Shown: one piece after another, positions 1 to 64,000 of the stretch
Layout: each line of letters opens with the position of its first letter
Numbering within the stretch: position 1 is the stretch's first letter
Assembly: GCF_009914755.1 (NCBI RefSeq)
Contig: NC_060935.1
Strand: one strand, 5' to 3'
Source: the human T2T-CHM13v2.0 reference genome, Homo sapiens
Length of the DNA: 64,000 bases
The notes under the pieces: model-generated
Databases searched by the model: none
Seen by the model: the letters and a program-made list of their open reading frames with translations, nothing else
Told to the model about the DNA's origin: nothing
Program-made: the position numbers and the translations under genes

Positions 1-2550
1 TTTGGGTTTAAGCACCTAGTGAAATAAAATCTTACTAACCTGCTACTAGGCAGGCAGCAAGGTGCAACACCAAAAAAGGAAATCAAAAGAACCAAGTTAA
101 AGACCCAGCTCTGACAGTAACTACCTTTGTGACATTGGAAAAATGTTCTTTTTACTTTAACTTTCTCATCAGTAAAATTAGAAAATTAGCAAAAGCAATG
201 TGTGTGCTCCCAGGTTTATCCAGAAGTGAAATGAGCAGTTTGTTCCTTACTACAAATGAATTATTTTTTGTCTTCCAAATTAATTATTTATTATTCTTGT
301 GCCTAGTTGTATTCAGTGTTACTCAAGCATACTTTATCACCCAGTACTTTTCTATCTTATTCCTGGAATAAAAAATAAATTCTGTCTGGGCCTGCCGAAT
401 GCTTTCCTAATTGGTATTAATGATTTGCTTTTAAATTAGTTGTGCATTTTTATAGAACTAACCTTTGGGGATTACAATTAATGCTACAATTGTTTTAAAC
501 CATTAGAGGAAACTGCCAATGAATCTTTTCTATTTTTTTTTTCTTCTTTGTGTTCTGGGCTGTGAAAATGGTCACTCTCAGATATTTAAACATATTTAGA
601 TTTGTGGAGGAGAAGAGAGCACATTGTTTGGATTATTTAAAGCAGGCACAATTTATAGAAACTTTCAGTAGCTAAACTTCATTGGTTTTCTTGATAGGAT
701 GTTCACGTGCGGTATTTGAGGAATTGTGCTTTTGTACTGTGATGCAAAATAGGCACCTGGTCTCTTTCTAGACTTTTCGAAGGTGCATTCTTTTGGCTTA
801 GGTCATGAATCTTAAAAAATCCTGTCCTGAAGCAAAGAGAGGAGAAATATAATTTCTATTGATTACTTTATGATCAAATTTCCTTTAACTATCTTTGGCT
901 ATGAACATGTCACTTCAAATAGCTAATGGTAGGACTCTAGGCATCTAGAGATGACAATAAATTGTATGTTTATCTGGCTACATTCTGAATTAAAAAAAAC
1001 TAAAACATATTTCACTATGGCAATATATTTCCGATGAATAACTTCAGGTAAAAACAATGTAATAAGTTTACACTGAAGGAGTATAATGTAGTCTAGTTAA
1101 TGCTCCTTAGATAAGCTGCTTAATATAGTCTTATTTTCTACTTAAAAATATAGTGTTCATAGAAGCAACACCAGAACTTGGAGTGAAAACAAGACTCAAG
1201 TTGCAGCTCTGGTATTGACAGCTCTGTGACCACAGATAAGTCACTTCATTTTCATTAGCATTAAGTAATTTTTTAAATGGCAATTATTTTATCTTTTCTT
1301 GTGTAAGGATGACTATGGTCATAATAACAGTCACAGCCACTACAAGTTAACCCTAGAATGTTGTCATTCCCATTTTATGGATGAAATAAAGCTTCAAATA
1401 GTTAAATATTAAAGATTAGTTATATAAGTATGTAAACTTAGGCCCGGTTGACTTCAGAATGTGAGTTTTGAACCTGTCTTATTTATCACATCAAATGGCA
1501 ATTCTTTTAGTTGCATTTATATCACCTGCCAAATTGCTGCCTTAGAGTTCTTTCTAATAGGCTGTTTTTTTGAAAACACACAGACACACACATATTTATC
1601 TTGGGACAGATTTTTAAATATCTGTATTGATAAATTTCTAATCAGTTTTGACTTCCAGAGTTTTTAATTAATTTACAAGAAACTCTATTAACTTATATGT
1701 TATTTTTTAATTCCCAAAATTTTAGATTTTCTTTTATTTCATCAGAAAAATCAATTAAGTATTCATTTTAGTTTATGTAAAGTTGGTATTTAGATTTATA
1801 TTTTTCTCAAAAAGACAAACCTTTTCTAGGATTCCTGACAAAATAATCCAAATTTCTCCTACTGATTTTTAATTAGTTTCTATGTAGCTATCTATCTGTA
1901 ATTAATCCGATAATAATGTGAATGAATATAGTTTCATACTGCATTTTCATTTTCTTTTAAAGCTAATTCTCTCTCATTATTATTCTTTCTCAAAGATGTC
2001 CTGGGTATTGTGTATATTTTTATCCTAATGAGCATTAGAACAATTTTTTGAATTATTTTCAAAAATTTTGGTAATTTTTAAATTATCAAATGGTAATTAA
2101 TGTCAATTCAATTTATATTATTAATTTAGGTTTGATAGAAATGACATATTTTTGGGCCTCATTCCAAGAAAAAATTGGTATTTGCTTACATTAAGAACTC
2201 TTCTATATCTGTGTAGATATTTTTTCTTCCTATAGATCTTATTATTGTTTTACTTATTTACAGCAGTTTTAGCAGTTTTTTGTAAATTTTATCTGAAGTT
2301 TTTCTCCTTGAACTGAAAATATTCCCCTCCCACAACTTTTTAATTGTCATAGCTGCCATTTTATTGATATATTAACATCTAAATTTTGTTCTTCTAAGTA
2401 ACACTGCCTTGACCATATTTGCTAATGAAAACTTGATTTTAAAATAGTTGTTATTCAAACAGCTATAACAAAATGCTAGGTGTTAAAGTCTGAAGGATTT
2501 CTCTCTCTTTCTTGGCCAAATAATCTTTCACCTAATTATTTTTCTCTCTG

Positions 2551-2554
<4 letters not shown>

Positions 2555-2581
<27 letters not shown>

Positions 2582-2582
2582 C
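2555..2582. repeat. (CA)n microsatellite
   Basis: About 14 CA units. Confidence 0.95.
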
Positions 2583-3607
2583 TTTCACAAATATTTCAGA
2601 TATTTGTTACTGCTTACAAGTAGACTCTGATGTTCCCTCATGAATGTCTTATTCAAAGTGGGATAACTTTAACAGACACACAAGAGAGATGGCATTTTTA
2701 TGCAAGAGAATCTATGAAGAGTCCCATTCCTTGAACATTACACGAACCTAGTTGGAACGTGTACTAAATCTTCCAAAACAGTATGGCCTTACTAATGACT
2801 ATAAAACATAAAGGTAGCCCATGTAATCAATAGGCTAAATGAGTACGGGATAAATATTTTAATTTAGTTTTCAAAGTAATATTCAAGGACATTTACTTCC
2901 TTTTTCTTTTTCTTTTTGCTTGCTCTCAGTAGGAAAAAAAACCACTCAATTTGCCATGCATAGAGCTTATTAATAGACTGACAATAAATGTAGTGAGGGA
3001 ATGGGCTTTTTGGCAAAATACATTCCAGAACAGCTGCATTTGTAACTGAGAGATGTCTCTCATGGTGTTTGATTTATTACATGCTGTACAATTTAGTTCT
3101 ATACAAGTATTGAACCCACTTACACAGTGCTAGGAAATACTTATATTATTATATATTTGGAATTGTGCTATGATCTCAAATTTTGCTTGCTTACTGAAGT
3201 AGATTTTCTACTGAAACATTTAGTTTCTTTGAGAGTAGTTACAAATTGACCAGTATTGTAAAATTAGTCTCCCTGAGTACAATATGGTACTAAACATCAA
3301 AAGATACTTAAAATTGTAATTTTTGTGTATTTAGTTTATTTGCTATTATTTTGGGAAAGCCACAATAAATTAACTTTCACCTTTGGACAAGATAATTTAT
3401 ATTTATTACAAAATTACTGTATACATTAACATATGCTACTATATTTAATTCATTGTATTTAATTGTATAAATTCAACAACTCAGAAAACATTTTTGAGAT
3501 AAGTCTCCTTAAGATGAAGCGCATTCTCCAAGATTCCATTGAAAACCCCACTAGATACCATTAAAAATAAAAAACTACTGTCTTTGCTTTCTGTGTTCAT
3601 TGAAATA

Positions 3608-4318
3608 TGGTCATGCATCTTTAGCTACAAGGATATATTCTGAGAAATGCATTGTCATGGGATTTCGTCCTTGTGCAAAAATCATAGACTGTACTTACAC
3701 ACACCTAGAAGGTATAGTCAACTACACACCTAAGCTATATGGTATATCCTATGCCTCCTAGGCTACAAACCTGTACAGCACATTGCTTTATTGAATACTT
3801 TACGTCAGGGGTCCCCAGTCCCTGGACCACAGACCAGTACCAATCCGTGGCCTGTTAGGAACCAGGCTGCAAAGCAGGAGGTGAGCAGTGGGCGAGTGAG
3901 AATTATTGTCTGAGCTCTGTCTCCCGTCAAATCAGCCGTGGCATTAGATACTCATAAGAGCCTGAACCCTATTGTGAATGGCACATGCAAGGGATCTAAG
4001 TTGTGTGCTCCCTATAAGAATCTCACACCTGCTGATCTAAGGTGGTACAGTTTAATACCAAAACCATCCTCCCAACATAACACCACCCCCACCCTTCCTC
4101 CATCCATGGAAAAATTGTCTTCCATGAAACCAATCCCTGGTGCCAAAAAGGTTGGGGACCACTGCTTTAGGCAATTGTAACATGATGATAAGTATTTGTG
4201 AATATAAGCATAGAAAAGGTAGAGTAGAAATACAGTATTATAATATTATGGAAGCACTGTCATATATCTGGTTATATCTGGTCTCTTGTTGACAAAAATG
4301 TCATGTGGTACACGACTA
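3608..4318 (+). mobile_element. Tigger3a/MER7A (TcMar-Tigger) DNA transposon interrupted by MER1B
   Basis: Matches recalled consensus blocks ttctgagaaatgc, gtacttacac.aacctaga.ggtatag, ctaggctacaaacctgtacagca and taggcaattgtaac. Degenerate TIRs with TA flanks at 3606-07 and 4319-20. Confidence 0.85.
3806..4164 (+). mobile_element. MER1B (hAT-Charlie MITE)
   Basis: Termini caggggtcccca ... ttggggaccactg and internal gtggcctgttaggaacc. 8-bp TSD ctttacgt/ctttaggc. Confidence 0.88.
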
Positions 4319-4597
4319 TATATCCTATATATCCTATTTTTGATTTCATGAAGTCCAATGTGGCTTCAGAAACCAGTCCATGTCCCTTCTCTACACCAGC
4401 TTTAGTCCTTACATCTGGTTCTAGAAGGGCCCTAGATGGTCCTTGCAGGGTGCAGGGGTGGTCATGGGTGTTAAGAGATTTATACTTTGATTTGTTTCTT
4501 CAGCTAAACTTTCTCTCTTCTGTATTTGTAATTTAGAAGACACCTCCGTTTTCTTTTCTTCCTGAAATTGAGAAACCCTGTCTTGAATGTTTTAGCT

Positions 4598-4780
4598 CAG
4601 GGTTTCCAAATTCAGCAATATTGACATTGGGCCAGATAATTATTTGTTGGGGGAGCCTGTCCAGTGCATTGTTGGATGTTTAACAGATATGACATGTACA
4701 CATGGTCAGCTGCATCAAAAATGATTTAGACATTACCAAATGTCCCCTGTAGGGCAAAATTGCCCACAGTTGAGGGCAAG
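4598..4780 (-). mobile_element. MER20 (hAT-Charlie)
   Basis: cagggtttc...tattgacattgggccagataatt...agacattaccaaatgtcccctgtagggcaaaattgccc matches the reverse complement of MER20. Confidence 0.8.
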
Positions 4781-6558
4781 GCATTAGCTCTTTCTTTTTA
4801 AAGCAAAGGTTCTTGAAATCTAGGATTATTTTATTGTTCTCACTTTCTTAACACATATTCACTTCCTAAACCATCTAAATTTGTTTTCTATGACTATGTT
4901 AGTACTGACATTTCTCATCAACATTGCCATTGAACTTCAAATTGATAAATCCCTTGAGTGCCTCTGTGTTTTGAATTCTGAAGTATTTAACATTGCTAAT
5001 CATCTTTCAATTAATGAAACTATTTTTTATACAGCCACAGTTTATAAGATAATTTAGGGATGAGAACTGCCATTTATCATTAACTTACTATGTATTGGTT
5101 ACTGTCCTGGACATTGTTTTCTACATATTTTTAATCTTTATAATAACTGTAGAGTGGGAATTAGTAGACTCATTTTACCATGGGCCTCTTGAAATCTACT
5201 TGACCTTTTCTCAGTTCAAATGCCTGTCATGTGTCCAGGCTCTCTGGTTCCACTTTTATTTCCCTTTGCCACTTTCAGGAGACAGCCTGTGACCTTCTGC
5301 TAGCCCCGACATCTCTTTCATCCTTTGGGTACTTTTATGTTCTGGTTACAGGATGAAATACGGTAACTTGATTTTCTCCTTCTATGAAGCTTTTCCAGAC
5401 AAGTGTCCCACCTTTTCATTTTGTCACTTTACTGGGAATCACCAGGAGAATAACAACAACCAATGACACAAAAATAAGGTGAAGGAAAAAGCTCTAAAGT
5501 AAATGGGAAGTCATGGTGATTGCTATGATCTTTGTTTTCCCACTAATTTAAGATATGGACGGTGACATTTCTTCCCCTCTATTATCTTATTTAGTTCATA
5601 TTTAAAGAAGGTCACATGCTTATATGCAACCTTTGTCCCAAACTTTATTCCCCTGTATTCCTAAACAACAAAATGCTACTGCCCATGGACACAGAGAAGA
5701 AAAAAAAAGTCTGTGAGATTTCCTATCTGCATCTTTGTTTCTCCTTCTTCCCCTTTTCTCCCTCTCCTGCCTGCTCCCTGCGCATTTAACAATTCCATAT
5801 GTAATATGAAATGGCATTTCCTCTTATGCCTTTTCCCCACAGATGGGGTTGGATAAGAGGAATTTCAGAAATTTTAGATAGTCTTCCCTTTTTCCCAATG
5901 TGCAAGGAAACTATAATATTGCAATTTTAACTTAAAAATCTGAACTCAGTTTTTACCTAGAAATGTTGTTTGTGTAGCACATATATCGTGGCCTGACTGT
6001 ACTTTTAAACTAGTTTCTAGGCAGTTAGCCAATCTTTTGAAATCTGCCTCCTTAAAGTTAGAAATTGTGATACAGTCCTATCTTTACAGTAGATGTGACG
6101 TTGAAGTTTAGAAAATTAGAGTGTGGTTCAGGTATGAGATAAATCAATGAACCCCTTGAAGTGGAATTGGGTTGTTTGAACACTAATTTTAAGCCATGGA
6201 CCAACATCTAGGGGAAAATTAGATCCCATTTTCCTAACAGACATACAGAATCAAACACATTTGGCATTTCTGAACTTTGCAGTAGGATGCTTTAAAAATC
6301 TGTTTGCTATTAAGGGAACAGAAAAATCTCAATTTCCTTGAGAATTTTTATAGAAATTTTAGAGAACATAGATGATGTTGGGTTATTGGTACAAATTAGA
6401 TGGTCAAATTTTTGCTTATTTGTTAAATTTTAGAGTTTTCACATTATGCAGTGTTTGTAAGTGCAGAACTGCTCAGCAGAAAATTAGCTTGCCATAGAGT
6501 ACTTTCAAAATAGAACTGTCATGGTTAAAAATGGAATATTATTTCTTTACTCAACCTC

Positions 6559-6626
6559 TATATTTGAATAAAATTTGCTGTACATTTGAATAAAGTAAGC
6601 TCTACATTTGAATAAAAATTGCTGTA
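6559..6626. repeat. Short minisatellite, 3 x 22 bp (ta(c/t)atttgaataaa........)
   Basis: Units at 6559-6580, 6581-6602 and 6603-6624. Confidence 0.85.
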
Positions 6627-6773
6627 TTAATACTCTAGTGAACATCAGTGGTAACAATAAGAAAAAACAATTTCACTATTTGAATGATACATTCAAGAAA
6701 AACCTGATTGGTCCTTATTATTACTATTAATATGTCTGCCCTACAAATCTCCTAATTAGTTTTCATATTTCTT

Positions 6774-7113
6774 TTTTTTATATTTATTTATTTATTTATT
6801 TATTTGTTTATTTATTTATTTATTTATTTTTGAGACAGAGTCTCGCTCTGTTGCCCAGGCTGGAGTACAGTGGTGCGATCTCGGCTCACTGCAACCTCCC
6901 CCTCCCGGGTTGAAGTGATTCTCATGCCTCAGCTTCCTGAGCATCTGGGATTACAGGTGTGTGCCACAACACCTGGCTAATTTTTGTATTTTTAGTAGAG
7001 ACGGAGTTTCACCATGTTGGTCAGGCTAGTCTCGAACTCCTAACCTCAAGTGATCTGCCCACCTCAGCCTCCCAAAGTGCTATGATTACAGGAGTGAGCC
7101 ACCATGCCTAGCC
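6774..7113 (-). mobile_element. AluS with (TTTA)n tail
   Basis: Full dimeric Alu. TSD tca(t/c)atttctt. Confidence 0.95.
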
Positions 7114-7566
7114 TCACATTTCTTAAAGCACAGAAAAATCAACACAATGCTAATGGCAGATTTTACTCTTCCTTATCTTATGTGGCATAATTGAAAGAGA
7201 AGATTAGAAATCCATGAAATAATATTAGATCATGAAAGAGCTTTAAAAGACAGGTAATTTTTATAGGCTGAAATTCTTTCTATAAAGCCCAAATGACTCC
7301 ATTGATGTAGCTTCGGAAAAATCAAATAAATAATATATACACGGTTAATTGAAGATACTCTCCTTCAGCAGGTATTTTTACAAATTTCTTCTCCAAATCT
7401 CAAAGCATTAGTTAGAATATAATCCAAATGCCTCCAATAAAAGCTGTTTAACACTATCATTAAAGTGTAGCAATCCAGAGATTGTAACATAAATTAAAAT
7501 GAGAAAAGTGAGAAAAAAGTGAATAAAACTGTCTGTTACAAATAGGATCAGATAATTTTTACTTAA

Positions 7567-7961
<395 letters not shown>

Positions 7962-8099
7962 AAGCCTCTCATAGCTTTTACAGAACTTGTAATTCCACAA
8001 AAAATTCTAAATAATAACATTAAAAAATTTCATGGTGAATATAAGCAAGGGACTAATAAAATGTGTAGCTTTACCTTTTCTGCCTCCTAATGTATATAT

Positions 8100-9290
<1,191 letters not shown>

Positions 9291-11961
9291 AATGCATATC
9301 TAATTTACACCATTAGGTGATGATAAATCAACCCTGGGAATTTCAATCCAAACCTTTCTGCTATGCAAGGATGGGCCACAAACCCCAGCAGAATTTCCAC
9401 ATCCTTGTATAGCATTTCCTTAGTCTCTCCCTTTTGCTGTATTCCCAGTGTGCTTGTTATAGGTGTCCTAAATCAAATATTTAATTTGACACTCTGAATT
9501 AAACACCTGTGAAAAGAAGGAAAAAATATTAAAAGAAAAAAAAAACTGAGATTGTGTCTTGTGTTTTATGTTCCCAACTACTTCTAAGCTACTCAATAGC
9601 AGCCTTCAATTTTAGACATAATTTACTTTTAAGAAAAATATCCCAGGTATCTGACATTAAAGCAGGTCCTTAGGTAGATTCTCACTTTAATACATGCCTA
9701 TTAACTTTGGAATGTATCAGAAGAGAACAAGGTTGTCTCAAAGGCATGACTTTCAGTCCCTCTGGAAAGCACAGCACGTCGCCCAATGTTAATTTAAGCT
9801 TGACAAATGAGAGGTGAATTTATTTGTAAGAGAGTTCATATAATCATTGAGAAGCATTTATTCTTCCTTGAAAGGTTATTTTCTGCAAAATAAGATATAG
9901 TGCTGCGTCCAGGCATCCAAGCCTGCACCGCAAGAGAACAATCCTTGGCATTTAGACTAAGTGTTATGTCCTCTAGCTAGGAAATGAGTTGTGAAAGGTA
10001 TTTTTCATTTCTAACTTCTGATTATAATAACATTGTCAGTAAGCTTATATGGAGACGGCCACTGCTAAGCAGGTTTATTTTCACTGGGTCATAAAGTAAA
10101 ATATGTGTAGAAAGAATTCAGGTAGTTCCTTAAAGAAACCTTATGTCATAGGAATACAGTGAGCCTCATCAGTGTCAAATAGATAAGAGCTCATATCTCA
10201 ACTCTGATCTTTATTGCTTTATTTACTCAAATATTAGAGCATACCTTTCTCATAATGTGTTAAAATTTTTCATGACATGTTAGGTATTCAACACATGGTT
10301 ACTTCAAGTGATAAAAACAATAATAATGTAGAGAAGTTACATTTCACAAAACACCATAGAACTGAGATATGAAAATGTAAAAATTTCAGTATATTTTCTT
10401 AATTATTTTTATTTTATTTATTGTTTATTTAAAGAATATTAACTAGACCTTACTGTATGACAGACACTAAGCTAGGTACAAATTGTTGAATAAAACCACA
10501 GCAGTGTTTTCCTTTTTGGAGTTACACTTTACTTTCTATTGCTTCCATTTTAAGATTTTTTAAATTAACTATTTTAAAAATCCTTTATTTTTAAAAGATA
10601 TGGTAAGATTAATATTTAACTTTTCCAATATTATCATTCTCATTCCTTTTCAAGTGACACAATAGTTAGAATTTGTCCCCTACCTTTAAGAAAATCATGG
10701 GACTTGTAAGAAAAGTGCGAAATATAGGTTTCTCTCCAATGTCTTCCTGTTGGGACCTGTAATTACTCACCATAATCCTTACCTACTAAGACTTCAATCC
10801 TTAGTTCAGTTGTATCTGCCACCAGAATATAAATTCCTAGCTATAGGAATTGTGTCTGCCTTATTTGCTGTTACATACTCATAATATACACTCACTGGAT
10901 AACTATTGAATGAATGGATTGCTGCTCACTGTGCTGAGCGATGAAGTGCTATTCCTTGGATACCCTGCCTTCTCCCAGAAGATGCTGACAGGAGAAAAGG
11001 GAAATTAACATCCCCATTCTTTGTAGACATTGGCATTTACAAACAGTAGGTGATCAATTCATACCGCTTTACTGGTAGTGGAGGAGCAAGGAGAAAAGGA
11101 CAAAAGCTAAGGGAAAGAAAAAATAAAAACTATAAAAGAAAATAAAAGGAGAATAGTGGCCAGTGTAAATTCTCCCCTTCAGGCATGCAAAAAGAAAGGC
11201 ACAGAGTTGCTAATGTCCTTCTGGCAGAAAAGGAGCAAGGCTCATTACTTTCACACTTTGTAAAGTTGCTCCCAGCTTCCCTGTGCTGCTTCTGTAGCAG
11301 CACTAGACTTGCTTAGATGGCAAACATGTCAGAAGGGTTTTACATTTTTATAAAAGATTGCCCTAGGTCCTCTCCACAAAGCACGATTAACAGTACCCTG
11401 AATGTGCTTCCTCAGTGGGAAGGCTTTGTCTAATCCAACCCAGACTTCTCAGTGTCCCAGTGTTCCTTTAACCACTTCATTTCCTACAAGTGGAAAGAAA
11501 TGATCAATGCACTGAAGGTAGGTGTCTCAATGTCATACAGGGAATGAGAGAAAGATCTTCAGTTCCTCTATTTTCTGTCTGCAGAATTGATGAGTTAGAT
11601 TTCTTCATTGTGATTGGAGATAATTAGCAGGAAAAATTTTGGTGTGGGGCCAGTAATAACAGTCCTTTATGTTCAACACAATTATAATGACTGGCCAGAA
11701 AATTCATACACCTGATCCGAAATACTACTAACAAATTCCTTACGAAATATATTATTATATTCATTTTATACATATAGGAATCAAGGCTCAGAATCTAAAT
11801 GCAATTAACTTGCTCAAGGTCAACGGATAATCTACCTGACTTCAAAGTCCATACGTTTTCCACTTGTAAAAATGCTTCTCAAACTTTGGACTGCTGTAAC
11901 AACAACTGTCATGAAAAATAAAGGAGCTGAACTTGAACACTCTTTATGAGTCTTTAATTTC

Positions 11962-12274
<313 letters not shown>

Positions 12275-13206
12275 TAATTTCCTTATTTCTCTAAGACCAT
12301 GTTTCTAACGTTCTGTGATCTTGGGAGCCTTCTCAGACATTCATTCATAGAGACATTCTAAGAAAGACTTAGGAGGTTAATAATTACTCAAGTTATAAGT
12401 GTAAGAGGAGATCTTTCTTTTGAGCTTTTCAAATCTAAGGAATTCTCACCCTTATGGCTCCTATAGTTTCTATTTATAATGTCCTTACCTTTCTTTCCTC
12501 ATGCATAGGAGACAGTGGTAGGAACGAAATAGATATTAGATTTTCAGTATCACATATTGGTAAATTATCTAACATATCTGTTCTAATTGTAGTCTTAAAT
12601 GTATTTTGGATTTATCGATGTCTTTCCTTCATCATAAAGAAATGAGCTATCTAGTTTACACTAAGGATAATTAGCTTCATTTTTAACACATCTTGAATTA
12701 ATAGACTGGATATTTTCAATGCTTACATTAATATGAAATGTTATAAACTTCACTTTTCTCTCTTCAAAATTCAATTTATTTTGTACTATACACTATTTAC
12801 ATTAGTTCAGCAAGCATCACAAATCTAATTTAATTGGATTTTATGGCATTTTTCCAGGAATAAATTGCATTTTTGAAATAAAAAAAATCACCCCATGCTA
12901 ACAGGTACTTTGGTTAAAATGCAAAACATCTACATGCATGCAGAAACATTTGTGGGTTTTCTTTAGCCAGAAAGAAGAGTTCTTATACTATCACAAATTA
13001 TTTCCATTGATTTTCCTTATCTACATAACATTTTAAAAAGTTTATCTCAGAATAAGCAAAGGTGTCTATCTCAGCACATCTGAAAAACAGTCTTGAGTTA
13101 ATGACGATTGAAAATAGTTCTAAGATATTCCACCTTCATCAACTTTTACTGTAAATGTGGTAAAGACTGTGCAACTAATACATTATATGTTAAAAGAGTA
13201 GAGCAA

Positions 13207-13570
<364 letters not shown>

Positions 13571-13660
13571 ATATATATATATGTGTGTGTGTGTATATAT
13601 ATGTGTATGTGTATATATATATATACACATATATATACACACACACACATACACATATAT
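13571..13660. repeat. Compound (TA)/(TG)/(CA) microsatellite with inverted symmetry
   Basis: 13581-13608 is the exact reverse complement of 13623-13650. Confidence 0.93.
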
Positions 13661-13718
13661 TTTAAATCCATATTAAGGAAGGTGTTGATGACTAAGAACT
13701 AAGAATAATAATGTTAGT

Positions 13719-13996
13719 GGCCAGGTGCAGTGACTCATGCCTGTAATCCCAGCACGTTGGGAGGCCAAGGCAGGTGGATCACGAGATCAAGAGATCGAGA
13801 CCATCCTGGCCAACATGGTGAAACCCCATCTCTACTAAAAAGACAAAAATTAGCTGGGCGTGATGGCGCGTGCCTCTAGTCCCTGCTACTCGGGAGGCTG
13901 CGGCAGGAGAATCACTTGAACTCAGGAGGCAGAGGTTGCAGTGAGCCGAGATCAGCTTGGGCGACAGAGTGAGGCTGTCTCAAAGAAAAAAAAGAG
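13719..13996 (+). mobile_element. AluSc-like with a right-arm internal deletion
   Basis: ggatcacgagatcaagagatcgagaccatcctggccaac. The junction gagatc|agcttggg lacks about 15 nt. TSD aatgttagt. Confidence 0.88.
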
Positions 13997-15483
13997 AATG
14001 TTAGTGATTGTGGGAAAGCCAAATATGTGCTCTCATTGAACATCATATCAGCTCTTAACTACTCAGGAGATGGCAGATTAAAGATCTTTCCAAGCTTTTC
14101 AGTTTTCCTTTTTTGGTTTTGTAACCAATATTTACAGAATTGTCTTCACTTATTGGAAGACAGGCCGGCAGGCTAGACAAAGAGAAGTGTTGAACCTTAT
14201 GCTGCTTCATTTCACTACATTTTTTAGTCATTTCTAAACTTCTTGAGCAAAGACTAAATTAAAGACTGTGAGTACTTAAAGGATTATTTTGGAGTTGAAT
14301 TAATGACACGATTCTTGTCACATATCAGTAGGTAGTACAGAAGATCAGCTTGACTGATTTAGGGGGCTTCTTTATTTAGGAGTGTTGATTTCCTGAAACT
14401 CCTCTGATAATCTGACAATTTACTGAAAACATGTTCATCTAATTTCACTTTATATTTCAACATTCATTTCTACTCACTTTTAGTGGTAATAATTTTAAGA
14501 TGTCATTAATATAGATTCTTAAATTTGCATAATTTATTTTTCTTCTCTTTTTACATCAGTCTTCAAAATTAGATGATAGCTTCCATACCATACTTTACAT
14601 AGCATATTTAATCATGATACTCATTAATCCATCAATTCATTCATTAGAGACATTTGCCTTTAACTAAGGAGATTTGGTTTATTTGACCTCATGGACATAA
14701 TTTATATTTCTCTTCAATGGCACCTACACATCACCTACTCAGCAGGAGTGCCTCTTGCACTTACCACTGCCCCTAAGCTGACTCATCTCACTTCCTTTAA
14801 TAGGTCTATTATGATAAATCTCAGTTCATGCTGTTTGTCTGAAGGTTCAACTGGCATTGCAAACACAGAAAACCAAAACAGAACCCACCATCCCTTTATT
14901 GTTACCTCCAATAAGTATGTAAGATCCCATACTGACCTCTTGATCTCGGGGGACAGACTCACATAGCAATCATTTATTTTGCCTGATATATGTTCTATAT
15001 CAAAATATTAGTCAAACCTTGTGAAATATACCTGTATAATACCTCTCCTTTGTTCTCCTCCCCTCAATTTCTACTGCTTCAATCTCAGGTCCAATCTTCA
15101 AAACTTCTCTTTATAATGTTTTCAATAGCCTTCTAATAGGCCTCCCAATCAGACCCCTTTTCCTTGTATTAAATTCATCACCTGATCATCAGTCTGAGCT
15201 TTATGAATATTTAATTTGTTTGCATCACTCTACTGCTCAAAACTATCTTTTGATCCTAATTGCCCATAGGAAAAAAAATAAACTTTTTAACCTAGGCCTC
15301 TAGATGATCATTTTTCAATCCTATTTCATCTGAACTTCCCTTTACTTCCTTTAGCCTTCACAACAACTAATTTACATATTTCCCTGGTTTCTCCCAAGCT
15401 CTTTCATGGATGTGCATTTGCTTGTAGTGTTCCTTCTGTCCTACAGATTTCTGCCTCTGGTTTCTTAGGACTAATCCAATTTT

Positions 15484-15870
15484 TGTGGCTGTGGCAGATA
15501 ATGTTTCTTCTGTGCCCTGAGCACTCATGATTCAAATGCACGCTGATGGTGTGCTGTAAGCTTCAGGGAGCTGAAGCCATAGGAACCAAAGGAACGGTGC
15601 TCAATCAATAACAGATAGAAATTGGAGGGAAAAGTATCCTGGTTTTCTTGCCCTTATGGGAGGACAACTCTGAAGTGCCTGCTTTGCCAGCCAGTGGAGG
15701 TCTCCAGCTGTCTTGCTCTCCATTTGCTCACAATGTCAATCTTCTCCTTAAGTCAACTTAATTGGTTTCCTTTTTCTTCCTGTCTCACTTCCCAGCTCCC
15801 CAACTAGGAATTTATGGGATCACCACTCAAATGATTCATATCAGATCCTGTATCAGGGCTAACATAAAGC
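15484..15870 (+). mobile_element. Old ERVL LTR, LTR16-like
   Basis: The 3' part ctgtctcacttccc...tgggatcaccactcaaat resembles LTR16 family ends. Heavily diverged. Confidence 0.5.
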
Positions 15871-15944
15871 AATAGTTATTCTTAAAAGTTACCTCCATGC
15901 AGCCTTCCTGGATTTCGGTAGCTGGGAGTGTTTTCCCTCATTTT

Positions 15945-15996
15945 GGATGCTTATGTGTTTCTCTTAAAGTGGATGCTTATGTGCTTCTCTTAAAGT
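15945..15996. repeat. 26-bp tandem duplication
   Basis: ggatgcttatgtg(t/c)ttctcttaaagt twice, one mismatch. Confidence 0.95.
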
Positions 15997-16017
15997 GTCA
16001 CCACTTACTGTATTTTG

Positions 16018-16020
<3 letters not shown>

Positions 16021-16052
<32 letters not shown>
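16021..16052. repeat. (TG)n microsatellite
   Basis: About 16 TG units. Confidence 0.95.
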
Positions 16053-16057
<5 letters not shown>

Positions 16058-18389
16058 CATATCTATCCAAGTTTTCTCTATGGGAGAGAGTTGTCTAATT
16101 GTTGGGTCACTAATTGGCTGCCTTTTCTCCTAGGATCCTGGCCTCTTGTCACAGTTTCTAGGGCCCATCCTTAACTTAACCTTACATAACTTCCAAAGCC
16201 AACTTTCTTACCAAAGCTGCCATCGAGAAAACCAAATTTATCTGTTTTTCTTTTGAAAAGCACTTTGCACATTACAGATTGATGCTGAGATGAATTCTAG
16301 GGGCATGGCAAGTGACTACCTGCAACTAAAAACCAACGTTAAAGTCCTTAGCTCTTCATGATCTTGCACCTGCCTAATTACTATCTCTTCTCATCTCTTA
16401 CCTCTACCCCACATACACCCTCCTCACACAGCACACTGAAATGTTAGCGTGACCCTGCAAACCTGCAGATACCACATGTTCTTCCCACTGTTCCTCTGCA
16501 TGTGCTATGTCTTCTGGCTATGACAAGGTGAACATTTACTCCTCTCCCACACTGTTACTAATATCAAACATTCTCCTCCTAGAAATCTCTGTAACTGCCC
16601 GCCCAACAAAGCCTACTTGGGAATCTACTCATTCCACTCCTGCAGCATCTGGGTTATGCCTCAGTCATTTCATTGATCATGATAAATGACTTCTTGTCAT
16701 GGTTTTCCCATGAAATATCATAAACTAAGAAATATTTCAGGACAGAGATTATGCTGTGTTCACTAATGTGTCATTAGTGCTACAACAACAATTATTTATG
16801 TTATTTATGGTAGAGATAATACATGCTTGTTGAATGAATAAATAAATAGTTTCCTAAGAAATTTAATTGTGAGTCTTGGCCACCTAATGTCCTTCCTTAC
16901 CTACTCCCAGATATTTTTGAAGAAGCATCAAAGCATTATTAGATTATCCTATATTTAGTTGAACTAGAAATGAGGAGTATCATGCTTGATTGACACTCTT
17001 ATATAGTGTTGTAATCATTCCTCTCAAATTTACGAAATCATTTCACTCTTCTTTCTTGAAGGACTGAGTAAGCCAAACATGCTGGCAATTACTGAGATGG
17101 GGAAATTCTATCTTAAGCTATATTTTCAGTATGCAGTAAAATACTGTGAATGGATATCTTATAAGGCATTTGTAGTCATGCTTTTGATAGAATTTGAAGG
17201 AAAAAGTGAACTCTGCAAAAAAAAAAAAAAATTGGCTAAGTTGCTTACTTTATCATTTGTAGTGGATTGTGGCAGTTTCTAACATTTTCTTCTCTAGGTC
17301 ATATTCTCCAAGTCACTGTAGTGACAACTAGTGCTTGGAGCATGTTGCTCACAAGGCAGTGCCATGACATAAGCAATTCATAGCTATCTTTGGGATACTT
17401 CCATGCCAGTAATAGAATACAATAAAAAAGCCACCTTAAATATGTCCTCAGAAGACCCTGTCCCCCATTCGTACAGTTAAACATCCCAGCAAATGCATCT
17501 TTTAAGATCACTCTCTTACTGTGTTTTTATTCTAAATGTGTAAGTATATCTGTTCAAAATTCATCTGCATTTGCCACACCGTTCAATCTCTTCTCTGCAG
17601 CCCACCTAAATAGCTTCACATCTGTTATTTATAAAGGGAATACCTACTAATTCTTAGGAGTTTGTTTTCTCTCATGCTTGCGTCTATTTCTGTTGGCAGT
17701 AGAAATTGTCCAGTGCTAATGAGAACAGCGATTTCCAAAATTCAGCCACTTTTAGGTGAATACTATATAATTTTTATTAACTTACCTATGCTTTAACTTT
17801 CTCACCTCATGACTGCCCTTCAACATTTTATGTTAAAGGTTTGACCCTGCTCATGCTGCTTCCCCGAGAGTTGCTTGTTAACATTGAAAATTTATATTTG
17901 AAACTTTCCAGCATAATTTTAGCAATCATTTGACCACTGGTTACCCAAAGACAACTTGGTCACTGGTGCCCCAAGGCGACCAGCAGTGTTGTGCCACATA
18001 AAATGAATTATGATTAAGATTTTAAGTGTCTGAGATATTATTAGGAAAGAGAAGAAAAACATTACACTACAGAGTTGTCCATGCAGCTAAATTTGGTCTG
18101 TTTTAAACAAAAATCTTTATGTAGAGATATCTGTTCTTACTGTAGTTTTAGGTCCCTAACATTTTGATTTAAAATGTCCTTATGTATAAAATGACATATG
18201 CATAAAATGATCATTGATTTTTAAATGCCCTTGTGTGACAAAATAAAAAAAAATTTGAAACTTACACTGATGACTAAATATACTTTTCGGGAATTTTATC
18301 AGTCTTTGAATTTCAAAAGTAGGGAAATCATTGTCATAGGCAAAAATCATTCTTGATAAACAAAGTATGAGGTAGAATTACACAGAATT

Positions 18390-18570
18390 TACTATGTGCT
18401 TGATCCTGTTTTAAATATGAGGATTAAATGAATTTAATCCTTGTAATAAACCTGTGAGAATGGTACCTTTATCAGGTCCGTTTTACACACTAAGGTTTAG
18501 AGAGGTTGTATAACTTGTCCTAGGTCACAGAGCCGCTAAGAAGCGGAGACAGAGTTTGAACTGGTGGAGT
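18390..18570 (-). mobile_element. MIR
   Basis: tactatgtgc...atttaatcctt...ccgttttacac...aggtttagagaggttgtataacttgtcctaggtcacagagc matches the MIR core. Confidence 0.7.
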
Positions 18571-19169
18571 TTAACTGTGATCATCATATCTTTCTTAAGT
18601 TCAAATGTTACAAAAGGCAGAACTTATTTGCAAACTTGGCACCCCTACTTGGAGTAATTGTGCCAGTTTAGTCTTGATTTTCCCCACTCTATTTCCTGGC
18701 ATCATTGACTTCCTCCACTCATGCTCAGGCATAACTGAAACTCAGTAACATCTGAATGCCTTTTCCCCAGAGCTGGTCTGAAGATCTAAATATATTTGAA
18801 TCAATTAGATTAGTGCTTGAGATAAGAAATCACTAAAAAGCTGGTAGGCATTAACATATTTTTTTCAAAAGAAGAGCTTACCCAAGCCTCACTTCTCTAA
18901 GTTCTCTTCCTGGGCACAGCACCCCCTTAGTTTCCTGCCTGGAGACAAGTTTCGGCTTGGAGCCTGGCTTCACTAAGTCTCTCTTTCTCTCTCTCTGGCT
19001 CTCTGTCTCTCTTTCTCTCTCTCTCTCTGTCTCTGCCAAACAATGTCATTCTCCCCTTGAGCTAGTCACTGGTCAAGGTCAGGTATATTCTCTTTTTCAG
19101 GGAGTTAAGTTTATAATGATAATAACAAGAGAAACATTCTGAAAGAGAAACAACAAAAACAAGCATTCA

Positions 19170-19370
19170 GTGATGTTTACAAAGTGTCACATACTGTCTT
19201 ACACTGTCTTAATGCTTTATATACATAATCTCATTTAGTCCTCACAAGAACCCAGTTACCATTGTGATCGTCATCTTACTAATAAAAGAAACAAATACAG
19301 AGACATTAAGCACTTGCCCAATACTATGTAGCTAGAGAATTGTATGGTCAGGATTTACCCTCAGGAAGAC
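19170..19370 (-). mobile_element. MIR
   Basis: atgctttatatacataatctcatttagtcctcacaagaaccc...gacattaagcacttgccca. Confidence 0.65.
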
Positions 19371-19951
19371 TGTTTTGGAAGCACTGGGGAACTACCGTGA
19401 GAAAGTCAAGAATAGCATTCTGTTATTTATTCTGTGCCTCTCCTGAAAGTCTGATAATTGGAGTTCAAGTAGACATTTGAGATTTTTGTCTTTGCATTAT
19501 AATTGATTTTGACAAGTAGATCTCTGTCATAAATATCATGATAAGCAGGCTACTATCCAACTCCCAGGTATGACCTTTTTATTCACTTTTTGATGGATCT
19601 CTTAAAATCTTATTTCAGGCTCAGAAACTGGAACCTACCACTTGCTGACACTTTTACCACTATTGACTCAATGGTCTGGTAGATCACTGCATATAATTAG
19701 TACCTGGTTTCCTGTTTTGTTTATTTATTGAGAAATCTGTAGTCACATAAGAGAGCCCTAATATCATTTATATTACTGGGAGTTCATCTCTCACGTGTCA
19801 TCATACCTCTTGGGTACCACACTTTGTAGCCATTTATACAACCTGAGGTAGGCTCTGCTATCCCATTCTCAAATCTAACCCATCTCCCAGCTAGAAGATC
19901 TAGTTAAAGATCTCAGCCCTCCCTCCCTGTATTGTCTCACTGTAGTCAACA

Positions 19952-20670
19952 TACTACCCGTGGTGAATCTGTACGAGTCTGTAGCAACTCAATTCTTGTC
20001 TCCTTGGAGGGAGGAATTCAGCCAAGGGGTATAAGGCAGAGGGAGAGACCGAGGCAAGTTTTAGGGCAGGAGTGAAAGTTTATGAAAACGTTTTAGAGGA
20101 GAAATGAAAGGAAGTAAAGTACACTTGTAAGAGAGCCAAGGGTGGGACTTGAGAGATCCAAGTCCTGTCCAGCCCTTGAATTGGGGATTTTTTATACATT
20201 GGCATGGTTCCAAGGTTTGCATTTTTTTCCCCCTAATTCTTCCCTTGAAGCAGGCTGTCCACATGTGCAGTGGCCTGCAAGCATTTGGAAGGGACAGCAT
20301 GCACAGTGTATTTACTGAAGTTGTATGCATCCTTACTTGAAGCACTTTTCTCTTACCAATTGAGCATTCTCAGAGAAGGGTCCTATACCCATTAAACTCT
20401 GTTATTTTGTCTCTTAGTGCGTATGCTTGAGCCTGCTCACCCAGCTCCTGAGTGCTTATTGGGAAGCGGCTGATCGCCAGCTCCAGGTGCTTTCTATCTA
20501 TTGGGAGACTGTTTTCTCCTGGCACCAGCTGTGACCAATTTCTATTTTAGAGAGCCAGTTTAACAACTGCTTGACCATCACTTGATAGTGGCCTGACATT
20601 CCTGAGACTGGGTGGGGTTGGGGAGGACTCTTTTGTCTTGCTCATGTCTGAACTGCTACCTACTTTAACA
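19952..20670 (-). mobile_element. ERV1 solo LTR, MER50-like
   Basis: gaatctgtacgagtctgtagcaactcaattcttg...ggcagagggagagaccgaggcaagttttag...gctacctactttaaca. Approximate 4-bp TSD aaca/gaca. Confidence 0.7.
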
Positions 20671-23600
20671 GACAGACCTTTATCTAACTTTATTTTTAAT
20701 TTCCCCCATGTTATATGCCTATAGATATACATTATTTTATCTTTGACAATTTAGAACTGAGTTATGTTCCTGACCCAAAACTGTTCTTTCTTAAGCATTC
20801 ACTCCTTTTTCATAACGCTTTCCATTGCTACCTGATTTTTTAAATATTTCTCTCTGTATCCTATGTAGACAAATTCTTACTTCTCAACCCCTTTACTAAT
20901 TTTCTTTCCAGAATTTTATAAACTGTAAAAATAAGGGTAGTGAGGATTCTTAGAGAATATCTAAGAATGTCTGGAAAAGGTGTTTAGCTATTTTCTTATA
21001 CATGTATTTCTCTATTTTTAGCAGGGATGCTAAGACACTGGCCTAATGGGAGGAATAGATTAGATGAGAAATCAATTATCTTATCTCTGTGATATAGGAT
21101 TCCCCTCATTATAGTAACTATGTTAAATTTTTATAAGATTTTAATTTTGTAGTGCAACATATTACATTAAATTAATAATCACATTATTATTTTTAATTAA
21201 AATGTCAGATACCTCAAACTTTTGGAAAAAAAATAAAAAGTCTCTTTTCCAAGGCCTTGCTACAAGTCTTCAAGGTAAGAAGGCTTTTAATGAATAGACT
21301 CTGCATACCAGGGTTTATTTGTTTGTTTAAAGCAGTTTTGTTTCTAGATTTTGTTTTAATTTCACTTTTACAAAAGCTCATAGAAGGTGATTTCCAGGGA
21401 AGTTAGAGACCTAAGCTCTGGATCCTCCTGTTGCACAAACTTATTTTATGGTCCTGAGAAGTATCCTATCAATGTGTTCACATGTTCTTGGATTTTTGTA
21501 ATATTTGCTAAAGTAAAATATTTAAACTTCATTTGGTTAAGATTACAATTTATTTCCACTCTGATATCCTTCAAAGTTGCTTCCTTTTGTGTCTAATATT
21601 ATTTTTGTAATAGAATTTTGGTGATCCATCTAAAAGAAGAAGTTGAGTTGAGGCTATATAACGGAGTATGTGTATATAGCTCACAGTCAATTATGTTACT
21701 CTCTACCAACTGTAGTGAGAATAGTATACTCCTATCACCAACTCTACCAGCTTCTGGGGTTATGATTGGAAGGTACAGGCTAGTAGACTAAACAGGAACT
21801 GAACATGTTCTAGATGCTGAACAGCCAAAATTTCTCATAGTGGGAGAGAAATAATTTTTGAAAGATACAGAACCAGAAAATGTAATTTGTAAACTGCTTC
21901 ATTTAAGAGCACAAATTTTAAGATGATAATTCAGTTTTCATCAATGTCTAGATGTTTTCTGTTTAACAACAACATAGATGTTGTTTTCTGTTTAAAAATA
22001 ATGCAGTTTTCATAATTATAAACATATAGATTCTCTTAAATTGTGTCAATGGGAATGTCAGGAAATAGAATTTATCAGAATTCCTATGTTTTTTTACAGC
22101 AAAAAATCTGTAACAATACAACAAACAACATGTGTATTGCCACATGTTCTAAGCAGTCCATTGTTTCAGATCATGTTGTTCAGTACCTGATACGTTTTAT
22201 CCTGAAGATATCTGGAAATCTCAGTCAAAATTGTAGAGAAGTTACCTACAATGCAGAGAAATTACCTCACAAAATTAGTGTTCCCTTAAAAAAATTTACA
22301 TATTCATCTCTAAGCTAATACTAATAGCAAAAATAGTGGTATATTAGGTAATTTACTAATAAAATAGTATCTACTTCTATAAATTTGAAAATGCTTGTGG
22401 TTAGTTTTGTAAAACTTGTGAATCATTTTTTTCTCTTTCAAATAAATACCCATTTTTCCCTCATATTCTGTTTTTTTTTTTTTCAAAGTAACCCCTGTAT
22501 TTCAAGACCCACCAAATCTGGACTTGCTCCTAAAATAGACAGATAGGAAGGTAAAGTAAGTGTCTCCTTCAGGTATATAAAACCTAGAATTTGGAATATT
22601 TCAGAATTTTATGGAATAAGATATTTTTATGAGAACAATGTTATGAATAAATAAGAAAAAGAGCAAAGAGTACCATTGTATTAGAAAGATGGACTGGTGG
22701 AAGGAGACTTAACAAGTTGTTATTTGGGAACTTGTATAACTTTGGAAAAATATTTATATGTGTGATGTCTGGCCCTGAACACTCTTTGATGTTAACTCTA
22801 TGGGTGGCAACCTGTGAGCTACCAAATGGGACTCTTTTACTCATGTATTTTTTGTGACTTGGGGTCATGATTCATAAGGCCAGCATTCACAAGAATAAAG
22901 AGTTCAAAGATTCATTTAGTAGATTCATGACAGAATAGGAATATTCTTACTGCACTAATTATACAATTATTTTTATATAGGAAAACTAACTAAAATATTA
23001 TATGTTTTCTAAACTTCACAGATAAAATGATCTCATATAGATTATTTCTGAATAGGTTATATTCATGCTTACATGGCATTTTACGTTTTTTTTTTCTATT
23101 CTTATTTCTTGATATTCACTATCACCCACTTATGCATCAGCTTCTTCAGGGATGGTGGAATTCTAAAGCAATCTAATATTTTACAGAGATCAAAAGAGTT
23201 TTGTTGTGAAGAAGTAATTGTTGTTACAGAGCTTCACAGGTTACCCAAATGGCCCCAACTCATCCTATGCAGAAGCAAAAAGTGCTGAAAAATGGCCGTA
23301 TCAGGTTCTACGTTCCTGCAACTTACTAATAAGTGCTGGCAAAACAAATAAGTCACAAGCAGGTGATACAAGTAAAAACAAGGAAAGTAGTAAAGGCTAT
23401 TCTAAGAATATACGGTCTTTTTTAGCATGAAGTTAAGCTTTTCAAACCCAAGTTTTCAAAGAAAGAAAAGTAGCCAAAATATGAGTTTTCTGTTCACTGT
23501 AAAAAGAAAAAGCGGACACTTTTTTGTTACACTGTAACATTACACGTAGTACCAAAAAATTGAAATAAATGTGATATCTCTGCAGCATATTTAGTGGCAT

Positions 23601-25491
23601 TATTTTACATTCAGCCCAGTTTCTTCATCATAAAAGTACATAGCTAAAAAGTCAACAAGTTTTTTCAGCCACATATTGTGCCATTTGGCTATATATTGAG
23701 AAAAAAATAAATGAGTTTTTTCTTACACTATACATAATTAAGTAGAGGTTGACACAAATTAAACTAAGTGTTACTCTTAATTCCTAATTTAGGAGAATAT
23801 TAAATTATTACCTTAAAATTCATAAAACAAAGAAAATACATTTAAGGATAAAAACACATGGCATTTTCCCTTCAAATAACTGCATATGGGAGTCTATTTG
23901 ATTTTCACAGCTGCTATTTCATTTTTTTCTTTGACATTACCTCATTTTTGACTGACAAGTTTTTTTTTATGTTTCTCCCTAGATTTTACAAAATGAGCCT
24001 AGATTATATGTTCTTCACTAAAAGTGAGCAAAAATATATTTTTGCTACCATACCAGGTACCATTGAAATAACTGATTAAGAATTCACAGTCTTGGCTTTC
24101 TCTTATTTAGTATATTGTTTGATTTTTACAGTTTGATTTTTCTTCCAGTTTTCTTCATTCTTCTGTATTCCTGCATTTTTTATTCTTGTTCAATAATATC
24201 ATTTTGTTGTTGTTGTTTTTAAGCATGGTTTTTATACAGCATTGGGTGATTTATTGTATGACTATGCCACTAGAATGGCAATATTTTCTGTGAAATTTAA
24301 CATAATACATCACAGAGGCAGCTGATCTTTTTCACAGGACTATCTAAGAAATAAACCTTCATAAATGATAGGATAGAGTGTTTTAAAGATGATTACTTCA
24401 GAAGAATCAATATATGATTTAAGAGATTGAGTTACTGTTTTCCATATATTTTATCTTAATTAAAATAAATGATTATTCCTACAAATAAAAGGAAACTAAA
24501 TCTATGTTTATTAAAAATACACAAACAGGAAGTTTTATTTTCACACAAAGAAAGTTTAAAACTCAACAATAAAACAAGGAAAACTAGAGATCTTTGTTTT
24601 TCATAAAAGAAACTATGCACTTCATTTATTAATCCTTTGAACAAAGACTTATTTTTTTCTGTACTGCATAGAAGCAGCTTAGACTTTAGTGGAGTATAGA
24701 ACTTACCAAAGAAAAGCAGAGACAAAAGACACAATCACTGTACATTATGCCTGTAAAATGGGAGTTGATATATGAATACATTTAAAAGCTGAATAGTAAA
24801 AATATGAAAGAGGTGTACAGATGGAGAAGATATAACAATGACCAATAATTGTACAAAATCATGCCTACCCTCTCCAGTTTCCAGAAAAAGGCAGTGTAGA
24901 GCAAACAGATTTGAAGAAAAAAATTAAAAGGATTAATAATAACCCAAATATATTTAGGATGAGGAAAAAGAGATGCTTTCATACATATCATTGGTGGACA
25001 TATAAAATGCAAAATTCAGAGAGCAATTTGGAAAAAAATAAAGTGGCCATAAAATAAGGAAATCTCAATTATTTCTGTTTCTTTTCAAAACTTTATATTT
25101 CACTCTAAGTAAAAGGCAACAGTTTTTAAATATTCTAAAAGCTCTAAGCTTCTTAAACCTTCTGACATTTTCTCCTCCTACTTGCCTGTTGCTCACTGCT
25201 TGGCCCATGTAGATCTCTTTGATATTCTTCCAATACATTATGTGTTGTTCCAGTTCAAGGATTTATTTTGTTTTCTTAGTTTAGAATGTTATTTCCCCAT
25301 ATATCTATCTGTTCAGCTAACTTCTTCACCTCCTTTGGCCTTTGCTTAAATCTTACTGTCTCAAAGAGACTCACCTTGACTACCTTACTCAACACTGTAA
25401 TGTCAGTCTTTTGTGTTTATTGTTTTCAATGATTTATCTCAGGTGTCTAGAACTCACTTTAGCAAATACTTATAGAATTAATAGAAGTACT

Positions 25492-26082
25492 TGGAAGACA
25501 GTGTGGTGATTCCTCAAGGATCTAGAACCAGAAATACCATTTGACCCAGCAATCCCATTACTGGGTATATACCCAAAAGATTAGAAATCATTCTGCTATA
25601 AAGACACGTGCACACATATGTTTATTGCAGCACTGTTCACGGTAGCAAAGACTTAGAACTAACCCCAATGCCCATCAGTGATAAACTGAATAAAGAAAAG
25701 GTGGCATATATACACCATGGAATACTATGCAGCCATAAAAAAGAAAGACTTCGTGTCCTTTTCAGGGACATGGATGAAGCTGGAAACCATTATCCTCAGC
25801 AAACTAACACAGAAACAGAAAACTAAACGCCGCATGTTCTCACTCATCATGGGAGTTGAACAATGAGAATACATGGACACAGGGAGGGGAACATCACACA
25901 TTGGGGCCTATCAGGGGGGCTGTGTAGGGGGCAAGGGGAGGGAGAGCATTAGGACAAATACCTAATGCATACGGGGCTTGAAACATAGATGACAGGGTGA
26001 TAAGTGCAGCAAACCACCATGGTACATGTATACCTATGTAACAAACCTGCATGTTCAGCACATGTATCCCAAAATTAAAAAA
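25492..26082 (+). mobile_element. 5'-truncated L1PA (L1PA7/8-like), ORF2 end plus 3' UTR
   Basis: tggaagacagtgtgg...ccatttgacccagcaatcccattactgggtatatacccaaa...gtaacaaacctgcatg. TSD agaagtact at 25483-91 and 26083-91. Confidence 0.92.
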
Positions 26083-26315
26083 AGAAGTACTATGTCCAAA
26101 AAGTTTTCTCTATTTCAACATTGCCTAGCAATAAAAAATATATGGATACATTTTAAATGTCTATCAGTACAAGCCATTGTTATATCAATTCTAGGAAATA
26201 TTATGCAAGATTTAAATAAATGTGGAACATTTATACATTCTCACATGAAATAATACCAAAGACATGTGGGTAAGTGACTAAAGCAAGTTTTAGAATTAGT
26301 AAAATGTGATCTTTA

Positions 26316-26585
26316 AATTTTGTTCATAATTGACATATAATAATTATACATATATATGAGATACAGTGTGATGTTTTGATACATGTATACATTGTGTAAT
26401 GATAAAATTATGGTACTCAGCATATCATTTACCTCAACAATTGGTTATTTCTTTGTGGTGAGAACATTTAGAATGATCTCTTCTAATTATTCTGAAATAC
26501 GCACTATAATACGGTTGACTATAGTCACCTTACTACACTGTAGTACACGAGAACTTATCTGTCTATCTCACTGTAATTTTTTTAC
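26316..26585 (-). mobile_element. L1MA 3' end
   Basis: taattgacatataataattatacatat...tacagtgtgatgttttgatacatgtatacattgtgtaatgat. Confidence 0.8.
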
Positions 26586-28418
26586 TCATTTTCTTAATTA
26601 TATGAAGAGATGGGAGTATCTTCCTTTCAACTTTATGCTTTCTAAAAATGTGGTCCAAATTAATAATAGTTAATTACCTTTTGGGAAAGGAGGGAAAGTA
26701 AATGTGAAAGAGAATGTATACATTGTATGAGTTACTTTCAACAAGAATACAATGATGTATGATTTTTAAATGCTAAAATACATAATAAGATGAGTGATTT
26801 TGACAGGTTCAGAGGAGAGCCAAATTTCTTTGGGATGAGATAGCATTCGAGTGAAAATTTAAAATATGCATATACTTTTCTAAAAAAAAAAGCCTTTGAG
26901 GTGGGGAAAGAATGGGAAAATAAGGCATTTAAGATAGAAGGATATATTGGAATATAATATATGTTCAGAAGTAGAGATTACTTGGGATCGGTATATGTGT
27001 GGGTTCAACAGAAACAGAAACTTCTAGAACTGTGAAGAGCTTATATTTGGGAAGGACAGTAATAGACCTTGCACACAAGGCTTAGGATTTCATACTTTAG
27101 TTTGTGTTAAAGGAAAGCCATGGGGACAGTGGTCTTGGTATTTAAATAGGCCAGTGTCTTGCCAGATATGGTGCTTAAAGAAAACCAGATTGACTATTTG
27201 GGGAACGACAAGACTAAATAATTTTACCTATTTCAACCAGATGTGGTTAGAATTTGCCAAAAAATCTTCTGACAAGGATGTGTCTCTGAAGTTATTGAGT
27301 CACCAGACAAACAAAAAGGGTTACTGTAAACTCATTAAACAAAGATTTATGCTTATTTGTTATTTTTCTCCTTTATAGCTTATCATACAATGTTAATTCA
27401 ATTATCTTTACAATAGAATGTGAATGAGCATAATGTTGGGAGTTGCCACAATTACCTATATATAATCAAACTCCGATGCTTTCAAAAATTGTATCTTTCA
27501 TTCCTCTCACATATAATTTTATTTCTCATTACTTCATAATAACATACTCATCCATTTTTTCTATTATATAGTTAACAAAAATTACTGTGCATCTGCTATG
27601 AACTCTTGACTCTGGTAGGGGATTGGAATAAAATGACAAAAAGAAAAAAAGGTATAACTTTGGAATTCAGTTGGGAAGATATGAAATGTGACAATGAAAA
27701 ACAAATCAGGTTTGATAGGTTTTTTGAACAATCTGAATACAGAAAACTAAAAAATACAGTTTAGATTATAAGAATTTTTATAAACAACATTAACAGAATC
27801 TTAAGAAAAAAAAACATGAGATTGGGTAAGTTGTAGATGATCTCTTTGATGAGATAATTCCCATACTGTTATCTAAAATACATGAGAGAACTAGCTATGC
27901 ATGGATGAAGAAAATCATTTCCAGATACATAAACAACAGTAAAGAACTTGAATAAAAGAAAAACCTGTTACCTTGGGTTTGGTAAAGATTAGCATGGCTA
28001 GAGTTACATAAACTAGGAGAAATATATGGATTAAATATGAAATTAGGCAAGGTCTAAATGATTAAGGTCTGTTAAGGTCAAGGAAAAGACTTTGGATTTT
28101 CTTTTCCATGGATTGTGATGCCATCATATACTATTAACAAACTAACAAAAGGAAACAAGTTAACAATTAACATTTCTGAAAGAAATTAACCAGGCTACTT
28201 GTGAAAAATTGATTGAAGGGAGTGTCATTATTGTAAGCAGAAAAGCCAGTTAGGAGGTTATGGCTTTATCCAAGGTGAATTAGAGTGTAAATAGGCAAGT
28301 TAAGAGATCTATGTATATGAGGGAGCTTTAAAAAGTTTGTAGAAAAATGGAATGACAAGATAAAAATAAGAAGTATAAACTTCATTTTTTAACATATGCT
28401 CCAAGAACTTCAAGACAC

Positions 28419-29212
28419 TGAAACTTCCTTTGCAAAAATTATTACAGTGTAAAAAATCTGACACAGCAGACTCTATCTTGCCTCTAACCTCACAAGCTAA
28501 CTACCTTTGCCCATTTTTAGGCCTAGGCCAAGATAACCATGGAAGAAATTTAGTTTGTAGTTTAATCTTAAAGCAAGGGCGATAATAGCTCCTTTCCAAA
28601 ACTACCTCCCTCTTCATTTGGAAACCAAAACTGCCTTGGTAAAACTAACCAAAGATGACAAGATTAGAAATCTGAGAGGAGTCTGAATTCTGCTAATGCA
28701 GTTAAGCAATAACCAGCCATTGTTTCTTAGTTGTCTTACTGCTCCAGAGTCATGTAGCTGGATATCATAAGATTTGCAACTTCTCTGGTTTCTCCTACAG
28801 ATAACATCACCATTATAAAGCCTAAGGTTGGTCTTGAGATATTTTTCAGACTTTTGCATTCTGATAAACTGAATGACGCCACTTGGATCCATGACTCACA
28901 CTAAGGAACTGATTCAGCTGGTCCTGTGACCCCCACCCAGAAGCTGACTCAATGCACAAAGACCGTTCTGATGTTCCTATGATTTAATCTCCAACCAATC
29001 AGGAACACTCATTCCCTAGACCCCTTCCTGCCAAATTGTCCTTAAAAAATCCTAGCCTCCAAGGCTAGGGATGGAGGTGGATTTGAGAAATATCTCCTGT
29101 CATTCCACTTGGCTGTCTTGTGATAATTAAACTCTTTCTTTTCTGCAACACTGCTGTCTCAGTGTATTGGCTTAACTGTGCAGTAGGCAAGAAGAACCAC
29201 TGGGCTGTAAAA
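28419..29212 (+). mobile_element. LTR8-family ERV1 solo LTR
   Basis: Starts tgaaacttcctttgcaaaaattat, contains gactctatcttgcctctaacctc, ends ggcaagaagaaccactgggctgtaaaa. Confidence 0.8.
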
Positions 29213-29775
29213 CTACTTTTGTAACTGATAAAACCAGAAATTCAGCCTACCCTCCAAAAATGAGGGTGCTGAAATTTTATCCATATTAATGCAGTATTTT
29301 TACATTATTAATTTAATGAAATACTTTGAGCATCCCAGAAAAGTGTTGCTAGGACCTTTGTTCCTAACTGATGCACTTTTGCTTTGACTTGAACACTTCA
29401 ACCTTTTGGTAGCCATTGATATTATTGTGCTTTGTCTTCAGAATCATACTGGCAAAGCCATATTTTATCTCCTTTTATAGTTCTTCAAAAAAGGCTTCAG
29501 GATTTTGATCTCTCTTGTTTAAAATATTCATTGAAAGCTTGGCTCTTGTCTGCAATGATTTTGGCATCCATTGCATAAAAATTTGCTCAACTTTAAATTT
29601 TTAGTCAGAAGTGTGTAAGCTAGTGTTGGCTAGTGTTTCTGCTGTATAATTGTTGATTCTCTTCAATTAGGACACAAATAGAGAATTTTTTTCTTCTAGC
29701 AACTTGATGCAGTTTTCTGCAGCTGCCAGCTTCATCCTCAACATCATCTCATCCCTTCTTAAAACCAGTTATCCA

Positions 29776-30078
29776 GGCCAGGCTCACACTTGTAATCCTC
29801 TCACTTTGGAAGGCTGAGGCAGGTGAATTACTTGAGCTCAGGACTTTGAGACCAGCCTGGGCAACAACTGGAGACCCAGTCTCTACAAAAAAAATATAAA
29901 AATTAGCTGATTGTGGTGGTGCACACCTGTAGTCCCAGTTATTTTAGAGGCTGAGATGAGAGGATCGATTGAGCCTGGGAGGTCAGGCTGCAATGAGCAG
30001 TGATTGCCCCATTGCACTCTATCCTGGGTGGCAGAGAAAGACACTGTCTGAAAATAAATAAATGAAAACAAACCACAG

Positions 30079-30080
<2 letters not shown>
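29776..30080 (+). mobile_element. AluJ
   Basis: J diagnostics ttgagctcagga and ggatcgattgagcctgggaggtcaggctgca. The tail runs into (CA)n. Confidence 0.9.

Positions 30081-30122
<42 letters not shown>
30081..30122. repeat. (CA)21 microsatellite in the Alu tail
   Basis: Pure AC run. Confidence 0.95.
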
Positions 30123-30124
<2 letters not shown>

Positions 30125-30647
30125 AACAATAACTCTCTCTATTCATTTGCAAACTACTGATTTCTTTGAAGCTTTGTCCCCGTAAGATTTCTATAAAGCA
30201 TCAGTGATTTAACCTTTCTTCCACCCACGCTTCACCATAAATTTTATGTTTGTTCTTGCTTCAATTTTACTAGAATCCATGTTGCTTTGATAGGGGACCT
30301 TTTCAAACTGAGGTCAACAAATTTTTGGTGCAAAAACTTTTGAATTCCCTGCATAGTTTTTTTCATAATTCACATTTTTCATGAACTTTTTGAAGTTCCT
30401 TCATATTTGAAATACATTTTGGAATTAAAATTGACAGACATTACAGATGCATTGAATACTAAAGGTAGAAAAATGAATATATCAGATATGAGTATCTTGT
30501 TTGAGAACTAGGAAGGTTGTTTTACTGATGAGATAAACAAGGAAAGCACACAGAAGTTTTTGGGGGGACATGGTAAGCCTAAGATATAGATGGAAATGTG
30601 ACGGTAGATGGATATATAGATATGGAGCTAAGAACAATAGCCTTGGC

Positions 30648-30780
30648 CATATATATATATACACACACACATATATACACAGACACACACACACACGCAC
30701 ACATCATAATATATTTAGGTGTTATATATATTTATACATATAATTTATATATATATATATCTCATATATAAATATATAAT
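30648..30780. repeat. (TA)/(CA) low-complexity tract
   Basis: Mixed dinucleotide runs. Confidence 0.85.
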
Positions 30781-31050
30781 TTGGGAGTTAATAGAATAGA
30801 GATGATATTTCATAGGAGTGTATGATGCCACTAAGAGACAAAGCATAGTTGAAATGAAGAGTTTTGAACACAAAGGAATTATAATATACAGAGTCTGTAT
30901 GGAGTAAGAGCCAACAACAACAGAAGAGGGTAGGACCTGTCAATGAGGGAGGATAGAGCCAGGAACAATTTTACTTTTCAAATTTGTACTTGTCACTCCC
31001 TCTCCCAAGAAAACTCTTTTTCAGATTACTCTATGCCTATTTTCCTCAAC

Positions 31051-31357
<307 letters not shown>

Positions 31358-32046
31358 TATTTTCCTGAACTTTTTAGGTCATAGTTCAAGCATTAGCAGC
31401 TTAGTGATACTTTCCTAGACCACTTAATTTCAAATCAATCACACCCAATACTGACACTTCCTACGCCTTTCTCTTTCTAGCACTTAGCAAAATCTAACAT
31501 ATGTATTTTACGGAGTTATTTATAAAATGTTCTGCTGCCATAAGAATATATGACCCAGGAAAGCAGAAATTGTGTTTTTTTTTAAATGCTATATCCCCCA
31601 AACTTAAAATTGGTGCTAAATATATTGATAATGTACCGTAATTTTGTTTTTTGTGAAGCTGAATGGAGCAATTTTATTGGACTATTGGATATTGATATAA
31701 TATTAAAATGGTTTTATGAAAGAATGGGAGCTGGGGAAATGACTGTGCAATCATTTGGTTGGGGTTCATTCTGACATTATAATCAGTGGGGGCACTAACT
31801 TTGACAGGAGTAAGAAAATATGTTTATAATAAAAATTAAAAGATATATATATGATGAATGTAAGGATTGTAGATTTGACTTGAGGAAGATGAGGAATTTT
31901 CTTCATATCTTTAATTTCCTCAATGAGCTCTTCAACTTGGTGTGAGTAAAGCAAGAGTTAGGTTTGTGGGGAAAAAGAAGAAAAAACATCCGATTTACCA
32001 GTCAACCCAGTGAATAATACTTAAAAGGAAAATGTGGTAGTATGGC

Positions 32047-33744
32047 TGTATTCATCTGTTTTTGTGTTGCTATACAGAAATACCAAAGGCTGGGTAATTT
32101 ATAAAGAACAGAGGTTAAATCCTGTTCCACCTGGTTATCACCCCTCCGTGGAACTCAGGAGCTTGGTTGGCAGAAGGAGCAGCAGAGACCAGGCAGTCCA
32201 GCTTTGCAAAGGCTCTTCGTGTGCTGTGACAGGCAGGCATCCGCCAATCACCATCCCTGCTGCCCAGATGCCCAAGAGGAAGGTCAGTTCAGCTGAAAGG
32301 GCAGTAAAGGAATAACTCAAGAGGAGATCTTCATGATTGTCAGCTTAATCTGCTCCTGCAAAAGTGGAAATGAAGCCAAAAAGGCAGCAGGAAAGGATAA
32401 ATCTTCAGACAAACGAATGTAAAGGAGAAAAGGGGAAGAGCAAAGGGAAAATAGGCAAAAATGGCTAAGAAACTAAAAACGATTTACCTGCAGAAAACGA
32501 AGAGAGTAAAACCACGGAGAACCCAGCGTCTGATGAAGCCCGAGACAAAGAAACCAAATCTGATTAATATTATACATAGTGTCTCAACAGTGGTTCCTGT
32601 ATTCCTTCTTGTACAGTCCAGAAGAAGATTTTTATCAACTATTTTATAAACGCAAGTTTGTTAGTAGCTCTCATTTTCAGGAAGGAGGGAATCCTACCTC
32701 ATCCCATTCTTTAAGTGATTTTTTAAGAGGTGAAATTATTTGTCAATTGTTTATTTTTTGGTACAACCAGAAAAAACTCCCATAATATTGAATTATGGGA
32801 GGCTTTGACCATCTTAGGTGTCACCTTAACATTCCATAGAAGGGATTAGTTTTTATAACCTGTAATACAAAGTATACTAAATGGCAACATGGAGTCACAG
32901 TTCTGCATTTAATGTCTTGAACATTTAAAATTATTTCTATTCCCATGTTGTTTTTCAGTTGCATTGTTTCCTAAAGAAAACCACTCCTTGACCATGGCTC
33001 TCCCAGTCAGACTCGTGCACACTCTGTAACATCTTTGGTGTTGGTAGTTGTGTTTTTCTAATAACATTGTTAACGTGCTGTGAAATACTGAAAATCTGAG
33101 TATGTAGTGTATACACTATTCAATTGTGAATTGTTGGTAGTTATGTAACAGCTTATCAACATGTGAAGATGCTGGAACTTGATAGTCTCTTAAGTAAAGT
33201 TTGACTCCAAATTTTAACCAGGAAAATCACTGGAATAACTTTAAAAAATAATTACAATACATGGCTTTTTAGACTTTTGCTATATGTGTTAAGAATTGTG
33301 TACAAAGTGAAATGTCTGTGGACTGATCCTCGACATAACCAATAAAATCTCAATTATGGAAGAAGAAATAAAAAGAAAGGAAAGGAAAAGAAAAGAAAAA
33401 AGAAAAGAGGTTTGATTAGCTCATGGTTCTTCAGGCTGCAGAGGAAACACGGCACTGGTATCTGCTCATCTTCTGCTGAGGCCTCAGTGAGCTTACAATC
33501 ATGGCAGAAGGCAAAGCAGGAGCAGACATTGTCATATGGTGAGAGCAGGAACCAGAGACAGAAGGGGGAGGCCCCAGACTCTTTGAAACAACCAAATTTT
33601 GAAGGAACTAAATGAGTGAGGCCTCACTTATCACCAAGGGGATGGTGCTCCTACAAACTAATACCTCCCATCATGCCCCACCTCCAACATGGGGATTACA
33701 TTTTAACAAGAGATTTGGAAGGGACAACCATTCAAATCATATCA
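32047..33744 (-). mobile_element. MST (MSTA/MSTB-like, ERVL-MaLR) solo LTR split by the HMGN1 retrocopy
   Basis: The left part tgtattcatctg...ctgggtaatttataaagaacagaggtt resumes at 33399 as aaagaaaagaggtttgattagctcatggttc...caaatcatatca. 5-bp TSD atggc/gtggc. Confidence 0.85.
32117..33398 (+). pseudogene. HMGN1 (HMG-14) processed pseudogene, near full-length mRNA copy
   Basis: ATG at 32268 gives MPKRKVSSAERAVKE*LKRRSS*LSA*SAPAKVEMKPK, with further frameshifts, ending ETKSD-TAA at 32567. No introns. About 150 nt of 5' UTR and a long 3' UTR, AATAAA at 33341-33346 and a degenerate A/G tail. 14-bp TSD aaagaa(c/a)agaggtt at 32103-32116 and 33399-33412. Confidence 0.93.
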
Positions 33745-34508
33745 GTGGCCAAGCAGTGTGGATCTTCTATGTGAGTGTTGTCATTTCAGATTTAAAATGT
33801 GAAGAACCAATCGGTTTATATCAGTATCACCAATTTTGCTATGTTGCTTGAGTGCAATCAAAGAGAAGGTAATGCCTGTTCAGCTAGATGGATTTTGCTA
33901 GTTAAATGGGGAAAACTTAAGAGGGATGTTAAAAGCATGCACATATATATCCTTTCTTCACAAGTAATTATAATGGTAAAACTAAAACATGGAATCTGTG
34001 TTGGGCAAGGAGGCAAGTTAAGACAGAGGAGACTGAAAGATGGAAAAAGTTATGAATGTGAAGAATGATACCTTGCTATAAAGTCAAAGAATTGTGGCAG
34101 TGAAAAGACAAAATACATTATTTTCATGTACTCAGTCCTTAAGCCATTATCTTACTGTTCATCATTTCTTTTTATCACATTCCTAGGAAGATTCCTCCTA
34201 CTGGCCTCTGTATCAGTTAATAAGCTTGTAGTGTATCCAATTAACCTGGGAGTATCCAAGCAAAACAACCAATGGTTGCAAAGTACATCTTAAAAGTCTG
34301 TGCGTATATTATGGGTGGTCTGGGTAGACTCTTAATTCTGAAGGTTATTTCAGAGACGTAGCAGTTTAATACAGAATCAGAGAGAAAGTGATGTGGAGTT
34401 TGGAAGGGAAACGTCAAGCCTGAATAGCCTGATTTTAGATTTCATTCAGAACAATGATGAAAAATACTACTAAAATAGACACAGTCAGGGAGTTTTCAGG
34501 CTTCATTA

Positions 34509-34869
<361 letters not shown>

Positions 34870-37800
34870 AGAATTATTCACAAACTATTTTAGTTTTTAA
34901 TGTGTCTAACTATAAAGCTAAATCTCTTGGGAATAACCACATAGATGTAAGGTATGCTTATGTAATTTGAATTATAGAAAAAAGAATGATTTGATTTTCT
35001 AAACCAACTGACATATTAGAACCAAAATAAAACTTAATAAAATAAAAACAAGTCTTAATCTAGATAAGTGTTTGTCTAATCCACCAGCAACACACATATA
35101 CACATTCATTCTCTCTCTCTCTCTCTCATACGTTAACACGGGAATATTAGATTATCAGGGATATTTCTTTGCTTTAGCGTCTTTGGAGGGGAAAGGGACA
35201 ACACAGGAAGCAAACATGAAATGGTCATTTTTGGACAAGCACAGAGTTAAACTTATATTTATAACTATATTTTGCTAAAAATTAGCTTAATAATCAATGC
35301 AATATTGAACAATTTTCTCTTTTCTACAAATTAAAAATATTTCTTTCCTTAGCTACTTTTTCTCTTATGTGTTAAAGCATTATCCAAATTATAATTTCCA
35401 TGTGTATCTGGACAAGGTTCTTAAATATACTAAATCAGAAAAAAAAAAAACAGGATTACGGAGGAGTAACATGCTTTGACATATTTTTGTGTGTATATGT
35501 GCCATGGCATTAATTAGTTTGCACTGACATTACCTTAGAGTCAAGAATATGTCAGTGAGTGGAATTTAAATTCTCTCATGTATATGCATATATATGCAAG
35601 AATATATATATATATATATGAGAGAACTTAAATAAGTGCTCCATGATATTACAACTGTTGTTACAGAACCATAAGTTCAAATTCATACATATACTAACAT
35701 TTCAAAATGCTATATTTGCAAAATTGCTATCAAATTTTGTGTTGAATAGAGAGACATAAGGATCATCTAATTCTGTAAACTTTCTGAAAACAAAAAGTTA
35801 AAGCTGACTCTAAAGTAGCACTCATAGTACAGATATGACTTATCTATAGTCCCAGGCTCTCTTCAAATACATTAAACTTGAAATAAAACCTTCAGGCAGA
35901 TTTATTGCTTACATTATTGGATTACCACAAATGCCTTGGGCTCATACATCTTTAGAATGAGCAGCCATGTCTGTCTACAAATATGAACACACACACATAC
36001 ACACATTTACTTGAACAATAAATCTTGAAAGTAAAAGCTCTCAGTATACATCCAAGACTCTTTTGGGGTATTTTTTTTTCATTCTTTTTTTTCTTGAAAA
36101 ACAGTTGATTTAGTAAGAAAATCTTCACTTGAGCTCCAATACCAAAGATAGTAAAGTTTTTTAAAACCTGTCTTCCTACAACTACATTTGTTCTTTTTAT
36201 ATTTTTTATTTCTAAAAGGTTGTTCTTGCCTCTTTAAAAAGAAATCATGAAAGAGAAGTGAAAAGAGAAAAATAGAAGGAGAAAGTAAGAGGATGTGTAG
36301 GGAAACATTTCAAAATCACCTTTTATTTGACTTTAATTTTTTCTCTAACATTATTATTTGGTAGAAAACAAAATCAATCGAGGTTTTAAGATTAACAGTC
36401 AAGTAATAAGATTTATGAAATTCCGGAACAGTATATAGTGTTCTAAGATGTGAGAATGGGGGATTTGGTTTCAATGCTGCTGAAATTAGACTTTCCTCTG
36501 TACATTTATTGATGCACATTGATAATAAAGGAAGCAGCTGTGCCTGTTGAAAACCACCATTTGAAGTAGCAATTTGGTGGCAGAAGATGACATGTGAATT
36601 TCCCAGGCTTCAGAACAGAAAGTTGGGGACAGAAGCTGAACAACTGCAATTACCATATTGCAAATGACCTCTGCTAGTTGGAATGCTGCCCACAGCCACT
36701 ACAACTCACCTTGATTAATAAACATTTCCTACAGTGCCTGGACTGCTAAAAAGTGACATTTTACATTTTCAAGATTGGCTATTAATTTAATCTATGTAAA
36801 CATCACTCATAATCTGTGATGCACATTCCCATATTTCAAATAAAAATGACATGCAAATTGAAAATATGACAAACCGGCTACTCAAAATTCCAGCAATGGA
36901 AAATATGTGCTCATAGCGCTAAAAAAGAAAAAAAAAAAAAAGGTGTGTCTGAAGCTTCTCCCTGCCTATTTAGAAAGCATTGAGTGACAGCTTAAACTAG
37001 GGCTTGTAACGCCCAGGGTGAGACTACCTATGAGGGCAATGAAAAAATTTTCACTGTGAGCTGTGCAGTGACTTCTACTTGATACTTCTTTCCCATATCA
37101 AGGAAGGAATAGTCGTATTCTAAGGTGCATAAAATTACCTCGAAGCTGATGCCTCCATTTTATAATATGCTTTTAAGAAGAAGATAATAATGAAGATGAT
37201 AATTTCCATTTTTTCTCATATATTGGCTAGGTGTGGGGTGGATAAAAATGATAAAACTGCATAACGTTTATTGAATGCCAGGAGCTCGTTACTTATGTTG
37301 TTATAACAGAAATGCTAGCTATGTGGGAGGTGACAAAACCTCTCATCTTGTCTTTCACTTGTATTTTTAAAAACTTTTTAGTCTCTATCTCACCCCCTGG
37401 GAAGAAGCAAATCCAGTGTCTATTTCCTGTTAGTAGCACCCGCATTCCATCTCGGCTAATAATGTTAAAATTCCTTTTTCCAACCAAATTCTGCATTCTG
37501 CCCTTGTTTCCATTCTCTTCCTGTGCGGCCTTCTCTCAGTTGTCTAATATCTCCTGTGTAGAGAGCCCAGATTAAAGTGCAGCCTAAACTACCATAAAAT
37601 GGCTGTCAGAATTGATGGATAATGATGAGGGTGGGACGCGAAGGTGCAAATTGAAATCTCGTTTAAAATGTAATACCTTAGGAGTCAGCCTTATTTTTGA
37701 ACGTTTCAGTCTTAATCTACTGGTAGATATTTCCCATGTTCCAAGTTTCTTTTCATTAATATCTGGTTTTTCACCATTTGCTGAGTAATATATTTCCCTC

Positions 37801-38454
37801 CTCAGATCTCTTTATTTTTTATTCCCTTTTCTGTCATCTCCACCATAATAACTCCTTCAGGGAACCTCTCTCTTCTCCTTCTTGATTTCTGGAAATAAGT
37901 AAATCGATTAAAGCACCATTTGTTTCTATAGCACTGTGATCTGGGGTTCATCTTTACACATCCAAATAGTTAATCAAAGCATTTGCTAAAAATAAAAAAA
38001 AAAAAAAGAAAGGAAAAAGAGAGGTGAAGAAAAGAGAGAAGAAAAAAGTATATATAACTATTTACTCATTCTTCTTCCTTGTCCCATTTTACTAAAGTAT
38101 GTACAACAGTCCTTTGATTTTTATATTTGAAATTTAGAAATATCTCTAAATTTCAAACATAAAAATGAGCCTCTAAGATGTTAATTATGCAGCCTAAGTC
38201 ACAGAGCTACTAACATCCAAAGCTTATATTCAAATCTATTCTGTAAAGCCAGAGCTCACTCTTTCTATCTCTCTCTCTCTCTCTCATTCTGTGTGTGCGT
38301 GTGTGTGTGTGTGTGTGCATGTGTGTGTCTTTATAATATTTTAGGCCAAATGCACCATGAAGACTACCAGTCTTAAAGATATCATGTGAAAAACACAGAA
38401 AAGCTTAACAGTTGTCAAATGTTGTTAGATGGACAACTAAAAAAAAATTAGGGG

Positions 38455-39360
38455 GTATTAATGTACTCCAGAGATACTAGAACTCTTAGATATGATGAGA
38501 ATTGGCTCACATGGTTCTGGCGTCTGAGAAGTCTCACAATCTGCCATGTACAAGCTGGAGAATCAAGAAATCCAGTGGTGTAATTTAGTCTGAGTCCAAA
38601 GGCAAGACAACCAGAAGTACCAGAGTCCAAGGGCAGGAGAAGGTGGGTCTCTCAGCTCAAAAAAAGAGAGTGAATTTGCCTTTCTGCCTTTTTGTTTTAT
38701 TAGCCCTCTGAATTTGATGATACTCACCAACATTGGTAAGGGTTGTTATATATAAAGTTTCGGTACCGCAAAAGAAATAGCACTCGAATATAAAATTTTC
38801 TTTTTAATTCTCAGCAAGGCAAGGTACTTCTATGTAGAAGGGTGCACCCTTACAGATGGAATAATGATGAGTACAAACTTGGACAAGGAAGGGGAAGGGG
38901 TTCTTATCTCTGACGCACGTGGCCCCTGCTGCAGTGTCATTCCCCCATTGGCTAGGGTTAGACCACACAGGCTAAACTAATTCTGACTGGCTAATTTAAA
39001 GAGAATGACAGGGTGAGTGCTTTGGAGGGAGTCAGGGCAGAGCAGGTAGCAGGTAATTGGAATGAGGGTGGAGCAGGTGATTGGAATGTAGGGTGGAGCA
39101 GGTGATCGAAAAAGTTGCTTTAGGAGGAAGTTAAGTTTAAAAGTAGAAGGCAAAAAATTGAAAATACTGACATATTAATTCTTTGAAAAGAAATTTGGAA
39201 CTCATATCCAACAGGGTGAATATTCTTTCCTCAGCCTACTGATTCAAATACTAATCTCTTCCACAAGAAAACCTCATAGTCACACTCAATGATAATGCTT
39301 TATCAGCTATCTGGGCATCTCTTAGCCCAGTCAAATCAACACACAAAATCAACCATTAGA
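38455..39360 (-). mobile_element. MLT2 (ERVL) LTR interrupted by LTR10
   Basis: gaattggctcacatg...gagaagtctcacaatctgcc...tatcagctatctgggcatctcttagcccagtcaa...aaccat. Confidence 0.85.
38744..39213 (-). mobile_element. LTR10 (LTR10F/A-like, HERV-I/HERVIP10) solo LTR
   Basis: tgttatatataaagtttcggt.ccgcaaaagaaatagcactcg ... gaaatttggaactcatatccaaca. Perfect 4-bp TSD gggt. Short internal agggtggagcaggt repeat. Confidence 0.8.
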
Positions 39361-39574
39361 AAGAGTCATCTGGATTGATTAAATAACCTCATTTATCAAA
39401 ATTTTTATAGTCTTTTCTCCCCACATTTTTAACAAATGCCTCTTGTATATCATTATTGCCAATGTTGCCCCGAAAAGCAGATTCTTCAGTTTTGGTTCAA
39501 TTCAACTTATGCTGGCAGACTCTGTGTGCTGGGGTTATACTAGGCACAGCGAGTATAGTGCAAAGGTAAAACAC

Positions 39575-39775
39575 GCTCTCACAGACCCACTTCTTGTAGG
39601 CCTATAAGAATCACCTGAAATGCTTATGAAAACCTGGATTTCTTGGTTCTTCACCCCCACAAGAGATTCTTATTCAGAAGCCCAAAGTATGATTCAAGAA
39701 TTCATATTTCTGCCAAGTTGCCAGACAATGATGATACTGCTGGAACTCAGAACGCATGATGAATAACAGTGCTCT
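39575..39775. mobile_element. MER5A (hAT-Charlie)
   Basis: agaatcacctgaaatgcttatgaaaa...agagattcttattcag...gaattcatatttct.ccaagtt. Confidence 0.7.
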
Positions 39776-41864
39776 AGAGGATGTTTTTGCAATAATTAGG
39801 ATGAGTTCAGATGTAATTACCTAAAAGCCTGACAGAGAATTAAAATTAAAAACCCTGTATAAGATCACATAACAAAAAGTCTGCATGTTGGAGCTTTTAG
39901 AGCTGGTCCACAGCCCAGCTCTATCATTAATTACCAAAGCTGTTTTCACACTTTAAATTACCCAGCTCCATCAAGCTATCACCTATCTTAGGGACTGGTG
40001 TGTCATGTTTCTGAAATGATTGTCACATCTAGAAGTAGAAAGAGTTAAGCAAAGAAGAGGATTTTCAGTTCAGCAAAATATTTCTGTCTTTATCTCTATT
40101 TGTGATAGAGAATAAAACATTCCTGAACATGTGGGAGACTTCCTATCTTTTATGGTCTGGATTTATCACAGGACTTGAAGCTGAGAAATTATATATGCGG
40201 CATTTTCAAATAGTAATGTGTACAGTTTCTACCAGTAAGGGAGAAGAATAAGGCTAATGATTAGGTTACCAACTATATTCAGAATATTATAGAAAAATAT
40301 AAAGAGAATATGTTTATTTAAATTGGGCCTACACATCATTCTCAAGGAGAGTGTATACAAAGACATGGGGTTATAAAAGAGTACAGAGTATTCAGGAAAT
40401 GGAATAAAAGGTATTTTTAAAATATATGGATTTGATAGAACTACAGAGTATATGGAAGGAAATTGTCAAGGAGAAGCTAAAAGAGAAAGGGCAGATACAA
40501 TTTCTGGCAATTGTATTTACATTTTGTAGTTATCATATGCCTATTTAGTGCAAAATTATTGTTTAAGGCTATGATTGAGGAATTCCATTTCAAATTTTCC
40601 AGGAATAATTAGAAGAACTCTTTTTGGATATAAACTTTATTTGCTAATGGGATCTCAATAAATAATAATAATCTGAGATAGCACATAACTCTACTGATAA
40701 AGAGGAATGTATACAGCCTTCCATTGCACCTTTATTCTTTCTGCCAGTGTCATCGTTTTTGTATTGGGGCCTCAAAAGCAATCAAAAAAGAGAAACCAGG
40801 AATTGCAGGGATAATATAATCAGGTGGTTCTTTCTGTTCACCAGCAGTGAGTTTGTAGACAGGAGCTCATGGATGAAAAAGTTAACTTTGGTGTCTGCCT
40901 TTCTCAGCTGTTTATCAGATCCTTAGAACAAGAGAAATTTAAATAAACATGAACCAGGATTCAATCCTCCTGTTACATGCTCCCACTTTGGAAAGTTATA
41001 GAAATGTGCTCCTCTGATGAGATCCTTTTTATTTGCCCTCAACTTAACTATAATTATCATTTGCTGGAACCAGACCCACTTAACATTTTAATAAGTGCTT
41101 GTCAGTGTCTTCAGTAGTGAAAGTGAAAATCAGTGGGGTGGAATTTCTGAACCACGGTGATATTCTCAAAGGAAAAAAATTAACATAAATGAGAGGTGGT
41201 GATTTTATTATTCTAAAGGTGCCTCTGGAGTTGCCCTCTGTAGAATCTGAGATATCATGTAGGTCTTAGAGCTTTTCCCCCTTCTTTTAGAGTTTTTCTC
41301 TGGCTAGATACAGTTTGCAGAATGGCAGAATCTGAAACCACTCAGCATAAAAGGCTTGCAAAATCAATATTGCTCCTATCAGTCACCAAGCAGAAGATTC
41401 ATTTCACACATCAAACAGAATGCAAAGCCATGGATTCTTGTACTCCTAGTGAAATGGGTTTCTGTATAGATACATGAAGTTAATAAAAAAACTAACACAT
41501 TGATCGTATATTGACAGGGCTATTTTTCTCTGTGATTAATGGTCTCACATTCTGTGCCAATACAATAGCAAGCTCTTCTGAATTTTTCTACTGCTTTCTG
41601 AAAGCAGCCTAGCCACAATTTCTCTGTCATGAATTTCTTTAATCACAACAAATTTCTACTACTTGAATTATCCATTAAGAGTATTATATATCACAACCCC
41701 CATCTTGTAACCAGTGAACTTAATACATGTCTTCAGTGTAAATTTATCACATTTTTTTTGCAATTATGTATTTGTTTCTATCATACTTTAAATGAAAAAC
41801 TTTATGAAGTCAGGCACAATGTTTTAGTCATTTCTGATATTCAAGCATAGCTCAAAATCTGGCG

Positions 41865-42007
41865 AGAAGAAATAAGAGACAAAGAGAAAGGAAAGAAAGA
41901 AGGAAGGAAGGATGGAAGGCAGGAAGGGAGGAAGGAAGGAAAGGAGGGAGGGAGGGGAGGGGAGGAAAGAAAGAAGGGAGGGAGGTAGAGAGGGGGAAAA
42001 AAGAAAA
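41865..42007. repeat. Polypurine (GGAA/GGAG) tract
   Basis: About 140 nt of almost pure A/G. Confidence 0.9.
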
Positions 42008-42158
42008 CACTGATATGCTTAATCAGCTTTAATGAAGAAGAAATGCTAGCATCTAAAGGGGGAACTGGCAATAAAATAGCTCCATATCCTTCAAGGGCAA
42101 GCCAGAATTCCAATTCCATGTTTAATACAGAAAGCATTGCTTTAATAAGGATTTTCTG

Positions 42159-42508
<350 letters not shown>

Positions 42509-43020
42509 TCAGGGGAGTCATGCAGTGACTGCCTGGCTGTGAAAGATGATTATGCGGATGGAGTTGTCTCGCTCAACGTATCTCTTCTTGAGCGTGTTTA
42601 CTTTTAAAAATCTAGAAATTCCCTTTTCAGTTACTATTTAAAATTTGTAATTTGATTTCTTTATACACACACCGTCACACATACAACACATAATTTTATA
42701 TAAAGGCAACGTAGTTTTTTCCCTAATTTTTTGCCTTTCCCTCTCATAAATTCCCTCTATTTGCAGCCCTTCTCTGCCCTCTGTTAAATCAGTCTCTTTC
42801 AAATTTTTCCCCTTACTAACATAATTGTATATAGGCATAAACAAGCACAAACACATATGTATATACTCCTAGAACCTTATTCATTATGACTAGCTTTTAT
42901 AAATGCACCAAACTTTTGATTATTTTTCTTCTCTCTCAAAAGTGCCACACAGAAATTCCTCCAAGTCATGTGGTGTACTCTGATTGATGTATTATTTCAC
43001 CTTAGTATACCATAGCGTGT

Positions 43021-43763
43021 TGTCAAAGAAAATCAAAGCAGAATAGCAGTTAAAAAGGTAAAGACAAATAGTATTCAGGAACTATTGAAATAGGAGGAAA
43101 GAGACCTTGTTATAAACTGTGCTTAATTTGGCTGGACTCAGTTGCTCACACCTGGAATCCCAGCACTTTGGGAGATTGAGGCAGGGAGATCGCTTGAGCT
43201 CAGGAGTTCAAGACAAGCTTGGGCAACATGGTGAGACCCCATCTCTGTAAAAAATTAGCCAGGCATGGTGGCATGCACCCGTGGTCTCAGCTACTCACAT
43301 ACTCAGTAGGCTAAGGCATGAGGACAGCTTGAGCCCAGAAAGTCGAGGCTATATCACTCCACTGCACTTCAGCCTGAGTGACAGAGTGAGATCCTGCCTA
43401 AAAAAAAAAATGTACTGAGATTAATTCCCAACACATCATCATCAAGTGAGGATTTGCAGCTAAGGAACAGGATGAAGATCTGTGATACAAAATTACTAGG
43501 AGAAAGCATCAGGGTTAAAAGGGATTCTGGCTAACCTACCAGGGCACTTAGATATGCCCTGGGTGATGTGGGGGATAAGAAATTTGATCAGATATGGAGG
43601 GTGATCAAATATTGAGGGTGGAGGTTTTGGTTAATGACTTAGCAAGATTTTTTTTATGACTAGGTAATGCAGGCCATGGACAGATTACCATATTTGGGGC
43701 ATAATTGAGAAAGGGGCTTAGAAGAGCCTGACTAAAATTTGGCCAAGAAGACAGTCTTTGTCA
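43021..43763 (-). mobile_element. MER31-like ERV1 LTR interrupted by AluJ
   Basis: The - strand starts TGACAAAGACTGTCTTCTTGGCCAAATTTTAGTCAGGCTC. Approximate TSD gtgt/atgt. Confidence 0.7.
43130..43410 (+). mobile_element. AluJ
   Basis: cttgagctcaggagttcaagac and gagcccagaaagtcgaggct. Confidence 0.9.
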
Positions 43764-44549
43764 ATGTATTCAGCATAATTTATTCAGACCTCTTATTTTC
43801 TTTCCAAATATTTTTATCTATGATTAATGCTGCTTTAAACTTATTGTATTAAGGGCTAGAACTTCTACAGATAGATTCCTAGGTATGGGATTGGTAGGGG
43901 AAGAGTTATATATTTTTAACTTGAAACCATCTTGTCAAAAGTCCTCTAATGCCACAATCTTTGACTACGTATGTGAGAGACCTTACTTCCCCAGAAGAGA
44001 CTTTTCTAGACATCTTTAGTGAGGGACACAACTAATTCTGCCACACATCTACAATGTCTCTGGGAGATTCTCTTAGTTTGCATTAGCAGACCTTGAAAGA
44101 AAAATATGCAAATATCCCGGTGGTCACATTGAGTGTTGGCTCTGATACAAAGAAATGTGTCTGAACAAGAGTGACTTCAGATAGCATAGAAGTCACTTAA
44201 CAAAATTATTTATGGCTTTGTTCTAAGTCACAGAAATTTTTATAGTTTCATGATTTTCTTGTGGGCAGGTATTGAAAATGTTTCCCAGGAAAAAACTACC
44301 TGTGTCATCATTTTAATACCCTAGCGAAACCGAATCGAAGTCACTCTTATTCAGTCTCCTTGATTGTGAATTAATAGGAATCTATACCTTGGAATGCCTT
44401 TGTCAACTGGGGGGAGAACAATTTAAATCTTTCTTTTTGATGTTTATTTGGATTGAAAATGTGCTTATATAGTAAGTCCTTCATATCTATGGGTCCAACC
44501 ATCCAAAGATCAGAAATATGGCAAAAAATAGAAAATAAAAGTTAATACA

Positions 44550-45039
44550 GGCCAGACACGGTGGCTCACCCTGCAATCCCAGCACTTTGGGAGGCCAAAG
44601 TGGCAAGATCACCTGAGGCCAGGATTTCGAGCTACACCACGACACTCTATCCTGGATAACAGAGTGAGAATCTGTTTTTTTTTTTTTTTTTTTTTCTGAG
44701 ATGGAGTCTTGCTCTATCACCCAGGTTGGAGTGCAGTAGCATGATCTCTGCCTACTGGAACCTCTGTCTCTTGGGTTCAAGGGATTCTCCTTCCTCAGCC
44801 TCCTGAGTAGCTGGAATTATAGGCGTGCAGCACCATGCCTGGCCATTTTTTTTTTTTTTTTTTTTTGTAGAGACAGGGTTTCACCATGTTGGCTAGGCTG
44901 GTCTTGAACTCCTGACCTCAGGTGATCTGCCCACCTCAGCCTCCCAAAGTGCTGGGATTACAGGCATGAGCCACCATGCCTGGCCAAATCTGTCTTTTTT
45001 AAAAAAAGAAGAAAAAAATTACAACCATAAAAATAATAC
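44550..45039 (+). mobile_element. Internally deleted Alu (left-arm start fused to right-arm end), split by a second Alu
   Basis: ggccagacacggtggc...gatttcgag|ctacaccacgacactc...agagtgagaatctgt, with its tail at 45001-45039. TSD aaaagt(t/c)aataca. Confidence 0.8.
44676..44985 (-). mobile_element. AluS inserted into the end of the preceding Alu
   Basis: TSD aatctgt(t/c)ttttt. Middle A-rich linker expanded to a pure T run. Confidence 0.92.
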
Positions 45040-45129
45040 AAAAGTCAATACAGTATAAAAACTACTTACATAGCATTTACACATTGTATTTTATATTATA
45101 ATGATGATTTAAAGTATATAAGACATATG

Positions 45130-45326
45130 TTGGGGGTAGGAGGCAAGAAGAGGGAGAGCATTAGGACAAATACCTAATGCATGCGGGGCTTAAAACCTCA
45201 GTGATGGGTTGATAGGTGCAGCAAACCACCATGGCACACGTATACCTATGTAACAAACCTGCATGTTCTGTATCCCAGATTTTCAAGTAAATAAAGTAAA
45301 ATAAAAAAAGGAAAACAAAAAGAAAA
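45130..45326 (+). mobile_element. Short 5'-truncated L1PA (PA7/8-like) 3' end
   Basis: gggagagcattaggacaaatacctaatgcatgcggggcttaaaacct...gtaacaaacctgcatg plus an A-rich tail. Confidence 0.92.
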
Positions 45327-46159
45327 TATGCTTTTCTTTCTATTTGAAGAAATATATAATTTTTGAGTTGCATTGCCTCCTCATAGCCACATAACAAAAT
45401 ACACCTCCAGACATCTGAATCAATTGATCTGCTTGGGGTTGGTGGGAAAGTGTATGCCAAGAACAAAGATTTGGCACGGAGTAATATTAAACTGTTTATT
45501 CTGCCCATAATTAGAAATAGAAAGCTTTGTTTTCTGAAATGCTTTCAGAAAAATGATAGTAAAAATCTTCATCAGCATGGGCTGAATGCACCCCCCAACC
45601 CCTAACCCATACGTTCATCTACAACAGCAGAAGTATATGCATGGAGTTTATCTAAAATATTTGCAGCAGAATTTTGACATGCTCATGAATCCTCCAATTT
45701 TCTGCCAAAATGATTCAATTATTCAAACATTAAGAGAAAAACATGCAACCTAAGGGACAGCCTGAGAAATTTGATAGCCTGACTACTAGAGATGGAGTGC
45801 CCTTGGAGGCATCACCTTCTGTGCACAGCCCTGATGAAGTTTAGATCTCCACCAGAGAGACTGACACAGAAAGCTGTGCCCTTGCCATAGCATCAACAGT
45901 TTACACTGTCAGAAGAGCCTAGAGAGTCTACAGACCCCTCTGCACACTTTAACTAAAGACTCTCAGCCCATCAGCCTTTTGAGAAACAGAATATCTCCTA
46001 TCTTCTAAACATCTGAAAGACACAAGCAGGACCTGAGGAGTTGCTTAGGTAACTGACATATACTTACCTCTGCTGACAATGCTGGTATATCTGGGCGTAA
46101 GTGGACAGAGTGAACAATGAAAAATGATGTGTAATCAATAAAAGTAAATGTTTGAAAAA
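45327..46159 (+). other. Putative L1 3'-transduced segment
   Basis: Non-repeat-like sequence between the L1 tail and a second A-run. AATAAA at 46137-46142. Enclosed by TSD aagacatatg (45120-29 and 46160-69). Confidence 0.8.
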
Positions 46160-46250
46160 AAGACATATGCATAAATTATATGCAAATACTAGTCATTTTA
46201 TATAAGGCACTTGAGCATCTGCAGATTATGGTATCCAATTCAAGGAGCAA

Positions 46251-46253
<3 letters not shown>

Positions 46254-46292
<39 letters not shown>
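46254..46292. repeat. (TG)n microsatellite
   Basis: About 19 TG units. Confidence 0.95.
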
Positions 46293-46294
<2 letters not shown>

Positions 46295-47600
46295 ATGCGT
46301 ATTTCTAAATATATCTTGGTCGGTGAAGAGCAATTCATAGAGAAATTCATATTCTATAGGAAGTAATTCAAATTTCTGACCATGCCCTTCAAGAGTTTTG
46401 ATAATTTGAACCTCACCAACTTCTCCAGATTCTACCTTACTTAAATGAGCTCAGGGAGTGTCCTATATGCAACTTAGATTATATTGCTTGCTGATTTATA
46501 ATTTGCATGAACACAACACTTTCACATCTACATTGTCATTACTTATATTGTCACCTGTGCTTAGACTTCTTTCCCCTTTACGATATTTAATCATCCTATG
46601 CGTCATTCAAGGCCCCACACAAAGATATTTTCTTCCATGAAATTTTCTGTGACTGTTTAACTTGTTGGTGATTTCTTCTAATGTCTTACTCTTATCACAT
46701 TTTGTCATGTATTATCCTCATTTCAATCTTTGTTCTATATTACAGAAATAAAATTTTGAGCCAGTTGATTAGGGATACTTCATTGTTAATGTTTGCATAT
46801 ATTTTTTCAAAGAGTCCTCCATGTAGAAGGATCCAATAAAATATATACTACTTCATTATTTGTAGAGGGACTGCATAATCTAGTATTTTTTCATCAATGA
46901 TATCTAGGGTTGACGACTATTTTCATCATTTACTATCTGTCTTTGGAAAAATTACTTAAATTATGAACCTACTTTCTTGCTTGTAGAATGTCCACTACAC
47001 CTATATTTCTGAATAATTATGAGAATTAAATGATATTGTAAAATGTCTACCACATGTCTGATATATGCTAGTATATAATATTAGATATTGTTTAAAAATA
47101 AAAAATAAAATGAAGCTATAGTTATGCTTGCTATAATAAATAATTATTTAAAAGTAGGCAGAAATGTTGAAGACAGGCTGAATGGAAGTTTGTGTTTCTA
47201 CAGTTATTATTGTTGTTATTCTATTTCTTTGGGAAAACCAAATCTTGAGATGTCATGGCACTACTCCAGAGCTTTGAATTTTATGAAATTTCTATCCAAA
47301 GAAGGCGTTCAACATACTCTTGGAGGATCTTTTCATTAAAGACAAAAAACAAAAACAATGCAAATGAAATTGAAACATTGAAAGACTATTCCATGATAAG
47401 TGAGTCTATTGTATCTGCATTTAAAATAAACAGTTAGAAATATAAATTACGGCAGGACAGACATCAAAGGAGTGAAAAGAGTCAGGAAGGGTTCCAAGAA
47501 TGAGGAGGACAAGTCACAGGGTACAGGAGCCTGTTTTTCAACACTTCTGCCAGTCCAAACAAGGAAAGTGTAAACATCAAATTAAATAGTAACCACTAGA

Positions 47601-47913
<313 letters not shown>

Positions 47914-48267
47914 TTACTAGAAAAAATGAAGAAGTACATGCTTTCAAAAACTCATTAATCTATAAAGGCTGTTGTGCAATCATTTTTAAAAAATAAAACT
48001 AATGATTAATTATAAAATAAAGAAGTGGAGTGAATATATGACATGCATATTAAGAAGAGGCATGAACTTTATAGTTCTAGGAGGAGATTTCATGGAAGAA
48101 GTGAAATGAAGTAATTTCTCTAACTAGATTGATAAACAGAGTAGGTAAAGGAATTCTAGGCTGATGTAACCATTCAAGCAAAGGTTAGTAGTTAAAATTT
48201 ATTCAGCTAACCTACATTTATTAAGCATCTCACAATGTGCTATCAAATAAAAACAATGTAGTCTTAA

Positions 48268-48986
<719 letters not shown>

Positions 48987-50579
48987 AATGTAGTCTTAAG
49001 TAAGAAAATAATTTATTCAAAAGCTATTGCAGTAGAAAGAACACTTCAACCATACAATCTTTAAGCATCGTAGAGCAAAGGCTTTCTTTTATAGAGAGAA
49101 AGGAAACAGGACTATCAAAAACTGGCTGTGGGGAAAAGAGTGAGCGGGTTGTGTGGCCGAACGATTGAACAGCAAATGTTTCTACACCATAAGCCAATTA
49201 ATTAATGGTGTAAAAGCTAATCTCAGAGTGGTTGTTAAGCTGCTGTTCCGTATTCCAATACTTAATGCTTGTTGAAACCCAAGGTGAGACAGAGTTCACA
49301 GGCCTGAGAGAAGGTGAGAAGCTAGACCAAAAAGCTCGACCACTCTGGTCAAATGAAGCTAGCAGTCTTTTGCGCAGATTAATCAGTGAAGCACAAGTTT
49401 AGCTAATCATTATGAGACAAAGAGTGGGAATTTGGAGTGTCTGTGAGTGCATCATAACAGGTAAATAAGGATGTCATCCATGAATCTTATCTAGCTCGTA
49501 TGGCAAGGACAGTATTTTGCATTATCGCATTTTTGGAGACAAAAGGTTTGGGGAATTTCTTAACCATTGGTGATTTCTGGAAGCACAGGGCTCAGATGCA
49601 GTTCAACATTATAAGTACAAAACAGTGTGCTAGTATCAAACAACATTTTTTCAGTCAAAGCATTCAATTTTGTGGTGAAACACATACATAAATAATAAAA
49701 TATTATAATACTAAAAAGAGATGGAGAATACAGAAAACCTTGACAGAAGACTAAGGATTGAAGAGACTGACTTGATGTATTTGGAGATTTTGTGCTGTGA
49801 AATCAAGTGTTAAGGCTATACAGTGTACAACGGTGTGTGGGAAGTTCTTAAATACTAGGAAGAATTTAAACAAATGATTTCTCAGGGAATTCATTTTAAT
49901 CTTAGATCTAGTTTATTCACAGGAATTGAAATAGACAAAACACATTTAAATATTTTCAAGAAATTCTCTTTGATAATTAATTAACTGAGCACAGGGTATA
50001 TAAGAGGAAATAGAGGAAAGCTGAACAAAGGAAAATGAAGGAGACAGATTCAAGCCCCAGGGCAGATGGCCTTGACCTTGACATGGCCGAAGGGGCTACT
50101 GATATTTTGAACTGTAAGTTGATCCAGTTAGAATTTTAAGTTAAAAAGTATAATTTGAATTAAATGGATTAGAAAAGCAAAAAAAAGAAAATGCATATAA
50201 TGCTATTATATAAACATTCAAATAGTGAGAACCTGAACTAGGATAGTAAGATTGGGTAGAGTCAAATAAAAATGTTCAAATAATTAGAATTGGAGAAGAG
50301 ATGGGATTTGATTGAGCAAATGTTTATCTTTCAGAAATAAAGAAAATAATTAGTTAAATCATGGCCCCAAAATATCCATCTTTAGTGAAATTGGACAAAC
50401 TTGTCAGTCTTAGTGCTGACCAATCTTCCTGCTGAAGTCAACAGAAAAAATTGACAAAATTCAAAATAATAATTCCTTTTAAGGCACTGGAGAACTATCA
50501 ATGCACAATGTAACAAGTACTCAACTGGCCAATCTCTGAGAAATAAAATATAGAGAAGTTAACACAGCATTTGGCACTA

Positions 50580-51035
50580 TGTAGTACATTGTTTGCAAAT
50601 ATGCCCGTAACTATTCTCCTTATATCCATATACACTTACTTTATGACTTTGAAGCTTTTCCCATCAAGAAGTGAAGTATATTTACCTGACTCTTGAATCT
50701 GGCCTGAACTTGTGACTTGCTTTGTAACTGATACTGTTTGATTGACAGGATGTTATTCTAAATCTCAGCCTAAACCTGAAAAATACTCCCTGACCTCTGC
50801 TAATTCTCTTAGATCCCTGACCAACTGGTGGATGATCTGCTCTAGGCTACTTTGCTGATAAAGCGAGATCCAGTTGCTTTCACTGATAAACTGACAGCAA
50901 TTCAACCATAGAAGTAGAGTCATTGGCTGATGAACAAAAGATCGCAAATACAAGAATAAGCCCAACCAAGTGAATGGCCCAGCTAAGCTCAGACTAACAC
51001 ACAGAATCATTAAGTAAATAAATGATAATAAAATA
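50580..51035 (+). mobile_element. MLT1 (F/G/H-like) MaLR LTR
   Basis: tgtagtacattgtttgcaaatatgccc...cccatcaagaagtgaagtatatttacc...ttgaatctggcctg...gtgacttgctttg. Confidence 0.6.
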
Positions 51036-51529
51036 GACAAATTATTAAATATTATGTAATTTATTGGCATTGAAATGGGAACAATTAGAATATTTGAGTA
51101 TTTACGTATCTATTAAAACATTGACTAACTAAATGATTTCCCACAAAGGATTTGCAGGCCATATTATTTTAGTTCTGAATTCTCCTCATTCAGGGAAGAA
51201 AGGTTACCAGTCTCACACAAATTCTTTCAGATAATAGAAAAAAAAAATACTATCCAATTTGTTTCATGAGATAAGCAAAACTTAGATACCAAGCTTTACA
51301 AGAATATGAGAGAGACATTTACAAATGATTTTTTCTATGAAAATAAATGTAAAAATTATAAGCAAAATATTAGGAAACTGAATCTAGCAGAAGTATACAT
51401 GAAATTATTTTGATAGTGTGAGATTTATTTAATGTAATCATTAATCATACATGTGAGATGGATCAATGCAATGAAGTACATTAATAGTATAAATGAAAAA
51501 TGTATGTGACCACTTGAACCAATGCATTT

Positions 51530-52240
51530 ATTAGACAAATTTTTGCTGTGCTGATACTACATTACAAATTACTCCAAAGCCTAATGACTTACAAAAACAA
51601 GCACTTATTTTTCAAGCTCATGTTGGGAGCTTACTGCAAGTGTTTCTGCTTCAGAGTATGGATCAAATTCAGACCTGTTCTTTTGTTTGTTTGTTTTGTT
51701 TTGTTTTGTTTTGAGACAGAGTCCCTGTCGCCCAGGCTGGAGTGCAGTGGCGCGATCTCGGCTTACCGCAAGCTCTGCCTCCCGGGTTCACGCCATTGTC
51801 CTGCCTCAGCCTCTCCGAGTAGCTGGGACTACAGGCGCCCGCCACCACGTCCGGCTAATTTTTTGTATTTTTAGTAGAGACAGGGTTTCACCGTGGTCTC
51901 GAACTCCTGACCTCGTGATCTGTCCGCCTCGGCCTCCCAAAGTGCTGGGATTACAAGCGTGAGCCAGACCTGTTCTCTTTATTTTCTTACTGAAAAAGCC
52001 TGAGTTGAAGCAGTTACCTACGGTTACTTTTTCACATGGCCAATAGCAGGAGAACAAGAAGCTGAGAAAAATAACATAAACGACGTTTAATGTCACTGAT
52101 AAGCCATGTCCACTAGCGTGCCTTTGGAGTGTCACATGACCAAATGAATGACACAGGGATTTCTATTCTGCTTATATTTGCAGCATAGTAAATGTGGGAA
52201 GGGAGAAAGGAATTGTTAGCAAATAATAACACCTGCCATA
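51530..52240 (-). mobile_element. MLT1I/J/K-like MaLR LTR interrupted by an Alu
   Basis: ctaatgacttacaaaaacaagcacttatttt..gctcatg ... gtcacatgaccaa ... gcaaataataacacctgccata. Confidence 0.55.
51682..51964 (-). mobile_element. AluYd3-like (RepeatMasker AluYc3-like), missing the first ~11 nt
   Basis: 12-bp deletion (ggtttcaccgtggtctcg), plus CACGCTTGTAA and TACTCGGAGAGGCTG on the - strand. TSD cagacctgttct. Confidence 0.8.
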
Positions 52241-53226
52241 ATGAAGCAAGCAACATTTTATAACATTCAAATTTTATTCATGATTAAATGATTAAGAAAC
52301 TAGAAAGGGAACATTTTACATCTGATAATGTAAAAGAAAAAGAAGAAGAATATTTACTACAAAAATTCAATAGGAAATACCATATTTGGGGTGAAATATT
52401 GAAAGCTCTTTCTCCTACAATCTGGAATAAGACAAAGATGTTTATAGTATCAATTCTGTTGAGCACTGTAGAATAGGTTTTTAATTCTTGATAATAAATT
52501 AGGATATAGAAGAAAAACTACCATTCTTGCAGAAAGTATGATTGTGTATATAGAAAATTCAAAAGATTCTAAATGTAAGCGATGCACAAATGTAAGTTAT
52601 TCACAAAAGGATTGTGCACTGAAAACTACACAATATTATTAAGATAAAATGTTATGATCTCTAAATAAATTGTAGTATATGAAATGTTTATGGAGCAGAA
52701 AACTCAACATTTTTAAAATGTCAATATAGTCACCCAAAACCCAAACAATGTTTTATTCTTGTTGAAATTGACAAACCAATTCTAAAATGTATATGGAAAT
52801 GCATTTGACCGTGAATAAGTAAGACAATCTTGAAGAAAATAACAAAATTTAAACTTTTAGACTCTTGGGTATCTATATACTTTTATAAAGCTTTAATAAA
52901 TAAGAAACAGTGACACTAACAAAATGTTAAACAAATATTTCAATTTGATGGATTAAATAATATAGAAACTGACATCTTTTTATTGAAAAAATTTATTTAT
53001 AAAAAATGGCACTGCAAAATATTGGGATTTAATTATATGTTCCCGTGCAACACAGAAAAATACAATTCCAGGTTGTTTGCAGGTCTAAAATGTGAAAAGT
53101 GAAATAAGTAAATTAACTAATTACTTAATACATAGGCTTCCAGAAAATATAGTAAGCCAGCTTACATTTCTTAAACTAAGTCTAAAAAGGACAAATCCTG
53201 ATATAAATATTAATTTGGTCTATATT

Positions 53227-53568
53227 TGTATCAGTCTGTTTTCATGCTGCTGATAAAGACATACCTGATACTGGGTAATTTATACAGGAAAAAGGGTTTA
53301 GTGAACTTACAGTTCCACTGGATGGGAAGGCCTCACAATCATTGTGTAAGGCAAGGGGGAGCAAGTCACATCTTACACGGATGGCAGCAGGCAAAGAAAG
53401 AGATCCATCAGATCTCATGAGACTCATTCACTATCATGAGAACAGCATGGGAAAAACCTGCCCCCATAATCCAACCACATCCCACCAGGTTCCTCCCACA
53501 ACATGTAGGAATCATGGGAGTTAAAATTCAAAATGAGATTTGGGAGGGGACACAGCCAAACCATATCA
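53227..53568 (-). mobile_element. THE1B-like solo LTR
   Basis: tgtatcagtctgttttcatgctgctgataaagacatacc...gacacagccaaaccatatca. Perfect 5-bp TSD atatt. Confidence 0.92.
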
Positions 53569-53626
53569 ATATTTATATTATCAACAACTCTTCATTAAAA
53601 GATACCATTAAGAGATTGAAAATTCA

Positions 53627-53927
<301 letters not shown>

Positions 53928-54535
53928 AGAGATTCAAAATTCAAGCAGCAGAATAGGAAATTATTTTAATACTTTTAATCATAAAAGGGCTCATGTGTGG
54001 AATGTATAAATACCTCCCACAAATCAATAACAAGCAATGGGCAAACTAATGGAAAAAGGGCAAAAGTCATGAGTGAGCATTTTATAAAGGATATATAAAA
54101 ATCACCTTTAGTAACATCCTCCCTTTATGAGTCACCAACCAGGGAAATTCAAATTATAGCTAAAATGAGATGCTATTACACCACTACTAGAGTTACTGAA
54201 TTAAAAACAAGTACTAATGATACCAGTGTGGATAAGAATATGAAGCAACTGGAATTCTCTACCTCTCCTACCCTGCAACTAATTTGAAAAATTTTTTGGC
54301 TGTTATTTGCTAAAGTAGAACATATGCGTGCTTTATGATGCGGCAATTCCATTCTTAGATATATACCCAGCATAAACGTGTTTATATGTTAACCACAAAG
54401 CATATGAAATATTCATTGCAGCATTACTCATAATATTCAAAAACTGGAAAAAGTCACAAGTGTCTATCAACACTAGAAAAAATTGCTGTACAGTTATTCA
54501 CCACTACACTATGCAGTATTAAAAATTAATAAACT

Positions 54536-54906
<371 letters not shown>

Positions 54907-55279
54907 TCATATTAAATGAATCAAGCAAAAGACATTTGATGTATATGATTTATATGTGTATTAATTTCAAACATAAGCAAATAATTTTAAGTCACAGAAG
55001 TCTGAATATTGGTTATATGTTGGGAGGAGGGTAAAGGTAATGAATGGGTGCCGTCAAAGAAAAGCTTCTAAGGTTAGTTTTCTATCTCTTAAATTTCCGA
55101 GGTGTTTAGTTTGCAATACTTCAAGTGTGTCCTTGGGATTTTTGTTTTTCTACATGAATGCTGTATCTTAATACAGTTTATATTTGAAAACAATGGACTA
55201 AGAAAGATAGTATCACTTGAAAATTACAAATATGGTACTCAGTGATGAAGCATAACTTTTTATTTTAAAGTCAAAGACA

Positions 55280-55596
55280 AGCCAGGGGTCATGGCTCACA
55301 CCTGTAATCCCAGCATTTTGGGAGGCTGAGGAGGGCAGATCGATTGAGCTCAGGAGTTCGAGATCAGCCTGGGTAACATGGCAAAACCCTCTCTCTACTA
55401 AGAATAGAAAAAAATTAGCTGGGGGTAGTGACGTGTGTCTATCGTCCCAGCTAACTGAGAGGCTGAGGTGGGAGGATGGTTTGAGCCAAGAAGCAGAGGT
55501 TGCAGTAAGCCGAGATCATGCCACTGTACTCCAGCCTGGGTGGCAGAGCCAGACCCTGTCTCAAAAAATCAATCAATCAATTAATTAAATTAAATG
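55280..55596 (+). mobile_element. AluJb-like
   Basis: ttgagctcaggagttcg and ggtgggaggatgg. TSD aagtcaa(a/g)gaca. Confidence 0.9.
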
Positions 55597-56696
55597 AAGT
55601 CAAGGACAAGACAGAAGGTATTCTATCACCTCCTCTATTCGACATTGTTTTGAATGTCTTAGGCAACATGATTAATAAACGAAAAGAAATAAAACTGTAG
55701 CTATTAGAAAAAGATATGACTGGTCAATTCAAAGAAGTTATTGCTACCACTTTAAAAAGTCAACAGAATAAACTGAATAACTATGACAACTAATAAAGAT
55801 GTTCAGTGAGGTATCTGGAAACAAAATCAACTTACAGACAGTAACTTTAAAGATGACTAGCAATATCTATTTAGACAATTAAATGGAGAAACCCATCCAC
55901 AATAGTAGCAATAAGTCTAACAAAAAATGAGAAAATGTAAAGAATTTCCGTATTATAAAAACATACTGGCATAATAAATGAGAGTATATTTCTGGATGGT
56001 AAGGTGTGTGATTGTTATCTATTTCCCTAAATATAATTATAATGCAAATGCAATTTCAATTAAATTCCCTGCAGGAATTTACAGAAAATTGACATGCTTA
56101 TTCTAAAATTCATTCAGAAGAAACAAAAGAGAACATTTGCCAATGAAACTGTCAACAAAAACAATAGGGGGGATGAATCCAAGAAGTATCAAAATGTTGT
56201 ACACAGTTTTAATAATTAAATCATGACATGTCACGAAGACAGCAAATGAATCCGAATACAGAATTTAAAAACATTTAGAAAAAAAAATTTGTTACATCAA
56301 AAAGTGCCATATTAAAATCAGCAGGGGAAGTATTGTATCCAATCGTGTTAGGACAACTGGCTATCCATATTTAAGTTATAGTCCCCCTTCCTACTATACA
56401 TATATATTTGTATATATGTTTATATGTAGATACAAAAATCAATTGGGTAGTTTAGTAAAAATTAAAAATTGATACATTTTTATAAATGTACATAAACTTG
56501 TAAATAACATGGGTTGGAGAAACCTAAGAATAGTCCAGATGCCATAAAGAAAAAGGATTAATCTAAATAAATTATTTAAAAGAAATTGGAGAGGGGTAAA
56601 TGTAAATACCAATAAGAGGTATGAAAAAAAAATCCATATAATGACAATGAACTAAAACCCAGAGTGGACAAGAATCTTCCAAATAAATTAGGTAAA

Positions 56697-57108
56697 TGTA
56701 ATAGGTTGGAATATGTGCCTCCAAATTTATGTGTTGAAATCTTAATCTCTAGTACATTAGATGTAACTTCATTTGGAGATAGTTTTTGCAGAGGTAATAA
56801 AGTTAAAATAAGGTCTCTAGGGCAGACTCTAAACCAATATGACTAGTGTTCTTATGTAAAGGGGGAATTTAGACACAGAGATACACCGGGAAGGAAGATG
56901 CTGTGGAGAGACATAAGGAGAAGACAGCCATTTGCAAGCTGATGAGAGAGGCCTAAGACAGATCCTTCTCTCACAGCCCTCACAGGAAACAGCCCTACAA
57001 ACAACTTGATTTTGGATTTCTAGCCTCCAGAATTGTGAGACGAAATATCTATTATTTGAGGTACCCAGTCTTAGTTACTTTGTTATGGAAGCCCTAGAAA
57101 ACTAATAA
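56697..57108 (+). mobile_element. MLT1A/B MaLR solo LTR
   Basis: tgtaataggttggaatatgtgcctcc...ttggatttctagcctccagaattgtgaga...gccctagaaaactaata. TSD gtaaa/gtaac. Confidence 0.85.
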
Positions 57109-57396
57109 GTAACTAACTCAAAATTTAAATAGGCAAAACATATAAACAGATAATTCACAGAGAAAGAAATACAAGTGGTAATCTTATGAAAATATAATCA
57201 ATCTCTAATAAAGTAAATACAAATTACATCAGAAAGAGGGTATCATTTTTCACTCATGCCATTAGCAAATTTTCTTTTAAGAAAAAGGGAGATAAGACAG
57301 TCTGGTTTAGGTGAAGGTGTGAAGAACACCAGAAGATACTAAGAAAATTATAGGCTAGAATAGCTGATAGGCAATTTACCAGCACATATTGAAACT

Positions 57397-57478
57397 AACA
57401 CAAAATATCTCATGTGCCCCATAAATACATGTACCTAGTAAATACCCACAAAAATTAAAAATTAAAAAAAAAATAAAT
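57397..57478 (+). mobile_element. Very short L1MA1-3-like 3' terminus
   Basis: aaaatatctcatgtgccccataaatacatgtacctagtaaatacccacaaaaattaaaaa. Confidence 0.7.
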
Positions 57479-59760
57479 ACAAGATATGGGCACTGAAGCC
57501 AGACCTCCCACCCTACTCCCCCCACCAAAAAAAATTAACATGTTGACTTTTAGTGAAATATTTACACTTTTAGAAACTTATATCACAGAAGTACTCAGGA
57601 ATTCTTTTGTGTCCACATATATACACTTTATTAATTTTTAAGAGAGAAAGAAAAAATTGGAAACACCGTAAATTATCAGTGGTAAAAATATATTCAAGTA
57701 CAACCAAAATGGATAGTAATATATAGACATGGAAAGTGCTCTAAGACATATGAAGCCAGTTACAGAACCTGAGTGTAGGAGGGTCACATTTACTTTTCAT
57801 GTAAGCAAGAGAAAATTATTAGAAGATGAACATACACTCATTTGTAAATGGAAGAAAATCCAATAAAATGTTAGCCAATACTTTCATTATGGTTACTTCC
57901 GCAGTGTAATTTGGTTTCCTCTTACATAAGGACCTTAAATGTTTGAATCTAAAGTAGTACTGTTAATTAACAATTCTGCCAACATTTTCCTGATAACTTG
58001 TGCCTCTTCATGGTTCCCAATGTATTTACCAGAAAATAGAGAGATTTAAATTGGTTCTGTTTTCTTCATAACATTATTTGAAAATCAAATATGAAGGTGA
58101 AATGAAACAATGTTGTATATTATAAAAGGGAAATGTTATTTGTAATTTAATTAAAAGTAAATATAGTAAACAAAGTCAACATTTATTTGCGTAATAGAGA
58201 AGAAAGAAGCAATATACAGTAAGTTCTTGAAGGACGCAATGAACATTTAACTGATAAACTCATAGCCAAATCAGTATATTCTTTCAAATTTGTGGTTAAG
58301 ATATTAGGCTTTGGAGACTCACTGATACACCACTTTCTTAATAGCATGTCCTTAGAAGTTATTTACTACTCTTGTGACTTAATTTCCGTGCCTATAAAAT
58401 AGGTACGGATGTGTTATGCACGTCATTTCATTTACTCTTCAGAACAAATTCATGAGAAAAGCACTATTATTAACCCTATATATAATATGACAGCATATAT
58501 AATAACCTGTCAATACATATAATCTACTATTATGAATTATGGTCACTTAAGATGATTTTGGAGATGTGTTTATTGTTCAGGAGAAACAAATTGGGGCATA
58601 AAGTAAGGTTAAAAATTGGAAGGAAATAAAAACATGCCTTGCTGTTTATTATTTAACTTTGCCAGTGAGACTGAATGGAAATTTGGGGCATTAATAATTG
58701 TCTGATTACTGGTTGACTACTGTTCATCAGTGAAATTCACAAGGCCAGCGAGAATATTGTGGTTCTTAGCAATGGGCCATTCCGATTTCCTTTTAATGAG
58801 AAGAATGTGAAGAGTGCTAGAGACCTATATTTAGCAAATGAGAAAAAGAAAAAAATTGTAATAGAAGTCTATTCTAGATGAGATGAACGTATTAATCATC
58901 ACTAAGGCCATTAGGAGATCTAGTTCCTTTATATTTCTGCAGAATGACTATAAATTCATCATATTTCTTAGTAATAGAAATTATATATGTATATATTTTC
59001 AATTAATTACCTATCATGGGTTCAATGCTTTACACAAATTACCCTATTTAACACATGAAAATGTGGGTAAGTTAACTGTTACATTTTACAGATTCTCAAC
59101 TAAAGCTGAGAGAATTTGAGCCGTTTTCCCACAATTTTACAATTGAACTTGTCGACCCATCTTTCACCAAAAACACTGTTCTTCCTGACTTCCCTCTCAG
59201 TGAAGGGCTGTGTCCAAAAATTGCCTAAGCCAGAAACCTGGCATCATTAGTAAATAGCTCCCTTCTACACTTATTCCACAACATACAGGCAAAAGAATTA
59301 AACACAAACACACACACACACAGTTACACATACAGATACAGTATACTATTAATTCCATTTTGTATGTTTTGCTGAAATCAATCCAAGTTTGCCTGCCTCC
59401 CCTGCTTCTGCTCTAGTTAGGCCAGCGTAATCTTTTGTCTGGACTATTGCAATGGTAACTTTCTTAACAGTCACCTGTTTTCCTGTTTTTTTCCCTCCTC
59501 CCATTCACTCCTGAGTTTTCAGCCAGGGAAAATTTTCCAAAACATAAATCTGATCTTGCCATTTACTGACTAAAACATCTCATTTACTTTCATTTGTTCT
59601 CAAAATAATGCCCAAATTCCCAATTATCACTTAACAGTCTTCTGAAATGAGTAGTCATTTCACATTTCAGCAGCAAATCTCCTGCTCCCCAGTTAGAACT
59701 CCAAACCTTCTGATATTTATTCACTTTTTGAAAAATTCAACATTTATTTTCTTTAGTGTC

Positions 59761-59910
59761 TGTATGAGTCCGTTTCACACTGCTGATAAAGGCATACCTG
59801 AGACTGGGTAATTTATAAAGAAAAAGAGGTTTAGTGGATTCCACGTGGCTGGGGAGGCCTCCCAATCATGGAAGAAGACGAAAGGCATGTCTTACATGCA
59901 GCAGGGAAGA
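59761..59910 (-). mobile_element. Truncated THE1 (C/D-like) LTR fragment
   Basis: tgtatgagtccgtttcacactgctgataaaggcatacctgagactgggtaatttataaag...; similarity stops abruptly at about 59910. Confidence 0.85.
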
Positions 59911-60160
59911 CATAGATAGATGTCTATGTCTATGTCATAGATATCTGGAGTATAGCTAGCCCTCACTGGGAAATGAAACTTTTGTTATAAAATGGGGTTT
60001 TCAATTTTCCCCTTTTATATGAAATCATGACAACAAAACCATCTTAGTAATTGAGGTTTTAACTTCTCTAGATTTCACTGAAACTGTGAGTGTTAGTGAT
60101 TATGACTGATGCCAAGTGGAACCATTTGGGGGGCTCTCATGCCTGTTCTTTCTGTGTTAG

Positions 60161-60278
60161 ACAGGACTATGAAGAGCTAGAAAAGCAGCTGAAAGAAGTC
60201 TTTAAGGAGCGAAGCACCATTCTTCGTCAGCTGACAAAGACATCAAGAGAACTTGATGGAATTAAAGTCAATCTTCAG
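60161..60278 (+). CDS. LUZP2: LUZP2 coding exon 2 (leucine zipper protein 2), 118 nt
   Basis: Acceptor ttctttctgtgttag|A at 60160/60161 and donor CAG|gtgaga at 60278/60279. Encodes (R)QDYEELEKQLKEVFKERSTILRQLTKTSRELDGIKVNLQ, a heptad coiled-coil sequence I recognise as LUZP2 just after its N-terminal signal peptide. Enters in phase 2 and exits in phase 0. Confidence 0.95.
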
Positions 60279-63109
60279 GTGAGATGAAAACTCATTTTCC
60301 GAGCAGTAAAAGAGGAGCAGTCATCTGATTTTCTGAGTGGATTGACATGCATTTTTAAATAGTTTTTAATGTGTTTCTGGGCTTGACCATGGTGGTTGTT
60401 ACTTACTATTATATGTGCCCTAAACAGAAATGTCATTTGAAATATAGTCTAGGAATCTGAGTTTAACAAATACAGAAATGGGAAAATTGTGTTCTTGGCA
60501 GAGCCATCAATTCCTCAAGCTTCTAAGATCAGTTTGACCCCTGTGTTTTTCGTATTATAAAATGACAAATTATGATCAAGACTTAAATAAATATAGGAAT
60601 GACTCCTAGAAGAGAATTTTAAATTCCCCACGGGATAATTCTTAAGATTCTTTAATAAACCACATTACTGAAATAGGTAAATGCCTTTAAAAGGCAAGTG
60701 GCATCTGTAAAAAACATCTTAACATACTGAAATCTTTAAAAAATTCTACATAGGGTAAAAAAAGTTTCATAAATATTTGATAATATATTGCAATATTTGA
60801 CATAAACATTGTATTTATTATATCCTGTATGCTAAAAGCTTTGTATGTGTTACGTGGTTTAATTCTTGTAATGTATCTATGAGGTAGATCCTATTGTGAC
60901 ATCCCTTGTTACACATGAGAGATAATGTTTAGGAAAGATATGTTATTTTTGAATGTTACAAAAGAAGCCAGAGTTTACATGTAGACAGTCTAGCTCCAGA
61001 CACTATTAGTTACTGAACTGAACCATGTTTTTAAACCATGTGGAGTCGCTTCTGTCCACACTCTTCTCCTTAGCTTTCTAGTCCCATTAAGATGATAATA
61101 ATGATAATGATGATGATGATGATGGTGGTAGTGGTGGTGGTGGTGGTGGTGGTATTAGTAGCCACTGAGGCTTATTGAACATGGTCAAGGTCCAGTGCTA
61201 GATACTCTTTCTACAATTTGTATTTAATTTTCACATGAAGACTATTAGTCACATTTCATAGGTGAGAAAACAGAATTAGAGAAAAGTTAACAAACTAAGA
61301 GTGCACAGATAGTTAAGGGACAGAGCTGGTATTTAAAGTCAATATCTAAGCTCTTCTTCCAGAAGATGTGTTACATATGGAGAAGATGGAAACGAGAGCA
61401 AAAAAAAAAATTATACACAACCCAGTAGGACACAGAGATGGTATCAGAATGAAAACAGCGCAGGAATCATCGTGTTATGATGGAAGCATGCACAGAGCAT
61501 TAGGGAAAACTCACAAGGATGAAAAGAAGTACAGATTGATTTCTAGTGAAGCCAATGCCTGAGTTTGTGGTTAAGTGAAAATTCACCAAGTGAATAAGAC
61601 TGGGAAGAATACAAAGAAACCTGTACCTTCTCAGAGGCATAGAACACTTGACACATTGAGAATATTGAAAGCATATCGTGAAAGGCCCAGATGTGATCAG
61701 TATTTACAATATTCCCAGAATACTCAGCCTTTCTATGCCAGTAGCCAAAGGCAAGACATCTTATAACAGTCTAGAAAGTTGCTTGATACCAATATACAAT
61801 TTTATGGAGCTACATTTGCTGAAAGGATAACAATCCTACCACTAAACATAACTGCAGTTCTTAAAATGCCTTTTGCTTATTTTTTTGGCTGCCATTGTGC
61901 AAGGCTGATTTTGTGACTTGTGCCTGGTCATAAGACCATGATACACTTTGAACTTTAACTCCTGTGAATGATTATTTTTTTTACATTTTAATTCTTCTTT
62001 TTGCTTTCCTTGTATTTATGTGAAGCTACTGTTTCATATAAATAAGATTGTTTATTGATTGCTTCCCAATGATAACCTCAGCCAGTTACAGTAGGGAAGA
62101 GGTTTGTCTTGTAAAGTTCATCCCACTTCATTCCTGTTATAATACTTATCATACTACATTAAAATTGTTGATTTTCAACATTAGATTAAAAAATGTATGA
62201 AGGCAGGTACCATGACTTTGCGTAGGTCTTTGCATGATTCATAATAGATATTTGTTAAATAAATATTAAGTAAACAAGTGTTTGCCCTTTTTGCTATTGT
62301 CAGTTCCCTACCAGTCACAACTATTCTTTTGCAAACAATATTCTTGCCTCTTAGTTTTGACTTTTAATGCCAAGAATGACCGGTTACCCTATTAATTAGT
62401 TTATTGAATATAAATAAGAAAGTTATTAGAGAAGGCTTAATAGGATAGATTCTCTTGCAAGAAAAAGCTCAGGAGACTTTTCTGCTGTAATTCATAGTCT
62501 CTGAATTCTGAATTTGCCAGAGTATATAAACACTAAGGACTGAAGTAGTATACATAATTTATTGTTAATATTCTGTCTATAGAGACCAGTTACAATTTTA
62601 CATGGCCTTGTTTTTTTGTGTGTGTCTTAATGTATTACTCATAAATAAGAAATCAACAAAACCTAACAGGTGCATGCCCTTTGACTATTTTAATCTTGAA
62701 TTGTGTTATTTCCTGACTTATGCAGGGAGGTTTGCTATGTTCCCTAATATTTGTAGAAGCTGTGCCAGACCTGGTCTAACTTGCCTGCAGAGAACACAGT
62801 AAAACTTCAAAGAATGAATAGAAGATATGTTTTTTATTCACTTTTAAAGAGACCTAGATATTTGGAGAGTAGTTTTTCCTCCATCGAACCTCTGAAAGCC
62901 AAGACTGCTCAATTCCTTTCAGCCACTGTGTAGTTGGGTGTCATAAATTTCTGTTTACATCCTTGGAGCCGTGAGGACCATCATGGACTCATTTTTAATT
63001 CTTGTTCCAGGGCATATGTGCAGTCCTATCTAGTACTCTAGAACCAAAGTTAAAGTGAGTCTCAATTTCTCACCTGAATAAAACTTCATTTTTCCACTTT
63101 TCTTATCAG
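60279..63109 (+). other. LUZP2: LUZP2 intron 2 (GT-AG, 2831 nt)
   Basis: Starts gtgaga and ends tcttatcag, between the two in-frame exons. Confidence 0.93.
61090..61153. repeat. (GAT)n-(GGT)n compound trinucleotide repeat
   Basis: gatgataataatgataatgatgatgatgatgatggtggtagtggtggtggtggtggtggtggt. Confidence 0.9.
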
Positions 63110-63180
63110 TCCTTAAAAAACGATGAGCAGTCTGCCAAAACTGATGTTCAGAAACTTCTGGAATTAGGACAGAAACAAAG
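63110..63180 (+). CDS. LUZP2: LUZP2 coding exon 3, 71 nt
   Basis: Acceptor tttttccacttttcttatcag|T and donor AAG|gtaaga. Encodes SLKNDEQSAKTDVQKLLELGQKQ(R), in frame with the previous exon (phase 0). Missed by the ORF track because it is short. Confidence 0.95.
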
Positions 63181-63294
63181 GTAAGACTTTTCTTTTTTTC
63201 TTAGTTATTTCTGCCATAGTGTCAAGCAACATTCAGAAACTTCACAAAATTTATTGATTCTAAATATATGAACCTATTTATCTTTTCACTTATA

Positions 63295-63445
63295 CTTAAA
63301 TATGCATGCAATTCACTTGGGAATCTTGTTCAAATGCAGATTCTTACACAACTGGGGTGGGCTTGAGATTCCACATTTCTAAGAAGCTCTTTGGTGATGG
63401 TGGTGCTGATGCTTTTTGTCTGCAAATAACAATTTGAATGTTAGG
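63295..63445. mobile_element. MER5A/MER5A1
   Basis: tcacttgggaatcttgttcaaatgcagattct...ggggtgggcttgagattccacatttctaagaagctc. Confidence 0.7.
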
Positions 63446-64000
63446 GAGGTATAATACTTTCCTCAGTTAGTAAGATGGACCCTGGTAAGTCTGACCATCA
63501 ATAGACAGATTTGATAATATTGACCTAAATGGACCATGTTTAATACAATCCAAACTTGATCATGGTAATAATGATGTGGTGGTAAAGAATGGAATTATCT
63601 TACTAACAATACAAGTAGAATCAGTACAATATTATTAGTATTGGTTTGCTTATTTTTGAGGGAAGCATATTATGAAATATACTTGTGTAAATTATAAAAA
63701 GCCATACGATTTTTAAATTGCTTTTCCAAGCCAAAAAAAGAAAAACAAGTATTTTAATATGGAAACAACTTTACGTCTGCTATACACTTACTAGCAGCCC
63801 TTCTAGTAGATTTGTATATATTTTCTTGTTTCATCTTCACAACTACCTTGTGAAGTGGCTATTATTCCCATTTTGTAGATGGCAAATTGTTGCTCAGAGT
63901 GCTTAGTGGAATTGCTGAGAATCACGTTAATTGGAATTTAGATTTAAAATCTGCTCTGTCTTACCCTACAGCTCCACCTTACCAGTTTGGCTCACTGATC

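What the first reader, a model, noticed from the sequence alone, without database searches (positions are those of the whole stretch)
45120..46169. L1-mediated 3' transduction: about 830 bp of foreign unique DNA delivered into a MER2
Seen: a perfect 10-bp direct repeat aagacatatg (45120-29 and 46160-69) brackets a ~200-bp L1PA 3' end with its A-rich tail, then 828 bp (45327-46154) that resembles no repeat I recognise, then AATAAA (46137-42) 12 nt before a residual A-run. Removing the insert and one TSD rejoins the host MER2 seamlessly, and the junction (tat|aaga) fits an L1 endonuclease site. Established: L1 read-through past its weak poly(A) signal mobilises 3' flanking DNA. Inference: this block is a copy of another locus, tagging an old (PA7/8-era) source L1. 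Repeat annotation would show it only as unique intron sequence. It also adds a sense-strand poly(A) signal to the LUZP2 intron.
Basis: partly seen in the sequence, partly recalled or inferred. Interest (0 to 1): 0.8.

Follow-up and report, generated by a model that had tools for sequence, protein, structure and literature searches.

The report
L1-carried copy of chr18 DNA
An old L1 jumping-gene event pasted the tail of an L1 plus about 850 bases copied from chromosome 18 into a LUZP2 intron; this is an ordinary kind of event, except that the chromosome 18 donor site no longer holds the L1 that should have launched it.

Summary
A perfect 10-bp direct repeat (45120-29, 46160-69) brackets a 1030-bp insert that splits a multi-copy Tigger/MER2-like element. 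In 20 of 29 paralogous copies the two flanks are contiguous.

The insert has two parts:
- An L1 3' end, 45130 to about 45302, with an A-rich tail.
- About 850 bp with one other match in the CHM13 genome, chr18:70,792,359-70,793,172 on the minus strand, at 90% identity.

Homology ends at an A-run 12 nt after AATAAA, which is the first such hexamer in the chr18 donor.

One prediction failed: chr18 has no L1 next to the donor. Upstream of the donor lies ...ccaatttt|aaaaaagg..., a perfect L1 endonuclease target that looks like an empty site.

- **Best reading (about 0.75):** one L1-driven event 35-45 Myr ago, a 3' transduction from a source L1 allele that was never fixed or was later lost.
- **Rivals:** reverse-transcriptase template switching between a chr18 RNA and an L1 RNA (about 0.12), and two nested insertions (about 0.06).

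No sibling copies exist. The added poly(A) signal is 1 of 121 in the window. The event is of a known kind and of low interest.

The parts
44997..45119 (.). Left part of the host DNA-transposon fossil. It is Tigger/MER2-like; the family name comes from recall, not from a tool.
   Evidence: Left-flank hits in paralogous copies start at 44997-45068 and end at 45117-45129. The right-flank query gave 691 genome candidates.
45120..45129 (+). Target-site duplication, copy 1 (AAGACATATG). It is preceded by ...gtatat, so the target reads AT|AAGA.
45130..45302 (+). 5'-truncated L1 3' UTR end. The body runs to about 45292, followed by an A-rich tail aaagtaaaat.
   Evidence: 2573 candidates, 40 scored, 84-88% identity; alignment with 29 copies shows the canonical end ...cccagaacttaaagtaaaat followed by tails; mean identity 87.4% to 29 copies.
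45303..45311 (+). Junction: A7 then GG. It is ambiguous between the end of the L1 tail and the donor's aaaaaagg.
   Evidence: chr18 reads ccaatttt|aaaaaaggaaaagaaaat. The window carries a 6-nt extra unit, or 2 mismatches in the ungapped alignment.
45312..46154 (+). Copy of unique chr18 DNA (G000:C18:70792359-70793172, minus strand).
   Evidence: 90%, query 3-819. (764/851 identities). (reciprocal search: only these two places). (K2P 0.103).
46137..46142 (+). AATAAA poly(A) signal inherited from the donor.
   Evidence: it is the first AATAAA/ATTAAA downstream of the chr18 junction (offset 824). Homology ends 12 nt after it.
46155..46159 (+). Residual A-run: poly(A) tail and/or a copy of the donor's A6.
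   Evidence: chr18 has gtttggaaaaaa then tgatac; the window has gtttgaaaaa then the duplication.
46160..46169 (+). Target-site duplication, copy 2.
46170..46238 (.). Right part of the host DNA-transposon fossil.
   Evidence: matches cover window 46160-46238 at 85-93% in 39 other places; contiguous with the left part in 20 of 29 copies.

Best explanation
One L1-driven, target-primed reverse transcription event made the whole 1030-bp insert, roughly 35-45 million years ago.

**Template.** The template was a read-through transcript of an L1 that then sat on chromosome 18, inserted at ccaatttt|aaaaaagg. Transcription ran past the L1's own weak poly(A) signal and through about 830 nt of flank. It ended at the first AATAAA downstream.

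**Integration.** L1 endonuclease nicked the Tigger/MER2-like fossil in the LUZP2 intron at AT|AAGA. Reverse transcription started at the RNA's 3' end and stopped about 175 nt into the L1. Repair produced the 10-bp duplication.

**Fate of the source.** The source L1 allele on chr18 was never fixed, or was later lost. Today chr18 shows the empty site.

**Shown:** the duplication, the precise interruption of the host, the L1 end, the single chr18 paralogue, the end of homology at the poly(A) site, and the absence of an L1 at the donor.

**Inferred:** the former presence of a source L1 on chr18, and the date.
For: - **Single precise insertion.** A perfect 10-bp duplication sits exactly at the insert's ends. 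The host flanks are contiguous in 20 of 29 paralogous copies.
- **L1 at the 5' end.** The L1 3' end starts at the first inserted base and ends in a family-typical A-rich tail.
- **One donor.** The rest is 90% identical (764/851) to a single other place, on chr18. The reciprocal search, with 390 nt more upstream and 130 nt more downstream, matched the window over query 391-1232 only.
- **RNA intermediate.** Homology ends at an A-run 12 nt after AATAAA. That hexamer is the first AATAAA/ATTAAA downstream of the chr18 junction.
- **Empty-site signature.** The chr18 junction is TTTT|AAAAAA, the L1 endonuclease consensus. Only 7 of 243 A-runs of 6 or more in the window and the chr18 region are preceded by TTTT, and 37 of 243 by TT.
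- **Independent decay.** Each copy keeps CpGs that the other has lost. K2P is 0.103, or 0.090 without CpG-context transitions.
- **Literature.** Polymorphic, non-reference source L1s giving transductions are documented. I saw passages of PMC9311842: its Table 4 lists 51 non-reference against 217 reference L1 sources. [quoted passage not shown]
Against: - **No source L1.** The defining partner, an L1 directly upstream of the donor, is absent in CHM13. The nearest sense L1 ends are 7.8 kb and 5 kb away and are not close relatives of the window's L1.
- **Short junction A-run.** In the gapped alignment the pure A-run at the L1/donor junction is 7 nt, of which 6 are in chr18. That leaves almost no source poly(A).
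- **Short terminal A-run.** It is only 5-7 nt and could be fully templated by chr18's A6. Other L1 copies shown mostly keep tails of 10-30 nt.
- **No siblings.** No sibling transductions exist to corroborate a source.
- **L1 piece slightly more diverged.** The L1 piece is somewhat further from 29 genomic copies (87.4%) than they are from each other (90.9%). This could mean it is older than the block, but the sample is only 168 nt.
- **No orthologues checked.** Orthologous sites in other primates could not be examined.
Confidence: 0.75

Rival explanations
1. Template switch or RNA recombination produced a chimeric retrocopy. L1 reverse transcriptase began on a polyadenylated chr18 transcript that never had an L1 beside it. 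On reaching the A6 stretch it jumped onto the poly(A) tail of the L1 RNA in the same particle, copied about 175 nt of L1, and stopped. This is one event with one duplication.
For: - The donor has no L1.
- The junction A-run is only 7 nt and overlaps the donor's A6. This is what a microhomology-guided jump would leave.
- The same logic is used in print for 5' chimeras: absence of an L1 at the donor is taken to suggest recombination between two RNAs. I saw this in passages of bioRxiv 10.1101/2025.02.02.635956.
Against: - It does not explain why the donor junction is a perfect TTTT|AAAAAA endonuclease site; 7 of 243 A-runs have TTTT before them.
- It needs an independent chr18 transcript, for which there is no evidence here: no ORF of note and no Rfam family.
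- The chimeras in the passages I read have the L1 as the 3' part, not the 5' part. From recall, catalogued chimeras number in the hundreds and 3' transductions in the thousands.
Confidence: 0.12
2. Two nested events. A short L1 3' end with a poly(A) tail inserted first and made the AAGACATATG duplication. Later a 5'-truncated retrocopy of a chr18 transcript landed inside that A-tail, with its own duplication made of A's.
For: - A-runs of about 7 nt flank the chr18-derived block on both sides.
- A-tails are known preferred L1 endonuclease targets (recalled).
- The L1 piece looks slightly more diverged than the block.
Against: - The 3' side would have to hold the retrocopy's poly(A), the duplicated A's and the rest of the L1 tail. 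Only 5-7 A's are there.
- It requires coincidence of the donor's A6 at both ends of the homology.
- It needs two rare events at one spot and an independent chr18 transcript.
Confidence: 0.06
3. Retrocopy of a host-gene transcript from a locus not represented in CHM13, whose 3' exon already contained the L1 piece joined to this sequence. Alternatively, a DNA-level capture during break repair.
For: Only that the source configuration (L1 plus block) is found nowhere in this genome.
Against: - The target-site duplication, the end of homology at the poly(A) site and the endonuclease-like target all point to L1 machinery.
- The chr18 site looks like an intact empty site.
- There is no trace of a third copy.
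Confidence: 0.04

Closest known systems
L1 3' transduction (read-through of the L1 poly(A) signal into flanking DNA)
   Same: - L1 3' end with an A-rich tail, then unique DNA ending in AATAAA plus an A-run, all inside one target-site duplication.
- The unique DNA maps to one other locus.
- The first downstream poly(A) signal is the one used.
   Different: - The donor locus carries no L1 in this genome.
- Both A-runs are very short.
- There are no sibling insertions.
Transductions from non-reference or polymorphic source L1s in present-day humans (PMC9311842; passages seen)
   Same: The offspring insertion points to a donor place where the reference assembly has no L1.
   Different: In those cases the source is still segregating and can be found in other people. 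Here the event is tens of millions of years old, so the source allele would be extinct in the human lineage.
Template-switch or RNA-recombination chimeric retrocopies (U6/L1, Alu/L1, mRNA/L1; bioRxiv 10.1101/2025.02.02.635956, passages seen)
   Same: - Two RNAs from different loci are joined head to tail in the same orientation.
- They lie inside one duplication at an endonuclease-like site.
   Different: - In those chimeras the L1 is the 3' part and the cellular RNA the 5' part. Here the order is reversed.
- The donor junction here looks like an L1 target site.
Processed pseudogene or retrocopy
   Same: A 3'-terminal copy of a transcript ending at its poly(A) site, flanked by a duplication.
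   Different: - It carries an L1 end at its 5' side.
- There are no ORFs or exon junctions.
- No gene is known to me at the donor, and no annotation of chr18 was available.

Membership tests
L1 3' transduction | The whole insert is flanked by one target-site duplication at a precise break in the host sequence. | tested here: met
   Perfect 10-bp repeat. The host flanks are contiguous in 20 of 29 paralogous copies.
L1 3' transduction | The 5' part is the 3' end of an L1, in sense orientation, ending in its A-rich tail. | tested here: met
   (2573 candidates, 40 scored, 84-88% identity). (alignment of ends and tails).
L1 3' transduction | Non-L1 DNA follows the tail directly and ends with a poly(A) signal and an A-tail. 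| tested here: met
   AATAAA at 46137-42, with the A-run 12 nt later. The A-run is only 5-7 nt and may be templated by the donor.
L1 3' transduction | The non-L1 DNA is a copy of a unique locus elsewhere. | tested here: met
   One paralogue, on chr18, at 90% identity.
L1 3' transduction | At the donor locus the segment lies immediately 3' of an L1 in the same orientation. | tested here: not met
   No L1 abuts the donor in CHM13. The site reads TTTT|AAAAAA, like an empty target. Membership is therefore inferred, not proven.
L1 3' transduction | The orthologous target is empty in species that diverged before the event. | not testable with these tools
   No other primate genome is held; the genome search header says the genome has no relatives here.
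Template-switch chimeric retrocopy | The parts derive from RNAs of two different loci that were never adjacent in DNA. | tested here: inconclusive
   The parts are not adjacent in CHM13, but a lost L1 allele cannot be excluded.
Template-switch chimeric retrocopy | The 3' part is the primed RNA (usually L1, Alu or mRNA) and the 5' part is the RNA jumped to (usually a small nuclear RNA or Alu). | tested here: inconclusive
   Here the 3' part would be a chr18 RNA and the 5' part an L1 end. The passages read describe L1 as the 3' partner only.
Tigger/MER2-type DNA transposon (host) | A multi-copy interspersed repeat whose other copies are uninterrupted at this point. | tested here: met
   691 candidates, 40 scored. 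20 of 29 copies are contiguous. The family name is recalled; no repeat library was available.

The most novel reading that the evidence does not exclude
The chr18 donor never had an L1. On this reading the insert is a mirror-image chimeric retrocopy, with the L1 3' end as the 5' part and a cellular RNA 3' end as the 3' part. L1 reverse transcriptase would have made it by jumping from a trans-mobilised chr18 transcript onto the poly(A) tail of its own L1 RNA. Such products would normally be counted as 3' transductions, so some 'transductions without a source' would in fact record template switching.
Probability: 0.12. Interest if true: 0.45.

Novelty: new member of a known kind. Interest (0 to 1): 0.2.

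Why it matters
It matters little by itself. 3' transduction is textbook L1 biology, and this copy sits deep in an intron with no sign of function. It has no ORF and no RNA family match, and its poly(A) signal is 1 of 121 in the window.

Its modest value is as a clean, datable example where the donor survives as an apparent empty site. Such cases could be used to count how often ancient source L1s were never fixed. They could also show how many 'transductions' are really template-switch chimeras.

Tried and rejected
- **Source L1 near the donor.** I mapped L1 and Alu pieces over 20.8 kb of chr18 with 29 L1-bearing loci as probes and with the window's own L1 piece. Only unrelated L1 ends turned up: 7.8 kb upstream (sense), 3.2-4.0 kb upstream (antisense) and 5 kb downstream (sense, with a 5' inversion).
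- **Sibling transductions.** None were found with either copy as query.
- **Known RNA family in the insert.** The only hit was a sub-threshold SCARNA7 match (21 bits against a gathering score of 65, E 0.012), lying mostly in the host repeat. I rejected it.
- **Coding origin.** The longest stop-to-stop frame lying wholly within the chr18-derived block is 72 aa; I did not pursue it.
- **Processed pseudogene of a chr18 transcript with an L1 in its 3' UTR.** Rejected, because chr18 has no L1 there.
- **Splicing of an upstream L1 onto the block.** Rejected, because the L1's very end and tail abut the block.
- **Classic transduction papers.** They were not held under the ids I tried, so their frequencies are cited only as recalled.
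- **L1 subfamily.** I did not assign one, because no repeat library was available and I built no consensus.

Full report
**What is in the sequence**

The 10-mer AAGACATATG lies at 45120-45129 and 46160-46169. The window holds three copies against 0.31 expected, and 1 of 100 shuffles reached three. The weight of the repeat therefore comes from its position, not from its count.

The 1030 bp between the two copies start with an L1 3' end at the first inserted base. A genome search with 45130-45326 gave 2573 first-look candidates, of which 40 were scored, all at 84-88% identity. I aligned the window with 29 of these copies. Their usual end is ...cccagaacttaaagtaaaat, followed by A-rich or (TAAAA)n tails. 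The window reads ...cccagattttcaagtaaataaagtaaaataaaaaaagg.

AATAAA is at 46137-46142. Twelve bases later comes a five-base A-run, and then the second copy of the 10-mer.

**The host is precisely interrupted**

The right flank (46160-46262) is a multi-copy repeat: 691 candidates, 40 scored, covering 46160-46238. By recall it is the end of a Tigger/MER2-type DNA transposon. No repeat library was available to name it.

I examined 29 paralogous copies:
- In 20, the window's left flank (ending 45117-45129) and right flank (starting 46160-46168) map within -5 to +11 nt of each other. This is as expected if they share a single copy of the duplicated 10-mer.
- In 2, the flanks lay 62 and 380 nt apart.
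- In 7, the left flank gave no hit.

**The foreign block is a copy of chromosome 18**

A search of the whole CHM13 genome with 45327-46154 found two places, and both candidates were scored. One is the query itself. The other is G000:C18:70792359-70793172 on the minus strand, at 90% identity.

Pairwise alignment gives 764/851 identities over window 45312-46161. The reciprocal search used the chr18 copy with 390 nt more upstream and 130 nt more downstream. It again found only chr18 and chr11, and the window matched query positions 391-1232 only.

Three conclusions follow:
- The block is unique DNA at this sensitivity.
- There are no sibling copies.
- Homology is sharply bounded.

At the 3' side it stops in an A-run. 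chr18 reads aataaaagtgtttggaaaaaa|tgatac, and the window reads aataaaagtaaatgtttgaaaaa|TSD. That AATAAA is the first AATAAA or ATTAAA hexamer downstream of the chr18 junction, at offset 824. An end at a poly(A) site, a target-site duplication and an L1 end together indicate an RNA intermediate handled by L1 machinery.

The chr11 copy is the derived one, because it sits inside the duplication that splits the host repeat.

**Boundary correction**

In fact chr18 reads ccaattttaaaaaaggaaaagaaaattgc where the window reads aaaataaaaaaaggaaaacaaaaagaaaatatgc. The donor-derived part therefore begins at 45304-45312. The exact point depends on whether a 6-nt extra unit or two mismatches are assumed. Most of the supposed L1 tail is donor sequence.

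**The failed prediction**

It does not.

I rebuilt 20.8 kb of chr18 around the donor and probed it with 29 L1-bearing loci and with the window's own L1 piece. In the orientation of the insert, the L1 pieces found are:
- a sense L1 3' end 7.8 kb upstream, 81% identical over 43 nt to the window's L1;
- an antisense L1 end 3.2-4.0 kb upstream;
- a sense L1 end 5 kb downstream, with an inverted 5' piece.

The rest of the hits are Alus and an SVA-like element. Immediately upstream of the donor is unique DNA ending in ccaatttt.

**Which mechanism**

The donor junction TTTT|AAAAAA is the textbook L1 endonuclease target, with the L1 in the orientation required. Among 243 A-runs of six or more in the window and the chr18 region (both strands), only 7 are preceded by TTTT and 37 by TT. 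This is what an empty site of a former L1 insertion should look like.

Source L1s that are polymorphic and absent from a reference genome are documented for recent human transductions. Table 4 of PMC9311842 lists 51 non-reference against 217 reference L1 sources; I saw passages. The abstract of PMC4381410, of which I saw the start in a search listing, states that most new inserts arise from young polymorphic sources. Most such alleles are later lost.

I therefore rank a 3' transduction from an extinct chr18 L1 allele first, at about 0.75.

Several facts weigh against it:
- The source is not there.
- In the gapped alignment the junction A-run is only 7 nt, with 6 present in chr18.
- The terminal A-run is 5-7 nt and may be templated.
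- Other L1 copies shown mostly retain longer tails.

The main rival is a template switch from a chr18 transcript onto the poly(A) tail of an L1 RNA, at about 0.12. It explains the short junction A-run, but not the endonuclease motif. A recent preprint uses absence of an L1 at the donor as an argument for RNA recombination in 5' chimeras, while noting that an ancestral variant may have existed (bioRxiv 10.1101/2025.02.02.635956, passages seen).

A two-step nested insertion into an L1 tail (about 0.06) fits the A-runs on both sides. It needs three A-tracts to fit into 5-7 bases, and two rare events at one spot.

**Age**

The two copies differ by K2P 0.103 (757 of 837 aligned sites identical, 50 transitions, 30 transversions). 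Without the nine CpG-context transitions the value is 0.090. Each copy keeps CpGs that the other has lost.

At recalled long-term primate rates of about 1.1-1.3e-9 per site per year, this gives roughly 35-45 Myr. The subfamily itself was not tested.

The L1 piece is 87.4% identical on average to 29 genomic copies, which are 90.9% identical to each other.

**Function**

- No Rfam family reached threshold.
- No frame wholly within the chr18-derived block exceeds 72 aa.
- The sense-strand AATAAA is 1 of 121 on the + strand of the window.

Nothing suggests an effect on LUZP2.

**Verdict**

It is an ordinary member of a known class with a mildly instructive twist.

No published description of this particular insertion was sought beyond the four searches listed. 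None of them was aimed at this locus.

Noticed in passing
L002:1-1358 (chr18:70790859-70792216), read on the minus strand: About 130 nt downstream of the donor's poly(A) site lies a composite element in the same orientation. It has CCCTCT-type hexamer repeats, Alu-like antisense pieces, a GC-rich tandem array and a retroviral-like end. By eye it is an SVA (name recalled). One probe locus matched its start at 95%. It must be much younger than the transduction.
   Followed up: no
chr18:70787132-70787709 (chr18rc 15464-16041): A sense L1 3' end whose first ~105 nt are inverted relative to the rest. This is the pattern expected from twin priming.
   Followed up: no
window 46255-46293: A (TG)n microsatellite of about 19 units lies shortly after the last base that matches the host repeat (46238).
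   Followed up: no
window 46143-46300: A weak Rfam match to SCARNA7 (21 bits, gathering score 65, E 0.012), mostly over the host DNA-transposon fossil. It is probably chance or repeat-derived similarity.
   Followed up: no
window 45486-45491: The window copy has ATTAAA where the chr18 donor has ATTGAA. This second poly(A)-like hexamer arose, or was lost, after the copying.
   Followed up: partly
window 44660-44985: A full-length antisense Alu (T-run, right arm, T-rich linker, left arm), recognised by eye, directly abuts the left end of the host repeat. Another Alu end lies at 44600-44660.
   Followed up: no
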